From the IMG/VR virus record IMGVR_UViG_3300008450_000021: 64,000 bases of DNA, one strand, 5' to 3'. This stretch comes from an uncultured virus (IMG/VR IMGVR_UViG_3300008450_000021) (Duplodnaviria > Heunggongvirae > Uroviricota > Caudoviricetes). The notes beneath the pieces were generated by a model. The model worked only from the letters and a program-made list of their open reading frames with translations. It did no database searches and had not been told where the DNA came from. The translations under genes were made by a program, and so were the position numbers. Shown piece by piece: positions 1-64,000 of this stretch (the first letter of the stretch is position 1; the number at the start of each line of letters is the position of its first letter).

Positions 1-13
1 AAAATTTATTTTG

Positions 14-98
14 TACTCGGGGCGGGACTTGAACCCGCACGTCTTTAAAGGACACAGGATTTTAAGTCCTGCGTGTCTACCAGTTCCACCACCCGAGC
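14..98 (-). tRNA. tRNA-Leu (anticodon UAA)
   Basis: Minus strand GCTCGGG...CCCGAGT-A acceptor, D-arm GGTGGAACTGGTAGACAC, anticodon arm CAGGA-CT-TAA-AA-TCCTG, long variable arm, T-arm GCGGGTTCAAGTCCCGC. CCA not encoded. Confidence 0.95.
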
Positions 99-106
99 AT
101 TATTTG

Positions 107-249
107 TAGTCAGGGTAGGACTTGCACCTACACCGCTTCCGTTTACCCGCACGACGAACGCTGAAACTCCTACGGTTTACTCTTTCGAGTGACGGCCAAG
201 CTCTCCGTCTTTAATGTCGTGTTTTGCCTTTCTATTCAGCCACCTGACT
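107..249 (-). ncRNA. tRNA-like RNA 1 (143 nt) with anticodon arm replaced by a multi-stem insert
   Basis: Acceptor AGTCAGG/CCTGACT-A, D-like arm, T-arm GTAGG-TGCAAGT-CCTAC. Insert closed by CACGAC/GTCGTG contains GACGG/CCGTC and ACTC-GAAA-GAGT hairpins. Confidence 0.75.
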
Positions 250-251
250 AT

Positions 252-368
252 ATGCCTTTTTGAACAACGTTGAGAAGGCTAACTCTATCTCCTATACGAT
301 GAGACGGTACTAGTGAGCATTGTTAAGAGGCTTTACCGGTATTACGATCCCCTCGCGAGCGGGGCTAT
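252..368 (-). ncRNA. putative structured RNA between the tRNA-like elements
   Basis: GC-richer spacer with CCCC/GGGG hairpin, long stem GCCTCTTAACAATG/CGTTGTTCAAAAAGGC and internal TCTC/GAGA hairpin. Confidence 0.4.
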
Positions 369-370
369 TG

Positions 371-513
371 TAGTCAGGACAGGACTTGAACCTGTATAAC
401 TCATAACAGTTGGTGTGAGTTATTTAATCCATTAGACGAGGTAATCAATCCACTAACCAACATTGATAATCCCTCTCTTCTAACTTCTGCGTCTACCATT
501 CCGCCACCTGACT
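371..513 (-). ncRNA. tRNA-like RNA 2 (143 nt), Leu-type D-arm, extended anticodon and variable arms
   Basis: Acceptor AGTCAGG/CCTGACT-A, D-arm GCGGAATGGTAGACGC, T-arm ACAGG-TTCAAGT-CCTGT. Long hairpins TTAGA..ATCAAT/ATTGAT..TCTAA and ATAACTCA/TGAGTTAT. Confidence 0.8.
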
Positions 514-518
514 ATTTT

Positions 519-744
519 TCCTATCCTGAGATTCCAGATAGTAGATTTTAACGGTTTAGTTTTCTTGAAAACAAACACATTAGTGTCTTACCACATAAAA
601 CTAAAAAGCAGCATTACTGGGAGGAAACATGCCAGTATCCTTTATCCCCACGAGGTCGGCGTTTTTATTAGTAAGGATGTCCGGCCCAATACCCTATCCA
701 TTGTTTATGTCTTGGATTAAAGACTGCTGAGTATCTCTTACTCA
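519..744 (-). ncRNA. putative structured ncRNA (~225 nt) downstream of tRNA-Glu
   Basis: No ORF; series of stems GAGTA/TACTC, AGCAG/TGCTGCT, TACTGG/CCAGTA, TTTAGTTTT/AAAACTAAA, CTATCTG/CAGGATAG. Confidence 0.45.
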
Positions 745-747
745 TTG

Positions 748-819
748 TACTCCCTACGAGAATCGAACTCGTCTTTCCAGGATGAAAACCTGATGTCCTA
801 ACCGATAGACGAAAGGAGC
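748..819 (-). tRNA. tRNA-Glu (anticodon UUC)
   Basis: GCTCCTT...AGGGAGT-A acceptor, anticodon arm TCAGG-TT-TTC-AT-CCTGG, T-arm ACGAGTTCGATTCTCGT; 72 nt. Confidence 0.95.
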
Positions 820-823
820 ATAC

Positions 824-1078
824 TTAATATATCATTAACAAGTGACCTTCTTTTGAAATGACTCTTGTTATACTATAGTCCTCAGACAATGTACGAGCAG
901 ATACTTCTACTGCTTGTTGTAATAAACCATGTGCAAACGGATTCATAGGATCTATTAGTTTTTGTATTATAGTTGGATTATTTTTACCTATTTTAATCAT
1001 ATAAGCCTCCATTAGTTTAACACATTCATCTATGTTTAAGGGATGACCTCTAAAATATTTTATAATTAGGTCCTTCAT
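824..1078 (-). CDS. hypothetical protein
   Basis: 84-aa ORF; start overlaps the stop of the upstream gene (TAATG). Confidence 0.7.
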   Translation of the reverse strand: MKDLIIKYFRGHPLNIDECVKLMEAYMIKIGKNNPTIIQKLIDPMNPFAHGLLQQAVEVSARTLSEDYSITRVISKEGHLLMIY

Positions 1079-1863
1079 TATAATAAATATTCCTTAAACT
1101 TATTTATATTAAAGGTAATATCTCCCATTTTGCCATCCAAACTATCTTCAAAAAATTCTTCAATTTTATTTGATGGTTTAGTTAGCAAACCGTATTCTTC
1201 ATATATGATTCCTAAAATACCATTTATAATAGGTGAAGATGTATCAACTGAATTGATGTAGTTAAGTCCTTTGTAATATATAAATTCTTGAGGTAAACTA
1301 GCACCTAATAAATGGATATAGTGATTATCTAAAATATAACCTTGTTTTTTAAATGAAGTAACCAATTCAATCCTACCCATCATTTGATTAACTAGTTTAT
1401 TTGGATGATGAAATAAACGTTGATACACCTCAGATGAATGATTAAATGCAAAATGTTTAAAACCTAAATCAATACATTTATCATATAAATTAATAAAATC
1501 TTCAACTGTTTTACCCTGTAGTACAACCATTAGTTTGGTTTCTGATGGTAATTGTGCTTTAAGAGTATTCATCCAATATTTAGCGTTTTTATAAGTGGCA
1601 CTAGTATTGTTCCAAGCATCAGGTGTAATAAAAATATCAGGTTTAATTAAGTTAATTTTTTCAATTAAGTCCTCATTTGTATGAGTCACACCTTCAAATA
1701 ACCCATTATCCATAATAATAAAACGTTCATCAAGTCTAGTCTGTAGAAAATAGTTTTTATACATTTCATACTTGTCTAACAGATGAGGTAAACAATAATC
1801 GTAATCATTAAAATGTTTACTGCGTTCTAGTAACGCTAAAGGGACTTCATGTGATACTTTCAT
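1078..1863 (-). CDS. TGT/DpdA-like guanine transglycosylase family TIM-barrel protein
   Basis: Motifs IMDNGLFE, ITPD, VVLQG, HLLG, SVDTSSP match tRNA-guanine transglycosylase/DpdA-type motif order. Likely start MKVSHE at 1863, after promoter and terminator. Confidence 0.65.
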   Translation of the reverse strand: MKVSHEVPLALLERSKHFNDYDYCLPHLLDKYEMYKNYFLQTRLDERFIIMDNGLFEGVTHTNEDLIEKINLIKPDIFITPDAWNNTSATYKNAKYWMNTLKAQLPSETKLMVVLQGKTVEDFINLYDKCIDLGFKHFAFNHSSEVYQRLFHHPNKLVNQMMGRIELVTSFKKQGYILDNHYIHLLGASLPQEFIYYKGLNYINSVDTSSPIINGILGIIYEEYGLLTKPSNKIEEFFEDSLDGKMGDITFNINKFKEYLL

Positions 1864-1875
1864 AACTTTATTTTT

Positions 1876-1909
1876 TATAAAGATAAAAAAGGCCTCGTAA
1901 GAGGCCAAA
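1876..1909 (-). promoter_or_regulatory. Bacteroidota-type promoter overlapping an intrinsic terminator
   Basis: Minus strand TTTG-N20-TATCTTTA; spacer is hairpin GGCCTC-TTAC-GAGGCC followed by a T run. Confidence 0.6.
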
Positions 1910-1915
1910 TTTTTC

Positions 1916-4255
1916 TTAAACTACTTGAGTAACTGTTGCTATTATTGAAGGTATAGCTGGAATGTTGCCTGTAGCCGTTGCATACAAAAATTGAGTATTT
2001 GTTTGATCAGTTTGATATGCTATTTCAATATATGAACCTGACTCAAATGTATCCATAAAATTCCAAGCAGGAACATGGTAAGTATTGTTTGATGTAGGTC
2101 CTATTTTAGTGCCTGAATTAGTGATGTTTACACCATTTTTCTTAAACCAAATATCAACTGTGGCTCCAGTTTGAGTAAATAATTGAGCTGAAAATTGTAA
2201 ATTATATAAACCTGTATTTGCAAATGTTATTCTACTATTGTTAGTTAATGATATTCCACTTGATGTAGCTACAGTACTATAAATAAATGACCCAGAAACA
2301 TTTTGAGTTGGTGATATACTTGCTGTATGGAATAATGAAATATAGTTAAATTGTTTTTGACCATTTACAAAAAAACTACCTGTTAAATTTAATGATCCTG
2401 TTATAGATACAGGAGCATTTATATCAACTAATGAAGATGAAAATGACTGTAATGTTCCAGAAACATAAGTTATAGTATTAACATTACTTGTTGGGTCTGA
2501 CGTAGAATTAAAACCGGCTGTATTAACTAAATCATTTCCAAAATTAGTACTGGTTAGTCCAGATAAAGTAACAGTAACTCCATTTTCTAAAGTATTCTCA
2601 GAAATAGCTGATTTTACATACCACTGACTGCTTCCAGAGTCATAAACATATAATTTATAAGATTGGATAGTTCCACTTGGTGATAGAGTTATTTGTGGTC
2701 TTGGTGAAAATCCAAAAGTAAAGTCATTATAGAAATTATTATCAGCTGAAGCTGTAAAAACTGGGCTTACTTGGGTTTCATCACCACCAGATACACCAGC
2801 ATAATATACATCAAAATTAGAATCCCATTGGGAGCTACCAAGATTAGTATTTAAAAATCCACTACCATTAAATGATGCTGTTGTAGGTTCATTTGAAGAA
2901 CTTATAGATGAAGATAATGAAGAACTAGCTCTAAATAATCTTCTTCCATCTAATGTATTCATTAACAATGAACCAGTCATCTCAGCTATACCAATATTTC
3001 TAAATGTTGATGAACCTGATACTACTAATGAGCCAGTAATATTAGTATTACCATTTATGTTTTGTGTTCCAACAAAATTATTTGAACCGGTAGTAGCAAA
3101 TACAGATGAAGCAGTACTATTTAATGTTAAAGCATTTGTTGAGAATGAAGCACTTACAGCGCGAGAAGCACTTACAGCATTTAAAACATATGAAGCAGAG
3201 ACCGCATTTAAAACATATGATGCTGTTGTAGCAAATGAAGAACTAACAGCATTTAAAACGTATGAGGCCGTTGTTGCAAACGAACTTGAAACCGCGTTTA
3301 GAACATATGAAGCAGTTGTAGCAAATGAAGCACTTGTAACACTACCTCCATAGAATGAAGCTGTTGTAGCAAATGAACTTGAAACCGCGTTTAGAACATA
3401 TGAAGCTGTAGTTGCTGTACCTAATAATGATCCTGTTACACCAGCAGTAACATTTAATGAACCTGTGATAATGGTATTACCTAAAATATCTATTGGGGCA
3501 TTTGAGGTTTGTTTATTGAAACTAAAAAATCCATTAGCCCCAGCATTACTAGCTGACATAAATAAAGAACCTACACCACCTATACCTATAGCTAATCTAT
3601 CAATAGGTTGAGCATACCAAAAGAATCCCTTATTATCATTTCCTGAGTTTACAGCAAAACCAATACTATCTGATGCTATGTCTTTAGCAGTTATTAATGC
3701 TGTATTATTACTACCAATTGCTGTTATAGATCCAGTTATTATATTTGCTGATCCACTTGAATATATATTAGAGCTAACTAATGATTGGTTACCATTAGAC
3801 ATTGGAACTCTATATTGAGGAATACTTGCTTCTGTACCTAAACCTCCTGTACCTACAGGGCCTGTTAATAATATTGCACTACTAGTGACAGAACCTGTTA
3901 TATTTCTATATATCCAATATTTGTTTAAAGAATCCCAAGCGAGAGATGATGTAGCTATTGATGCTCCTGAGTCAAGAACATCATATATACCATAACGTAT
4001 TGTAGGACTAGATATAGATACTGCAAATGTTGAGGCACTAATTACTGTGATAGAGGATGTAGTATATGTAAAGGAACCAGTGCCTAATACTGTTAAATTA
4101 CCCTGTATTGTTTGGTTACCAATAAAAGTGTTTGAACCGGTAGTAGCATATGCTCCCGATATGGAATTGATAGATCCTGTAAGAAATTGGAAATTTCCAT
4201 CTAATTCTGCGTGGGTTAATGGAGATCCTTTGGTTAATCTATATACTAATGGCAT
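1916..4255 (-). CDS. virion fibre/decoration protein with Ser/Thr repeats and C1q/BclA-like C-terminal domain
   Basis: N-terminal KGSPLTHAELDGNF motif typical of T4-like fibre proteins; tandem TASYVLNAVSSSFA repeats; C-terminal beta-sandwich GLYNLQFSAQL..VDIWFKKNG. Confidence 0.7.
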   Translation of the reverse strand: MPLVYRLTKGSPLTHAELDGNFQFLTGSINSISGAYATTGSNTFIGNQTIQGNLTVLGTGSFTYTTSSITVISASTFAVSISSPTIRYGIYDVLDSGASIATSSLAWDSLNKYWIYRNITGSVTSSAILLTGPVGTGGLGTEASIPQYRVPMSNGNQSLVSSNIYSSGSANIITGSITAIGSNNTALITAKDIASDSIGFAVNSGNDNKGFFWYAQPIDRLAIGIGGVGSLFMSASNAGANGFFSFNKQTSNAPIDILGNTIITGSLNVTAGVTGSLLGTATTASYVLNAVSSSFATTASFYGGSVTSASFATTASYVLNAVSSSFATTASYVLNAVSSSFATTASYVLNAVSASYVLNAVSASRAVSASFSTNALTLNSTASSVFATTGSNNFVGTQNINGNTNITGSLVVSGSSTFRNIGIAEMTGSLLMNTLDGRRLFRASSSLSSSISSSNEPTTASFNGSGFLNTNLGSSQWDSNFDVYYAGVSGGDETQVSPVFTASADNNFYNDFTFGFSPRPQITLSPSGTIQSYKLYVYDSGSSQWYVKSAISENTLENGVTVTLSGLTSTNFGNDLVNTAGFNSTSDPTSNVNTITYVSGTLQSFSSSLVDINAPVSITGSLNLTGSFFVNGQKQFNYISLFHTASISPTQNVSGSFIYSTVATSSGISLTNNSRITFANTGLYNLQFSAQLFTQTGATVDIWFKKNGVNITNSGTKIGPTSNNTYHVPAWNFMDTFESGSYIEIAYQTDQTNTQFLYATATGNIPAIPSIIATVTQVV
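3160..3425 (-). repeat. tandem 42-nt (14-aa) coding repeat TASYVLNAVSSSFA
   Basis: About five to six degenerate copies visible in DNA (e.g. gtagcaaatgaa...aacatatga) and in protein. Confidence 0.85.
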
Positions 4256-4299
4256 ATTATTATTTAGTTTACCAATAAATATTAAAAAATATAATATTC

Positions 4300-4611
4300 C
4301 TACTCAGTTTCTTCAGTGTTTATATCTATTGCTGATAGTAGCTGTTCCAATTTTTGGTGTATTTCCGTTGCTTTTTCTATCTTTTCAGATGGAGTAAGAC
4401 TATCTTGGTTTTTTTCTAGTAATTCTGCCTGCTCTTTTAAGGCTTTTAACATTTCTATATCCATAGTAGTATTATTTTTAATATATTTTGGTGTATAAGG
4501 GCAATGTCTGCATTTATTACCGCAGCAAAATCCGCGTTTAACGTGAAATAGGGCGGTAAATACCACCCTATCTCCGTCTTTATAATAATCTATATTTAAA
4601 CTATCTCGCAT
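4300..4611 (-). CDS. DUF5522-like Cys-rich small protein with helical C-terminal extension
   Basis: HxKRGFCCGNKCRHCPY motif; ATG at 4611 overlaps the end of nrdJ. Confidence 0.7.
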   Translation of the reverse strand: MRDSLNIDYYKDGDRVVFTALFHVKRGFCCGNKCRHCPYTPKYIKNNTTMDIEMLKALKEQAELLEKNQDSLTPSEKIEKATEIHQKLEQLLSAIDINTEETE

Positions 4612-6449
4612 GCTCCACCAGCACAAGCGGCTTGATCCATTAATGCTGTTTCATCACTATACTCTACTACTTTAGATAGATCCAATGAATGTAGATGACC
4701 AACACGTTCATTAAATTCAGCCTCAGTTATAGTTTCAAATGGAGCTTGTGTATATGTTCCTAAATCTTCAGGTAAGAATGATAATGCAGTAAAATATTCT
4801 TTATTATCCCATAACCACTCACCTACAGTTTCCCATTCTTGTTGTTTGATATTTACTGTAGCTGAAACGTTATGCATATTGCTTCCTTTTCTGTGGCCTG
4901 GTTTAATCCACTCTTTATTGAATTTTTTAATTCTTTCTAACAATTCAATTGCCGTTTCTTTAGGACGTGTAATAGAGCCTACTGGTGCCTTTTGAGGAAT
5001 AGTTACAATCGCTTGAATATGTGGTTTAAAGAAATCATCTTCTAATAATTCTGGGTGGTGGATTTGGAGGTGGGTATATAATGCCTCATTCTTACCAATA
5101 CGAATTCTTCTTAAATAGAAATCATCGTGCCAAGCATGAATACCACTTGAAGTACCTAATACTAATGATGTAGTTCCTGATGGTTTTACACATGTAACAC
5201 GAGCTGCTTTATTAATTCCTAATATTTCAGCAACGCGAGCGTTTTCCTCTGTTGCTGTTTTAGCTGCTTCTTTTAAGCTAAAATTTAATACTGCTCCTGA
5301 AGCAATACCAGTCATTCCGATACCCAATAGTGCTTCTTTTTCAGTTGTTTTTTTCCATACATCTCTTAAATAATGGAAATCAGTATATGATGCTTGTAAT
5401 GTACCTATAAATGCTGCTGCTTTTACTCTAGCGTTTAAATCTTCCTGTGATTCAATAGTTGAAGCATTTACTTCACATAAATTACAGAATTGATTAGGAC
5501 GTAAGTTAATTTCAGCACAAGGATTAGTACCTGCATCTTTATCATTTGAAAATATAAATCCTGGTTCACCTGAATTGCTTAGTTCAATTTTTTTCCATAA
5601 ATCAAGAAATATATCTTTTTCAATTTTAGATTTAATTAATACTGCTGTATTATTTGCTCTTCCGCGTTGTGGGTTTTGTTCCCACCAATTACCGAATTTG
5701 CAAGTTAGCATGTCTTCATCATCTAGATTAAATAAAGCAATTAAAGCTGCTCTTCTAATACCACCTGACAATACAGCATCTGCTAAATGACAAATAATAT
5801 CATGACATTCTAATGATGTTAATTTATCTCCGTCTTGTTTTCTATCTAAAATAGCTTGTACATGTATTAAAGCAATTTTTAAAGGCTCAGGTCCAGGTGC
5901 TTTACCACCTACAGTAATTAACTGAGCACCTTTAGGACGAATATCTCTAAAATCAAATAAAGGTGCTGGCCCTCCACGTAAATAGGCTTTCATTAATACT
6001 TTAACTGCATCAGCCCATCCTTCAATTGAATCACCTACTAAATAACGTTTTGATTTTAGTGGTTTTCTTACCTCAGGTAATTTTTCAATATGGTGTTGTT
6101 GTACTGAGTATCCTACTCCACATCCTGATAATAATAAAAACATTATTTCTGAGAACGATGCTAAATCATCAATAGGAAGATATGAACAGTTAAATACTCG
6201 AGCATTATTTATCTCAATTGGTTTACCAGCAAATTGCATTGAACGCATTGATGGTAATACTTTTTTATCATATACAAATTTATATGCATTTTCAATTTCT
6301 TCAGCTAAATGAGGAAATTTCTTTAAATGCATATTTTTATTACGATCAACTAATTCATGCCATGTCTCTCTTCTATTTAATTCAGGATTAAATTTGGCGT
6401 ACTTCATGTAGACAGTGATGTCACTCAAGATACTTTGTTCTATGTTCAT
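4596..6449 (-). CDS. nrdJ: class II (adenosylcobalamin-dependent) ribonucleotide reductase
   Basis: TNPCAEI active site, VKPSGTTS, FNCSY, C-terminal CAGGAC cysteine pair; no nrdB partner nearby. Confidence 0.92.
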   Translation of the reverse strand: MNIEQSILSDITVYMKYAKFNPELNRRETWHELVDRNKNMHLKKFPHLAEEIENAYKFVYDKKVLPSMRSMQFAGKPIEINNARVFNCSYLPIDDLASFSEIMFLLLSGCGVGYSVQQHHIEKLPEVRKPLKSKRYLVGDSIEGWADAVKVLMKAYLRGGPAPLFDFRDIRPKGAQLITVGGKAPGPEPLKIALIHVQAILDRKQDGDKLTSLECHDIICHLADAVLSGGIRRAALIALFNLDDEDMLTCKFGNWWEQNPQRGRANNTAVLIKSKIEKDIFLDLWKKIELSNSGEPGFIFSNDKDAGTNPCAEINLRPNQFCNLCEVNASTIESQEDLNARVKAAAFIGTLQASYTDFHYLRDVWKKTTEKEALLGIGMTGIASGAVLNFSLKEAAKTATEENARVAEILGINKAARVTCVKPSGTTSLVLGTSSGIHAWHDDFYLRRIRIGKNEALYTHLQIHHPELLEDDFFKPHIQAIVTIPQKAPVGSITRPKETAIELLERIKKFNKEWIKPGHRKGSNMHNVSATVNIKQQEWETVGEWLWDNKEYFTALSFLPEDLGTYTQAPFETITEAEFNERVGHLHSLDLSKVVEYSDETALMDQAACAGGACEIV

Positions 6450-6468
6450 ATTTGTTTTTATTTAATTG

Positions 6469-6729
6469 TTAAGAAAATTGTTTGATTAACTCAATTATAA
6501 CACTTTTAGGTTTTACACCTGTAAATCGGTGCAATTCTTGCCCGTTTTTAGACAAGATAACTGTAGGTACTGAGGAAACATTGTCATTCATTGCTGCCTC
6601 TTTGTGCATATCTACATCAATCGTAACAAAATTAGCATTTGGTAACTCACTTTGTATTTCATTCATAATAGGTGCTAGCGCTTTACATGGGCCACACCAA
6701 GTTGCTGTATAACGTTTAACTGTAATCAT
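6469..6729 (-). CDS. trxA: thioredoxin
   Basis: WCGPC active site and SVPT cis-Pro motif; adjacent to RNR. Confidence 0.95.
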   Translation of the reverse strand: MITVKRYTATWCGPCKALAPIMNEIQSELPNANFVTIDVDMHKEAAMNDNVSSVPTVILSKNGQELHRFTGVKPKSVIIELIKQFS

Positions 6730-6763
6730 AATTTTTATTTTTGGGTCTATAAATATAAGAATA

Positions 6764-8146
6764 TTACTGATAAGATAAAAATTTACTACGAAGAATTTGC
6801 TTATCTTCGTCCCCTACTTCTGAATAATCATTAGTACGTTTATTTTTACCTTTTAGTTCAGGTGTGTCTTCATCGTCCAATGGCTGATCATATATATCTA
6901 TATATCCTGTAGATGTATTTATATGAGAACCAAAAGTTAATCCGTCTGCTCCGTATCTATTTTTAATAAAATGCCAATTACCTGTTCCATTTACTTTATC
7001 TTTTCTACCTCGTGCTAAGGATATAATAATATCACCAATCATGATTTTATCATACGAACCAGCTGCATTTTCAGCTTGTAAAATTCCTTTATCAGCACCT
7101 GTTCTATTTGCTTGTGAAGGTGATACTACAGGTATTCCTAATTCTTTAGCTAATCCTTTTACATCAGTATAAACATCATCAATTTCTTCTTTACGTTCTT
7201 TTCTTCCTTTAGTACGTAATAAATCTAAATAATCAATAATGATTAAATCTGGTTTGAATTCGTTTTGGTGTTCTAACTGTTGTAAATGAGACTCAATTGT
7301 ATCTAATGATGCTCGTTTAGGGGCATATTCTTTAATTACAATTTTACCTTTTACTTTAGATATAGCATCTTGTACGGCATCACGATGTTTATCTAATTTA
7401 TCAACGTCTATACCTGAGAATACAGCATCATATCTCTTACCTACATATCCTTCAGATAATTCTAAAGTATAATGTACTACGTTATATCCTAAAGCAGCAG
7501 CATAAGCTCCCATTGCTATCACACCCCATGATTTTCCACCACCTGGATTACCGAATAATAGTACTAGATCACCTTTACCATATCCTCCTTGTGTTAACTC
7601 ATTAAATACTTTCCAAGGAAATGGAATAGCTCTTCTATCATCATCCCTATAACGAGACTCAACATCAGCCTCGTAAATATGGCCTATGTTTTTATCTTCA
7701 CCTGCTTTTAAAGCGCGATTAATTAATTGTTTAATACCATCATAATCACCTAAACTCAATAAATCAACAGAAGTCATGATTGCTTTTTTCATCTGTTGGT
7801 TTTGGCAAAAATTAGAGAATTCTTTTTCAACCCATTCTAAATCACTTGCGTCTGCCAATTTATATGCTTCACGAATTGATTCAACTAAAGATATTCTTAA
7901 TACATCATTGTCTATCTTTTTGATTTCAATTGATAATGTTTCAGCAGTAGGATAAGTATGATATTGTTCAAAATATTTTATAATATAGTCAACAACCCAT
8001 TTATGAGATGGATTTTCAAAATATTCACTATCAAGTGAATCAGATATATTTAATAAAAAATCACGTTGAGTCAATAATGCTCCTAACACTTTAACCTGGA
8101 AAACACTACCGTAATTTTGTAATTTATTTAATGTTGAATTTGTCAT
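6764..8146 (-). CDS. dnaB: replicative DnaB-like helicase (T4 gp41-like)
   Basis: Walker A GNPGGGKS, YTLEL, IIIDYLDLL, SQANR and KNRYG motifs. Confidence 0.92.
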   Translation of the reverse strand: MTNSTLNKLQNYGSVFQVKVLGALLTQRDFLLNISDSLDSEYFENPSHKWVVDYIIKYFEQYHTYPTAETLSIEIKKIDNDVLRISLVESIREAYKLADASDLEWVEKEFSNFCQNQQMKKAIMTSVDLLSLGDYDGIKQLINRALKAGEDKNIGHIYEADVESRYRDDDRRAIPFPWKVFNELTQGGYGKGDLVLLFGNPGGGKSWGVIAMGAYAAALGYNVVHYTLELSEGYVGKRYDAVFSGIDVDKLDKHRDAVQDAISKVKGKIVIKEYAPKRASLDTIESHLQQLEHQNEFKPDLIIIDYLDLLRTKGRKERKEEIDDVYTDVKGLAKELGIPVVSPSQANRTGADKGILQAENAAGSYDKIMIGDIIISLARGRKDKVNGTGNWHFIKNRYGADGLTFGSHINTSTGYIDIYDQPLDDEDTPELKGKNKRTNDYSEVGDEDKQILRSKFLSYQ

Positions 8147-8165
8147 AAACCTTTATTTTAATATA

Positions 8166-9188
8166 CTAAAAATTGTCTAGCCCTCCAAAAATTTGATTAA
8201 GCCAGTTTGATGTATTAGGTATGCTTTCACCTAAATGGTCTGCTAAATACATCTGCATAAACACGTGTTTATTTAATGAGAATTGATTATTGAAACTTTG
8301 TTGTATTTCTTTTTTATTTTCATCAGATAACGGAATAGTTTGCAAATCCATTAACTGTTTGTTTATGTGTAGTTGATGTGATCTTTCTATAACAGATGAA
8401 TATAAAGCATGTTCATTAATCTTGGTTTTAGAATACTCTATTATCTCATCTAAACTAATCTTTTTATTTTCATTTAAAATAGGAAATAGTTTAAGTAATT
8501 TTTTAGGCCCTAAACCAGGTACACCAGGTAAATTATCTGATTGATCACCCATTAATATCTTATAATTTACAAAATTCAGATGGTCAATTTCATATTCGGT
8601 TTTTACATCTTCAGGTTTGTATATTTTTTTCTTAACAGGTGAATAAACTTGTGTTTTATCGCTTATTAACTGTAAGAAATCTTTGTCAGCGGACATAATG
8701 GTGACTTCTTTAGTTAGCGCGAAATTCTCAAATTTAACCGCGAGATAACCGATAACATCATCAGCTTCAATACCATCTATACAGATTATACTAACTGGTA
8801 GGCATTTAAGGTATTGAATTAGTCTACTAATTTGATTATTGATAGCTTCGCTTTCCTCTTCCTTACTACTAAATATAGAATAATTAGTCATACGACTTTT
8901 ATTCCTATTTGCTTTATAGTCGGGATATAGATTTCTTTTATTGTTCGATCCTCCTACACCATCAAATACAATAACTACCTTAGTTGGATCTATCAGTTTT
9001 ATAGCATACCCAATTGATTTTAAAAACCCAGTGAGCCCACCTATGTGGGCTCCATCTGGATTTATGTGGTTTATCATCGTAAATGATCTTAGGAAAGCGT
9101 TTAACCCATCAATTATTAAAATTGAGTCTTGAGCATTACGAGGATTATTATTTATGTTGGCTAAAAGTTGGGCATACTTATTCTTCAT
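8166..9188 (-). CDS. 5'-3' exonuclease / flap endonuclease (T4 RNase H-like)
   Basis: IIDG, VFDG, YKANR, EADD, SADKDFLQL, GDQSDNLPGVPGLGPK motifs. Confidence 0.92.
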   Translation of the reverse strand: MKNKYAQLLANINNNPRNAQDSILIIDGLNAFLRSFTMINHINPDGAHIGGLTGFLKSIGYAIKLIDPTKVVIVFDGVGGSNNKRNLYPDYKANRNKSRMTNYSIFSSKEEESEAINNQISRLIQYLKCLPVSIICIDGIEADDVIGYLAVKFENFALTKEVTIMSADKDFLQLISDKTQVYSPVKKKIYKPEDVKTEYEIDHLNFVNYKILMGDQSDNLPGVPGLGPKKLLKLFPILNENKKISLDEIIEYSKTKINEHALYSSVIERSHQLHINKQLMDLQTIPLSDENKKEIQQSFNNQFSLNKHVFMQMYLADHLGESIPNTSNWLNQIFGGLDNF

Positions 9189-10269
9189 TGTCTACTTCAA
9201 TCATTGGTGATATTCTACTACTTTCTTCCCATTCTGAACTATCTTCAATTATTTGAAGTTTTTCAATATCTACTTTTTCACCGAACCATTCATGCGCATG
9301 AGCAGCTTTATATGCCTTTTCTGCTTCTTTAGTGTCAGGAATAAAACCATGAGGAGTAACAATAACTGTAGTTGAAGTTGCTATACCACAATCAGCATGA
9401 ATCTTATCGATTGCTATTTTAGTACGTTTAGCAAACTCTACTTTTTTACCCTTATGTTGAGCAAATATTTTAGATGTTCCACTATTAGTTACGTTACCAA
9501 ATGTAGTTACGATAGTAGCATCCCAATACATTGAATTACCACCTTTATTTGTCATTCTAGGTTGAGACATAGGCGTTAAAGCCGGTTGAACACCTGTTTT
9601 ATTAATAACAAACAATGTATTTGTATATGGATATTTTTCTTTACGAGATAATGGAAACTGTTGGTTAATAAAATTACCAAATTGAGTAGCCATTGCTCCT
9701 GCATTCCACATAGGATTGTTATTTCCTTGTTTAACACTCATATCACATGGTATTGAGCCTACTGAATCCCACAAGAATAATAAATCATGTGGTAATTTTC
9801 CTTGTTTTTGCTCATTTAGAATATCAGCAATAAACCCAGCTACATCTTCAATAGTATTTAGAGATGCTCTATCTACATATAAGAAGAATCCTTTGTAGTT
9901 TACTTCACCTGTTTCTTCATCTACTACTTCCTCTAATTCTAGACCCATCATTTTAGCATGAGAAAAATCCCATTTCATTTCAGTGATGATGAATACAGGT
10001 AGTATTCCCATTTTTTGAGCTGCTACTGCTGTTTCAATTAATAGAGTAGTTTTACCAGTATCAGATCCACCACGAGCTATATAAACGTGTCCCATAGGAA
10101 CACCAGGAATAGATAATGCCTCTTTAACTGCAGGTGAAAACGGTATCCATCTTTGTTTTTTAAACTTAGAAGATTGATCTAAGTATTTTGATTTTTTAAA
10201 CGCCTCTATATCAAACGGCTTTTTCAAACCGTCTGATATAGCAGTCGTTAAACTGTCTTTCTTTGCCAT
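9178..10269 (-). CDS. uvsX: RecA/UvsX-like recombinase
   Basis: Walker A GGSDTGKTT, Walker B LWDSVGS, KGG loop; located between SSB and exonuclease genes. Confidence 0.85.
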   Translation of the reverse strand: MAKKDSLTTAISDGLKKPFDIEAFKKSKYLDQSSKFKKQRWIPFSPAVKEALSIPGVPMGHVYIARGGSDTGKTTLLIETAVAAQKMGILPVFIITEMKWDFSHAKMMGLELEEVVDEETGEVNYKGFFLYVDRASLNTIEDVAGFIADILNEQKQGKLPHDLLFLWDSVGSIPCDMSVKQGNNNPMWNAGAMATQFGNFINQQFPLSRKEKYPYTNTLFVINKTGVQPALTPMSQPRMTNKGGNSMYWDATIVTTFGNVTNSGTSKIFAQHKGKKVEFAKRTKIAIDKIHADCGIATSTTVIVTPHGFIPDTKEAEKAYKAAHAHEWFGEKVDIEKLQIIEDSSEWEESSRISPMIEVDNEE

Positions 10270-10274
10270 ATATT

Positions 10275-11111
10275 TTAGTCGTTAAATAAACTATCAAATT
10301 TATCCGCATTACTTGTTTTAGCAGGTGCTTCTACTTTATAAGGAGACGGTGCGGGTATTTCTTTTTCCCAAGGTAAATCACCTGCTTCATCTTCATCTTC
10401 ATCAGTAGCTGATGCTACTGGTGTTTCTGTTTCTTCAGCAGTTTCCTCTGGGTTTAACCATTTGTTAAGGGTTTCTTGTAACTCCTCAAATGTATGATGT
10501 TTATTAACGGTTAAAATATCAGGTTGTTCGTCTAATACTTTCTGTACTAAAGCAGCATCTTCTGAGATAGGTGATGATTTAACTTTAGGACGAATAGAGC
10601 ATTTTACACTCTTTCTGCCAGCAACGGTGTCTTCAACTGCCTCAATGGTAAAATCACGTCCATCAGTAATGTCTGTGTAATCACCATAGTCTTCATCAGC
10701 AGCAATACCTAACAATTGCTCATAAGTTAATTTACCAAATTCCCATAAACGGGCACCTTTTTCTTCCTCACCACGTACTAATACAGGTGCGAAATAACGT
10801 AATTTTGGTTCAACTTTTTTAGCTAATTGCCAATCGTCTTTGTCTGATGATTTGCGTAATTGTTTTGCAAATTCAACAATAGGATCTTTTTCATTCCAGT
10901 TTGTTAATGCTAGAATTGGACCTCTTGCAAATCCGTAGTGAAAATAAATTTCACGGAAAGGATTAGATTTGTCGAATTTAGAAGGTAAGATACGTATTTG
11001 GTATTTACCTGGTTTTGGTTTCCAGAATATCTTTGAATAATCTGTTTTTTCTTTTGGTTTGCCTTTGCTTTGAGAAGCGGCAAGCTTCTGTTTAATTAAT
11101 GATAAATCCAT
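10275..11111 (-). CDS. gp32: single-stranded DNA-binding protein (gp32-like)
   Basis: FWKP..IRILP, LWEFG, GRDF motifs; acidic tail ending FDSLFND. Confidence 0.85.
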   Translation of the reverse strand: MDLSLIKQKLAASQSKGKPKEKTDYSKIFWKPKPGKYQIRILPSKFDKSNPFREIYFHYGFARGPILALTNWNEKDPIVEFAKQLRKSSDKDDWQLAKKVEPKLRYFAPVLVRGEEEKGARLWEFGKLTYEQLLGIAADEDYGDYTDITDGRDFTIEAVEDTVAGRKSVKCSIRPKVKSSPISEDAALVQKVLDEQPDILTVNKHHTFEELQETLNKWLNPEETAEETETPVASATDEDEDEAGDLPWEKEIPAPSPYKVEAPAKTSNADKFDSLFND

Positions 11112-11125
11112 AACTTGTTATTTTG

Positions 11126-11159
11126 TATAAATATAAAACCTTGATTTTGGCCTTCCAAA
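11126..11159 (-). promoter_or_regulatory. promoter upstream of SSB
   Basis: Minus strand TTTG-N20-TATATTTATA. Confidence 0.6.
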
Positions 11160-11165
11160 TCTATC

Positions 11166-11618
11166 TTAAAGATTGATTATAGAGTGTATAGCCGTTTCTA
11201 ATTTACGTATACTATCGCCATTAGTCAATATTAAACTATTGCGATACTCTGGCCAATTTATAGGATATTTAGTATCAATTACACCATTATTTAATAATTT
11301 AATTAATGTATTTAATGCATTAATAGTATATAATGTATTACTTTCCTTTTTACGGTGTATCAGTATAGTATGAGACAGAGGAACGTCATTGGTATTATGT
11401 GTATCTATATTATAAGTACACATTAATTCCTCGCTTTGTGGTGATTCTAAAACAAATATTTTATTGTATAAAATTGTATATTTATCTGTTATGTTATCTA
11501 GTGTTTTATCTAGATCACCGTGTAACGTAAAAGTACAAAATAACTTTTGTCCCATGCTTATTGATGAAATTTCATTATCAATAAATATATCGGGATTGTT
11601 TATAAACGAGAACTTCAT
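11166..11618 (-). CDS. hypothetical protein in the replication module
   Basis: 150-aa ORF between polymerase and SSB; alternative start at 11555. Confidence 0.7.
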   Translation of the reverse strand: MKFSFINNPDIFIDNEISSISMGQKLFCTFTLHGDLDKTLDNITDKYTILYNKIFVLESPQSEELMCTYNIDTHNTNDVPLSHTILIHRKKESNTLYTINALNTLIKLLNNGVIDTKYPINWPEYRNSLILTNGDSIRKLETAIHSIINL

Positions 11619-11619
11619 A

Positions 11620-12918
11620 TTATATTTTTTGTAGATTATGGTATGTTTTGCCTTTTTTAATGTTTGTTGGATATTTTATTATTCGTTGTAATTCGATTAA
11701 TGTTTCTTTTCCATCTGACCTTGCAAAGTCAAACAAAAACGCATCATAAGTATATAACACTAATTTGGTTTGTTTATCTTTCAAATAATCTACTATTTCG
11801 GATAATATTTTGACATTGGTAGATGTTTCTTTACTTTGTATAATGTAATTCAGTAATTTAGACTGAGTCATGTCTTTATCATAGGTAAATTTTCTATTTT
11901 CTGTTTCATAGTATTTACCAAACTGATACATATCCCAAATACTGTCTGTAAGTTTTACTATATCTTTAAAGAATGGTTTATTTTGATAATCACCCCATAC
12001 ACCTCCGTAAGTTTGTTTAAACGTTAATTCTTTGGCTTCTTGTGTTGATACTCCTAATAGTTCACCTAATACTTCATATACGTTTTTATCTGTAAAATTA
12101 AAATTGATCATCTCACCTAGTAATCGTGGATGATACCCTTGAATATCGTATTCAATAAACATATCGTTTGCTGGGCGATAACATAATCGTTCGCCATTAT
12201 TTTTATTTAATGCAACGAAATTAATATGATTATATGAATTAGATGGTCTACTGGTAGTTGTGTATAGATTATAATGTGAATATATTTTGCCTTTTAGTAT
12301 ATTGAATTCAGGATGTCTTAAGTCACTACCATAGCAATCGATAAAGCAATCTTTATCTATCTTTATACCGTTATTTTCTATTTCAAAAAATACTCGTGTT
12401 GTTTGATTATTATTGAATTTATATACCTCATCATTTTCGCTAAATTGAGATATAATAGGTTTAGCTAATCCAAATAAATTTTCTTTATCCTCATAATGTT
12501 TACTAAGAGGAATTAAGCAATTTACATTAGGTAAAGCATGGTGTTTTCTATAATAAAAATCAATACAATTGTTTGTTTGTAATTTGTCTAAGGGTATATC
12601 CTCTATAAAGTTAATATCATATAACTTATCAAAATTATTAAAATAATACAGAGCTCTTTTTTTATCAGGGGTAAATAATTTCTGGGTGTTATTGTTAATC
12701 CAGTTGATAACATATTCCTTATCTAAGGAAAATGTTTCACTGTGATCTAAGCAAAATATATAACCCTTATGATCATTTAATGGTCTAAGGTATATTAAAC
12801 TTAAAGGACTAATTTTAGGATGAAAATTGTTGTTTTGTGAGATAAAATCAATAAAACAATCTCCAAAATGCTCTAATTTCTCTAATTGATTTTCTTTTTC
12901 TATAACGTAGAATGCCAT
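11620..12918 (-). CDS. polA: short family-A DNA polymerase-like protein
   Basis: TTTSRPS (TGRLS-like), motif A YDIQGYHPRLL, motif B AKELTFKQTYG, NYIIQS, motif C YTYDAFLFD; only 432 aa. Confidence 0.8.
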   Translation of the reverse strand: MAFYVIEKENQLEKLEHFGDCFIDFISQNNNFHPKISPLSLIYLRPLNDHKGYIFCLDHSETFSLDKEYVINWINNNTQKLFTPDKKRALYYFNNFDKLYDINFIEDIPLDKLQTNNCIDFYYRKHHALPNVNCLIPLSKHYEDKENLFGLAKPIISQFSENDEVYKFNNNQTTRVFFEIENNGIKIDKDCFIDCYGSDLRHPEFNILKGKIYSHYNLYTTTSRPSNSYNHINFVALNKNNGERLCYRPANDMFIEYDIQGYHPRLLGEMINFNFTDKNVYEVLGELLGVSTQEAKELTFKQTYGGVWGDYQNKPFFKDIVKLTDSIWDMYQFGKYYETENRKFTYDKDMTQSKLLNYIIQSKETSTNVKILSEIVDYLKDKQTKLVLYTYDAFLFDFARSDGKETLIELQRIIKYPTNIKKGKTYHNLQKI

Positions 12919-12966
12919 ATAACCTTTATTTTTATAAAGATAATAAAGCTTTCTTGACTTTACAAC

Positions 12967-13629
12967 TTAAGAGTCTTTTCTTAAAGTTATAACAGCCTTA
13001 TAGTTGTTATTAGGTAGTCTAGATATTTTTTCATCTATTTTGGTGTAACTACCTGAACCTCCTTTTTGCTTAGCGTTAAATGTAGCTATCTTAATAGCGG
13101 TAGCCAAATCTAATGATTCCCCTTCACCTGTAAATGCTGAATCTAATCCTAAAAATGTTTTTATCCCAGGAAAATTTCTTTCAGCCGCATCTAATGCTGG
13201 CGAGTTTAAGTATATCGAATCAGAACCTAAAGATATAGTTTGATATAATGGATTGCCTTTAATACTATCAAAAGTATCTTTATTTATTTCTTTTATAATT
13301 ATGGGAGTTACGTTAATTTGTTTTGAAAAATAACGAATACTAGAAGTACTCGTGTTAGCAGGAATGCCAGTAACATTTGCATTAGATGACAATATTGTTC
13401 TTTTAGATACATTATTTATTCCTTCAGTTTTATTTAATTGGGCTCTTTGTATTTCTTCAGGAGTTGCTTTTTTAAGTTCAATAGCATTGTTGGATGCTGT
13501 TTTACCTACAAAATATCTTCCATTTAATTCCCAATAATACCCACTATACACTCTATTATTAGAAGTATCAATAAATTCTCCTCCTGGTGTATGTAAATTT
13601 TCTTTTAACTGGTTTTTAGGGTATCTCAT
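12967..13629 (-). CDS. hypothetical protein (end of baseplate operon)
   Basis: 220-aa ORF directly after the hub gene. Confidence 0.65.
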   Translation of the reverse strand: MRYPKNQLKENLHTPGGEFIDTSNNRVYSGYYWELNGRYFVGKTASNNAIELKKATPEEIQRAQLNKTEGINNVSKRTILSSNANVTGIPANTSTSSIRYFSKQINVTPIIIKEINKDTFDSIKGNPLYQTISLGSDSIYLNSPALDAAERNFPGIKTFLGLDSAFTGEGESLDLATAIKIATFNAKQKGGSGSYTKIDEKISRLPNNNYKAVITLRKDS

Positions 13630-13630
13630 A

Positions 13631-16600
13631 TTATTTGTAAACTACATTTATTTTGTTAATAAAATCAGGAACAGGATATGTTGTATTTTTAGTATAATTA
13701 AATGAAAATCCAAATTTATTGCTTCTTGGAGTTCTTTGTACTTTAGTACCATTTTTAGTCATTGCTGCAGCAGATTGAGCTGATCCTAAAAAGTCAGTTC
13801 TTCCTTGAATAAATTGAGCTGCGTTTCTTTGTAAATCCGTTCTTTGGAGATTTTTAGCTACTTGAAATAATAAATCTCCTGGTAATCCAGTTGCTGCAGC
13901 TGCTGTCGTAGCATTTGTTATATTATACCATGCTTGATTAGGATTTCCTTCTCCACGTTCAGGTCCTCTAGGGAATTTCCATGTTGGTTCATATTGGCCT
14001 CTATTTAATATTAATTTAGTTATAGAATTAGCCGAATATGCTTTTGAACCTAATCTATTATATATTGATTGAGCTACGTCAGCTTGTCCTTGTGCATCTG
14101 TAGTTCCTGCTTCTGTAGCACATATAGCTACTAAAGTCCAAAAATCTTGCTCTGGGGTATTTGATACTGCTGGAGGGGTAGCAGGTTGAGTATCAACTTC
14201 TTTAATAGTGGCTTGTCCTGTATTTGTATTTATTGTTATTACATCTGTAGCGTCTGCCTCTTCTAAAAGTTTAGAAAAATCTAATTTCTTTGTTTTTTCT
14301 GGGTCTTCCAGTATTATGGTTTGGGCTTCTATACTAGTAACCCAATCAGAATCTGATATTTTATGACCTAATCTAGTTACTAGGTATCCTAACTTTCTAC
14401 CTATTTTATTTTGGTTTATTATATCTCCTTTATAACCAGCAGGTAGAACTTCATCAGGTAATCTAAACATATGACCTATGATAATACCTCCAATACCGTC
14501 TAATTCTAAAGATACAGTAGTTGGGATTATAGCTTTAAATTCAGCATCATCTTTGGAAAATGCTATAAACGCTTTTATCATATCACGTAAAGCGTTTTTA
14601 TATTTTTCTGAATTTTCTATATCGTATTCTCTTTCTTTATCAGGCCAAAATCTATTTTCAATCCAGTTTAAATCTTCTAAAAATTTTACAAGTAAAGACA
14701 GAGATTGGCTTAATACTCCTATTATTTCTGCTCCTTGATTCTTAATAAAGGGAGCAGATGCTGGTTTTGTGTTTGGAGCTAGCCTATTTGTAAGACCAGT
14801 TTGAAATCCTACTAAGGTTTCATTGTCTAATCCCATTACTCCGCCTCCATTTTGGGCACTGATAGCTACAATACTACTTTGTTCTTTAAATATTTTAGAA
14901 TTTATTTTGTATGAGCGAACATTATTTATTAATCCATTATAAGTAGGAATACCATTGTTATCTTGACTTATAAATGTAAATGCGTTAGCATATGCTTCAC
15001 TTGTTTTTTTCTCATCAACATAATTAATATCTATAATTCTACCTATACCATCAATGGGATCAACATGTATATCAAAGTTGTTTAGGTTACCTATAGAACT
15101 TTGAACTTGACCCATTAATTTTTTTATAAAATCATATAAATTAATTTCTTGTTTTTCTTTAACGTCATTTGCCTCTAAATTACCATCAGTAGCTAAATTA
15201 ATAACATTAAGTAAATTAATAAATATATTTCCTATATTTCCTAAATTTTTACCATTGATTGATTCTCTAAAATTTTTTCCTTCTGGTAATCTTTCTAAAA
15301 AATCAATAGCTTCAAATTTAATATTTTGTCTAGCTTCATCTTCTCTAAGATCATTTATAGTTGCTATAATATCTTCTTGAGCAGCTTTAGCAACATTATT
15401 ATCAGGAATGTATATTTTACTATAATTTTCTCCTAATGCTAATTTTAATTCTTGATCAGTACCTATAGAACTTCCACGACCTTCAAGTTTTATTTTGAGA
15501 ACAGTGATAAGATCAAAACCAGAAACCTCATTTATAAAACTTCTTTCATCTGGGTATAATTTGCCATTTAGTGGGTTAAATCTTATATTATTATTTAAAA
15601 TGCCAGTATAATTTATATCAGTTATAGTAGAAACAGTACCAGAAGCAGTTGTTGCATCTCCTAAAATTATATCAGAATTTCGAAATTTATATTCTTCCCA
15701 AGCATCAGCTAAAAGTTTACCCATTGTCTTTTCATCAATGCCTTTTTTAAATGCTAATTCTTTTAAAGTATTTATGCGTGCTCGCAATGCAGTTATTTTT
15801 TCTTCTTTAGTATCTATAGCTCTAAGATCATTAAAGAGAGTTACAACATAGCCTTTAAGAAATAAAGCAAATGATTGTTGGTTAGGTGGCAAACTACTTA
15901 TATTCCAAATAGTTGCTGGGGAATTATATTCTGGGTCTATTGATAGTGCTTTTTTAAATAAATCATTTCTAATCAAACATACTCTAGGATCCATTGATAT
16001 TTGTAAAGGATGATACAGACAATACAAATCAGAACTAACTCCTGAAGGGTATTCTCTTGATTTAGTAGTTATAGGTACTAATGGATCTTCATTATCTGGA
16101 TTTGATGGTACTACGTGTTTGCTTATAATCTTGGTAAATGAATCTAAATCCATGTATACTTGGGTATTAGGATCAATACCATTACTATTTTGTTGTTCTG
16201 ACGTGTTTTTGTTTGATATTTTAAGTACGTAAAGCCTTATAGCATGATCCTTAGTTCCTGTGATGAAACCATTTGCATCAGGTATAGTAAATGGGGTTCC
16301 TTTGTCTATATCAACTATAGCCCCCTGTTCATTAGCTGTATAAGCAGCGAATATAGACTCAGCCGCTATCCCAGCTAAAATATTATTTTGATAAAACTTA
16401 GCTACATTTCCTCCATATTTTGCTTTATCTACAAAAGATTCTCCTGAGGTTTTCTTTGGCGTAAATAATATTCCATTTTCTAATTGAGTTGATGAAATAT
16501 AATTTACAGAATAATTTACTTTTAATGATTCTAATACTTCACCTGTTGATATAATTTCGGTTGTACAATCGTATCCTCCATCTTGTCTTTGTGACCAACT

Positions 16601-17254
16601 ATAGTTTTTAATATAGCCTAATATTCCCTCGTAATTGGCATCATTTGTTTGGGATTTATTGTATACTTCAATTAAACGTTCATGAAGAGATATAGGTTTA
16701 CCTGTTTTAGGAGATGTTCTTGACTTAAAAACATCATAAAAACCATCTTTAAGATTTGTAACTATATTACCACTATTATCTAAGTACGGCAACCAACCCC
16801 ACTCTAATAACACCACAAAACCTGGTCTCATGTATAGTAATTCTAATATTTCTAATTGTCTAATATCCCAACAATTAAATGTTACTGTTGCTACACGTAC
16901 TGAACCATATGCTGATTTACTTTGTACATCAATACTAGTGATACCAGGCATTGGTCTTAAACCATAAAAGTTATCTGTGCCATTAGTTATATTGCTGTAA
17001 GCATTGGCTGTGGAACTACTACCAACGCCTTGTCTTAAGGATTTACCATCGTTTTGTAATAATCCACCTTGTAATATGTTTTCTTTAGCTAATCTACTAT
17101 CTCCTCCAACATCAACACCAGACACCATTCTAGCCCAAGCCGTTCTTCCGTTTATGTATATGATATCATTAGAAGTGCGTTTTAAAAACGCATTTCCTCT
17201 AACTTTTAATTGGTCCCTAACGGGTTTAGTGAATGTATCTTTAAATATCGACAT
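13631..17254 (-). CDS. baseplate hub/tail protein with C-terminal SleB-type cell-wall hydrolase
   Basis: 1207 aa in baseplate context; C-terminal LVAICATEAG..GQADVAQSIYNRL..GQYEP matches Hydrolase_2/SleB lytic transglycosylase motifs. Confidence 0.75.
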   Translation of the reverse strand: MSIFKDTFTKPVRDQLKVRGNAFLKRTSNDIIYINGRTAWARMVSGVDVGGDSRLAKENILQGGLLQNDGKSLRQGVGSSSTANAYSNITNGTDNFYGLRPMPGITSIDVQSKSAYGSVRVATVTFNCWDIRQLEILELLYMRPGFVVLLEWGWLPYLDNSGNIVTNLKDGFYDVFKSRTSPKTGKPISLHERLIEVYNKSQTNDANYEGILGYIKNYSWSQRQDGGYDCTTEIISTGEVLESLKVNYSVNYISSTQLENGILFTPKKTSGESFVDKAKYGGNVAKFYQNNILAGIAAESIFAAYTANEQGAIVDIDKGTPFTIPDANGFITGTKDHAIRLYVLKISNKNTSEQQNSNGIDPNTQVYMDLDSFTKIISKHVVPSNPDNEDPLVPITTKSREYPSGVSSDLYCLYHPLQISMDPRVCLIRNDLFKKALSIDPEYNSPATIWNISSLPPNQQSFALFLKGYVVTLFNDLRAIDTKEEKITALRARINTLKELAFKKGIDEKTMGKLLADAWEEYKFRNSDIILGDATTASGTVSTITDINYTGILNNNIRFNPLNGKLYPDERSFINEVSGFDLITVLKIKLEGRGSSIGTDQELKLALGENYSKIYIPDNNVAKAAQEDIIATINDLREDEARQNIKFEAIDFLERLPEGKNFRESINGKNLGNIGNIFINLLNVINLATDGNLEANDVKEKQEINLYDFIKKLMGQVQSSIGNLNNFDIHVDPIDGIGRIIDINYVDEKKTSEAYANAFTFISQDNNGIPTYNGLINNVRSYKINSKIFKEQSSIVAISAQNGGGVMGLDNETLVGFQTGLTNRLAPNTKPASAPFIKNQGAEIIGVLSQSLSLLVKFLEDLNWIENRFWPDKEREYDIENSEKYKNALRDMIKAFIAFSKDDAEFKAIIPTTVSLELDGIGGIIIGHMFRLPDEVLPAGYKGDIINQNKIGRKLGYLVTRLGHKISDSDWVTSIEAQTIILEDPEKTKKLDFSKLLEEADATDVITINTNTGQATIKEVDTQPATPPAVSNTPEQDFWTLVAICATEAGTTDAQGQADVAQSIYNRLGSKAYSANSITKLILNRGQYEPTWKFPRGPERGEGNPNQAWYNITNATTAAAATGLPGDLLFQVAKNLQRTDLQRNAAQFIQGRTDFLGSAQSAAAMTKNGTKVQRTPRSNKFGFSFNYTKNTTYPVPDFINKINVVYK

Positions 17255-17259
17255 AACAT

Positions 17260-17565
17260 TTATCTAGCGTTATTAAAATTATTATATTGTGTTAATACAT
17301 CTCCTATGTTAACTGGTATTCTTAATTGAGTACCAGGAGCAGGAAATAATAATCCTTTAGTTGCATTATTATTTGCCATAGCTATAATCCACCATAAAGT
17401 AGAGTCACGATAATAAGATTGAGCTAAAAGATCAAGCCTATCTCCTTCAGAAGTTATTACATAAAAATCATTTTCTGATACAGGTATATTAGGATAAAAT
17501 TTACCCTTATAATATGGCTGTCCATCTTCTGTTTTTAATATTGTTCCGTTTTGATATCTGTTCAT
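17260..17565 (-). CDS. LysM-like baseplate wedge protein (gp53/tail X-like)
   Basis: GDRLDLLAQSYYRDSTLWWIIAMAN...GTQLRIP. Confidence 0.85.
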   Translation of the reverse strand: MNRYQNGTILKTEDGQPYYKGKFYPNIPVSENDFYVITSEGDRLDLLAQSYYRDSTLWWIIAMANNNATKGLLFPAPGTQLRIPVNIGDVLTQYNNFNNAR

Positions 17566-19628
17566 TACGTTGTAGTTTGTGTTAAATATCGTGAACTATT
17601 TCCCACTACTGGTCTAGGATTTTCTTTAGCTAATACTGTTCCTTTAGAAGATGCACTATCTAAATTAATAGAAAAACCTGTTATTATATCATTTTGTTCA
17701 GTACGTGTTCTATTTTCTACTCCTAAAAATTCAGCATCTCCTGCTACTGTGTTAGGTAAATATCCAAAGAAACCAGCATCATTGTTGCTGTTGTTTGTGC
17801 CTCTACTAGGCAAATACTGAGGTAACTTCTGATGTACAATGTTAAAACTAAAGTTTGCTTCAATATACATAGCTAATCTAGCCTCAGGTGTTATATCCCA
17901 AGATGAATCATCAGGTATATTGTATTGTAAACTAGTCATTGTAGCATATTCACCTACTAAATAGTTTCCTACGTTTAGTCTCAACAACATACCACCTAAA
18001 GTATTAGTACCATTTGGATTATATCTACCGGCTGTGGTAGATGCTAATTGACCTAATGCTCTATGTTTTTCAAATAACTGTGTTCTATTGAAACAAGGTA
18101 TTTTTAAACTAAAGGATACTGAACGTCTGAATTTTGAATATATGTAAAAAGTTTCTGATCTGCCAATATAATTTATATCATTCCATGTAGCTCCAAAATC
18201 ATCTCTGAAGTTACTTAGATATGCTGAGAACGCCCATCTTTCTTCGTTTAAAGGTTGTCCCGGACTAGGTGGAAATGGGTCTACTCCTCTAAATATTATG
18301 GTTAATATATCTGAGTCGTATCTTTCAAATACTTTTGCTCCTTCACCATATGTAGCTACACTACCTTCATTGCTAGTTTTACGTTTTCCGTAATATCTAA
18401 AATCTGCTGCTCCTCTATTTAACCCTGCTTTTGTTGTTAAATCTTGTGTTGTAAAATATCTTCTGTCAGCAGCAAATGGAGAATTAGATGCTGTTGTAAA
18501 ATTATATCGTTCAGCATCTGAAAACGGGATACTTTGGGTTATGTTTGTAGTTGAATTAATTGCTGCAAATAATTCTCTATATGTTTTAGTAGAAGGACTG
18601 TTATATTTTATAACATTATTACCATTATTTGATAATGTATCAGCAGGACCTGATAGTATTTTTCTTCCATTGTTAAAATTAACAGCAGTATTTACCTGTC
18701 GTGTTAATCCAAAATATCTACTAATATTGTAACTAGTATCAGAAACAATAGTATTATTTTTTCTAGCTTTTTCTCCTTTTTGCCTAAATTCTTCAAGAAC
18801 ATTACTAGGAGGAGTAGTATTTTGATATCTTCTTATTAAGGTTTTACCAATACCATAAACAGAACTAGGACCTGTTAAATAATCATCTATAGGAGTATTG
18901 TTATCTAAAACATCATCTACAAATGAACGTATACTAGGAGGTAAAAAACTAGTTAATCCTGCTAACAATGGAGGAATAATAGGAGTTGGGTCAAAAACAT
19001 TTAATGTACTTTTTAAGCTTACTAATCTGTTATTATTAGAAGATCCTAAAAAATCATTATTAGCTCTTGCTATAGCTTCATACTTTTGGTTATCATCCAT
19101 TGTAGGACCTAAACCATGTCTATAGAAATGAACTCCAAAAGCATTAACAGGAACCTGTAATGCTGTATTAATACCTAAATTATATATTCTGGTAGGTTGA
19201 ATTATACCATTAGTTCCTAATGATAATATATTTCCTGGGTTAGTAAGTAATGATATATTTTTAGGGGTTTCTAATCTAGGATTAGATAATTGTAGGCCTA
19301 TTTGTTTAGCAATCCATAAAGGATTATTTACTATCCAACTACCTACACGAAACGTGTCTACTATAGAAGACGTACCTGCTCCTAAAAATCCACCTCTTAT
19401 AAAACCAGCATCTTTGCCTATTTTATTATTAATAGTAATGGTAGGAGATATACCTGCACTTCGTAATATGCTTCCTAATTCTCCTCTAGCTAAAGTTAGA
19501 TTAGTTAAATTAGGATCACTAACGTCTGTTGTTATATAAGGTTGGCCACTAGATCCTTCGTTTAGTTGATCATTACCATACTTTATTGATTTTAGGGCTG
19601 TGTCATTAAGTAGATCTCTTAAAGCCAT
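17565..19628 (-). CDS. baseplate/tail-tube initiator-like protein
   Basis: C-terminal tube-like domain (W..INYIGRSE.FYIY..F.R.VSFS); lies between tape measure and LysM genes. Confidence 0.6.
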   Translation of the reverse strand: MALRDLLNDTALKSIKYGNDQLNEGSSGQPYITTDVSDPNLTNLTLARGELGSILRSAGISPTITINNKIGKDAGFIRGGFLGAGTSSIVDTFRVGSWIVNNPLWIAKQIGLQLSNPRLETPKNISLLTNPGNILSLGTNGIIQPTRIYNLGINTALQVPVNAFGVHFYRHGLGPTMDDNQKYEAIARANNDFLGSSNNNRLVSLKSTLNVFDPTPIIPPLLAGLTSFLPPSIRSFVDDVLDNNTPIDDYLTGPSSVYGIGKTLIRRYQNTTPPSNVLEEFRQKGEKARKNNTIVSDTSYNISRYFGLTRQVNTAVNFNNGRKILSGPADTLSNNGNNVIKYNSPSTKTYRELFAAINSTTNITQSIPFSDAERYNFTTASNSPFAADRRYFTTQDLTTKAGLNRGAADFRYYGKRKTSNEGSVATYGEGAKVFERYDSDILTIIFRGVDPFPPSPGQPLNEERWAFSAYLSNFRDDFGATWNDINYIGRSETFYIYSKFRRSVSFSLKIPCFNRTQLFEKHRALGQLASTTAGRYNPNGTNTLGGMLLRLNVGNYLVGEYATMTSLQYNIPDDSSWDITPEARLAMYIEANFSFNIVHQKLPQYLPSRGTNNSNNDAGFFGYLPNTVAGDAEFLGVENRTRTEQNDIITGFSINLDSASSKGTVLAKENPRPVVGNSSRYLTQTTT

Positions 19629-19638
19629 TTATATTGGA

Positions 19639-20070
19639 TTAATAACGTCCGTCTCTAGGTCCTTTATCTTTATATGTTTGTCCTCCAACAGATCCTCTAG
19701 GAGTTGATTTATAGATTTGAGATACTACTGGACCTCCATTTGGAACTGGTCTTCCGATTTGGTAGTTATTAGGAGCTCTTTTATCTAATTCATCTAGACC
19801 AGATTGAGGTCTTACAGTAACTGTACTTCCTGCGGTTGTATCACCAAATGATTCTACTCTAACATTGGGAATCCCATCTACTGAGTATCCTAATTCATAA
19901 GGAATAGCAAATCCTTCACCATGTAATTGGCTTAATGCTGGGTCAGTATTGGCTGATGGGTCTCTATATCCCCAAAAAGAATTTTTAGCTGTTGGGTCTC
20001 TTTGCGGCTCAACATTGTGTCTAACTAACAATCCAAGTGTACTTGTTTTGTATTGGTCTACTAATGCCAT
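19639..20070 (-). CDS. hypothetical tail-region protein
   Basis: 143-aa ORF with own upstream ATATTTAT motif. Confidence 0.65.
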   Translation of the reverse strand: MALVDQYKTSTLGLLVRHNVEPQRDPTAKNSFWGYRDPSANTDPALSQLHGEGFAIPYELGYSVDGIPNVRVESFGDTTAGSTVTVRPQSGLDELDKRAPNNYQIGRPVPNGGPVVSQIYKSTPRGSVGGQTYKDKGPRDGRY

Positions 20071-20111
20071 AATTGTAAATTAATTAATTGTTTATAATAA
20101 ATATTAGAGTA

Positions 20112-22082
20112 TTAAGCTAGGTTGTAAGAGTTTTGAGGTACAGTTGTTGCTATATTTACTCCGTCTATTTGTGTTCTGATTAATGGGTTATAGTTTTTAC
20201 TAGCTATAACGTCTGTTTGTCTATTAATAGCCGCTATTAGAGCTGTGTTATCTTGTTTAGGAGCTACCATGTTAGGCATTTTATTTAAAGGTATAATGGC
20301 TTCAGGTTGGCCTGCTTCTGCTACTTTTACTATTCTACCACCGGGCGTTGCAGGCACTACACCACCTTCTGCCATTTCAGGGACATTATTTCCAGCAGAT
20401 AATAATTTTGCTGTTACTATACCTGCTGTAGCTAAACCAGCTATAGCAGCAGCTGGATTTGAAAAAGCAGTAGCTATAGCAGTTCCTATTCCTTGCATTC
20501 TTATATATCTCATTATTACTGCTAACCGACTAAATGATGGAATAATAGAGGCTACCATGTATCCTGCTAATCCTCCTACAATTATTTTTAATGCTGTAGT
20601 GTGAGATAATATGGATGTTATTACATCTAAAAAACTTCCTAATGGTCCCGCTAATAAATTACCAATTAAATCTTTTAATTTATCAATAGCTGCATTAAAT
20701 TTATCTTGTATATTTTGACGTTTTTCAGCTTCTAATGCTTCTTCTTCAGTAAGTTGAGCTAATGATTTGCCACTTTCTACAGCTAATTTCTGTAATCGAA
20801 GTTGGTCAGATAATTGATCTGCTGTTAAACCAAGAGCTGAAGCAAATGATTGTTGGGCCAATACATTCATGTTTTGGAACTTTTCAAGCGTCATTCCTTG
20901 ATTATTAAGTTCTGTCATTAATGTAACTTGATCACCCATTAAGGCTGCTGCTCTTGCTCTTTCTAGATTCATTGCTTGGCCCGTTAATAATTCGGCTCGC
21001 AATTCATTTTCTATTGAAGATTCAAAATCTAAAAGCGATTGAGCTTGGTTTTTAGCTATTTCTAAAGAAGTACCTAATGCTTTAGCCTGAGCTACAGCTT
21101 TAACTATAAGTTCAGGATTATTTTTTAAGTTAGCTGCTAACTGTCCTGATACTTTAGCTGATTCAGCTATGGTTGCTCTGAATGGAATTCCTACTCCAAG
21201 TTGATTTCTGGCGGCTACAAAAGCACCCACCATAGCTTTATTTACTTGTTCTGAGGATTTTCCTGTTAAAACAGATAGTTTATATATCCCTGCTGCTTCT
21301 TCAGCTGTTAACCCAAATTGTTTAGTTAACATTATTTGGGTTTCTAATGTTTTAGCTGAGTATTCTGCTACGAATCCTGTTTGAGTATTTAACTCATTCA
21401 TTGCCTCAGCAGCATTTTTTAGAGTAAAGTTAACGTTGTCTGATGCTTGAGCAGCTGATACTAAATTAGATGTTAATCTATCTGCTTGGTCTGCTCCGTA
21501 TCCAAAGTTTTTTCCTATATCAACAGATATCTTATTAAAATTAAGAGCAGCTTTAATCAGTATGTCTATTATACCTTGTAAAGTAGTAAAAGAATCTACT
21601 ATTTTTTTAAAGTTATCGTCATATATTTTTTTAGCTACACCACTGATGGAATTTTGTTTTTTCTTCTCTTCTGTTACTCTTTTTTCTGCTTCTGCTGCTG
21701 CTAGTATTTGTTTATTTAATTGAATAGAATCATCTATTTGGATAGACATTAATTTGTTTTGGAGTAAAGCCGTTCTAATTCTTTTTTCTGCTTGGAAATT
21801 ACCCAATGATATTGCTTTAGCTAAATCAGCTTCTAATTTTATTTTATTAAAAGATAATCTATTATTTTCTTTAGATAATTTTTGTATTTCAGTAGTAACT
21901 TTTTTAGTTACATCTTCTCCTTTTTCAAAAGCAGTGATAAAGTCTTTAGCTTTACTAGAAGCATCCGCTAACTTATTATTCATGCGGTCTAATAATTGAC
22001 CTGATATGCTAGCTAGTCTGAGGTCTAAATCATCTAATGCTTGATTTAAATCTTTTATTATTTTATCTTTATCGTCAGCCAT
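20112..22082 (-). CDS. tape measure protein-like
   Basis: Ala/Leu/Gln-rich helical protein with hydrophobic segments near the C-terminus and MAEGGVV..VAEAGQPEAIIPL motif; follows chaperone gene. Confidence 0.75.
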   Translation of the reverse strand: MADDKDKIIKDLNQALDDLDLRLASISGQLLDRMNNKLADASSKAKDFITAFEKGEDVTKKVTTEIQKLSKENNRLSFNKIKLEADLAKAISLGNFQAEKRIRTALLQNKLMSIQIDDSIQLNKQILAAAEAEKRVTEEKKKQNSISGVAKKIYDDNFKKIVDSFTTLQGIIDILIKAALNFNKISVDIGKNFGYGADQADRLTSNLVSAAQASDNVNFTLKNAAEAMNELNTQTGFVAEYSAKTLETQIMLTKQFGLTAEEAAGIYKLSVLTGKSSEQVNKAMVGAFVAARNQLGVGIPFRATIAESAKVSGQLAANLKNNPELIVKAVAQAKALGTSLEIAKNQAQSLLDFESSIENELRAELLTGQAMNLERARAAALMGDQVTLMTELNNQGMTLEKFQNMNVLAQQSFASALGLTADQLSDQLRLQKLAVESGKSLAQLTEEEALEAEKRQNIQDKFNAAIDKLKDLIGNLLAGPLGSFLDVITSILSHTTALKIIVGGLAGYMVASIIPSFSRLAVIMRYIRMQGIGTAIATAFSNPAAAIAGLATAGIVTAKLLSAGNNVPEMAEGGVVPATPGGRIVKVAEAGQPEAIIPLNKMPNMVAPKQDNTALIAAINRQTDVIASKNYNPLIRTQIDGVNIATTVPQNSYNLA

Positions 22083-22104
22083 ATACAATAAATATTAAAA
22101 GCAC

Positions 22105-22380
22105 CTATTTTTTAGGTGCTTTAGCTGTGTAGTGCGGTTTATTTTGAGGAGCTATATTAGGTTTAGCCACTTCCTGTTTACTCTTATTATTCATCATGTT
22201 CTGCTGTTTTTCGGCTTCTTCATTTTGTTTATCATAATGCTCCTTTAATTTAAGAAATGTAAATTTTCTTAACCAAATGGGCATATCGTAAACAGTGGTC
22301 CAATCATATCCACCTTGTCCCCAAAAACATATATCATGAATTTGACTAAATAATATTGGTCTATACTCCGGAGTCAGGCC
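22105..22380 (-). CDS. frameshift extension of tail assembly chaperone (G-T type), absent from ORF track
   Basis: 91-codon open frame GLTPEYRPILFSQIHDICFWGQGGYDWTTVYDMPIWLRKF...APKK*, entered by a +1 shift at the T7 run 22381-22387. Confidence 0.7.
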   Translation of the reverse strand, partial: GLTPEYRPILFSQIHDICFWGQGGYDWTTVYDMPIWLRKFTFLKLKEHYDKQNEEAEKQQNMMNNKSKQEVAKPNIAPQNKPHYTAKAPKK

Positions 22381-23131
22381 AAAAAAAGTTAAGAGAAATA
22401 GGAATATCTATGCCCTCCCCTGCATAGTTTTCATCCTCTGGGTAGTATTTTATTTCAATATCTGGTTGGATTTTTACGTAATATTCACGTAATGCTCTAG
22501 CATCTCTCGCTGTTAGGAAAGTATCTACAAACTCTCTTACGGCCTTAGCATCTCTATTACCGTTTACTGATGTTATCATGTATTTTAAACGAGTAGTAAC
22601 ATCGTATGATGCTGTTGGGTTTAGTTTTTGTAGACCCTTAATTTCAGCTTCAATTTTCTTTTCATCACCATGCGTTAATAACTTAAACGTAATGGTATTG
22701 TCTGAATGAGGTAGATTAAAGGTAAATTCATTTACACCGGGCTTAAATAAAGTTTCATTGATTTCTTTGTCGTTTAACGTGGTTAAATCAACAGTAGCTT
22801 CCACTTCATATCCCTGTTTGTTTTTGTAAGTAAATTGGTAATCTTTGCCGTATCCTAATATACGAGCGGCAACTAAAATTGCATTTTTATCCCCAATTAA
22901 CAAATCATCATAACTGATAGGGGATATAATTAGTGCTTGTAGTAATTTATCAATAACGGTACCTTGCTTAATATAATTTGCGTTTGTGAGAATATCTTCT
23001 TCACGCGCGCTCATATATTTCATTTCAATTTTACCGCTTGATAATGGATTTTCCTTTGGATATAGTAGGCCTTTTGAAGGTAAATCTACTATTTCAGTTG
23101 GGAATTTGGGTTTTGTAACATTATTTTCCAT
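22361..23131 (-). CDS. tail/baseplate assembly chaperone (T4 gp26-like)
   Basis: LPSKG..YP, MSAREEDIL, LLIGDKNAILVAARILGYG, C-terminal FFWP; between tube and tape measure genes. Confidence 0.75.
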   Translation of the reverse strand: MENNVTKPKFPTEIVDLPSKGLLYPKENPLSSGKIEMKYMSAREEDILTNANYIKQGTVIDKLLQALIISPISYDDLLIGDKNAILVAARILGYGKDYQFTYKNKQGYEVEATVDLTTLNDKEINETLFKPGVNEFTFNLPHSDNTITFKLLTHGDEKKIEAEIKGLQKLNPTASYDVTTRLKYMITSVNGNRDAKAVREFVDTFLTARDARALREYYVKIQPDIEIKYYPEDENYAGEGIDIPISLNFFWPDSGV

Positions 23132-23164
23132 TTATAACTTATTATTTTATATAAATATAACGAT

Positions 23165-23191
23165 AAAAAAAGGTTTGGCAAAAGCCAAACC
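23165..23191 (-). terminator. intrinsic terminator
   Basis: GGTTTGGC-TTTT-GCCAAACC followed by a T run. Confidence 0.7.
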
Positions 23192-23235
23192 AATTTTTCT
23201 GTATACTTCGGAAAAAGTAATTTTACATATAAATA

Positions 23236-24000
23236 CTATGATTTTGTGTTTTCTAATAAAATTTGTTTTACTTGTTTTATATTGTTATTTATATCATTTT
23301 CCCAAAAACGCAATAATTTGTAACCGTTGTCTGCAGCCCATTGTGTTTTAATGGAATCTTTAATTAGATTATTTTTTTGAGTTTCATAAAAAGCTTCAGG
23401 AAATTTAATAGGATTACAGTGCCAAAAATCACCATCTACTTCTATTATTATATTATAATCTGGGAGGTAGAAGTCGTAGAATGCTTTAATATCTTTAGCA
23501 TAGAAGAATTGTTGATATTTTATATCTAATAAGTCTAATATATTTGCAAATGTTTTTTCTAGTTTAGAAGTATAATGTTTCTTTTTACCTATGTCACCAG
23601 TCTTCCATTTTTGTTTGGCTGTTTTACTCATTTTTTTACGAGTTTCTTCAGATTGTATGCGTCCTATCCCAAATCCATCTGGTTTAGGTTTGGGAATACC
23701 TTTAGATCCTTGGGATATTTTCTTTCCTAATTCAATGCTATCTCTACCTTTAACCGCTTGTTTTATATAGTCATACTCACCAGAAGCAAATTTTTCTTTA
23801 CGTGTTTTAATAATAGCTTGTACACGTTTTTCTGCTTTAGGATCACCAAAATGACCAGGAACTCGGGATTGGTGTCCGCTTTTCCATTTACAGAAATCTT
23901 TTAATTTAGCTTCATAACGTGTTTGTTCACCACAACCACATTGACATGTTGGGTGAATTCCGTTGTATTTTTCTTGTATTAATTTGTCTTTTTTAAGCAT
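23236..24000 (-). CDS. free-standing homing endonuclease-like protein (CxCGC + NUMOD3 + DUF559/Vsr-like nuclease)
   Basis: CQCGCG N-terminus, QSEETRKKMS NUMOD3 motif, YDFY..IIEVDGDFWH..LRFWE nuclease domain; likely start MLKKD at 24000. Confidence 0.75.
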   Translation of the reverse strand: MLKKDKLIQEKYNGIHPTCQCGCGEQTRYEAKLKDFCKWKSGHQSRVPGHFGDPKAEKRVQAIIKTRKEKFASGEYDYIKQAVKGRDSIELGKKISQGSKGIPKPKPDGFGIGRIQSEETRKKMSKTAKQKWKTGDIGKKKHYTSKLEKTFANILDLLDIKYQQFFYAKDIKAFYDFYLPDYNIIIEVDGDFWHCNPIKFPEAFYETQKNNLIKDSIKTQWAADNGYKLLRFWENDINNNIKQVKQILLENTKS

Positions 24001-24096
24001 ATATTTAAATAAAAAGGTTCGATAATAAATATCGAACCTTCTTGAAAAACGTTGCTTTGGATAATAAGGCTTTGAATTGAAAGCCATGCACCGTTG

Positions 24097-24582
24097 CTAA
24101 AAATTTAATACACAATAATCCATAGCTATTGTAACTGATAAATTAATAGCTTGGTCGTTTGCCCAATCGTAATCACCAAAAGTTGCTGATTTTACGTAGG
24201 CTCCTTTAACAACCCATTCGCTAATAATATCACCTACAGGACCTAATACGTCTAAAGTAATATCTTTCTTATAAAAATCTGAGTAACCATCACGGCCTGT
24301 TACAGATTCGTGTGATAAACGTACCCATTCCATTACTGCTTGAGCACCTGATGGTGTGATAGGATCATATAATTCAAGTGTCATATCATTCCACCTTACT
24401 TTACCTTTAACTTTACGGTAAACGTTAATGTGGTCTAATACGATTTCACCAGCTTCTAAAGAAGGTGATGCTGCTTTTTTAATCAGGTATGCAGGAATAC
24501 CATCTATGTACATGATAAAGCGATTTTGAACTTTTGGTTCAAAAGCTGTAAACATTATCTCATTGGCGCTTAATACTGGCAT
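24097..24582 (-). CDS. gp19: tail tube protein
   Basis: EPKVQNRF, W.DMTLELYD, YKKDITL..LGPVG; follows sheath gene. Confidence 0.9.
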   Translation of the reverse strand: MPVLSANEIMFTAFEPKVQNRFIMYIDGIPAYLIKKAASPSLEAGEIVLDHINVYRKVKGKVRWNDMTLELYDPITPSGAQAVMEWVRLSHESVTGRDGYSDFYKKDITLDVLGPVGDIISEWVVKGAYVKSATFGDYDWANDQAINLSVTIAMDYCVLNF

Positions 24583-24666
24583 TTTATTTAGTTATTATCT
24601 GTTAATAAATATTATATATTTTAAAAAATATGTAGAGAGGCTTTCACCCCTCTACATTATTAATTG

Positions 24667-26391
24667 TTATGCTGGGAATGTGGCTCCAGTTGGTAAAATG
24701 TTAAAGTTCAAGATAATAAATTCAGCTGTTTTAGTAGGTTGAATATAAATTTGGCCTACTAATTGATTTCTATCAACTACATCTGCTGTATTGTTAGTAT
24801 CATCCATTATCACTTTGTAAGCGTATAAACCTTGACGTTGAACTACTGATTCTAAGTATGGATTAACTTGGCTTAAGAAACGATTACGTGTTACAGTTGT
24901 ATTTTGTTCAAATACTAAAGTACGAGATACATTACCGATAAAATCTTTCAATGCTATTAATAAACGTCTTACATTTACACGATCTAAAGATGTTGGTTTG
25001 CGTTGTAATGTTTTCTGACCCCATACACAAGTACCAGTTCCAGGGAAAGTTGCAATTGGATTTACATTTCCACTGTATAATGTATCACGATCTGTTTGTT
25101 GTAATCTACGTTCAGCACGTACTACTGAAGGAATACCACCTCTGTTTAAACCAGCTGGGGCGAACCATTCAGCACCTACTCTATCGTTAAATGCTAATAC
25201 ACCACCTATTACTGTTGATGGAGGACACCATACTACTTTTCCTAAACCGCTTGAGAATAATTGAACCCAAGGATAATAAGTAGCAGCGTAGTTGCTTGAT
25301 TGGCCTGAAGCGTTTTGAGTTGCAGTTCCTATTGCGGTTCCGTAAACACCAACGTCTGTAATTGCAATTGCATCACCACGTCCTTCTACTGTTGCTATCA
25401 TAGTAGATACAGCTGAGTTATCTAATCCAACACCAGGAGCTAACAACATGTTAAATCTGTATTCATCAGCATTAGCTAATAAACCAAATGCTGTATTATA
25501 ATCTGCTGGGGCAAATCCTTGTATACTTGCTGAGGTAATATTTTCATTCATTAATTTAGCAGTATTTGTATCTGCTACACCTCCACTAAATGAACCACCG
25601 TATGATCCACTTCCTACTAATGGTAAGCTTCCACTATATTGGGTTGCTTTATAGTTACCATTGTTGTCGATTGAATCTACGTTTGGAGTAGTTACTGAAG
25701 ATACACGAACGTATTGTGATACGTTTGGATAAGTTCCAGTATAGTTAATGTATGCTGCACTATTACCTGTAGCAGCTACGTAAACTGGTTTTAAATCACC
25801 AATTACGCGAGCAATATAGTTAGGTAATTGAGGATCTAAACTTACGTTTGCCCATGTTTCTAAAATATTTTTCTGAGCGTTATTGTCGTCACCACGACGA
25901 ATTGTTAAGGTGAAAGTACCACTACCAGTATTTACTGAGGTTACCTCATAACGTACGTTTAATGAAGATCCACTTGCTAAAGCACCACTTACTAAACTAG
26001 AAGTGTTGTTCATTTGATTACCCCATGATAATACTTCTAATTGGAATGATGAACCTGTTAATGAAGCAGCAGGAACATCTGCTGTTGCATATGTACTTGC
26101 ATTAGCTGAACCACTAATAATACGGGTAACTAATAATGATTGACCACCGTTTTGAAAATACTCTCTAGCGGCTTGTGAAGTGAAATATTCATAGTAGTAA
26201 CTACCACTTTTGAAAATATCACCAAATAACGATAAGTACTGAGAGTACGTAGTAACATACGTTGGTACAAACGGTCTACCCATTACAGTAGGACCTACTA
26301 TTGCGGCTCCTAATGCGGGTGGTTGTGTTGTGTAAAGGCTCTGGTCTGATTCTATTTGGAATACGCCAGGTGAAATGATTTGTTCTGCCAT
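24667..26391 (-). CDS. gp18: tail sheath protein
   Basis: SPGV N-terminus; WFAPAGLNRG, NPI, WGQKTL, RVNVRRL, PTKTAEFI C-terminal motifs. Confidence 0.95.
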   Translation of the reverse strand: MAEQIISPGVFQIESDQSLYTTQPPALGAAIVGPTVMGRPFVPTYVTTYSQYLSLFGDIFKSGSYYYEYFTSQAAREYFQNGGQSLLVTRIISGSANASTYATADVPAASLTGSSFQLEVLSWGNQMNNTSSLVSGALASGSSLNVRYEVTSVNTGSGTFTLTIRRGDDNNAQKNILETWANVSLDPQLPNYIARVIGDLKPVYVAATGNSAAYINYTGTYPNVSQYVRVSSVTTPNVDSIDNNGNYKATQYSGSLPLVGSGSYGGSFSGGVADTNTAKLMNENITSASIQGFAPADYNTAFGLLANADEYRFNMLLAPGVGLDNSAVSTMIATVEGRGDAIAITDVGVYGTAIGTATQNASGQSSNYAATYYPWVQLFSSGLGKVVWCPPSTVIGGVLAFNDRVGAEWFAPAGLNRGGIPSVVRAERRLQQTDRDTLYSGNVNPIATFPGTGTCVWGQKTLQRKPTSLDRVNVRRLLIALKDFIGNVSRTLVFEQNTTVTRNRFLSQVNPYLESVVQRQGLYAYKVIMDDTNNTADVVDRNQLVGQIYIQPTKTAEFIILNFNILPTGATFPA

Positions 26392-26474
26392 TTTTATATA
26401 AAATAATTGAGTTTTACTATTGAATTAACCTAATAATAAATATCAACTATTCTATATAAAACGCAGAACCGTGA

Positions 26475-26747
26475 TTAAAGAGGGGTAATTTCGCCAGTTT
26501 CCATATTTATATTACCGGCACCGTATTTTTCTTGTAGGTTGTCAATTAATGTTTTTTCTTTTTTACCGACATTATCTATCTCAGCTACTATTTTTGCTTT
26601 TTCAGCCTCTAATAGCTCGGTTTGTTTTTTGATAAATACTAATTGGCTTTCGATTGAGCCTAATTCAAATACAACCTTGTTGTATTCTGATTGGAGACCT
26701 TTAATAGAATTGATCTCTTCTTGGGTTAACTTTTTAACTTCTGACAT
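26475..26747 (-). CDS. small coiled-coil protein
   Basis: Heptad-rich, ends KYGAGNINMETGEI; likely start MSEVKK. Confidence 0.65.
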   Translation of the reverse strand: MSEVKKLTQEEINSIKGLQSEYNKVVFELGSIESQLVFIKKQTELLEAEKAKIVAEIDNVGKKEKTLIDNLQEKYGAGNINMETGEITPL

Positions 26748-26752
26748 ATAAC

Positions 26753-26986
26753 TTAAATTTTCCATTTTTGTTTTGGGCATGCTTCCGGTCCCGGTTTGAA
26801 ACTAAATATTTTTTTGTTTATTGGGCAATTACATACTCCACAAATATAAGTATCAAATAGATCTACATATGTTTTTTCAGGACATGTGTCACATATTTGT
26901 ACTCTAGATTCTGCTATTGCTTTCCTTTCTGGGGTTGGATTTTCAGCCTCCATCCAGGCATCTACTATTTCTAATAATTTAATCAT
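26753..26986 (-). CDS. small Cys-rich (zinc-binding) protein
   Basis: R..ICDTC...CGVCNC...CP..KW pattern. Confidence 0.7.
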   Translation of the reverse strand: MIKLLEIVDAWMEAENPTPERKAIAESRVQICDTCPEKTYVDLFDTYICGVCNCPINKKIFSFKPGPEACPKQKWKI

Positions 26987-27192
26987 TATTTTTTAGTAGA
27001 TGGTTTTTTCTTTTTTTTAGGTGTAGTTTTAGGTTTTACTTCGTTTATAATAACCGGTTTTACTTCTTCAACCTTAGCTGGTTCTTCAACTTTAACAGAA
27101 GTTTCTACTTCTTTAAGTATTTCAACACTAACATGTTTAGTTTCTTTAGCAAAACCTAAAATTGTTTTTACAAAATCAAATATCTTTTTCAT
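26986..27192 (-). CDS. hypothetical Lys-rich protein
   Basis: 68 aa; upstream TTTG-N19-TATATTTA promoter. Confidence 0.6.
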   Translation of the reverse strand: MKKIFDFVKTILGFAKETKHVSVEILKEVETSVKVEEPAKVEEVKPVIINEVKPKTTPKKKKKPSTKK

Positions 27193-27241
27193 ACTATATT
27201 ACTTTATATATAAATATATAACTTTTCTTCAGACCTCCAAA

Positions 27242-27568
27242 CTAAACTCTATTAAAAGTACAATCTGGGTTAGAACCTGATAATTGAGTTATAATATATG
27301 TTTCCAATGAATATATAAGATCTGAGTAAGGATCTACAGGTGTTCTTGGATATGTTAACTCAGATGTTGATGGATACATTGGTATCGCTCCTACTTGAGG
27401 GTAAGACATACTACCAGTACCTAAACTATCAGTTACATAAGTTGGAATAGTAATATTCACATCCATTGCTATTGTACCTCTATAAGTTAAGTGAGGTATT
27501 AATTGTAGTTGTGGGTCTGTATAACTAGCATACCCATTTTTAAAACTTCCTGTTATTTGAATTGCCAT
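27242..27568 (-). CDS. hypothetical fibre-associated protein
   Basis: 108 aa downstream of tail fibre; carries TGS/SGS motifs. Confidence 0.65.
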   Translation of the reverse strand: MAIQITGSFKNGYASYTDPQLQLIPHLTYRGTIAMDVNITIPTYVTDSLGTGSMSYPQVGAIPMYPSTSELTYPRTPVDPYSDLIYSLETYIITQLSGSNPDCTFNRV

Positions 27569-27593
27569 TTTGTTTATGTTTATTATAAATATA

Positions 27594-30500
27594 TTACTTT
27601 TTGTTTATCTGTTCACGTAAAGTGTCTATTTCTTGTTTTAATTCTTTAATAGACTCTACTAATATACTAACTACATTTGAATAAGCTACAGATTTTATTC
27701 CATTTGTTTCGCTTACTAATTCTGGTAGTACTTGTTCTACTTCTTGAGCTATCAAACCTATCTCATGTTTATTTGTACCTATTCTATCATATTCAACACC
27801 TCTTAATTGTAATGTTTTTTCTAAAGCATTTGGTATTGTTTGAATGTTGGTTTTTAAGCTAGCGTCTGAGTTTTGTGTTAATGTACCTGCGATGGTCATA
27901 TTACCTGTATCATCAAGTGACATAATAACTTGAGTGTATGCATTATTTATCACTTCCCATGAACCATTACCATCAATTCTAAAGTATTTTTTAGGATTAC
28001 TTCCACCACCTGTGTTATCAACATATAAAAAGTCTAAATAATTAGCACCACCTTTTGTGTTACTACCACGTATAAAAAGTGGAACATCACCGCCATTTCC
28101 AGCGGCTGCTATATGAAGTCTTTCTGACGGTGAAGTTGTACCTATACCAACATTATTACTTGAATCAGCAAATAAAGTATTTGTTCCTACTAAAAATTGA
28201 GTAACGTTAGAACTAGATACAATTAATGAACCAGTTATAGTAGTATTACCATTAAAATTACTTGAACCACTTACACTAAAACTACCTGTTACTGTGTGAA
28301 CATCACCTATCACATTACCTATTCTAACCCCAGTATTTAGTACTCGGAATTCAATATTAGAACCTGTGATAACAGTTAATGAACCAGTTATTATAACACT
28401 ACCGCTAACATCTAAATCGGCATTAGGTGTTACGGTACCTTTATTGACACTGATAAGACCTGTTTCCGTCATAAACATGTAAGTTTTACCAGTAGTGAGA
28501 TTGTAGAATCTTAAGTCACCTAATGCATTTGTATAACCTTTTATAGTTGAACGAGCAAAAAGTACTAATTCTGTTGGATAAAGAAATGTATTATAAGAAT
28601 TAATACCAATTAAAGCGTTACTTGTAGGATTTTGTATTATTATTCTACCACCTGAAGACGTTGAACCATCTATTGTGATGTTAGCATTGTTTGGCATTAC
28701 ACTAACTAAACCATCATCTCTTACAGTGAATGAAGCACTAGCGTTACTATTTTCTATACGCAATGCATTTGTAGCACTTGTTGCTCCAGAACCTTTTACT
28801 AATAAAGAATTAGATGATGAGCCGGTTATTTGGGTATTGCCATTAACATGCAGTTTAGCATTTGGAGATGTTAAACCATCACCTATTACTAACCCAGTAT
28901 CTGTTAAAAACATTCTTGTTACGGCTCCGGCTTGGAATCCTATAGCATTACTTGCACCTGAAAAACTAATTAAATTACCAAGACCACCAGCTGTGTTTCC
29001 TATACTAGATTCATTATTAGTAGACCTAATAAATATACTTCGTACACCCGCATAAAACTGAGCTACATCACCTACAGTTCCAGCTGGGTTTGATGCAAAA
29101 ACACTTTGGCCAATAACATTAAAACTACCACTTACATTAAAACTTCCCGTGGCTGTATGAGTATCTGTTGATGCGTTTCCTAATTTAACACCTGTGTTTG
29201 TAACTTGGAGTTCAACATTTGATCCAGTCATGACTGTTAATGAACCCGTTATTATAACACTACCACTAACATCTAAATTAGCATTTGGTGAGGTTTTATT
29301 TATACCAACATTACTTAATATATTAAATGTTGAATAATTTACTCTTCCGGTCCATCCGGACTCACCTATATTAAATATACCGCCGCCTGGGTAACTACCG
29401 AAAAGAACACCTGCTAGGTCATATCGGTTATTATTCATATAAGCTGCTATTATGTAACTTGTTGTTAAATCATATGCATTTGATGCATTTGGTGTTATGT
29501 TAGTACCGATAGCAACTTTACCTACATCATTCACTATTAAACCACTACTACCGGCACTATTTTCTATACGTAATGCATTTGTAGCATTTGTTGTACCACT
29601 ACCTTTTACTAATAATGAGTTTGAGGCTGAGCCTGTTATAGTTAAATTACCATTAAAATTACTTGAACCACTCACACCTAAACTACCAGTTACTGTATGG
29701 GCATCACCTATTATGTTGCCTAGTCTAACACCTGTATTTAGTACTTGAAGTTCGATATTTGAACCGGTGATAACTGTAAGTGAACCAGTTATAATTACAT
29801 TTTGGTTTAATGGATTTACATATGATGCTGTTGGGGCGAATGATGAACTAATAGCATTTAAAACATAAGAGGCTGTAGTGGCAAATGAACTACTTAAAGC
29901 TTGAGTAGCGTATGAGGCTGTACCTAGTAAACTACCTGTTATATTAGGTATGTTAGTACTTCCTGTTACCTCAAAACTACCACTTACAATTGTTCTACCT
30001 ATTAATGTTTGTGTATCATTAGTAGCATCACCAAGTTGATTTGAACCAGATGAATAAATTATTGAGGCTGATTCGTATGTTACATTTAAAAATGAAATTG
30101 AAGCAGTACCATTTAATGTTAAATTACCATTAAAAGTTAAATCTTGATTTAATGTATTTAAATATGATGCTGTTGAAGCAAATGAACTAGAAACTGCATT
30201 TAAGACATAAGATGCTGTGTTTGCAAATGAGGCTGTTGTTGCAGTAGCTGCATTTCCTGAAATGGAAGCACTTATAAATGATTTATTTTCCCATTTAAGA
30301 GCTGCATTATTGTATACTAATGCTTGCCCATCTGTAGGAGCTGATATATTAACATCAGATAAACCTGCTAATGTTGTTGTTACAGTAGAACCACCTCCAC
30401 CAGATCCTCCTACTTGTCTAAATAAACCTGATGGGTAAATTGTAAAAGTAGCAGCATTAGTAAAAACACCAGTACCATTAATTACAATTGCTCCTAAATA

Positions 30501-31766
30501 AATAGCATTAGCTGCTGTGTCAGGGGCTTCAATAAAAGATTCAAAAGCAATATTAGCTAAAGCTTCTGATTCTGATCCATAATAAGCATTACCGTAATAA
30601 ACAACTATTGCTTTTATTGGTGAACTTGGAAAATAGAACACTCTTTGAATAGTCCAATTTTGATTAGCTGGGGCGGGTACTGCTGTTAATACACCATTAT
30701 TAGAATATCTAGTAGGGTCTATTGCGGCATATCCTGCTCCTGCATTTGTATCATATACCCAAGTAGACCCTGATTGGCGATATCTAAATATTTTAGATAT
30801 ATTAGTTCCTGTATCATTTACATAATAAGGTTCATTAGGATCATTAACATAATCAGCACCAGGAGAGTAAGCTGTACCACTTCCTACTACTAAACTACCT
30901 GTACTTGAACCACTAGGAGATAGTGTAAAACCAGAAAGTTTTAAAGGTCCAAATGCTCTATTAAATATATTTTGTGCTTGTATAAAACCATAGGCTGTTG
31001 ATGGTTGTGTTTTAACAGCATTAATACTAGTTTGATTTTGAAATAATACATTACCAATATTAATTATTGTATTAAATTGACTATTAGTAAAAGGATCTGC
31101 TTGAGCAAAGATGTTATTTGTTGAATCTATACCAACAAAACATTGTTGGTGTGATGCTGTAAAAGCATTAATACTAGCTGATAAGTTAGACCATTCTAGA
31201 TATTGTATTGTTGGATAAGGATCATCACTTAAAGAAGCATTTAAATCCACAATAATACCACTACCACTACTTACTTGATAAACAGTAGATGATTGGGATG
31301 TGATTACACCTCCATGTAATAAGCCAGTATATAAGGTACCTTCTATCCAACGTAAACGAGTTACATTATTGTATCCTTTACTATTTTGAGAAAAATATAA
31401 GTCTTGAGTAGATCCACTTACATAAATGTAAGAGGCTGATATGGTTGTATCTAAATTAGTTGATACAGGATTAAATCTTATATATCCATCATGAGTTACA
31501 TTACCATAAACCTGAACTGTTGGAACTGTGGTTGAACCTGATATAATGATACTACCTGATAATGTAGTATTACCTAATAAATTATTACTACCTATTTGGG
31601 TAGTAGAACCTGATATGTTTAAGCTACCAGTTAATGAAGTATTTCCTATTAATGTATTTGAACCGGTTGTTACTAAAGAACCTGTTATTACAACACCATT
31701 TGATGATGTTAATGAATTTAAAATAGCATTAGAGCCACTTACTATGACTTTTTTCCAATTTGGCAT
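27594..31766 (-). CDS. long tail fibre with C-terminal intramolecular chaperone (peptidase S74)
   Basis: 1390 aa; C-terminal SDASLKTNI...GLIAQEVEQVLPELV...Y..+coiled coil; internal repeated modules. Confidence 0.88.
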   Translation of the reverse strand: MPNWKKVIVSGSNAILNSLTSSNGVVITGSLVTTGSNTLIGNTSLTGSLNISGSTTQIGSNNLLGNTTLSGSIIISGSTTVPTVQVYGNVTHDGYIRFNPVSTNLDTTISASYIYVSGSTQDLYFSQNSKGYNNVTRLRWIEGTLYTGLLHGGVITSQSSTVYQVSSGSGIIVDLNASLSDDPYPTIQYLEWSNLSASINAFTASHQQCFVGIDSTNNIFAQADPFTNSQFNTIINIGNVLFQNQTSINAVKTQPSTAYGFIQAQNIFNRAFGPLKLSGFTLSPSGSSTGSLVVGSGTAYSPGADYVNDPNEPYYVNDTGTNISKIFRYRQSGSTWVYDTNAGAGYAAIDPTRYSNNGVLTAVPAPANQNWTIQRVFYFPSSPIKAIVVYYGNAYYGSESEALANIAFESFIEAPDTAANAIYLGAIVINGTGVFTNAATFTIYPSGLFRQVGGSGGGGSTVTTTLAGLSDVNISAPTDGQALVYNNAALKWENKSFISASISGNAATATTASFANTASYVLNAVSSSFASTASYLNTLNQDLTFNGNLTLNGTASISFLNVTYESASIIYSSGSNQLGDATNDTQTLIGRTIVSGSFEVTGSTNIPNITGSLLGTASYATQALSSSFATTASYVLNAISSSFAPTASYVNPLNQNVIITGSLTVITGSNIELQVLNTGVRLGNIIGDAHTVTGSLGVSGSSNFNGNLTITGSASNSLLVKGSGTTNATNALRIENSAGSSGLIVNDVGKVAIGTNITPNASNAYDLTTSYIIAAYMNNNRYDLAGVLFGSYPGGGIFNIGESGWTGRVNYSTFNILSNVGINKTSPNANLDVSGSVIITGSLTVMTGSNVELQVTNTGVKLGNASTDTHTATGSFNVSGSFNVIGQSVFASNPAGTVGDVAQFYAGVRSIFIRSTNNESSIGNTAGGLGNLISFSGASNAIGFQAGAVTRMFLTDTGLVIGDGLTSPNAKLHVNGNTQITGSSSNSLLVKGSGATSATNALRIENSNASASFTVRDDGLVSVMPNNANITIDGSTSSGGRIIIQNPTSNALIGINSYNTFLYPTELVLFARSTIKGYTNALGDLRFYNLTTGKTYMFMTETGLISVNKGTVTPNADLDVSGSVIITGSLTVITGSNIEFRVLNTGVRIGNVIGDVHTVTGSFSVSGSSNFNGNTTITGSLIVSSSNVTQFLVGTNTLFADSSNNVGIGTTSPSERLHIAAAGNGGDVPLFIRGSNTKGGANYLDFLYVDNTGGGSNPKKYFRIDGNGSWEVINNAYTQVIMSLDDTGNMTIAGTLTQNSDASLKTNIQTIPNALEKTLQLRGVEYDRIGTNKHEIGLIAQEVEQVLPELVSETNGIKSVAYSNVVSILVESIKELKQEIDTLREQINKK

Positions 31767-31782
31767 ATTATTATATAATTAA

Positions 31783-31858
31783 ACCATGGTTAGATACACA
31801 CACTTATGCCGTGCATGAGCCTACTTCCCTACATGGGCCAATGGTCTAGTATAAATAT
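31783..31858 (-). promoter_or_regulatory. promoter plus three-way-junction RNA leader of the tail fibre gene
   Basis: ATATTTATA at 31850-31858, then ACCAT(T)GG/CCATGGT stem enclosing CCC/GGG and TAGG-CATGCAC/GTGTGTG-TCTA stems. Confidence 0.55.
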
Positions 31859-31864
31859 CAGAAA

Positions 31865-32086
31865 TTACTTCTTAGGTGATGTTTTAGCTATAGTTTCAGA
31901 TAATGCTAACATCTTTTTTTGTTCTTCTTCCTGAATCATTTTTTTGATTTCAGAGAGTTCATGTTCAATTTTTGATTGAAGTGATGCTAAAAATTTAGCG
32001 TCTTTACCCTGAATTGTCACTGTCTCTAAAGATTGACGAATAAAATTTAACTCATTGTGAGTTAAATCAATTGAAAATATATCCAT
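31865..32086 (-). CDS. small hypothetical protein
   Basis: 73 aa; LT.NEL..I...L...GKD motif resembles the neighbouring gene. Confidence 0.65.
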   Translation of the reverse strand: MDIFSIDLTHNELNFIRQSLETVTIQGKDAKFLASLQSKIEHELSEIKKMIQEEEQKKMLALSETIAKTSPKK

Positions 32087-32092
32087 AACTTA

Positions 32093-32302
32093 TTATTTTG
32101 TTTGTTCTAAATATTGATTTTGTAGTTTAACTACCATAGTGTAAATAGCCTCTACGTCTTCTCCAAGGAAACTTGATCTCTTTATTAAAGTTAATAACAC
32201 CTCTAACTCCTTAGAATTTAATTGATTTGGAGTTTGTTTAGTTTGTGTTAGTTTAACCTGAGTAGAGTTAACTCCTTCAATATGATTAGCTGTAAAACTC
32301 AT
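32093..32302 (-). CDS. small hypothetical protein
   Basis: LNSKELEVLL..I....F.GED motif; likely start MSFTAN. Confidence 0.65.
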   Translation of the reverse strand: MSFTANHIEGVNSTQVKLTQTKQTPNQLNSKELEVLLTLIKRSSFLGEDVEAIYTMVVKLQNQYLEQTK

Positions 32303-32319
32303 AACTGATTTAAAAAATT

Positions 32320-33051
32320 TTATGAATAAATCCAAATATTTTCGTCTGTACCTATAAATATATTACCTCCTACTTGGTATCTTGCTGGTGCTGCTGTTGG
32401 TGATGTGCCTGCACCTATAACAGCTGCAGCTACAAAAGCATCAGGAGTAAAAGAACTATTAGCACCATTAAATGAACTAGTAAATGCCCATCTTGTAGTA
32501 CCACTATCAAATGCAAATAACTCACCTACATTTTGAGTACCTTGTTGAACTACAATACCACCATCACCAGTTGTATTTGAACCAGAGGCTAATAATACAA
32601 ATCTATCTGCTACTTCTAAGTTAGTAGTGTTTTGAAATGATGCTGTACCTTGTACTGTTAAATTATTTGTAATAACAGCATTACCTGTGACTGTTAATAA
32701 AGTACCATCAAATGTTAAATTAGATTCACCATTAATAGTACCACCACCAGTTGCTGTTATTATTCTATTATCAACATTATTAGTAATAGCATTTGTTAAA
32801 TTATTAACAGATGAAGCATATGAAGCTGAAGTACTATTTAAAGCATATGATGCACTAGTAGCATTTAAGGCATATGATGCTGAGGTACTATTTAGAGCAT
32901 ATGATGCACTAGTAGCATTTAGAGCGTAGGATGAACTTAAACCTTGAGAAGCATATGATGCTGTACCTGATAAGTTTCCTAAAAATGATGAAGTAACTGA
33001 TAATAATTCCGCATTACTACCTGATACTATGACTTTTTTCCATGTTGCCAT
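32320..33051 (-). CDS. short fibre-like virion protein
   Basis: N-terminus WKKVIVSGSNA is identical to that of the long fibre; four SASYALN repeats. Confidence 0.7.
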   Translation of the reverse strand: MATWKKVIVSGSNAELLSVTSSFLGNLSGTASYASQGLSSSYALNATSASYALNSTSASYALNATSASYALNSTSASYASSVNNLTNAITNNVDNRIITATGGGTINGESNLTFDGTLLTVTGNAVITNNLTVQGTASFQNTTNLEVADRFVLLASGSNTTGDGGIVVQQGTQNVGELFAFDSGTTRWAFTSSFNGANSSFTPDAFVAAAVIGAGTSPTAAPARYQVGGNIFIGTDENIWIYS

Positions 33052-33084
33052 TATATATTACTTTAATGTTTGTTATAAATATGT

Positions 33085-33468
33085 TTAATTTTCTAATCCT
33101 ACATAAAAAGATGAAGAAGTAAAGTATATGCTTCCAGCTACTGTTGAACCTGTTAATGGAGCTGATTGAGTGGCAAAATATACTATACTTTCACTAACTT
33201 TAAATGTTGTTTGACCTGTATTATTTTTAATTAAGAATATGTTATTAGTAATAGTAGTAGTGTCTGAAGTTATAGATATTAATTCAGCACTAGCTGACTT
33301 AACTAAAAATAAATTACCAATGGGACTTACACTAGCAGTTACACTACCTGATGTTATTTCATTTCCTTTTACTGTTAAATTAGTTAAACCACTACCATCG
33401 CCAAAAAATGACCCACTAAATGAACCGGATAACGGATATTGTATTTGTTTACTGGTAATTAATGCCAT
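33085..33468 (-). CDS. virion structural protein
   Basis: SGSFSGSFFGDGSGLT motif typical of fibre proteins; structural context. Confidence 0.65.
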   Translation of the reverse strand: MALITSKQIQYPLSGSFSGSFFGDGSGLTNLTVKGNEITSGSVTASVSPIGNLFLVKSASAELISITSDTTTITNNIFLIKNNTGQTTFKVSESIVYFATQSAPLTGSTVAGSIYFTSSSFYVGLEN

Positions 33469-34736
33469 TATGTGAATTTTCCTATTGCTACTACTTCGTC
33501 TGTTAAATTTAATGAATAACCTATAGATGATGTATTGAAAGTTGTCACTACATTTCCTCCACTTTCTAATAAAGATACAGCAGAAGAAGGAACGTATTGG
33601 CCGTTAATATAAAACACAAAGTTACTTACTGTTGTAGCTGGTAAACTTGATCCTGCTGGTGGTTGTAATATAGATGCACTAGTAAATGTAGCGATATTAG
33701 GAACTGTTACAGAACCTGCTATTTTAGTAATATTGGTATTAATATATTCTAAATCAGCATTACTTGCTCCTGTGCTTGTTACATTAGTTACATTAATTCC
33801 TCCTCCTATAAATGAAGTTGCACCTGTAGCATTTTTAGCTGCTGGTTTATTTGCAAATTTCATTTCATCTATATTTGTTGTTGTTCCTGCTCCGTCTATT
33901 ACTTCTAAATTAAAAACCACTTGAGATGTTGTATAAAATTTACTACGAGCTACTGCTAAATCTTTATTTACTGTATCAGGAATGATATATCCATTTAAAA
34001 CAAGATTAAAAGTAGAGCGAGCCGCTCTATCTTCTCCTTGTTCTAATAAAGTAGTTGTAGTAAATGAATCTATTCTGGCTTTGAATTTCCATCTGTTTGG
34101 ATCACCCCAATATGAATCAGAAGCAAATTCAATTGCTTCTACTAACTTATTGTTTTGTTCAACATAATCTGTAAATACAACACATGAATATGTTAAAGTA
34201 ACATAATCAGGTACAGCACTCATGTAATACTGTTCTGAGGGTATTCTATTATTTATAACAGAGAATCTATCATATGCATTTCTGATATTGTACTTTGTAC
34301 CTATAACTTGATATAAATGAGCTCTATTGCCGTCTAATTTATTTCCTAATGTTCTATTTTTTTCAACATTTTCACGTTTGAACATTATAAGAGGAGCTAA
34401 TCCTTTTCCGTTAGCATCACGATAGAAACCATCTGCTTGAACTGATTTCCAACGTTCTGGAGAGCCATAAATTACAGGAACTGTTATTTGTTGTCCGTTT
34501 TGTATTACAGATGGTTTTATAACACTTTCAAAATAATATAATACAGCATAATCTAAATCTTCTAGTCCTATACTTACGTCTTTAACAGTGTCTCCTTTAA
34601 ACGAAATATCTTTACCTCTATTTTTAGAAAATACAGTATTACTAACAGGTTTTCCTTGATCTTTTAAATAAGGAATAACTTGTTCTTGACTAATTTCAGC
34701 TGCATTTTTAGGTATAGGTTTAAGAGATCTAGCCAT
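33468..34736 (-). CDS. gp15: tail completion/sheath stabiliser with C-terminal extension
   Basis: VPVIYGSPERW, P.YVTL.Y, EQ.N.LVE motifs; follows neck genes. Confidence 0.75.
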   Translation of the reverse strand: MARSLKPIPKNAAEISQEQVIPYLKDQGKPVSNTVFSKNRGKDISFKGDTVKDVSIGLEDLDYAVLYYFESVIKPSVIQNGQQITVPVIYGSPERWKSVQADGFYRDANGKGLAPLIMFKRENVEKNRTLGNKLDGNRAHLYQVIGTKYNIRNAYDRFSVINNRIPSEQYYMSAVPDYVTLTYSCVVFTDYVEQNNKLVEAIEFASDSYWGDPNRWKFKARIDSFTTTTLLEQGEDRAARSTFNLVLNGYIIPDTVNKDLAVARSKFYTTSQVVFNLEVIDGAGTTTNIDEMKFANKPAAKNATGATSFIGGGINVTNVTSTGASNADLEYINTNITKIAGSVTVPNIATFTSASILQPPAGSSLPATTVSNFVFYINGQYVPSSAVSLLESGGNVVTTFNTSSIGYSLNLTDEVVAIGKFT

Positions 34737-35098
34737 TACTGTTGTTTTCTTTGTAATTCTAACATTTTATCTAATGCTAATATCATTTGGGCGGCTTTAT
34801 ATAAATAACTATTAGCGTCTTTAGCTACTTTAGCTATATCTTCATTAGTAGAATATTTAAATGCCTGTACTTCTCTTCTGTATTTTAAAACATTTCTTCG
34901 TATTTCATCAAATTTAGGAAGTGCTTCAAACTCTTGTGTATAAGCGCCGGTTTCAGGATCCATAGAAGTTTTTATACTTTTATATCCTCTTTCAAAAGCC
35001 TCATCACCTTTTTTAGGTTTAAAAGCAGCTACTTTTTCACCACTTTTCCCAGTTACAGGGATTTCAGCTTCATTTAATATATCTAATAATTTAATCAT
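34736..35098 (-). CDS. hypothetical protein with MIKLxxILxE leader
   Basis: Likely start MIKLLDILNE, directly after an ATATTTAT motif. Confidence 0.65.
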   Translation of the reverse strand: MIKLLDILNEAEIPVTGKSGEKVAAFKPKKGDEAFERGYKSIKTSMDPETGAYTQEFEALPKFDEIRRNVLKYRREVQAFKYSTNEDIAKVAKDANSYLYKAAQMILALDKMLELQRKQQ

Positions 35099-35109
35099 GT
35101 TAATAAATA

Positions 35110-35646
35110 TTATAATCTTGTTTGAGTTATACCTAATATTTCTGGTCTCATATAATGGCATGTTACTATGATCGACCATGATGAACCAAAATTATCTGTG
35201 TTAGTTGAATAAGAATAGTTATAATCCTTACCTACAACTAACTGATTTTCGTTTACATTGTCTACTTCATAGTAATCGTTATTCCATAAAACAACATCTC
35301 CTATCTCAGGTACTATGTTATATGTAAAGCCTCTAGCATCTGGGCCAAGTTCGGTGCTTAAGTCAATACCTGCGAGATCATCGCGTAAAAAGCGGCAAGT
35401 AATATTACGATTTATATCAGGTCCAAAATCATCTGTTGTTGAGATAGTATCTCCGCGTTCAATTAAACAATTTAATAATACCGGGTCATTATATGTCTTT
35501 TTAGGAGCCTCACCATACATGTTAGGTAAAGAACGATCCAATACTATTTTATAATATCCTACCTTTTGCTCAATGATATCATTGAGTAATTCTCTATTTA
35601 TATGTCTAAATAGACTTATATCCCTATTTGCTCCAAATAAACTCAT
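35110..35646 (-). CDS. gp14: neck/head-closure protein
   Basis: N.YGEA, PEIGDVV.W...YEV motifs; downstream of gp13-like gene. Confidence 0.75.
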   Translation of the reverse strand: MSLFGANRDISLFRHINRELLNDIIEQKVGYYKIVLDRSLPNMYGEAPKKTYNDPVLLNCLIERGDTISTTDDFGPDINRNITCRFLRDDLAGIDLSTELGPDARGFTYNIVPEIGDVVLWNNDYYEVDNVNENQLVVGKDYNYSYSTNTDNFGSSWSIIVTCHYMRPEILGITQTRL

Positions 35647-35984
35647 TATAGGGTAGTTATTTTTTCTAAAGTTTTAAACCTAGGCATAAATTTTAATAAT
35701 CCTGGAATTTTTTGGGTCGCTAAGGCTCTTCTTTTAATTTCTGCTATTGATTCTTTTGGATCTTTTCTCACAATATATTTCATATGCAGTAAAGCATATT
35801 CAGTTTGATCTGTAATTAAAGTATTTAGATAAGTATTTTGTTCTACTTTAACAACAACAACTCCATCTATACCTCTAATTTCATTATAGATATCTACTTT
35901 ATTTGCTTGTCTTTCTACTTTAATCATTACTTCTATTTCATATATAGAAAGTACTTCAAGTAATAAATTTTGTAATTTTACCAT
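35646..35984 (-). CDS. hypothetical protein with MVKLxxLLxE leader
   Basis: 112 aa between neck genes. Confidence 0.65.
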   Translation of the reverse strand: MVKLQNLLLEVLSIYEIEVMIKVERQANKVDIYNEIRGIDGVVVVKVEQNTYLNTLITDQTEYALLHMKYIVRKDPKESIAEIKRRALATQKIPGLLKFMPRFKTLEKITTL

Positions 35985-35987
35985 AGC

Positions 35988-37145
35988 TTAAAATATATAA
36001 ATTCCCATTGGTACATTGATTAATGCTTTTTGCATGTTTTCAGCTTCCAATGCTTGGTTTTCTAATTGAGTTTTACGAGAAGCATCACTTAATGTAGCTC
36101 TTAAAACTTCTAATAATTTTTCTTTTTCAGTTCTAGCATCAGCTAATAAATCAGCTTGATTTAAAGTAACTTCAGCTCCAGGAATAGGTACTGTACTGTA
36201 TTTACCTCTAATGTAGGCTAACATTTCTTTACATATTGCTAAAGTGTACTGATATATCCATTGTTTACCTACAGCATTAATAAAACCAAATGTAGGATTA
36301 GTATAAGGGACATTTGAAACGTCTGTTATTCTACCAGAACCTAAACCACTACCACTAAGAGGGATTATACTATTTCTTTCATTTACTAATATATAATGAA
36401 AAAACATTTTTAGATCAGTAGTAGGAATAGGGAATATTCTTAATTTATTGTTTATTAAGTCAAATGAGTAAGCTGATTTTCTAATCTGATCATTTAATTC
36501 AATAGCTTGTATTTTTTGAACATCAAAATATATAGGCATTAACAAAAAGTTAATACCAGGTGAAAATTGACCAAATCCAAATGTTTCTAATAATGATTGA
36601 ATACCAGTACCTGTACCAGCATATGGGTCAAAATAACGAACTATTGCTGGTGGTTCTTGGTAAAATACTTTCTTAACTTCAATAGATGATGTAATACCAT
36701 ATGAACTAGACATGATTGTTTTTAAATCATAATCCTGGACACCAGGAATCATATCAAATGAAGCTGTGTATTGAGTAATATTACCTCCTGAACCCGCTTC
36801 AACAGCATATGTTTGGGAAAGACGTACTGTACTACCTAAATTAGGGGTAACTACTTGGTTATTGAATGAAGAACCGGTTGAATTTCCTTGCATTGCAAAG
36901 AAGTTTTCACGTATTTTCCATTGGTATACTTCATTTCCGTAAACTGTAATGGCTTCCTCAAATGCTGTGTAGAAATTAATGTCTTGCAATTCAATTTCCA
37001 TTAATGGGTAACCTAATCTACGAGCACACCAATTTGCTACTTTATCAGCTTCTTGTTGAAAAGACGCGTCATAATCATAGAAACCAAATGGGGTACTTCC
37101 AGGTACGAATGAACTTGAGCCAGGCCAAATAGGAATGTTTGCCAT
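35988..37145 (-). CDS. gp13: neck/head-tail adaptor protein
   Basis: RRLGYP..IEL, WI.QY.LA..KE.L..IRGKY..VPIPG..VTLN motifs. Confidence 0.85.
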   Translation of the reverse strand: MANIPIWPGSSSFVPGSTPFGFYDYDASFQQEADKVANWCARRLGYPLMEIELQDINFYTAFEEAITVYGNEVYQWKIRENFFAMQGNSTGSSFNNQVVTPNLGSTVRLSQTYAVEAGSGGNITQYTASFDMIPGVQDYDLKTIMSSSYGITSSIEVKKVFYQEPPAIVRYFDPYAGTGTGIQSLLETFGFGQFSPGINFLLMPIYFDVQKIQAIELNDQIRKSAYSFDLINNKLRIFPIPTTDLKMFFHYILVNERNSIIPLSGSGLGSGRITDVSNVPYTNPTFGFINAVGKQWIYQYTLAICKEMLAYIRGKYSTVPIPGAEVTLNQADLLADARTEKEKLLEVLRATLSDASRKTQLENQALEAENMQKALINVPMGIYIF

Positions 37146-37190
37146 ATTATATTATTGTAAATATTGTTATATCATATAAATATATGACTA

Positions 37191-38213
37191 TTATAGCTTA
37201 GTTATAATAACATAACCATGTCCTTGATTAATGTTACTAGAACCAGTAACAAATGATCCAGTATAGAATGTACCTCCACCACCACCAAATGAACTATTAG
37301 ATGCTCCTGAATTTCCTCCAGCACCACCCCCTGAGTATCCACCTCCACCTCCAGCCCATCCTATAATATTAGGATCACCACTTGCATCACCATCAACAGC
37401 TCCACCACCTCCACCAAATCCACCCTCAACACCATTTATATTTGAAGTTGAACCAGTAGTACCACCTAACCAATTTCCAACTCTAGATAATCCTTGACCT
37501 CCATTAGCAGCTGAACCTGATGAATTAATACCTGCTCCTGGGGCTCCATATAAAATATTTCTATTACTTCTAAATCCACCACTACCATTAAACCCTCCTG
37601 AACCTGAAAATCCACTTCCTATATTTACTGTAGAGCCGGATGTGGTGTTAAATTTACCACTAGCTGTAGCTTGATTTGAAAATAAGTTAACTAAAGCACC
37701 AGCAGCACCACCACCACCACCTACAGCTAAATAATATGTTATAGAAGAACTATCATAAACAAATGTACCCCCACCACCTGATCCACCATTAAATGTTGCT
37801 GCTCCTGAACCTGTAAATCTATTTCCTCCTCTTTGTCCTACTACAATTAATATTTTTTGATTTTGAGTTAAAGAAATATCTGTAGTTACAGATGCTCCAA
37901 ATCCACCACTAAAATTTAATGTTGGGCTATTACCTCCAGCTGCACCTGCTGCTACTATTCTATAAGTTGCTGTGGCTGGTACAGTCCATTCTTGAATACC
38001 TCGAATGGAAGCTGAAAAATATAATGATGATGTTACCCAAGAAGCGGTGGTAGCATATGAAGCTGTCAATTGTTGGTAAGTAGGACCTTGCCTACCTGTG
38101 GCTCCAGCATTAGTGAAAGTAAATGTTGTAAAATCATATAAAGAAGATGTATCTGGGGGTGATACAGGAGAAGGTGTACTTTGAGCAAAAAAACCAAATA
38201 TAGGATAAATCAT
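37191..38213 (-). CDS. glycine-rich domain protein (ALK/LTK GRD-like)
   Basis: FTNAGATGRQGPT, GIQEWTVPATATY.I.A.GAAGG, VGQRG, GGGGT, GGFGGGG, GGGGGYSGG motifs. Confidence 0.75.
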   Translation of the reverse strand: MIYPIFGFFAQSTPSPVSPPDTSSLYDFTTFTFTNAGATGRQGPTYQQLTASYATTASWVTSSLYFSASIRGIQEWTVPATATYRIVAAGAAGGNSPTLNFSGGFGASVTTDISLTQNQKILIVVGQRGGNRFTGSGAATFNGGSGGGGTFVYDSSSITYYLAVGGGGGAAGALVNLFSNQATASGKFNTTSGSTVNIGSGFSGSGGFNGSGGFRSNRNILYGAPGAGINSSGSAANGGQGLSRVGNWLGGTTGSTSNINGVEGGFGGGGGAVDGDASGDPNIIGWAGGGGGYSGGGAGGNSGASNSSFGGGGGTFYTGSFVTGSSNINQGHGYVIITKL

Positions 38214-39454
38214 ATCAAATTCTTCACATTTACTAAATACAAATTACTACTATCTAATGATACAAAAGTTAATATATCTGTTCCAGTTGTAGTTGTAGGA
38301 GTATAAGAAGATCCACTTGGTTGTTTAACTGTAGAAGGAAAACTAACTGTAGCAGATCCTGTAGTAGATAGTAGAAGTATACTTGATTGACCTGGTTTAA
38401 TATTTGAAGGATTAATATGTGTATTTACTCCTGCTACTAACTGTAAAGTAAAGAAATTACCTGAGTTTAAATTTAATGATGCTGTGTTTGATGATATAGT
38501 TAAAGTTGTAACATTTCCTTGAGTAGAACCTGTGATAACAACACTTTGATTAAGATTATTAATGAATGAGGATGATATACTGTTATTTGCCCAACTAGAA
38601 GTACCTAATAAAGACCCAGTTATACCATTAGTAACATTTAAAGTACCTGTAATAGAGGTATTAATACCTATAGAAACATTTGAATCATTATCTATAATAT
38701 TTGAATCATATAAATGGTCTCCACCCTGTCCTCTTAATACTCTGTATTGAGTAGGATAAATTACATTTGACAATGATCCAGTGTTACGAGGTCCTGACAT
38801 GAATCCTCCACCATTATATGTGCTTCCACTAGCATTCTCGTAAACAAAGTGATTTGTTTGAGAATCCCAAACAATAGAAGAAGTAGTATTCGATCCAGAA
38901 TCATACACTTGAATACCTGAAAAACGAGCTGGTGTACCAGATGAGTTTAAAACAATATATTGATCTCCTATAATTACAGCTGATCCAGAAATATATTCTA
39001 CATATCCAATAGAAGCAGATACTGCGTTTAATATATTTGTATTTATGTTATTATTAACTAATAAATTTGAGGCTGTTAAATTTAGTCCACTGTTAATATT
39101 TGAAGCAAAAGATGATGTTATGCTATTATTTGCCCAACTAGAAGTTCCAAATAATGAACCTGTAAATCCTAAAGTTGATGTTGTAGATCCTGTTATTATT
39201 TGATTACCATTAAAGTTATTTGAACCTGTAGTAGCAAATGAACCTGTTGCAAATGAACCTGTACCTGGAGATCCAGCTGCTCCTGCTATTCCTTGAGGGC
39301 CGGGCGTTGCTACCTGTATTATATTGAGTGCGGGTTGGATAAGACTAATTTCAATGTTACTGGTTTCATTAACAACTGTTATTTGGTTGTTATTATTTTG
39401 TACAGTAACACTATTAGTTGTGTTTACTATTTCAACTTGATTAGGTGTAGCCAT
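38210..39454 (-). CDS. virion fibre/decoration protein
   Basis: Short collagen-like GPQGIAGAAGSPG; FATTGSNNF.GNQ and DSG..TSS..WDS segments shared with the 1916..4255 protein. Confidence 0.7.
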   Translation of the reverse strand: MATPNQVEIVNTTNSVTVQNNNNQITVVNETSNIEISLIQPALNIIQVATPGPQGIAGAAGSPGTGSFATGSFATTGSNNFNGNQIITGSTTSTLGFTGSLFGTSSWANNSITSSFASNINSGLNLTASNLLVNNNINTNILNAVSASIGYVEYISGSAVIIGDQYIVLNSSGTPARFSGIQVYDSGSNTTSSIVWDSQTNHFVYENASGSTYNGGGFMSGPRNTGSLSNVIYPTQYRVLRGQGGDHLYDSNIIDNDSNVSIGINTSITGTLNVTNGITGSLLGTSSWANNSISSSFINNLNQSVVITGSTQGNVTTLTISSNTASLNLNSGNFFTLQLVAGVNTHINPSNIKPGQSSILLLSTTGSATVSFPSTVKQPSGSSYTPTTTTGTDILTFVSLDSSNLYLVNVKNLI

Positions 39455-39861
39455 TAATATGTTACTTGTTTAGAAATACTTATTCTACCTTCTAATATTC
39501 TTGTTCTAATACTTCCTGAGGTTATTTCTAAATCATAATATGCTTGGTCAGTAAATGTTAAAGCGTCTGTAGCTGCCCAACCAGCGTATATTCCTATACT
39601 ACCTGATGTAGTTGGTTTTGTTTGGGTACTACCGGCAAAACATAAAAATACACTACCACTAGTTTTAGCAGGAGTAAGATCAGCTAAACTAGAGGTAAAT
39701 GTTAAATAAGTTGTGCCACTACCACTATAACTTGAGCGTATTTGCATAGCTCCAGTATATCCTGTTAGGTCTATAGGATTACCATTAGAATCTTTATATT
39801 GAATTTCAAAATCTAAAGTAGCCCCTTGCTCTATTATAAATGAATATTTTCCAGCTGACAT
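39454..39861 (-). CDS. virion structural protein (Ig/BppU-like)
   Basis: IEQGAT...PIDLTGY...MQIR...YDLE...RILEG motif common in phage structural proteins. Confidence 0.65.
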   Translation of the reverse strand: MSAGKYSFIIEQGATLDFEIQYKDSNGNPIDLTGYTGAMQIRSSYSGSGTTYLTFTSSLADLTPAKTSGSVFLCFAGSTQTKPTTSGSIGIYAGWAATDALTFTDQAYYDLEITSGSIRTRILEGRISISKQVTY

Positions 39862-39888
39862 GTGTTTTACTATAAATATTGGAAAATA

Positions 39889-40557
39889 CTATTTTCCGTA
39901 TTCATAATCTAATATTTTACCAACTAGATCTGAGCGGTGGTTTTCTTTTAGTTTAACCCATTTTATTTCATCAATCTTTTTAGACATTTCAATAGCATAT
40001 GTTAAACCATTCATTTGTCCGTCAGGTGTTTTGATGTCTGTTTGCTCATTATCGCCATTTACAACGATTTTACCGTTTTTACCTAAACGAGTTAATATGG
40101 CTAACATTTCGCCTTTAGTTAGGTTTTGAGCTTCTTCAACAATTAATATATCATCAATTGTTTTACCACGTATAAATTGTACTGGCATTGCTTTTACTTT
40201 GCCTTGTTCAATTAATTTAGATACTTCATTTTTGTCAACACAGCATTTGTTTAAATTTTCAACTAATGCTTCCATGTATGGATCAAATTTTTCATTTAAA
40301 GCACCAGGTAAATAACCTAAACTTTTACCTACTTCAACTGCTGCGCGTGTGTTGTATATACAGTCAATTTGTTTTTTCTTTAAAAAATCTAATGCTGCGT
40401 TAGCACATACTAATGATTTTCCTGAACCTGCTCTACCTGTGATTATTACTATTTGATTTTCAATAATTAATCGTTTGGCTTCTTTTTGTTCTTCATTTAA
40501 TTGTAGGGCGTTGATTGCTTTAATTTCGCTTTTGCGTTCACGATTTGGCTCCTTCAT
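39889..40557 (-). CDS. phoH: PhoH-family ATPase
   Basis: GRAGSGKS, LGYLPG, FIRGKT, EEAQN, LTRLG, GD..Q.D, HRS motifs. Confidence 0.93.
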   Translation of the reverse strand: MKEPNRERKSEIKAINALQLNEEQKEAKRLIIENQIVIITGRAGSGKSLVCANAALDFLKKKQIDCIYNTRAAVEVGKSLGYLPGALNEKFDPYMEALVENLNKCCVDKNEVSKLIEQGKVKAMPVQFIRGKTIDDILIVEEAQNLTKGEMLAILTRLGKNGKIVVNGDNEQTDIKTPDGQMNGLTYAIEMSKKIDEIKWVKLKENHRSDLVGKILDYEYGK

Positions 40558-40585
40558 AATAACAATTATTTAATATAAATATAAC

Positions 40586-40612
40586 AAAAAAAGCCGAGCA
40601 ATGCTCGGCTTT
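40586..40612 (-). terminator. intrinsic terminator
   Basis: AAGCCGAGCA-TTGCTCGGCTT inverted repeat followed by a T run. Confidence 0.7.
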
Positions 40613-40636
40613 CTTATATTTCTAAGTTAAGTTAGA

Positions 40637-40927
40637 TTAGATATTTTCAATAAAGGTATATTCTGATTCGTCTGATATTTTGTTAATAAGTTGACGAAAA
40701 TCACTACTGCTTAATTTATTTCCTGGTATTAGGTTAGGGTTTCTTGGGATGATTACGTCATTTACTATTGTATATACATCATCATGTGAAATTTCATTGT
40801 TGTTATAGTTATTATCCATATAAAATATAACTTTATCATATAATGTATTTAATAAACTATTATTGTTTTCATTTATAATCCCAGCTAACTGCTGCATTCT
40901 TTTGATTTCATTAATTACTGTTTTCAT
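40637..40927 (-). CDS. small protein with EIKRMQQLAGI leader
   Basis: Leader nearly identical to that of 44441..44797 and similar to the scaffold C-terminus. Confidence 0.7.
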   Translation of the reverse strand: MKTVINEIKRMQQLAGIINENNNSLLNTLYDKVIFYMDNNYNNNEISHDDVYTIVNDVIIPRNPNLIPGNKLSSSDFRQLINKISDESEYTFIENI

Positions 40928-41477
40928 GTATATAAATATTATCAGACTTTACTCTATTATCAGTTATTGTAAGTGGTTGGGTATTAGTGTAGTGGAATGA
41001 TCCGCCTTTAGCTAACGGATATATATGATCTATTTCCCAATATGAACCATAATTATCCCAATTTATTTCTGGTGTGAACATTGGTTCAAGGTATTCTTTG
41101 TATTCTTGTATTGTACAACCTAAATATTCAATACTACTTTGTGATTTACCTTTTTTAAGGTGGTGGTTGATGAGAGCGTTGATTGCGTGGCGGAGACGGA
41201 ATAGTGGGTCTGTATCCATTTTATACCTATTCCATTCGCGGTAGTAGTCTTTATTTGTATGATAATGTTCGTTTACTAATTTTTTATGGTATTCTTTGTT
41301 TTCTTCTCTCCATTTTGATGTACGAGTATTGTGTTCGTCTTTGTGAGTAGAATAATATTGTTTACCTTCTACTTTTTGACAGTCTACACAATAACGATGT
41401 AGTCCGTCTTTTTCTCCTTTGCGTTTCCAATATTGATCTAGTGGTTTATCAACACCACATTTTTTACATGTTTTCAT
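40911..41477 (-). CDS. HNH homing endonuclease-like protein
   Basis: N-terminal CxxC..CxxC; C-terminal WEIDHIYPL..GG.FHYTNTQPL...N..K; likely start MKTCKKC. Confidence 0.8.
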   Translation of the reverse strand: MKTCKKCGVDKPLDQYWKRKGEKDGLHRYCVDCQKVEGKQYYSTHKDEHNTRTSKWREENKEYHKKLVNEHYHTNKDYYREWNRYKMDTDPLFRLRHAINALINHHLKKGKSQSSIEYLGCTIQEYKEYLEPMFTPEINWDNYGSYWEIDHIYPLAKGGSFHYTNTQPLTITDNRVKSDNIYIHENSN

Positions 41478-41493
41478 ACGTGTATAAATATAC

Positions 41494-41523
41494 AAAAGAA
41501 AGGCCGGACTACAAAGTCCGGCC
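41494..41523 (-). terminator. terminator after the major capsid gene
   Basis: GGCCGGACT-TTGT-AGTCCGGCC followed by TTTCTTTT. Confidence 0.75.
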
Positions 41524-41563
41524 ATTCTCTTTTTAACCTTACGGTTAGTTATGTTATACTAGA

Positions 41564-43159
41564 TTAAAGAGTATTTAAACCAGCAACATATACCTTCCCA
41601 TAATAATCTGGACGTATCATCTTCTTAGCGTAACGAGTCATCAAACCTTTACGTGGAGTGAAGGTATTTGGATCGTACAGAAGTGGAGTCATGATCAACG
41701 GAACGTATGGAGCGAATACAGCACCACACTCTAGGAACTGAGCACCTTTGTAACCCATTAAGATTACGTTTTCAGTCATGTATGGATTTTTGTATACTTT
41801 GTAGCGGCTGTTTAAGCTACCGATTTTCTGGATACCAAAGTTGTATTCCATTTTCTCACCATCACCATCTGATGCGAATCCAGGGATAGATTCTAAGATA
41901 GTTGCTACGGTAGGTGAAGTAACTAAGAAGTTAGCGCCACCACGTAGGGTTAACTGATGAATTTTGTTAGATACTTTCTGTAATTTGGTACCTAAAGTTT
42001 GGAACCAACCACCTTGAGTGTTATAGAAACCTAAAGCGTTGTTAGTTACACCACTAGCACCTACAGCTTGATTGTTAATTGCTGACCAGTATTCAGTTGT
42101 GAAAGCGTTTTCGATTAACATATCTAACAATTCAAGATCAATTTCCATTGAAATGTATTGTGATAAGATACCAGTTAATTCAGCTTCAGCGTCTACTGAA
42201 TGGTAAGCGTTCAAATCTTGAGCGAATTCAGGTGTCCATTGAGCTTTCAATTTGCGTGTTTTAGCAACGATAGCTTCAGATTTTAACTGAACGTTAATTT
42301 CTGGGATAGAAATTGCTGAATTGCTAAGAGCGTTAGGATAACCAGCACCGCTAGCATCTTCGAAATCACCACGTGAAGTAGCTGTAGGTTGTACGTTGTA
42401 GAATAATACTACAGTTTGAGTAGGGTTATTAGATACTAATGAACCAGTTACTACGAATGAAGCTGTGTTGTTGGCTACAGTAGTGTAAGTTTGTAAAATA
42501 TCAGTAGCGGTAATTGAACCTGAAGTGAATACAAACGCGCGTACACCATTTTGGTCAGCAGCAGTAGGTAGAGGAACATTAATTACTTTGTAAGTAGAGA
42601 ATGAAGATGTGTAATCAGCATCTAAGTTAAATGTAGCCCAGCTAGTTGAACCAGTTGTAGCAGCGATAGAAGCTGAGAATTGGTTAACAGAATAACCGAA
42701 TCTACCAGCACCATATAATGAAGCTGAAGCGATATCAGTTACGTTTGTAGTTGCGTTAGCACCATACAATGAACCGTTAGTAGCGAATGGTTTTACACCA
42801 GTACCATATTTGAAATCAAGATAGAATACAAGACCTGAAGGTAAGTTCATAGGTTGTACACTAACGAATTCTTTTGCAGCGATTTCACCGAATACACGGC
42901 GAACTAATGGAAGGGCAACACCGTTCCAGCTCTCACCACTGTAAGTACCAGCACCAGATGCTTGAGTACCAGTTTGAGAAGTTTCTACTACTAATTGTTT
43001 TGCTTGATTTTCTAATAACATAGCCATTGTGTTACGGCTGTTATTGTCTTTTAAACCTTCTAATAGGCCTGATTTTGCCCATTTGTCTTGAAGGCGTTTT
43101 GCGTCATCTTGAACCGATTTAAATTGGTTTGATGATTCTAATAATTGTTGAATGTTCAT
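41564..43159 (-). CDS. gp23: major capsid protein (T4 gp23-like)
   Basis: KW...GLLEG, LPLVRR, VQPM..PSGL.FY, AKTRKLKA.WT.E.AQDL.A.H, APYVPL, F.P.KG.MTRY motifs. Confidence 0.97.
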   Translation of the reverse strand: MNIQQLLESSNQFKSVQDDAKRLQDKWAKSGLLEGLKDNNSRNTMAMLLENQAKQLVVETSQTGTQASGAGTYSGESWNGVALPLVRRVFGEIAAKEFVSVQPMNLPSGLVFYLDFKYGTGVKPFATNGSLYGANATTNVTDIASASLYGAGRFGYSVNQFSASIAATTGSTSWATFNLDADYTSSFSTYKVINVPLPTAADQNGVRAFVFTSGSITATDILQTYTTVANNTASFVVTGSLVSNNPTQTVVLFYNVQPTATSRGDFEDASGAGYPNALSNSAISIPEINVQLKSEAIVAKTRKLKAQWTPEFAQDLNAYHSVDAEAELTGILSQYISMEIDLELLDMLIENAFTTEYWSAINNQAVGASGVTNNALGFYNTQGGWFQTLGTKLQKVSNKIHQLTLRGGANFLVTSPTVATILESIPGFASDGDGEKMEYNFGIQKIGSLNSRYKVYKNPYMTENVILMGYKGAQFLECGAVFAPYVPLIMTPLLYDPNTFTPRKGLMTRYAKKMIRPDYYGKVYVAGLNTL

Positions 43160-43184
43160 TTTGTTTAAAAATTAAATTAAATTG

Positions 43185-44222
43185 TTACTTAATAATGTTA
43201 GCTAGTTTTTGCATACGTGAAATAACGTCATTTGACTCTACGATTTGTTTCTTAGGAGCAATACCTGCTGCTTTTGAAGCAAATCCTAAAGATTCCTTAA
43301 TAGGTGATTTCTTTTTAACTGCGCTTAAAGTAGTTTCTAATGATTCGTAAACCATTTTAGCTTCTTTAGGTGTAGTTGCTTTGTCGAATGATGCAATCAC
43401 GTTTAATTTTTGAGATTCAGTTAAGTTTTTAGATTTGAAAATTTTGTTAACGTAAAGCAATTTAGCGTTTAATAAATTCACTTCATTTAATTCTTTACGA
43501 AGTGTATTAATTACGTTAATAGCTTCTTTCATTTCTTTTTTCTCTTCTTCTTTCTCTTTTTTCATAACTTTTTTCTTTTTAGCTTCTTCTAGTTCTTCAT
43601 TTTCATCTAATGATTCTAGTTCAGCTAGTAATTCGTCAAGATTGATTTCTTCTTCGTCAGACATTTCCATTTCTTCACCACCCATTTCATCACCCATGTC
43701 CATACTCATTTCTTCTTCACCGGCTTCAGCTCCCATTTCTCCTGTTTCCAATTCTTGGCTAACGATGTCTTTAATTAGATCTTTAAGATCTTCAATAGAC
43801 ATGTCTTTAACTTCCATTTCTTCTTCTTCAGTTTCTTCGGTTTCTTCTTCGCCTTCTTCTTCACCTTCTTCTTCTTTTTCTTCTTCTTTCTTAGCTTCTT
43901 CTAAAGTTTCTTCAGCTTCTAGTTCAGCTAAAATAGCAGATAGATCGAATTCTTCTTCAAGATTGAAATCAAGATTAGCATCACTGTTTTCTTCGTGAGA
44001 TGATGTAAATCCTTCTTCCATTTCTTTTTCGCCTTTTTTCATAGCTTCTTCTTCCATTCCATATTCTTCATCCATGTCCATCTCGTTTAATTTAGCGACT
44101 AACATGTTTTGAATACTTGGAGTCAAAGCTTCTTCAAGGGCTTCTTTTGCGTTTAACAACGCTGCTTCGCGAACGGCTTTAGCGTCAACGATAGCCTCTT
44201 CAAATAGTTTTTTGTTTGACAT
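43185..44222 (-). CDS. gp22: prohead core scaffolding protein
   Basis: Highly acidic coiled-coil protein directly upstream of MCP; LNEVNLLNAKLLY motif; C-terminal RMQKLANIIK. Confidence 0.85.
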   Translation of the reverse strand: MSNKKLFEEAIVDAKAVREAALLNAKEALEEALTPSIQNMLVAKLNEMDMDEEYGMEEEAMKKGEKEMEEGFTSSHEENSDANLDFNLEEEFDLSAILAELEAEETLEEAKKEEEKEEEGEEEGEEETEETEEEEMEVKDMSIEDLKDLIKDIVSQELETGEMGAEAGEEEMSMDMGDEMGGEEMEMSDEEEINLDELLAELESLDENEELEEAKKKKVMKKEKEEEKKEMKEAINVINTLRKELNEVNLLNAKLLYVNKIFKSKNLTESQKLNVIASFDKATTPKEAKMVYESLETTLSAVKKKSPIKESLGFASKAAGIAPKKQIVESNDVISRMQKLANIIK

Positions 44223-44345
44223 TTTTGTCCTCCTTAAATTTGTTTTTGGAAATAAGATTATTAGGAATCTTAATAGAATTTTGTTTAAAATACCGAGCTA
44301 TAATGCAGAATGATTATGAATAGCTCATTGCGGTCAAATATACAT
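44223..44345 (-). promoter_or_regulatory. scaffold/MCP operon promoter, structured 5' leader and strong Shine-Dalgarno
   Basis: TATATTTG at 44335-44342; stems ACCG-GAGCTAT/ATAGCTC-GGT and TAAGATT/AATCTTA; AAGGAGG 6 nt before ATG. Confidence 0.6.
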
Positions 44346-44367
44346 ATATGAAAATAGCAAAAAACGC

Positions 44368-44399
44368 AAAAGAAATGCCTCCTTTTTAGGGGAGGCATT
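44368..44399 (-). terminator. intrinsic terminator
   Basis: AATGCCTCC/GGAGGCATT stem followed by TCTTTT. Confidence 0.7.
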
Positions 44400-44440
44400 A
44401 GCCTAACGATACTATCGATAGGGGGGATATTATTTTATTT

Positions 44441-44797
44441 TTACATTTTGGTTATCATATCAAAATCACCTTGTGATTTGACTAACATTATATCTTTCAT
44501 TTCTGCATCTTCTCCTGGTTCAGGAACATATCCTCCTGGGGGTTGGATAGGTTTACTTAATTCTATATTTAATATATCTGTTGGATTGTTATCTGACATT
44601 ATGTCATAATGTTGGATTTGTGTTATTACTCCTGTTAAACCTTCATAATATTCTATAGGATTTTCAAATCCATATGCATACATTACTTCAGGATTAAATC
44701 TTACTTTATCTCCTACTTTAAAATTAGAAGAATATTCTTCTTTAATCAATCCAGCTAATTGCTGCATTCTTTTAATTTCATTTAGTTGTGTTTTCAT
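44441..44797 (-). CDS. small protein with EIKRMQQLAGL leader and SH3/KOW-like body
   Basis: Leader shared with 40637..40927; FKVGDKVRF..GVIT motif after the leader. Confidence 0.7.
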   Translation of the reverse strand: MKTQLNEIKRMQQLAGLIKEEYSSNFKVGDKVRFNPEVMYAYGFENPIEYYEGLTGVITQIQHYDIMSDNNPTDILNIELSKPIQPPGGYVPEPGEDAEMKDIMLVKSQGDFDMITKM

Positions 44798-44815
44798 AGT
44801 TACAAATATTATATT

Positions 44816-45436
44816 TTAACACAAAGCACATACTCCTGTTTGAGTACATATGATTTCTGTAATTAATTCGTTTACTTTACTATAATTTTTATCTGATTGA
44901 TATTGTTTACCTTCAGATAATGTCATATATGCGTTTGGAGTACTAGGTACTGAAACTAAATCCCAGCATAGTAATTCAAAATCGTCTTGAACTTCAACAG
45001 TTTCACCTATTTGGCGTACTGAGCCCATACCTCTTGATGATATACCTAATGGAATATTAGCTTTAATAATTTCTTGAGCGATTTTACCTGATGGAGTATT
45101 TAATAGAGTTAATTCTCCCATTACATCATTACCTTCCCACCATATTTTAGTAATTAAGTGAGATACATTACTTAAATTAATGATAGATGATTCAGGGTGA
45201 TCTAATTCACCTGTTGATGTTCTAGTTTTTAAAGGACCATTTATATATTTGTCTATTTGTTCCTTTAAAACATTAAGAGGATAAACACGACCATTACCGT
45301 TTTTAACACCGGCTTCTTGTAATTTACCTCTAACGCGCATCAAACCATCGCCTAGTTTACTGTCTTTTCCTTCAGTAATAGGTTGTAGTTTGGCTACGTG
45401 GAACGGTATATGATCTACTAGTAATTGCTTATTCAT
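44816..45436 (-). CDS. gp21: prohead protease
   Basis: N.NGRVYP, GELDHP, SH, TPSG, GISSRGMGS, D.V..PS motifs. Confidence 0.95.
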   Translation of the reverse strand: MNKQLLVDHIPFHVAKLQPITEGKDSKLGDGLMRVRGKLQEAGVKNGNGRVYPLNVLKEQIDKYINGPLKTRTSTGELDHPESSIINLSNVSHLITKIWWEGNDVMGELTLLNTPSGKIAQEIIKANIPLGISSRGMGSVRQIGETVEVQDDFELLCWDLVSVPSTPNAYMTLSEGKQYQSDKNYSKVNELITEIICTQTGVCALC

Positions 45437-45438
45437 AA

Positions 45439-47196
45439 TTATATTTCGTCATTTCTATCTAAGTAAAAATCGTCTTGGTCTTTACCATTAGATAATACTA
45501 ATTTAATATCATTTCCGAAGGGCTCCACAGAAACTACTTCTACTTCTTCACCCATTACAAATTTACCTAAATCAGCTCCTAGTTTAAATTTATTACCTAC
45601 CGATAATGAGCTTGCTTTAGCTTCATCCATTTGATGACCAGCTACATCTGTCATATTATCACCACCAGGTAAAGTCGAATACTCTAACATATCATCCATA
45701 CCACTATCGTATCTTTCGTCAGCGTTATATTGGAATATATTATCATCTATTTCTTTAGCAATAGCATCTGAAAAATTATACTTCTTTTGATACATTTTGA
45801 TCAATTCCAATACATCACTAGAGTCATAACTGTCTCTATTTTCAAGTTCGTCTATAATTTTTTTTGTTAAAGCATTTACATCAGTATTTTGATTTTCTTT
45901 TAAAGCTGCTTTTTTCATCTTTTCACCAGTAGCATCCATTTTCTTAACGCCACGAACTGTTTTAGCTACTAATGACATTATTTTGATACCGGTTTCTGGT
46001 TTATTGGTTTCTTTATTAGCTTTATTAGCAGATGCTTTATCTTTTTCAATTCCTTTTACGGGTTGCATTCCCATTTTCTTATCAACTACATTGCTCATGT
46101 TTTTATCAAGTAATTGCATCTGACGTGCATCTGCATTAGCTGATTTACCACCAATATATTCTAGTTCGTATCCTTCTTTACCAGCCATTAATGAGTCAGT
46201 ATAATAAAATGGATTCTTTTTTAGATTCTTAATTGCGATTTTTGCGGCTTCTTTTTTGGTTAAATCGTTATTTTTTTCAATTTCATAATCTATACCGATT
46301 AAAACTTCTTGACCGTTTAAATTGTCGATTTCAGAAAATTTAGAATATAATTCTTTACCACTGGTGTTAGTAGTATAAGATTCATTCAATGACATTCTTT
46401 GCTCTAAGTCATCAATCATTTTCTTAATTTTCTCAGTTGGCGTTTTAGCATATATTTTCTTTAAGAAATTAAGCTCAGATTGGTCTATTTTTTTATCAAC
46501 ACCATATTTTTCTTCTGGGGTTTGTTTAGGTTTGATACTCATACTAGCTGCTTTTCTTTCTGCTTCTGCTTCAGGGTCACCTGCTATTCCGTAGATATCA
46601 GCTTCTTTTAATGATTCGTATGGTGGTAAATCAAACTCAGTCCATCCTAACCATGAACCTGCTTTTAAAGCAGCATCGTAATATTTTTCAGCTTTTAATA
46701 AATCACCTTCAGAGTATGCTTGTAATCCTTTTTCATAGTATTCTTCAGCTTGTACCATAGATTTCATATCAAAATCACGATCGCCATCAGTTGGATCAGA
46801 TGAAAAATAAGGATTTTCGTTTTCTTCAGTATACATTCCTGTTTTACCTTTAATAGGATTTAATTCAACAACACCATTAACAGGTTCTGATATTCTATAT
46901 ATAGTATCATCTAATTCTGCTTTTAGTATATTATCAAAAAAAGCTAATTCAGGAAATACTTCTTTACCATTTAAGGTATAAGTATATTGATCATATTTTT
47001 CTAATTTTTCTTGATTTTTATCTTTAATATCAGCTTCAGTTAAGATAGCTTTATTTCTTAATATTTTAACAGTATCATCAAATGATGTTGTATTAGTAAC
47101 TAAATGAGGTAAAGTCATACGAACGTTACGCATAAATTGCGCTTGATTCATTTTACCTTCTTTTAAATCTATAAATTGTTGTTTTACACTTTTCAT
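45439..47196 (-). CDS. large modular head-region protein (putative internal polyprotein)
   Basis: 585 aa between portal and protease; segments separated by recurring L/M-x-E motifs. Confidence 0.6.
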   Translation of the reverse strand: MKSVKQQFIDLKEGKMNQAQFMRNVRMTLPHLVTNTTSFDDTVKILRNKAILTEADIKDKNQEKLEKYDQYTYTLNGKEVFPELAFFDNILKAELDDTIYRISEPVNGVVELNPIKGKTGMYTEENENPYFSSDPTDGDRDFDMKSMVQAEEYYEKGLQAYSEGDLLKAEKYYDAALKAGSWLGWTEFDLPPYESLKEADIYGIAGDPEAEAERKAASMSIKPKQTPEEKYGVDKKIDQSELNFLKKIYAKTPTEKIKKMIDDLEQRMSLNESYTTNTSGKELYSKFSEIDNLNGQEVLIGIDYEIEKNNDLTKKEAAKIAIKNLKKNPFYYTDSLMAGKEGYELEYIGGKSANADARQMQLLDKNMSNVVDKKMGMQPVKGIEKDKASANKANKETNKPETGIKIMSLVAKTVRGVKKMDATGEKMKKAALKENQNTDVNALTKKIIDELENRDSYDSSDVLELIKMYQKKYNFSDAIAKEIDDNIFQYNADERYDSGMDDMLEYSTLPGGDNMTDVAGHQMDEAKASSLSVGNKFKLGADLGKFVMGEEVEVVSVEPFGNDIKLVLSNGKDQDDFYLDRNDEI

Positions 47197-47212
47197 GCGT
47201 ATAAATATTATG

Positions 47213-47599
47213 TTATATGTTAAAATACTGGCTTTTTAATTTGTCTACAGCTTCTACAATATGGTCTAAAGCTTCTTCTAATAAGTAAAGATCGTCATTT
47301 AAATTATCTAATTTAGTAACTAGATTATCTAATTTAGACACGTTATCTGGGTATTCAGCGACATCATACATTTCAACTACTTTGTAGTATTTTTGAGCTT
47401 TACTATCAAGAAATGATCTAGTTTGTTTTACTTTATCTAACAAAGAATTTATTTCATCTGGAGATTCAATGACGCTTTGTATGCTAATATCATATATTTT
47501 TGAACGTAATGTTCTAAATATATTTTCTGCTGTTGATTTTTCTTTTTCAGCAGATAATACAAATTCATCTATCTTTTCTGGTGTATATGATATATCCAT
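47213..47599 (-). CDS. hypothetical helical protein
   Basis: 128-aa ORF in head operon. Confidence 0.65.
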   Translation of the reverse strand: MDISYTPEKIDEFVLSAEKEKSTAENIFRTLRSKIYDISIQSVIESPDEINSLLDKVKQTRSFLDSKAQKYYKVVEMYDVAEYPDNVSKLDNLVTKLDNLNDDLYLLEEALDHIVEAVDKLKSQYFNI

Positions 47600-47730
47600 T
47601 ATCGTCCTTGTCCTCTATAGTTTTGTTCTGAGCTATCGTGTTTGTTAGTGCGTTTTTGAGCTTTGCCTTTTTTACGAACGCCAAAGCTTATTTTACGTGA
47701 TTCTTTAGATGCTGCTTTTGCTTTTGCCAT
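47599..47730 (-). CDS. 43-aa basic protein ending YRGQGR (absent from ORF track)
   Basis: MAKAKAASKESRKISFGVRKKGKAQKRTNKHDSSEQNYRGQGR*; TAATG overlaps with both neighbours. Confidence 0.8.
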   Translation of the reverse strand: MAKAKAASKESRKISFGVRKKGKAQKRTNKHDSSEQNYRGQGR

Positions 47731-48839
47731 TACTGGTAGATTGATTTAATTTTATTGCTAATTTTATTTGATATTTCACTAATTTCATTTATAGCTTTTA
47801 AGCTACGCTTCCAATAGTTTGTACCATCTTCGTTTTCACTTAATTCTTGTTTAATACGAGTAGTATATTCAATTAATTGATCTACTTCAGATAATTTACG
47901 TTTTACTTCACGAATACTTTTATGAAGCATTTCTGCTTTAGTTCTATATTTAACTTCGTTTTTAAATTTATTATACGATACTTCGTTTAATAATTCTTCT
48001 TTAATAAGATTATTCAACACTTCTTCTAAAGGATAATCAAATGGTTCTTCACCTGTTATTTTACTACTTTTAATATATTCTATTAAAGATTCAATATTAT
48101 TAAAATAAGTATATCCTTCTTCTCTTCCTAAATTATCTATTTCTAAAACAAAATATGGTTTATCACCAGATGTAGTTTCTCCACATATTAAAGTCATAAA
48201 TCCAGAACCATCTGCATAATCAACAGGTATTTGTACTCTGGCTAAATTTTTATTTTTACCTGAATAAACTATTTTAGCTTCTTCAAAAATAGGTTTTATT
48301 GCTGATAGTATATTATTTGCAGATTCTTGGTATTTAATATTTTGTTCATTCATTGCTGATTTTTTACCTTTCCAAAGTTCTTTATAATCTAACATTTTAG
48401 AATTTTTAGGCATACCTTTAACTGTTTTAAATCCCATTTTTTCAGCGTATTTAGTTGCTTTATTTTTCTTTTGTCCTTTAGGAGCAAAAGCATATGGGGT
48501 TTGAATAGGACCTGCTCCAACACCAATAGCGCCAGTAGCTGATTCTTCATTCATACCCATTAATTTTTTATACATAGATAAATCAGATAAGCTTTGACCT
48601 TCAGGATTCTTAGCTAAGTTATCTATTTGATCAATAGTTACTTCACCTGAATCAAGTGCTTTTTTTAACCAAGTACCATTTATTATGTTATGTTTATATA
48701 AAAATGATTTAGCTTTATCATCATTTCTAGTATAAATATTTAACCAATTATATAATGTATCCCAGTTACTAGATTCATTTTCAAGAACATTTTCTAGTTC
48801 TTCTTTAATAATCTGTTTTAATAAAGATACTTTCATCAT
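47730..48839 (-). CDS. modular head-region protein with LKQIIKEEL leader
   Basis: 369 aa; internal MNE/LNE boundaries and TPYAF motif. Confidence 0.65.
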   Translation of the reverse strand: MMKVSLLKQIIKEELENVLENESSNWDTLYNWLNIYTRNDDKAKSFLYKHNIINGTWLKKALDSGEVTIDQIDNLAKNPEGQSLSDLSMYKKLMGMNEESATGAIGVGAGPIQTPYAFAPKGQKKNKATKYAEKMGFKTVKGMPKNSKMLDYKELWKGKKSAMNEQNIKYQESANNILSAIKPIFEEAKIVYSGKNKNLARVQIPVDYADGSGFMTLICGETTSGDKPYFVLEIDNLGREEGYTYFNNIESLIEYIKSSKITGEEPFDYPLEEVLNNLIKEELLNEVSYNKFKNEVKYRTKAEMLHKSIREVKRKLSEVDQLIEYTTRIKQELSENEDGTNYWKRSLKAINEISEISNKISNKIKSIYQ

Positions 48840-49690
48840 TTAATAGAATTTAACTCGTTAATTAATTGGTGGTACTGGAGTAAAGAGATGATATTTTCGT
48901 CCTTTACGTTTTGATTTTTATTAAGAGGCTGTAGTAAATTAATTACTTCAGTTAATTTAATTTGAGTTGTTTTGTCATCAACACTTTTAACTAGTTCTGT
49001 TAATTCTTTAGTAATTAAAGCATACTGAGTGTTAACAAATTCTTTTAATGCTGTTGTGTTGGTAATATTGTTGATGTATTCTTTTAATACTGTTTTTTGC
49101 TTATTATTCAGAGTAGAATATTTTTTGTTAAATCTTTCTAGCAATACTCTGTAAGCTAGTAAACGAGTACCTTTATCCATCTTAGCATATTCTTCAAGAA
49201 TACGGTCTTTAACCTGATCTTTATTTACTTCTTTACGTGTGATATGCTCCAGTAATGTTACTTTATTATCTATAATTTGATTAGGTTCAACAAACTCACT
49301 TGAGTTTTGAGCCTCTATTAAATTATACACAGCAGCATACTGTGAGTAGTGGTTGATTTTTGCTTTAAAAAATTCTTCTATATTGTAATGCTCGCGAATT
49401 TCTTTAATCAAATTATACTTTTCTTTACGTAAAGTAGATTTATTTAAACGCGATGATGCATTTAGAGTACTATTTATGAATATCTCCGCTTTACTTTCAG
49501 TAAGTGCTTTAGAGTTTACAAGAACTTGATACAATTTGTATTCTTTAGCTAATTCAGTTTTGTTAAAATATTTCTTAACTAAATCAATAGCTGCTGAGTC
49601 TTTGTTAGATATAGTATCGGATGCTATTTGTCTAACAAGTAGTTCAAATAATATGCCCGTGTTTTTAAATTTGTTGTGTTTAATTTTCAT
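48836..49690 (-). CDS. helical head-assembly protein downstream of portal
   Basis: KHNKFKNTGILFELLVRQI N-terminus; position immediately after portal. Confidence 0.65.
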   Translation of the reverse strand: MKIKHNKFKNTGILFELLVRQIASDTISNKDSAAIDLVKKYFNKTELAKEYKLYQVLVNSKALTESKAEIFINSTLNASSRLNKSTLRKEKYNLIKEIREHYNIEEFFKAKINHYSQYAAVYNLIEAQNSSEFVEPNQIIDNKVTLLEHITRKEVNKDQVKDRILEEYAKMDKGTRLLAYRVLLERFNKKYSTLNNKQKTVLKEYINNITNTTALKEFVNTQYALITKELTELVKSVDDKTTQIKLTEVINLLQPLNKNQNVKDENIISLLQYHQLINELNSIK

Positions 49691-49724
49691 AAAAAAGTGT
49701 ACACTATCTATAAATATGTAATAA

Positions 49725-51629
49725 TTATATGTCCTTAATATTTTCTTCAGATAATAAGTCAGAATCTAAATCAGGATTATATACTATATCTTTTCTTAAA
49801 TGATTCATAGATTCAAGTAAATGCTTATTCTTATGTAGTTCAGTTAATGCTAATGGAGAACCACCTTTAGGTGTACCACTATCCATATCATTACTAGGTT
49901 TATTAGCAGTATATAGAGTATTCATGCCTTTTTTACCTAATCTATCTTTACCTAATGGATCTTTCTGTGTGTTTATAATAGAAGATTTTTCTTTTGGACG
50001 ACCTATTGGTGCTTTTTCATCATATCCACCAGGTATGTTTTGTTGTGCTTCCATTCCTGTTCTACCACGACCATACAGTGCTGCTAAGTCATGAGGTGTT
50101 CCGTATGATTTACCTGATTTAGCTGGGTCATTACCCTCGTTTTCGATTTGGCCTAAACGGAATGTACGTTTTTTATCTTCCATTACTAAATCACGTAATT
50201 CATCATATTGATCTTCTGATAGTTTAAATACATTATCATAAATCCAATCAGACGGGATTAAATTAGTATCTAATAAGTCTTTAGCTAATGCAACTTTTTC
50301 TTTCCATATAGCTATTTTCTCTTGATCATATATGATTGAAGGAGTAGTTAATGATAATTCAAAATTACCTAATGATTCACCATCGTATCCTTGAACATAT
50401 AAATGAACTAATGCTATTTTATATAATTCGGATAATACAATACGTTGGATACGTTCTACTGTGCGAGCAAAACGAATATCTTCAGCTGCTAATGTTGCTT
50501 TACCTGTTAAATCTTTTTCAAATCCAAAAAACGCTTTAGGTACTTTAAGAGCAGCTAACATTTCATCACGTAAGAAATTTACGTCCTCAATAGCATTATA
50601 CTCTAATCCTTTAATAGTATCGATTTTAGTATTTGAATTAGTACCACGTTGAGGTATATAGAAATCCTCCATAACATTCATCATGTTATATTTAAGATTA
50701 TATTCACCTGTGTTTTGGTCAATATAAGGAGTTTTCTTCATTTTTTGCTTTAAACGCTCCATATAACCATCAACCTCATTTGGTGGCATATTTCCAATAT
50801 CAACGTAAAATACACGTTTTTCTGGGGCGCGAGTAATACGATGTAGTAACATCGCATCTTTCATTAAAATATATTGTTTATATGTTTTACGAGCTGGCTC
50901 TATGTATGATCTACCATATGGAAGATAGTTAGCATCTGCTAATAATCTAAAGTGAGCTATTTCGTAGTTTTCAAATTTAATCTTTCCCTCTCTATCGTTT
51001 ATACGGCTATTAATACCACCAGCAGCAATAACCATTGGATCTATCTTAAAGCATACATAATTAGGATTTTCAGGATCAGTTCCTTCTTCACGAACCATAT
51101 CATAAACTGATAATGGAGATACATTATATACTCCAAATTTTTCAGCTATGTCTAAGTGTAAATAAAAATCACCATACTTACACATATTTCTAATCCATAC
51201 CCATAAATTAAATTCAATATTTAAAATATCGTAGAATAAATTATACAATATGCGTTGAATATTTTCGTCTGAACTTCTAATTTGAATTATTTCTCCTGTT
51301 TCATTTTTTAATGTAGCTTCATCAGCTACAATATCAAGAGCAGAGGCTATGATTGATTCTGTATCCATTGCTTCATAATCAGTATATAACTGAATACGAA
51401 GTGTTTGGTAATTCATTGTAGGATTATAAGGCATATTAGCTCCATATCTATGGAGTTTAGTAAACCTATCAATCAGGGCATTTGTTTTTACGTTACCATA
51501 TGCTTGAATGCGGTCAACATCTGTTGTTTTTAGTTGTTTTCCGCCTACATTTCTAATGATAACATCAGTACTAAATAGACGTCTTAATTGCCCAAATAGT
51601 CCCGTGTTATTTATATTATTTTCTGCCAT
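49725..51629 (-). CDS. gp20: portal protein
   Basis: YGRSYIE, RITRAPEKRVFYVDIGNMP, EDFYIP.RG, ALKVPK motifs. Confidence 0.95.
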   Translation of the reverse strand: MAENNINNTGLFGQLRRLFSTDVIIRNVGGKQLKTTDVDRIQAYGNVKTNALIDRFTKLHRYGANMPYNPTMNYQTLRIQLYTDYEAMDTESIIASALDIVADEATLKNETGEIIQIRSSDENIQRILYNLFYDILNIEFNLWVWIRNMCKYGDFYLHLDIAEKFGVYNVSPLSVYDMVREEGTDPENPNYVCFKIDPMVIAAGGINSRINDREGKIKFENYEIAHFRLLADANYLPYGRSYIEPARKTYKQYILMKDAMLLHRITRAPEKRVFYVDIGNMPPNEVDGYMERLKQKMKKTPYIDQNTGEYNLKYNMMNVMEDFYIPQRGTNSNTKIDTIKGLEYNAIEDVNFLRDEMLAALKVPKAFFGFEKDLTGKATLAAEDIRFARTVERIQRIVLSELYKIALVHLYVQGYDGESLGNFELSLTTPSIIYDQEKIAIWKEKVALAKDLLDTNLIPSDWIYDNVFKLSEDQYDELRDLVMEDKKRTFRLGQIENEGNDPAKSGKSYGTPHDLAALYGRGRTGMEAQQNIPGGYDEKAPIGRPKEKSSIINTQKDPLGKDRLGKKGMNTLYTANKPSNDMDSGTPKGGSPLALTELHKNKHLLESMNHLRKDIVYNPDLDSDLLSEENIKDI

Positions 51630-51658
51630 TTTATATACTTAATATATTAATAAATATG

Positions 51659-53257
51659 TTAGCCTAATAACCAGCTAATATCTTCTACTCCACCAACACC
51701 ATTATCTAGTTGGTATGGATTTTGAAATCCCGGTTGCATGTTACTATACATTCCTGGGGTTTTAGTATTGCTTATATTTAAAACAGCTGCTCTAGTTAAA
51801 TCTAAACCTTGAGCGCTAAATTTTAGACCAGTGTCACGAACAAATAAACCAATACCTAATGCCATTGCCAAATCATCATTATATCCATTTTGCGCTTGTG
51901 CTTTACCATTTTGCCAAATAAACACACGTAGCTCTTCTAATAGACGTTTAGAGTGAAAAATAAACGATCTTTCTCTAATGTACGTCTCCATCTTTGAGAT
52001 GACAAGTGGTCTTGTACGAGTAGAGTTAGTAAAACCAGGAACTGTGTTATCGCTTTCCATTTTGGCCATCCATTTATCTATATTCATTTCACCATATGAT
52101 CTAGGTGAATAATATAGATTAGGATATCCTCGTTCTATAATTGTATTTACAACGTCCCATCCTATATTAGCGTTTTCTACTACGAGTAAAGCATTGTTGT
52201 ATTCACCTGCTATAGAAACTAATACATGACCAAATTCACGGGTACTAACCTGAGATTTGTATTCGGCTACTTGCTCACAATTTTCTAAATCAATAACATG
52301 GAATGTAGAATAGTCAGTTCCATCACCACGAGCAACGTCAGCACATACTATATAGTTTTTAGAGTAATTTGGATATTGCCATATCCATAAATCACCCCCC
52401 ATTAATCGTCTTTCTATAGGATCTTGAATATATGTTTGCTCGTAAAATCCTAAAATTTCTGATTCTATTACAGTATTACCTGATCCTAAAAAGTCACAAT
52501 CATATTCTTGAGCAAATTCACGAGGCGACATATTAGATCGTTCTCTTTGTTCCCATTCAGGGTCTACAGGGGCAACACGATCAGGGTGTAAATTCCATGG
52601 TAATTTAATTGCTTTAAAGTCGTTGTCACCAACTTCTGCTTCAGTATACATTCTATGAAACCAGTTACCTACACCATTAGGTGAAGATAAAGCTATAATA
52701 CCACCACCAGTAGCAATTGTAGGTTTAATACTCGTGTATATTTTATCAATACCCTCGATAAACGCAGCCTCATCCACTATTAGTAAAGATACTGCGTATG
52801 ATCGACCAGCATCGGATGCTGCTGATGTAGCTACGATTTGAGAGTTATTAGCTAATTTAAGTGATAATTTGTTATCGGAAATAGGTTTTTGATTACCTCT
52901 TAACCAACTAGGAAGATTGTTATACATAAACTGTACTTTTTCAACCATGCCTTTAGCGGTTTCTTGTTTAGTAGCGATACATAGTACTGTTTTATCTTTA
53001 TGGAATAACATAGTCCATAATGAATATCCAGCTACTAGAGTTGATATACCTAACTGGCGAGATTTATTGATGATAGTAAATCTATTATCTCGAATATCTT
53101 GTAATGTATCGGCCTGAAATGGATATAGGTGAAATAGTACTCGTCCTTTTACAGGATGGGTTATATAACAATATTTACGAAAAAAATGGATTGGATCAGT
53201 AGCACATTTAATGTATTCTTGCTTTATGATCTCCTTAATTTGTTGTTGATTACTCAT
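51659..53257 (-). CDS. terL: terminase large subunit
   Basis: KSRQLGIS Walker A, DEAAF Walker B, SSPNG, QEYDC.F, nuclease DVARG.G.D and DDL motifs. Confidence 0.96.
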   Translation of the reverse strand: MSNQQQIKEIIKQEYIKCATDPIHFFRKYCYITHPVKGRVLFHLYPFQADTLQDIRDNRFTIINKSRQLGISTLVAGYSLWTMLFHKDKTVLCIATKQETAKGMVEKVQFMYNNLPSWLRGNQKPISDNKLSLKLANNSQIVATSAASDAGRSYAVSLLIVDEAAFIEGIDKIYTSIKPTIATGGGIIALSSPNGVGNWFHRMYTEAEVGDNDFKAIKLPWNLHPDRVAPVDPEWEQRERSNMSPREFAQEYDCDFLGSGNTVIESEILGFYEQTYIQDPIERRLMGGDLWIWQYPNYSKNYIVCADVARGDGTDYSTFHVIDLENCEQVAEYKSQVSTREFGHVLVSIAGEYNNALLVVENANIGWDVVNTIIERGYPNLYYSPRSYGEMNIDKWMAKMESDNTVPGFTNSTRTRPLVISKMETYIRERSFIFHSKRLLEELRVFIWQNGKAQAQNGYNDDLAMALGIGLFVRDTGLKFSAQGLDLTRAAVLNISNTKTPGMYSNMQPGFQNPYQLDNGVGGVEDISWLLG

Positions 53258-53314
53258 ATACTACACAATGTGTTGTATATAAATATATAAGATTTATTAT
53301 CTCAAATAAGATAT

Positions 53315-53977
53315 TTATTTTACTACAAGTATTACAGTTAAAATAGCAGCAACAGCAGTTACGGCCTTAGTACTTAATTTTAAAAGCTTATTTTGAGTAT
53401 TTACTTTAGTATACTCTTTATTTAAAGTATTATACTTTACATCTTGTAAAGATATGATATTTTGTTGTGCTGTATCTTTTATTTGGAACGAGTGTATAGT
53501 ACTGTCTTTAATGACTATCTGTTGACCTAATACAGTGTTAATACTATCAGCATATGATAAATCTTGTCTATCACCATCACAATATAATAGATCACGAGCA
53601 GCACCTACTGCTGATTCCTTAGGTAAAGAAAATGCTGTTTTATCTTCAGTTGGGTATCTGTCTACAAAAAATTTATGTAATGTATCTGAATTAGATAAAT
53701 TAGGGTTATTTGCTTTTTTATTAGCTTCAGCTCTAGCTTTATTTCTTTCTTGGGCTAAATAAACTACTTGTTTTGCTAAAGCTGAGTCCTTTTTAGCTAA
53801 ACCAGCAATAATTAAATTTTGTTCGTCTACAATTATTTTTTCAGAATCAATTACTTTATTCAAGCTATCTATTGTTTGTTGAAATTTAGCGTCCGACGGA
53901 CCATTACAAACAGAATAAGTAGTAAGTAAAATACCTACTACTATTCCTATTAATAACCATATTAATTTATTTGTCAT
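53315..53977 (-). CDS. membrane protein with N- and C-terminal hydrophobic segments (spanin candidate)
   Basis: N-terminal hydrophobic stretch ending SVC, central coiled coils, C-terminal TM AVTAVAAILTVILVVK. Confidence 0.45.
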   Translation of the reverse strand: MTNKLIWLLIGIVVGILLTTYSVCNGPSDAKFQQTIDSLNKVIDSEKIIVDEQNLIIAGLAKKDSALAKQVVYLAQERNKARAEANKKANNPNLSNSDTLHKFFVDRYPTEDKTAFSLPKESAVGAARDLLYCDGDRQDLSYADSINTVLGQQIVIKDSTIHSFQIKDTAQQNIISLQDVKYNTLNKEYTKVNTQNKLLKLSTKAVTAVAAILTVILVVK

Positions 53978-54897
53978 TTTATTATATTTGCTAACTTTTG
54001 GAACCGTTCCATTATTTCATCTTCAGATGGAGCGTTTTTTTCTTGTTCTACTTTATTTCTAACGTATTCGTTTGAATCAATTATACTTTGAACACGTTGT
54101 TCAAGAGATGCTTTTAATTTAGTTAAACGTTCTACTTCGCTTGAACCTAATGATAAATCATCTCTACTTTTACCCATTTTTTTAGCTTGTGTTAATGCAC
54201 TTTTAGTTCTAGCTAAACGTTCTTTAAATTTAGAATAATCCATCCAAGCATTATAATCTTCATCTGATAATCCTCCTACTGATGGTCTGTCCATTGGTAG
54301 TTCTGGCATTTCTGGCTCTTCCTCTTCTTCAGGTTGAGGCATACCAGATGGGAAAAATTCACCTGTTCTTCCACCTATGAAAAAATCTTCCATACTGGGT
54401 GGTCCTGAGACTGTTTCAGGTTCACTAACTACTGTAGTCTCTCCCGTTTCATCATCCACTACTACTTCACCCATTTTAGCTATAACACCGGCATCTTTCA
54501 AACCATTCATTAACGCATTTGCTATTTGTGGACGAATAAAGTTAAATTGATCTTGGATATCTTTCTTTTCTACACCTGGATTCTCTTTAATGTAATTAAT
54601 AACATCAGCTACTGACACACCACTAATCATTTTAGTAGCATATGGTGTGGTATCAAATTCAGGATCAACAATTTGGTATCCTTTAGCTTTACGAGCCATT
54701 TCCGTTACTTTTTTATATTTTTGTTGAAAAGCAGAAGATTTTTCTGTATTATCATCAGGATCAATTACTGACGATAAACCTTTAGTGGCATCTGTTGGAT
54801 TTTTTAATGTATATAATCCTACTTCTGATATTACTTCTTTAACTACGGCACGAATTTGTTTCGGGGTCATGATGTTTGCGTTTATTTCTGTATACAT
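53974..54897 (-). CDS. hypothetical protein with scaffold-like C-terminal RFQKLANIIK
   Basis: 307 aa; last 10 residues nearly identical to the scaffold C-terminus; possible winged-helix in the middle. Confidence 0.7.
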   Translation of the reverse strand: MYTEINANIMTPKQIRAVVKEVISEVGLYTLKNPTDATKGLSSVIDPDDNTEKSSAFQQKYKKVTEMARKAKGYQIVDPEFDTTPYATKMISGVSVADVINYIKENPGVEKKDIQDQFNFIRPQIANALMNGLKDAGVIAKMGEVVVDDETGETTVVSEPETVSGPPSMEDFFIGGRTGEFFPSGMPQPEEEEEPEMPELPMDRPSVGGLSDEDYNAWMDYSKFKERLARTKSALTQAKKMGKSRDDLSLGSSEVERLTKLKASLEQRVQSIIDSNEYVRNKVEQEKNAPSEDEIMERFQKLANIIK

Positions 54898-54902
54898 AAA
54901 TA

Positions 54903-55427
54903 TTAGTTTATTTGGGAAAGTATTGAATTGATGCGTTCTTCTGTAGAACCTTTAATTTCTATTAATTTTTTAGGTGGATATTGTTGTAGTAAACCTTTTA
55001 TAACAAAATCAATTTTTTGACGATATTCTGCATCCGTTATGCGCACACCGTTGTCTTCAATATCAACGCCTTCAGGTGATACATAAATTATAACGTCATA
55101 ATCACCTCTAATTATTAAAAATGATTCAATTAATTTTATTTTATCTTCCCAACTAATTGACTTAGCACTCATAGTAAATGCACACACATCATATATTGTT
55201 CTGTCTGTCAATAAATCATCATGCATTAATTCTAAACTGCGTTCTGCCGCAAACACAAATTGTCCTTTAGTTGTTGAGTCGTCATTTAATAAGATTCCTT
55301 GATCACGTAAATATTTACTACGTTCTGTAGCTACATGATAATCTTTAAATTGTTCTAATTTGGCTAGCTCTTTAACTAAAGTGCTTTTGCCTACTGATAC
55401 TGTTCCTGCTAATCCTATTCGTGCCAT
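54903..55427 (-). CDS. P-loop nucleotide kinase (AAA_28/NadR-like)
   Basis: GTVSVGKST Walker A, DRT..D motif, EDNGVR lid. Confidence 0.8.
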   Translation of the reverse strand: MARIGLAGTVSVGKSTLVKELAKLEQFKDYHVATERSKYLRDQGILLNDDSTTKGQFVFAAERSLELMHDDLLTDRTIYDVCAFTMSAKSISWEDKIKLIESFLIIRGDYDVIIYVSPEGVDIEDNGVRITDAEYRQKIDFVIKGLLQQYPPKKLIEIKGSTEERINSILSQIN

Positions 55428-55433
55428 ATTTTT

Positions 55434-56117
55434 TTATATTTTAAATTTCCAAATAAATCCTCCTGCTGTTTTTTGTTTACCTTTACAGCAAGCCTGTATA
55501 TCTCCTTTTCCTATATATTTTTTAGCTTCAACAATTGAAGGCCATTCTTGAATAAAATCACCTTCTAAATTATATTGGTTAATTGGTTTACTATTAGCTA
55601 ATCTTACTCCTTTTATTATATTGTCTTTTTTTAATTTTATGTTATTTTTATGACTTTCAGATTTAAATTTTCCTATAGCTGATTTTCTCATTTTTTCTTT
55701 TGTTATCTCAGATGGAAACTTTCCTATCATTGATATTCTTTTTTTATTTTTAGTTTCATTAGAAACTATTTTTCCTTTATTAGATTTACTAATTTTATTT
55801 TTAGTTTCTTCTGATCGAGGTCCTGTTCCTCTGTCGTATAATTCACAAAACAATACTTGTTTCCAATCTCCATTTACTTGATCTAAATAATATTGTTTCC
55901 AATATATTTCTCTTTCATTTAATTGTTCTAAATTGCATTCTTCAATTATTTCAAATATGTGTTGTTCCCAACCATATTTTTGATATGAATTATATAGTTT
56001 AGAACCTATATGAGATTTACTTTTATGTTTATGTTGGTATTTTCTATTTTGTATATTAATAGATTGTCCTACATAAATTTTACCTTTAGGATTTGTTATT
56101 TTATATATTCCTGTCAT
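55434..56117 (-). CDS. GIY-YIG homing endonuclease with NUMOD3/NUMOD1 modules
   Basis: GIYKIT..KIYVGQS, repeated SEETK.K.S, C-terminal PINQY..G.FI.EW.SI..KTAGGFIW. Confidence 0.9.
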   Translation of the reverse strand: MTGIYKITNPKGKIYVGQSINIQNRKYQHKHKSKSHIGSKLYNSYQKYGWEQHIFEIIEECNLEQLNEREIYWKQYYLDQVNGDWKQVLFCELYDRGTGPRSEETKNKISKSNKGKIVSNETKNKKRISMIGKFPSEITKEKMRKSAIGKFKSESHKNNIKLKKDNIIKGVRLANSKPINQYNLEGDFIQEWPSIVEAKKYIGKGDIQACCKGKQKTAGGFIWKFKI

Positions 56118-56141
56118 ATGATAATAAATATATAGGAATAC

Positions 56142-56390
56142 CTATTTCCCGTTAGAAGGAGAAGTAAGTCCCAAAGCTCTAGCTCTCTGGTAGGAAACAT
56201 ATTTACCATTTGCTGGGTTTAAATATTTTTTATCTGTTTTATTGTCTTTAGTATTTTCTACAGTTCCTAAATACTCTTTAGGATAAGACGTAGTTGTTTC
56301 AATAGGTCCACTAGTGGATTTATTTAAATCATATTTCCAAACACAAGTAGTACCATCATCATTAATAAACGTTCTTGTAAATTGTTTCAT
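56142..56390 (-). CDS. hypothetical protein
   Basis: 82 aa; upstream TATCTTTAT motif and hairpin. Confidence 0.6.
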   Translation of the reverse strand: MKQFTRTFINDDGTTCVWKYDLNKSTSGPIETTTSYPKEYLGTVENTKDNKTDKKYLNPANGKYVSYQRARALGLTSPSNGK

Positions 56391-56429
56391 GTTATAAAGA
56401 TAAAAAAAGGGTCTTGACGACCCTAATTT

Positions 56430-56672
56430 TTAAACTCTTGCTCCTGTATTTTTACCTATAGCGGTTTTAAACCATGGTAATCCATTAGTATCACGTTTAC
56501 GGTCTATCCAATCCTCTTTTGAATATTGAATACCGTAGATATAATATTCTGCTAATTTCATGTTACCTTGAGGGATTAAGGCTGGGCCATCCCAGTTATG
56601 GAGCTTATTTACTCCTGTTGTGTCACTATAATGTAATATAGTACCGTCTTTCGTTCTAAAAGTTCTTGTCAT
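56430..56672 (-). CDS. hypothetical protein (LHxxDGPA motif)
   Basis: KLHNWDGPALI..EYYIYG motif seen in small viral repeat-type proteins. Confidence 0.65.
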   Translation of the reverse strand: MTRTFRTKDGTILHYSDTTGVNKLHNWDGPALIPQGNMKLAEYYIYGIQYSKEDWIDRKRDTNGLPWFKTAIGKNTGARV

Positions 56673-56713
56673 ATTTTTACTTTCTTTTTTCGAAAGTTAA
56701 TATTTCTTTTTCA

Positions 56714-57730
56714 CTAATCCAAGCCTGAAAGTTCGGTATCATCTTTCTTCAGATCTACCTCAATTTCTTTCATCGTGTCTGCTGCCCATTTCTTTTGAGC
56801 TGGGGTTAATTTATTATTAATGATGTTTTCTATAAATAGAAGGAAATTTTTATCGTCTAATTTATATACTTCAGCAAAGAATAATTCACGAACACGAGCA
56901 TCTTCTATATTACTTTGGTTATATAAGTTTGATAAAGCATCATAAATAAATTTACCATATTGAAAATCACGAGGTTCGTTTGATACTTTATCTACTTTAC
57001 CAACAATAGCTTTATTTTGTTCTTTATCAGTTCCAAATCCTTCTGTTCCTACTATTTCATATAATCCTTTTACTATCTCATGAAATAACATAGGAAAACA
57101 TATAGCTCTTGCTTTAATAACAAATCTATCTTCTTCTTCATCATACACCATTTCAGATGATCCACCACTAATATTTTGTTTTTGACCAAGAGCCGCTAAC
57201 ATCATAGCGATAGCATTCTCATCATCATATATACCAAAAACTAGTTTCATTATTTCGTTGTATTTTTCAACTAATTCCGGACTTAAATCATCTAAATGTT
57301 CTCTAAATAATAAGAAACCAAAAGTTCCACGTACTGATGCGCCTTGAGTGATACCGTTGATTATACGGCGTTTTTTCTCCATAGCTTCGGTATCAGTTGA
57401 TGGTATTTCGTCTATAGATATTTCATCTTCATCTTCATTTTGTTGAACTTGACCCATACTTACTATTTTAGCATCTATTTTTACATTAGCATAATCTAAA
57501 ATAGGGTAAGCTTCTCTAGCCATAATTTCAGCTATCATTGCTAATTCAATACGGTAATCAGATTCAGCCTCAATAATTTGACTTAGTAATTCCTGAGAAC
57601 GCATCATTGTTTGCATTAGATTTTTGTTACCTAACATAGCACGCAATGATTCACCTGACTTACCTTTTAAGGCAGCCATTGTTTCAGGGCTGAATATATC
57701 TTCGTATTCTACTTCTAATAAACGTTTCAT
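56714..57730 (-). CDS. hypothetical protein
   Basis: 338 aa; KRRIIN.ITQGA and FP.L.HE..KG motifs; short MKRLLE leader. Confidence 0.7.
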   Translation of the reverse strand: MKRLLEVEYEDIFSPETMAALKGKSGESLRAMLGNKNLMQTMMRSQELLSQIIEAESDYRIELAMIAEIMAREAYPILDYANVKIDAKIVSMGQVQQNEDEDEISIDEIPSTDTEAMEKKRRIINGITQGASVRGTFGFLLFREHLDDLSPELVEKYNEIMKLVFGIYDDENAIAMMLAALGQKQNISGGSSEMVYDEEEDRFVIKARAICFPMLFHEIVKGLYEIVGTEGFGTDKEQNKAIVGKVDKVSNEPRDFQYGKFIYDALSNLYNQSNIEDARVRELFFAEVYKLDDKNFLLFIENIINNKLTPAQKKWAADTMKEIEVDLKKDDTELSGLD

Positions 57731-58203
57731 TATTTTGTTTTTTTAGCTTTCATAAAACGAGCAGTAATCTTATCAATCATTTCCTCTTCCTTTAAATTTT
57801 TAGGAGCAGGTTTTACATCAGGATTACCAATTCTTCTACGTTTAGGTTCGTCTGGAGTCACTTTAGGTCTAGGTAAAACTGCTGGTTCACTTGGTGTAGT
57901 AGCTGGTTTAGGTTGATTTTCGTTTAGTTCTTTACGAATTATTTCACGAATAGCTTCGCGTAGTTGTTTAATTTTCATATTTTCTTTTAATTTAGTTCTA
58001 GGTAATTTCATTCCTGCTACCGCAAAATTTGATGGAATTAGGTTTAGGCGTTGCTCTAATGCATTATCAGGAGCAATGGCGCGTTTTTCAACCCATAACC
58101 ATTTAAGATATTGTGGATCAATTATCATTATATCAGATACTAATCGGTTTTTATATTTACCAAATGGTATTTTAGATGATAATGTTAAAGTAACAGGGAT
58201 CAT
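57730..58203 (-). CDS. protein with PFGKYK (exonuclease X C-terminal-like) domain fused to LREAIRE module
   Basis: IPFGKYK..V.D....DPQYLKWL followed by LKE-NMKIKQLREAIREIIRKELNE. Confidence 0.6.
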   Translation of the reverse strand: MIPVTLTLSSKIPFGKYKNRLVSDIMIIDPQYLKWLWVEKRAIAPDNALEQRLNLIPSNFAVAGMKLPRTKLKENMKIKQLREAIREIIRKELNENQPKPATTPSEPAVLPRPKVTPDEPKRRRIGNPDVKPAPKNLKEEEMIDKITARFMKAKKTK

Positions 58204-59555
58204 GCCAATAAATATTCAGCAACATATATTCCATGCGCTCCTGATACTGTGATACCACGAGCTGATAAAGCATCACCAACAAAATGCACATTTGGATATT
58301 CAGTTAATGCTAAACTATTATAATCAACTAATGGTTCAGGACTTAAATATTTTACCTCGGGTATATACATGCCCCAGTCATCACCAAAGTTAAATACTTC
58401 ATTCATTTGTTCAATAAAGTTAGTTATATAAAATGCATACTTACCTAATACTTTATCAAAATCTTCTAAATCATCAGTTTGATATGCTGATACAACTGCG
58501 CCTTCTGATGTTATACCTGGCGTACGAGTTTTATTTGGTGAATAATATAATCCTTTACCATCAACTTGTAACTGTCCTACTACATGACGTGACCACTCAA
58601 ACGGATTTTCAATACCTTTAATTTCCATTAATATACCAAAATTAGTCATATCATTGCGATACTCTTCACCTTTTTTCGCATGACCATTGTAAGTAATATC
58701 ACCATAAGTTTCTTCAACAGCCACATAGGCAGCGTTATTGTTAGTACAAAAACTACGCAAAGATACGTTATCAAATTTTTGATATAGTTTAAAATCATAA
58801 GAGACATCAATTAATTTTTGGAAATATTTTTGTGGTGCTTCAAAACGAACACCTATTTGAACTGATTTGGGTTCAGTTGGTAATTTATAATCATTTGATA
58901 GCTGTTGAGCAAAGTCAATACCTGATTTACCTACAGCAAATATGAGAGTATCATATTCGATCTCAGTGTTAATATAAGGTCTAAAATTAGCCAATCCGCT
59001 TTCTTTTCCTAATTTATCAAATCTATCTACTATTGTATTATCGACAAATAATACTATTTGTTTATCAAAATCAATAGATGTAACTTCACAATTCCAACAA
59101 AATTTAACACCTTTATCTAACAAATATTGATACCATGCTTTAGCAATCTCGTGCAAGAAATTGGATCCTATGTGCCATACAGGAAACATTCTTAAACCAA
59201 AATATGGTTTAATAAATTCAGGTTCTTCCTGAGGATCAGACATGAATATTTCTTCTGGTTTAGGATGGAAACGAGTAAAATTATCTACTACTTGTTTCAT
59301 TAATTCCATTGCTTTGTCCTCACCACAATATTTTGATAATTGACCTCCAATTGCTGTGTGATAAGTAAGTTTACCATCTGACCACCCACCTGCTCCTAAC
59401 ATACCTGTCATTACCTCTTCAGGTAAACGATTATGTGGGTCGTTGCCTTTATCTATGATAGTGATTAATTCACCTGGGTATCCATTGTCTACTAATTTGG
59501 TAGCGGCATTTATACCTGCAACACCAGCACCTACGATTACTATTTTTTTATTCAT
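58200..59555 (-). CDS. FAD/NAD(P)-dependent oxidoreductase
   Basis: IVGAGVAG Rossmann motif, GAGGWSDGK, GVRFE, SFCTN, NGH, FVGD..RG motifs of the uncharacterised FAD-dependent dehydrogenase family. Confidence 0.85.
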   Translation of the reverse strand: MNKKIVIVGAGVAGINAATKLVDNGYPGELITIIDKGNDPHNRLPEEVMTGMLGAGGWSDGKLTYHTAIGGQLSKYCGEDKAMELMKQVVDNFTRFHPKPEEIFMSDPQEEPEFIKPYFGLRMFPVWHIGSNFLHEIAKAWYQYLLDKGVKFCWNCEVTSIDFDKQIVLFVDNTIVDRFDKLGKESGLANFRPYINTEIEYDTLIFAVGKSGIDFAQQLSNDYKLPTEPKSVQIGVRFEAPQKYFQKLIDVSYDFKLYQKFDNVSLRSFCTNNNAAYVAVEETYGDITYNGHAKKGEEYRNDMTNFGILMEIKGIENPFEWSRHVVGQLQVDGKGLYYSPNKTRTPGITSEGAVVSAYQTDDLEDFDKVLGKYAFYITNFIEQMNEVFNFGDDWGMYIPEVKYLSPEPLVDYNSLALTEYPNVHFVGDALSARGITVSGAHGIYVAEYLLA

Positions 59556-59597
59556 ACTTTATAAATTTAATATCTTTATTTTGACTTTCAAACTAAG

Positions 59598-59679
59598 GTG
59601 GCCCACCTTTTAGGGGTGGGCCACAGCTCCATAATTTTATCTCTTACGAGCGACCGGCTATGAATCGGTCTATAAATTA
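59598..59679 (-). ncRNA. putative small structured RNA or leader
   Basis: TAATTTATA motif followed by GACCG/CGGTC hairpin, GCTC/GAGC stem and 10-bp GTGGCCCACC/GGTGGGCCAC hairpin. Confidence 0.45.
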
Positions 59680-59686
59680 TTTATTT

Positions 59687-60058
59687 TTATATCATCTTTA
59701 TATTAGCTACAAATTCTTTTACGTAATTATCTATTTTATTTTTCTGTTTTTCGGCTTCTTCTTTAGTAAATAATGTTACTTTAATATCCCCCATAGGATG
59801 ATTAAATAAATCATTTTTAGTTTTATATTGAGCCGGGATACTACTCCCGTCTTTGTATGTACCTATAAAATATCGTCTAACTTTATCTCCATATATTTTA
59901 TCAACGTTTATATCGTTAATATTTACTTCTAAGTCTTTTAACTTATTTATAGTTTTTTCTACTTGTTGATATTTTTTAAGATCCTCTACAGGAATTAACT
60001 CAATGTAGTATTTTTTATTACTATCTATTTCTTGGATTATGTTTACTAACTTAATCAT
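59687..60058 (-). CDS. hypothetical protein with MIKLxxIIxE leader
   Basis: 123 aa; TAATG overlap with upstream gene. Confidence 0.65.
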   Translation of the reverse strand: MIKLVNIIQEIDSNKKYYIELIPVEDLKKYQQVEKTINKLKDLEVNINDINVDKIYGDKVRRYFIGTYKDGSSIPAQYKTKNDLFNHPMGDIKVTLFTKEEAEKQKNKIDNYVKEFVANIKMI

Positions 60059-60495
60059 TATTGTACATTATATTCGTTATTACCAATTTTTAGTTTAGTA
60101 ATAGTATTAACGTTTATCATTCTGTATCCACCTGTTTTTACATCATATACAGGAATTAATCCTTTTTCATCTGGATTGTAAGGTAATTCGCCACCTTTTA
60201 AATAAACTTTAACACCTAAACGAGCATTCATTACGCGAGTAGTACCATCTTTTTTAATAAAAGTTACAGTAAAAAACTTACCTTTAGTATCTTTAATTAA
60301 TTGTTTAGCTTGTTCTTTAGTAATAGACCCAGCTGGGGTTTCAGGAGTTTCAGCTTCTGATGGTGCTTCTTCTGGTGAAGGAACATTAGCTGGTTCTTGT
60401 CCCGGTCCTGGGGTAATAGGAGGTAAATCTTCTTGTTCTTTAAGATATTGAGATATAGTTTCTCTGATTAATTGGCGTAATACTTTGCTGTTCAT
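60058..60495 (-). CDS. SH3-like beta-barrel (WYL-like) protein with LRQLIRE leader
   Basis: Leader, Pro/Glu linker, then FFTVTFIKKDGTTRVM...VYD....YRMIN domain. Confidence 0.65.
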   Translation of the reverse strand: MNSKVLRQLIRETISQYLKEQEDLPPITPGPGQEPANVPSPEEAPSEAETPETPAGSITKEQAKQLIKDTKGKFFTVTFIKKDGTTRVMNARLGVKVYLKGGELPYNPDEKGLIPVYDVKTGGYRMINVNTITKLKIGNNEYNVQ

Positions 60496-60542
60496 TTTTA
60501 TTGTTTTTTACAAAGATAATAAAGGTACCTTGCCAATAAATA

Positions 60543-61280
60543 TTATAAAGCTATATTCTCAGCTGTTTTTTCAGATACAGTGTGATATCTACCGCATTTT
60601 TTACATTGCATTTGTACACGAATTGTTCCTAATGCTGACATTCTACGTTTAGAGAATGTCCATTTATTTGAACCGCATGTAGGGCAATCTGTTTTGTCTT
60701 CACTAACGCTACTTTTTTCAGGAAAATGTGGTGCTAATTTATTGTATACTTTTTCTAACAATTCAACATCACCTTTACAATATTCTACCATTTTTTCCAT
60801 GGCTTCTTTATCTTTATTTAAGACAATGTCTTTCCATAAATTAAAACCAGTGCTGATTTTAGCACCTAAACCTAAAAACTGAGCAATGTAATCTAATTTA
60901 TTGCTATTAAATTTAAATTTAGATCTGGCGTATTTTAACGTATCTATTGTAGTATATGACGGAAATAAAGAGATGCCATGATATAGGCATCTAGTTCTAA
61001 CCCACGGTAAATCGTATTTATCACCGTTATGTCCTACTAATTCATCAGCTTCATTAGCTATTTTAATGAATTTTTCTAGTAGACTTTTATCGTTTTGTTT
61101 AGCATCCCAAGTTAAAGAGTGTACTTCTTTTTCGTCAGCCCATTTGTAACAAATACAAATGATAGCTCTTTCTTTTATAATATTGTCGTGACCTATATTT
61201 AATCTATAACCTGCGGTCCAAAACAAACCAATGTTTGGGCTTGTTTCAATATCAAAAAAGAGTCTTTTTACTTTACTCAT
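60543..61280 (-). CDS. DnaQ/RNase H-like 3'-5' exonuclease with C-terminal zinc ribbon
   Basis: FDIET (ExoI), HNGDKYD (ExoII), YCKGDV (ExoIII); CPTC..CKKC. Confidence 0.85.
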   Translation of the reverse strand: MSKVKRLFFDIETSPNIGLFWTAGYRLNIGHDNIIKERAIICICYKWADEKEVHSLTWDAKQNDKSLLEKFIKIANEADELVGHNGDKYDLPWVRTRCLYHGISLFPSYTTIDTLKYARSKFKFNSNKLDYIAQFLGLGAKISTGFNLWKDIVLNKDKEAMEKMVEYCKGDVELLEKVYNKLAPHFPEKSSVSEDKTDCPTCGSNKWTFSKRRMSALGTIRVQMQCKKCGRYHTVSEKTAENIAL

Positions 61281-61326
61281 ATGATTTTTTTTAAAATATA
61301 AAACTTATTTTTTGCCTATCCAAATT

Positions 61327-61854
61327 TTAGGCAGCAGGAGTTTCCTCAGGTGCTGGCGTTTCTTCAGGGGTAGGTACTTCTGAAGGTGGGGCTTCAGGTG
61401 TTGGAGGAATACTTCCTGCTTCTAAATCAGCTTTAATATCAGTATTACGTTGTGATGCTAATTCTTCTGCTGACTCTTTAGGAGCATAATTTAGTTCAAG
61501 TAAATCTGCTATTGCTTGTGATGCTCTTTCAGATTCTCCTATGTTAATTGGATTATATTTTTTTCCAGATACTTTTACAACAAAATTATTTTTTCCTAAA
61601 TATATCATTGTAAAGTCTTGTCCATTAATTAACCCAATACCAAATGTAGTTGGTTTAGGAGCTATTAATGAAACATCTGCTATATATCGTCCAAAAGCAG
61701 GTGACATTAATTCTTCTAATGTTTTCTTCAAACCAGGAAAGCGATGTATTAAATACATTGCTTTTTCAGCTTGTTTTTGTTGCTGTTCTTCTTCCTTTAA
61801 AGCCATACGAACAGCTTTTTTAATATATTTTTCTAATAACAGAGTCTTATTCAT
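61327..61854 (-). CDS. hypothetical protein with Pro/Glu tail
   Basis: 175 aa; N-terminal [12 protein letters not shown]. Confidence 0.65.
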
Positions 61855-62314
61855 CGTCTCTTAATTCATGAAAACCTTGAGCTGCTTGCTCAATATAGTT
61901 TTCAGCATTGGTAATATGATCTTGAATCCATCCTGGGATGTTACGTTCTACTGTTCCTATCTTTTGAGACAATTCCATAGCTGCTTTAGCAATAGCTTCT
62001 AAACTATTTTGAGCCATAGCAACTTCATGATCCATACCTTCTTTTTTAATATTTTTAGATATTGTCTTACGGCGATTTAAAAGATATTTATCTGTTTTAT
62101 CAACTTTACCGTCATTGTTTATATCTTTATCTTCTTTACCTACTGGGTCTAAAGCTTCTTCTTTTTTACCTTTACCCATGGCTTTAGCTGTAGCTATAGG
62201 ACCTGCTTTTTCAGGAGACATCCCTGAGTCAACTAAGGCATCGTAAATTTCTCCACGCTTTTTCTTTTGGCTAGGAGTCATTTTTTTCTCTAGTAAATCG
62301 ATTAATTTTATCAT
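61847..62314 (-). CDS. modular protein with MIKLIDLLE leader and EF-hand-like loop
   Basis: [14 protein letters not shown] is a DxNxDGxxD calcium-loop-like motif. Confidence 0.65.
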
Positions 62315-62688
62315 TTTAAAAAGCGTAATTTATAGATGGTTGAATTAATAAGAGCAACAACTTCATCAATTTGATTTTGAATATATGAATCTTGGCAAAG
62401 CATTGTTCTACTTTTTTCAATATAAGAACAAAGTACAGTAAAATACATAATGATACCTTCACAGCTTTGATATTCTTGTAAAGCAACATTTGTATACCCA
62501 GTAACGATACCGTATTTACCTTGATATGATTCTACTATACCGTCAGTTATACCTACAATTTCATCATAATATTCATTTAATGCTTTATGAGCAGCAAATG
62601 AAGGTGTTTGTAGATGAAATACATGAGCCTGCGTACGAGACGCCATTAACGTAGAAACAAATTGACCCATTAATGCGTTATGTTCCAT
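62311..62688 (-). CDS. ferritin/Dps-like four-helix protein
   Basis: H.FH.QT.S.A.H.AL.EYY...D..VE..QG and TIYKL motifs resemble Dps ferroxidase-site spacing. Confidence 0.75.
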
Positions 62689-62692
62689 TATT

Positions 62693-63376
62693 TTATTTTT
62701 TAACTACTTTTTTTAGTATAGCACCAGCTACTTTTTGACCTGCTTCTTTTGAACCGTATTTTTTAGCTGCTGATTTAGCTATTTTGGCAAATCCTTTACC
62801 AGGTTTACCTACGTCTTCACCTTTTTCAAAGCGAGCTTCTTCCATTTTTTTATCATCGCCTTTTGGTAGACCTTTTTTGTAACTTCTATATGCGCTACCT
62901 ATTGCTGCTCCTATTCCACCTACAGTTCCAGCAGCTGCTGCAATTTGTCCTATGAGTTCTCCTACTGAGATATTCATGGATTTGGCTAAATCTGTAAGAG
63001 GTCCCATAATTTCTGACGAGAGACCTTCGTTTATTTTTTTAGCTTCGTCTAATTCTTTTTTTTCAGATTTTTTAGGACCTTTAGAATTTTTATCCATTGT
63101 TTTTTTCTGGTCTTCTAGATCTTTTTTCTTAGTTTGTAATTCTTTAATACTAGCTTCCATATCATCCATCATATCACCTATAATTTCTGAGGAAACATAA
63201 TATTTTAAACCATCCATTGATGTTAATGCTGTTTTAACAGACATAGCATCTTTAATATCTTCGTCTACTTTTTTAATTTTAGCTTCCAAAGCAGCTATAT
63301 CACCAGCCTCGTCTATCATTTTGATACGGTCAGCAATTGCTTCTTTAATTAATTTCTTTAATTCGGATTGTTTCAT
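62693..63376 (-). CDS. modular coiled-coil protein with LKKLIKE leader
   Basis: 227 aa; C-terminal basic GFAKIAKSAAKKYGSKEAG.KVAGAI module. Confidence 0.65.
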   Translation of the reverse strand: MKQSELKKLIKEAIADRIKMIDEAGDIAALEAKIKKVDEDIKDAMSVKTALTSMDGLKYYVSSEIIGDMMDDMEASIKELQTKKKDLEDQKKTMDKNSKGPKKSEKKELDEAKKINEGLSSEIMGPLTDLAKSMNISVGELIGQIAAAAGTVGGIGAAIGSAYRSYKKGLPKGDDKKMEEARFEKGEDVGKPGKGFAKIAKSAAKKYGSKEAGQKVAGAILKKVVKK

Positions 63377-63399
63377 GGTATTGTTATTTTATATAAATA

Positions 63400-63999
63400 T
63401 TAACTATTTTTTATTTCTTCAATATGTTTTTTCAATTCGTCAACTCTATCAGGATTACGTTCGATATATTCATTGAATATATAATTGCGTATTTCTGTTA
63501 AATTACGTTGTCTTAATGCGGCTACCAAATTAGCAGGACTATCTAATTGAAATGCACCGTTTTGTGTTAATAACCAGTGGCTATTTCCTGGTTGGGCTAC
63601 TATAGATGCTACTAAATTGCCTGATTCTAATTGGATACCATATATGGCACTAGGGCCTACTATTCGTACATAATCAACGTGACCCAAATTACCTAATAGA
63701 TTATCGCGGCGTGATACTCCTCTATCTGTATTTAAATTTCCTCTAGTAGAATCACCGAAGAATTTAGCACGGATATTTACAGGTAATTGGTTAAATGAAT
63801 TTAATAAATTACTATTTTCTAAAGTAGTTTGTAAATCATCACTTATATTACCTTCAATTGGTCTATTAGCACCACCTGCTGGTCTTCCTCTTCTACCGGT
63901 TCCTGCTGCTGGTACTCGTTCACCTGCTCCTAATTGAGCTGGTGTTGGGCGAGGAGTAGTTGTTCTAGGAGCTCTAGCTTGTAATACTCTTCCTGTTTT
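63400..63999 (-). CDS. C-terminal part of a larger protein (runs off the window)
   Basis: Frame stays open from the window edge (KTGRVLQARAPRTTTPRPTP...GRRGRP...) to the stop at 63400; the track's 95-aa call is truncated. Confidence 0.75.
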   Translation of the reverse strand, partial: KTGRVLQARAPRTTTPRPTPAQLGAGERVPAAGTGRRGRPAGGANRPIEGNISDDLQTTLENSNLLNSFNQLPVNIRAKFFGDSTRGNLNTDRGVSRRDNLLGNLGHVDYVRIVGPSAIYGIQLESGNLVASIVAQPGNSHWLLTQNGAFQLDSPANLVAALRQRNLTEIRNYIFNEYIERNPDRVDELKKHIEEIKNS

Positions 64000-64000
64000 T

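What the first reader, a model, noticed from the sequence alone, without database searches (positions are those of the whole stretch)
107..513. Pair of 143-nt tRNA mimics with identical acceptor stems and unrelated replaced anticodon arms
Seen: 107..249 and 371..513 are both exactly 143 nt and lie between true tRNA-Glu and tRNA-Leu genes. They share acceptor AGTCAGG/CCTGACT with discriminator A and keep D- and T-arms. Their central regions are unrelated but each folds well (a multibranch in one; a long hairpin plus long variable arm in the other). Neither has a 7-nt anticodon loop at the canonical position. The inserts are too short for group I introns, and there is no G3:U70 pair as in tmRNA. 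Established: LeuRS relies on A73 and the elbow rather than the anticodon, and element 2 has a Leu-type D-arm. Inference: a class of processed, possibly aminoacylated, non-decoding RNAs acting as decoys for tRNA-targeting defences, aminoacyl donors or EF-Tu/ribosome ligands.
Basis: partly seen in the sequence, partly recalled or inferred. Interest (0 to 1): 0.8.

Follow-up and report, generated by a model that had tools for sequence, protein, structure and literature searches.

The report
Non-decoding leucine-tRNA-shaped phage RNA cassettes
The two 143-base elements are real tRNA-shaped genes that cannot read codons; they belong to a very large family in uncultured phages that keeps one fixed leucine-tRNA "upper half" and swaps the lower half freely, much like the still unexplained extra RNAs of phages T4 and T5.

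Summary
On the minus strand, window 513..371 (E2) and 249..107 (E1) are 143-nt tRNA-like genes between tRNA-Glu and tRNA-Leu. They share the acceptor stem AGUCAGG/CCUGACU plus A73, and about 83 unrelated nt replace the anticodon arm.

They are not a unique pair. The same phage, a T4-like myovirus, has six such elements. I collected 219 distinct ones, 61-191 nt long, from uncultured phages, and found none in cultured phages.

The scaffold is nearly invariant and keeps tRNA base pairs through compensating changes. The insert is hypervariable: 159 of 219 have no relative in the set.

E2 carries every bacterial leucine-identity feature I scored. It has a 95%-identical copy in an unrelated context with one compensated pair. 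It is held, unspliced, in RNA-library contigs of at least three studies. E1 has lost the D-loop/T-loop elbow contacts, has no divergent relative and folds no better than chance, so it may be decaying.

A close relative carries one different 81-nt element in place of E2+spacer+E1. Homology breaks exactly in the shared acceptor halves.

Best reading: stable, tRNA-processed carrier RNAs with swappable modules. The closest known are T5 RNA1 and T4 RNA C, whose function is unknown.

This scan met the same family earlier on other DNA.

The parts
371..513 (-). E2: 143-nt non-decoding tRNA-Leu-shaped RNA gene. Acceptor AGUCAGG/CCUGACU, A73, Leu-type D arm with G18G19, and T arm ACAGG-UUCAAGU-CCUGU. 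A 54-nt hairpin replaces the anticodon arm, followed by a 28-nt variable-arm hairpin.
   Evidence: Rfam tRNA 35.6 bits. Fold. All nine Leu-identity features. A 95%-identical copy lies in L194 in unrelated flanks, with one compensated pair. RNA-library contigs cover 374-596 and 375-636 without a difference.
107..249 (-). E1: 143-nt aberrant member of the same family. Same acceptor and A73, but the D loop has no G18G19 and the T loop is UGCAAGU. The centre is a possible multibranch: CACGAC/GUCGUG enclosing two hairpins, one with a GAAA loop.
   Evidence: Rfam tRNA 29.9 bits. Features. Fold not better than shuffles. Found only as identical copies in L145, L146, L190, L191 and L201.
747..819 (-). 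tRNA-Glu(UUC), first gene of the RNA cluster
   Evidence: ARAGORN; Rfam 54 bits
13..98 (-). tRNA-Leu(UAA), last gene of the cluster, 8 nt after E1. It has its own acceptor stem, GCUCGGG.
   Evidence: ARAGORN; Rfam 58.6 bits
514..746 (-). 233-nt spacer between tRNA-Glu and E2, probably an RNA of its own or the leader of E2
   Evidence: Conserved in L147, with a variable middle. RNA-library contigs cover 567-731 and 571-724 and run on into E2. Fold z-score only -0.57.
250..370 (-). 121-nt spacer between E2 and E1. It swaps together with the two elements.
   Evidence: Absent from L147 and L194. Weak sub-threshold abiF-motif match at 305-338: 26.3 bits against a gathering score of 37. Fold z-score -0.28.

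Best explanation
E2 and E1 are members of a large family, seen so far only in uncultured phages, of tRNA-Leu-derived scaffold RNAs. The upper half of the tRNA is kept almost letter for letter: acceptor stem AGUCAGG/CCUGACU, A73, a Leu-type D arm and a canonical T arm. The anticodon and variable region is an exchangeable structured module of about 20 to 150 nt.

Inferred mechanism:
1. The elements are transcribed with the phage's tRNAs as one precursor.
2. The host's tRNA-maturation enzymes cut them out: RNase P at the 5' end, then 3' trimming and CCA completion.
3. Their tRNA shape lets them persist as small stable RNAs that cannot decode.
4. The tRNA half is a processing and stability handle. 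In most members, E2 included, it is also a body that LeuRS could recognise.
5. The module is the part that differs in function from element to element. What the modules do is unknown.

At the DNA level, the invariant ends act as homology arms through which phages swap whole cassettes.

Shown here: family membership, non-decoding anatomy, selection on tRNA pairs, cassette exchange at the scaffold ends, and presence of unspliced E2 in RNA libraries. Inferred: the processing enzymes, stability, charging and any function of the module. E1 may be a decaying copy.
For: Family:
- Six elements with this acceptor stem lie in the 110-kb genome.
Pooled, these give 219 distinct elements.

Selection on RNA structure at positions my search patterns left free:
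- T-stem pair 49:65 is a standard pair in 215 of 219 elements and 50:64 in 218 of 219, with G-C, U-A and A-U replacements.
- The Levitt pair 15:48 is A:U in 156 elements and G:C in 9. Of 13 elements with G15, 9 have C48.
- U55 is kept in 218 of 219.
- With position 73 left free, it is A in 140 of 153, and position 74 is C in 149 of 153.

Same flanking signals as real tRNAs of the same arrays:
- T at -1 in at least 167 of 219 scaffolds, against 71 of 100 tRNAs.
- C at position 74 in at least 210 of 219 scaffolds, against 89 of 100 tRNAs.
- The arrays mix ordinary tRNAs, which have their own acceptor stems, with scaffold elements.

Non-decoding: ARAGORN of 161 elements, many with 2- or 4-base 'anticodons', and calls neither E1 nor E2.

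Modules: 159 of 219 are singletons, and the largest cluster has 5 members.

Cassette exchange:
- In L147 (neighbouring protein 96% identical), one 81-nt element replaces E2+spacer+E1. Homology ends inside AGTCAGGTG and resumes at CCTGACTA.
- E2 recurs 95% identical in L194 with unrelated flanks.

RNA: contigs of metatranscriptome runs of different studies cover 374-596 (X1), 375-636 (X4) and 438-596 (X3) without a difference, and so hold the whole insert unspliced.

Precedent:
- T5 RNA1 is 144 nt and annotated 'tRNA-like stable RNA with unknown functions'. It has a Leu-type D arm, 47 nt in place of the anticodon loop, and a long variable arm.
- T4 RNA C is 139 nt with a T arm and an acceptor-like stem. 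It was confirmed by Northern blot and its function is unknown (PMC9697503, passages read).
Against: - No mature ends, CCA addition or stability were measured. The RNA evidence is assembled contigs only, and the contigs run across E2's 5' end into the spacer, so they show a precursor or co-transcript rather than a processed RNA.
- The tool warns that DNA can be present in RNA libraries. I had no second call to lay a silent control stretch.
- The letter-perfect acceptor stem is not explained by RNase P, CCA-adding enzyme or E. coli-type LeuRS, none of which is known to need a specific stem sequence (my recall). Either an unknown sequence-specific partner exists, or the DNA-level role as homology arms maintains it.
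- The inserts of E1 and E2 fold no better, or only slightly better, than shuffles. Comparative support for E2's module is one compensated pair from one relative. E1 has none.
- My family census is ascertained by patterns that fix the 3' half, so conservation of those letters is partly built in.
Confidence: 0.5

Rival explanations
1. Leucylated tRNA mimics. Host LeuRS charges the scaffold, and the Leu-RNA acts through LeuRS or EF-Tu binding, or as an aminoacyl donor for a non-ribosomal transferase. In this reading the insert is secondary.
For: The conserved letters coincide with the E. coli LeuRS identity set, which comprises:
- A73, the A15:U48 pair, G18G19 and A20a;
- the G18:U55, G19:C56 and U54:A58 contacts.

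LeuRS tolerates loss of the anticodon and variable arms (review PMC9976931, section 'Leucine identity'), and those are exactly the hypervariable parts here. E2 has all nine features I scored, like the phage's own tRNA-Leu. A73 is kept in 140 of 153 elements when left free.
Against: - Only 129 of 219 members keep the full set, and E1 lacks G18G19 and U55.
- The features could simply be inherited from a tRNA-Leu ancestor and kept for folding.
- I found no tRNA-dependent transferase, synthetase or CCA enzyme among 106 distinct ORFs of this genome scanned against Pfam. Pfam gave no match for most of them.
- This reading does not explain the hypervariable inserts or the invariant acceptor stem.
- Host LeuRS rules for the likely Bacteroidota hosts are unknown to me.
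Confidence: 0.2
2. Pure punctuation. The elements serve only as RNase P/Z cutting marks that release the neighbouring spacer RNAs, like plant mitochondrial t-elements. In this reading the inserts are neutral filler.
For: - The spacers next to them are conserved and present in RNA libraries: 514-746 is conserved in L147 and covered by RNA contigs.
- The elements sit in arrays with 50-700-nt gaps.
- Earlier notes of this scan describe conserved structured RNAs between such elements (unchecked notes).
Against: - A cutting mark needs only an acceptor stem and T arm. Yet a Leu-type D arm and the 15:48 pair are conserved.
- Inserts recur conserved across phages: E2 in L194, and module clusters of 3-5 members in which I saw paired changes by eye, not counted.
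- E1 is followed after only 8 nt by tRNA-Leu, so it releases nothing there.
Confidence: 0.15
3. Selfish or decaying DNA. These are tRNA-Leu pseudogenes or recombination cassettes that spread through their conserved ends, with no RNA function. This reading is most plausible for E1.
For: - E1 has lost both elbow partners, has a T loop unique among the 219, folds like shuffles, and has no divergent relative.
- Exchange breakpoints lie in the conserved ends.
- The locus is a hot spot that holds 0 to 19 tRNA genes in relatives.
Against: - Pairing is kept through compensating changes at free positions across 219 elements.
- The flanking signals match those of real tRNAs.
- E2 is present in RNA libraries.
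- Pseudogenes would not keep U55 in 218 of 219 elements.
Confidence: 0.1
4. Intron-bearing tRNAs. The insert is removed by a protein splicing pathway, for example an endonuclease plus the phage RNA ligase, to give ordinary tRNAs.
For: - The phage encodes an RNA ligase (Pfam RNA_ligase, E 1.5e-17, G000 104157-105317).
- ARAGORN with introns allowed forces E2 into tRNA-Gly(acc) with a 67-nt intron.
Against: - No conserved anticodon-stem exon halves flank the inserts.
- E1 is not called even with introns allowed.
- RNA-library contigs of three studies hold the insert unspliced. The only joints seen replace it with other letters, meaning other family members, not a cut-out form.
- The inserts are far shorter than group I introns, and no intron family matched.
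- Ordinary tRNAs in the same arrays have no inserts.
Confidence: 0.03

Closest known systems
Phage T5 RNA1 (NC_005859 30501-30644, 144 nt) and RNA2 (125 nt), both annotated 'tRNA-like stable RNA with unknown functions'
   Same: Both lie inside the phage tRNA gene cluster. RNA1 matches the tRNA model end to end at 24 bits. It has a Leu-type D arm (GGAAUUGGUAGAC), a 47-nt insert where the anticodon loop belongs, a long variable arm and a normal T arm. That is the same plan and nearly the same length as E2. RNA2 has a T arm, CAGGUUCGAAUCCUG, like the scaffold's.
   Different: The acceptor stem differs (UGGAAUA..., with a U-U first pair and discriminator U). No sequence similarity was detectable by BLAST. 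T5 has single copies, not a multi-copy family with one fixed scaffold and swappable inserts. Function is unknown in both cases.
Phage T4 species 1 and 2 RNAs (rnaC 139 nt, rnaD 119 nt)
   Same: They are small stable RNAs at the end of the tRNA cluster of a T4-type phage. This window is also a T4-like myovirus: gp23, gp20, gp32, gp19 and gp25. rnaC has a T arm, CCGGGUUCGAAUCCCGG, and an acceptor-like closing stem. They are expressed late, were confirmed by Northern blot, and are 'of yet unknown functions' (PMC9697503, passages read).
   Different: rnaC has no recognisable D arm, and the tRNA-family models match it only weakly (tRNA-Sec 17.5 bits). There is no shared sequence. No family with a fixed scaffold is known for it.
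Engineered tRNA scaffolds for expressing recombinant RNA (recalled from the literature, not checked here)
   Same: A foreign structured RNA is placed where the anticodon arm was. The tRNA body gives processing and nuclease resistance. This is the mechanism I propose.
   Different: It is a laboratory design, not a natural system. Recalled, not tested.
Bacterial Y RNA YrlA (Rfam RF02553) and tmRNA
   Same: Both are non-decoding RNAs with a tRNA-like domain.
   Different: YrlA: there was no match in the window. By my recall, its ends lie in the Ro-binding stem, not the acceptor stem. tmRNA: the pair here is U3:A70, not G3:U70. The D arm is present and there is no tag frame. Neither ARAGORN nor Rfam called one.
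Plant mitochondrial t-elements (PMC1920247; seen only as a search listing)
   Same: tRNA-like structures used as RNase P/Z cutting marks in transcripts.
   Different: t-elements are not known as a multi-copy scaffold with conserved identity nucleotides and swappable modules. Not examined here.

Membership tests
   Both E1 and E2. Family profile.
AGUCAGG-scaffold phage tRNA-like RNAs | Leu-type D arm (U8, A14, A15, G18G19) and the A15:U48 pair | tested here: inconclusive
   E2 meets all. E1 has U8, A14, A15 and U48 but no G18G19. In the family, G18G19 is in register in 149 of 219 elements.
AGUCAGG-scaffold phage tRNA-like RNAs | T arm with loop UUCRANU | tested here: inconclusive
   E2 has UUCAAGU (5 of 219 elements share it). 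E1 has UGCAAGU, the only such loop among 219.
AGUCAGG-scaffold phage tRNA-like RNAs | No 5-bp stem with a 7-nt loop at the anticodon position; a variable insert instead | tested here: met
tRNA (Rfam RF00005), as a decoding tRNA | Full cloverleaf including an anticodon arm with a 7-nt loop | tested here: not met
   The scores reach the gathering threshold (35.6 and 29.9 against 29), but only by skipping the 17 anticodon-arm positions and leaving 83 nt unaligned. ARAGORN makes no call.
tRNA-Leu substrates of bacterial LeuRS | A73, A15:U48, G18G19, A20a, U54:A58 and the D/T-loop contacts (PMC9976931) | tested here: inconclusive
   By sequence, E2 has all of them and E1 lacks G18G19 and U55. Charging itself cannot be tested with these tools.
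tmRNA | G3:U70, a tag reading frame, and no D stem | tested here: not met
   The pair is U3:A70. ARAGORN found no tmRNA. No Rfam match.
Group I intron in a tRNA gene | An intron of about 200 nt or more with a P1-P9 core in the anticodon loop | tested here: not met
   The insert is about 83 nt. No intron family matched at E up to 10.
Phage tRNA-like stable RNAs (T5 RNA1/RNA2, T4 RNA C), as a kind | Encoded in the phage tRNA cluster on the same strand, with a tRNA-like acceptor stem and T arm, 119-144 nt, non-decoding | tested here: met
   for the window. for T4 and T5.
Phage tRNA-like stable RNAs (T5 RNA1/RNA2, T4 RNA C), as a kind | Accumulates as a discrete stable RNA | tested here: inconclusive
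   E2 is held in RNA-library contigs of three to four studies. Contigs cannot show ends or amounts. There is nothing for E1.
Phage tRNA-like stable RNAs (T5 RNA1/RNA2, T4 RNA C), as homologues | Detectable sequence homology | tested here: not met
   BLAST of the 900-nt cluster and of element E5 against 50,697 phage records matched only ordinary tRNA genes.

The most novel reading that the evidence does not exclude
These phages run a natural 'tRNA display' system. One invariant leucine-tRNA chassis is recognised by a sequence-specific partner still to be found, possibly charged by LeuRS, and matured like a tRNA. It carries a rapidly exchanged library of structured RNA modules: aptamers, decoys or antitoxin-like RNAs aimed at host factors. 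Phages trade the modules by recombination through the chassis ends. The unexplained stable RNAs of T4 and T5 would be lone members of the same strategy.
Probability: 0.2. Interest if true: 0.85.

Novelty: new variant of a known kind. Interest (0 to 1): 0.62.

Why it matters
Phages T4 and T5 have been known for decades to make stable tRNA-like RNAs inside their tRNA clusters, and their function is still listed as unknown.

This family offers hundreds of natural variants with a fixed chassis and a variable module. That turns a question based on a few isolated examples into one comparative genomics and simple biochemistry can address:
- which chassis letters are needed for cutting, charging or binding a partner;
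- which modules co-occur with which hosts or defences.

It also matters for annotation. tRNA finders either miss these genes or give them false anticodons (39 of 161), which distorts phage tRNA counts and codon-usage arguments.

If the carrier idea holds, it is a natural precedent for the tRNA scaffolds used to express RNAs in the laboratory.

Tried and rejected
- Relatives of E1: a scan with its own T arm and acceptor gave only 2 identical contigs. A degenerate pattern from its centre gave 8 stretches in metagenome contigs, of which 1 (L201) was E1 and identical; the other 7 were chance hits. E1 therefore has no comparative data.
- Relatives of E2: a scan with its 5' end gave 3 loci, of which 2 were identical and 1 (L194) informative.
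- Cultured phages: BLAST of the 900-nt cluster matched 235 records, and all 40 rows listed lay on the tRNA-Leu gene. BLAST of element E5 matched 32 records, none over 34% of the query, mostly the T arm of Enterococcus phage tRNA-Gln.
- Antisense function: the longest matches between the inserts and either strand of the phage genome (11-12 nt) are no longer than for shuffled inserts.
- Known RNA families in the modules: in 20 array-bearing loci (52.5 kb) there were 119 matches at E up to 0.05. All were tRNA-model matches or matches outside the modules: freshwater-1, a tmRNA 3' piece, weak YrlA, and antisense artefacts on tRNAs.
- Partner protein: Pfam on 106 distinct ORFs of the genome found no tRNA-specific enzyme other than an RNA ligase.
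- RNA cover of E1, of spacer 250-370 and of the coding stretch 828-900: none in the four runs laid.
- Two RNA contigs of different studies stop at 374 and 375, 3-4 nt inside E2's 3' end. Without a DNA run for comparison this is at most a weak hint of an RNA end.
- I made alignment A1 to build a covariance model of the scaffold but did not build it, because the Rfam tRNA model and direct pattern counts already answered the questions.
- Five literature searches found no paper describing this family. The library lacks most subscription journals, including the original T4 and T5 RNA papers.
Full report
**What is in the window**

All RNA genes at the start of the window lie on the minus strand. The order is tRNA-Glu(UUC) 819..747, a 233-nt spacer, E2 513..371, a 121-nt spacer, E1 249..107, 8 nt, then tRNA-Leu(UAA) 98..13.

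Rfam's tRNA model matches both elements over its full length. E2 scores 35.6 bits and E1 29.9 bits, against a gathering score of 29. The match works only by leaving 83 nt unaligned where the 17 positions of the anticodon arm belong. ARAGORN does not call them as tRNAs or tmRNAs.

Both begin AGUCAGG, end CCUGACU-A, and are 143 nt long. Their 93-nt centres are unrelated: 316 of 500 shuffles align as well.

E2 folds as a class II tRNA with three unusual parts:
- a 54-nt hairpin in place of the anticodon arm;
- a 28-nt variable-arm hairpin;
- otherwise normal arms.

Its folding z-score is -2.13. E1's fold is not better than chance (z -1.25 for the whole element, +0.72 for the centre alone). Its D loop (AAUAGAAA) and T loop (UGCAAGU) have lost G19 and U55, which are partners in the tRNA elbow.

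**The pair is part of something much larger**

The window is the first 64 kb of a 110-kb IMG/VR virus record. The virus is a T4-like myovirus. It encodes gp23 capsid, gp20 portal, a T4-type terminase, gp32, a UvsX-like RecA, a sheath, gp19 and gp25.

A pattern search of the whole record found six elements with the same acceptor stem. Besides E1 and E2 they are:
- 118 nt, with an extra hairpin in the D loop, on the opposite strand;
- 83 nt;
- 107 nt;
- 69 nt, whose 'anticodon' stem is capped by a 4-nt loop.

Three of these four are also matched by the tRNA model.

A second pattern hit it at 134 loci. A scan of 185,579 species genomes gave only 30 stretches. Nearly all are MAG contigs, many labelled Bacteroidota, and none looks like a housekeeping tRNA with this stem.

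Pooled, I have 219 distinct elements, with lengths running continuously from 61 to 191 nt. I found none in 50,697 cultured-phage records.

**What is conserved and what is not**

The 5' 25 nt and the 3' 25 nt are almost constant. Part of that constancy is built into my search patterns, so I counted only the positions the patterns left free.

- T-stem pair 49:65 is a standard pair in 215 of 219 elements: A-U 173, G-U 32, G-C 10.
- T-stem pair 50:64 is a standard pair in 218 of 219: C-G 199, U-G 9, U-A 6, G-C 3, A-U 1.
- U55 is present in 218 of 219.
- U8 is present in 205, A14 in 187 and A15 in 182 of 219.
- The tertiary 15:48 pair is A:U in 156 and G:C in 9. When 15 is G, 48 is C in 9 of 13.
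- In a scan that left position 73 free, it is A in 140 of 153, and position 74 is C in 149 of 153.

These counts are the signature of selection on a tRNA-like three-dimensional fold, not of dead genes.

The centre, in contrast, is hypervariable. BLAST clustering leaves 159 of 219 elements as singletons, and the largest cluster has five members. Where modules do recur, I saw by eye what look like paired changes in their stems, but I did not count them.

In 20 array-bearing loci no module matched any Rfam family.

**Like tRNAs in context**

In other phages the elements sit in arrays together with ordinary tRNAs, which have their own diverse acceptor stems.

The flanking letters are the same for both kinds:

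| Signal | Scaffold elements | Ordinary tRNAs of the same loci |
|---|---|---|
| T at -1 | at least 167 of 219 | 71 of 100 |
| C at 74, then mostly A or T | at least 210 of 219 | 89 of 100 |

The window's own tRNA-Glu and tRNA-Leu also continue with ACA. This is why I infer that the elements use the same maturation route. That U at -1 suits bacterial RNase P is my recall.

**Leucine identity**

The review PMC9976931 (section 'Leucine identity', read) makes four points about E. coli LeuRS:
- It needs A73, the A15:U48 pair, G18G19 and A20a.
- It needs the G18:U55, G19:C56 and U54:A58 contacts.
- tRNA-Leu variants lacking both of those arms are still charged.

The conserved half of the scaffold is that set, and the variable half is what LeuRS ignores. 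E2 has all nine features I scored, exactly like the phage's genuine tRNA-Leu. E1 lacks G18G19 and U55.

Only 129 of 219 family members keep the whole set, however. Charging may therefore apply to E2 and to the majority, but it cannot be what defines the family. It remains an inference either way.

**Cassette behaviour**

Fifteen loci encode relatives of the neighbouring 276-aa protein.
- The two with 100% identity carry identical E2 and E1.
- L147 (96% identity) has tRNA-Glu, the same spacer, one different 81-nt element, and the same tRNA-Leu.

In the alignment, homology with the window stops inside AGTCAGGTG at the 5' end of E2. It resumes at CCTGACTA at the 3' end of E1.

Of the ten relatives I scanned (L147 and nine more distant ones), the downstream locus holds from no tRNA gene to 19.

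E2 itself recurs in a different contig (L194) between unrelated flanks. There are 7 differences in 143 nt:
- one compensated pair in the variable-arm hairpin (C-G to U-A);
- one A-U to G-U change;
- one break in a doubtful 2-bp helix;
- three changes at unpaired positions.

The elements are therefore discrete units that move, and the invariant ends are where exchange happens.

**RNA evidence**

One look-up listed 24 public runs that hold part of the stretch, 19 of them on record as RNA. I laid four runs from four different studies.

- Contigs of X1 (374-596), X4 (375-636) and X3 (438-596) match without a difference. X9 (451-600) has two differences.
- Further contigs cover the spacer up to 731.
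- All hold E2's insert unspliced.
- The only joints seen replace the insert with other letters, meaning other family members.

Contigs cannot show ends, strand or amount, and DNA can be present in such libraries, so this is support for transcription, not proof. Nothing covered E1.

**Known relatives in kind**

The T5 record annotates RNA1 (144 nt) and RNA2 (125 nt) as 'tRNA-like stable RNA with unknown functions' inside its tRNA cluster.

RNA1 aligns to the tRNA model at 24 bits. It has a Leu-type D arm, a 47-nt insert where the anticodon loop belongs, a long variable arm and a normal T arm. This is E2's plan. RNA2 has a T arm like the scaffold's.

T4 rnaC (139 nt) has a T arm and an acceptor-like stem. 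[quoted passage not shown]

None of these shares the AGUCAGG stem or detectable sequence similarity.

Five literature searches found no description of the present family. The library lacks most subscription journals, and I could not see the supplements of the virus structured-RNA survey (PMC10690425). Those supplements may list some of these elements among its 'tRNA-like' candidates.

**Verdict**

The best-supported reading is a phage family of non-decoding, tRNA-Leu-derived carrier RNAs. The carrier part is a fixed, tRNA-processed and probably often LeuRS-competent upper half. The rest is a swappable module of unknown function.

E2 is a well-formed member with modest comparative and RNA support. 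E1 is an aberrant, possibly decaying copy.

Two things stay unexplained: the letter-perfect acceptor stem and what the modules do.

This scan met the same family before on other DNA (notes e1-6107109 and e1-6122664, seen). My counts agree with their reading. They add the match to the leucine-identity set, the exchange breakpoints and the RNA-library evidence.

Noticed in passing
window 514-746 (-): The 233-nt spacer between tRNA-Glu and E2 is conserved in L147, with a variable middle. RNA-library contigs of several studies hold it (567-731, 571-724) and run on into E2. It may be a non-coding RNA of its own. Earlier notes of this scan describe conserved knotted RNAs wedged between such elements. 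The thermodynamic fold is unremarkable (z -0.57).
   Followed up: partly
window 305-338 (-), within spacer 250-370: Sub-threshold match to the abiF RNA motif: 26.3 bits against a gathering score of 37, E 0.028 in a 900-nt search. A GC hairpin (GCCCCGC...GAGGGG) at 341-377 weakly matches a CRISPR repeat model (19.1 bits against 39). Both are probably chance. The spacer is absent from L147 and L194.
   Followed up: no
G000:C1:90396-90513 (+), outside the window (L009 8397-8514): Family member E3 carries an extra GC hairpin inside its D loop. It lies on the strand opposite to all neighbouring ORFs, overlapping a 118-aa minus-strand ORF with no Pfam match. Two other family members (in L103 and L098) have similar D-loop hairpins.
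   Followed up: no
G000:C1:108203-108271 (-), outside the window (L010 8204-8272): The smallest member in this genome, E6, is 69 nt. It is a complete cloverleaf (tRNA model 56.8 bits) whose anticodon stem is closed by a 4-nt loop UUGG, so it is essentially the bare chassis.
   Followed up: partly
G000:C1:104157-105317 (-) and 105344-106426 (-), outside the window (L010 4158-5318, 5345-6427): An RNA ligase (Pfam RNA_ligase plus the PHA02142 OB fold) lies next to an ATP-dependent DNA ligase, about 3 kb from E6. It could be a tRNA-repair enzyme as in T4. No link to the elements was shown.
   Followed up: no
L036 3331-3393 (+), the same as L037 131-193: A near-threshold match to Rfam 'freshwater-1 RNA' (RF02979, 70.1 bits against a gathering score of 72) sits in a spacer of another phage's tRNA/scaffold array. 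This places that orphan motif in phage tRNA arrays.
   Followed up: no
window 824-1908 (-) and the syntenic loci L147-L158: The locus downstream of the 276-aa ORF is a hot spot. Of the ten relatives scanned, it holds no tRNA gene in six, one, two (plus one scaffold element), three or 19 in the others. The window has two tRNAs plus E1 and E2.
   Followed up: yes
window 55434-56117 (-); L008 9004-9465 (-): Two GIY-YIG homing-endonuclease-like genes: one GIY-YIG plus NUMOD1, and one SegE-like. T4 and T5 carry such nucleases in or beside their tRNA clusters. Here they are not adjacent to the elements.
   Followed up: no
several family members (for example in L170, L171, L063, L036, L113): Some inserts contain a second T-loop-like motif (GGUUCGANUCC on a short stem).
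   Followed up: no
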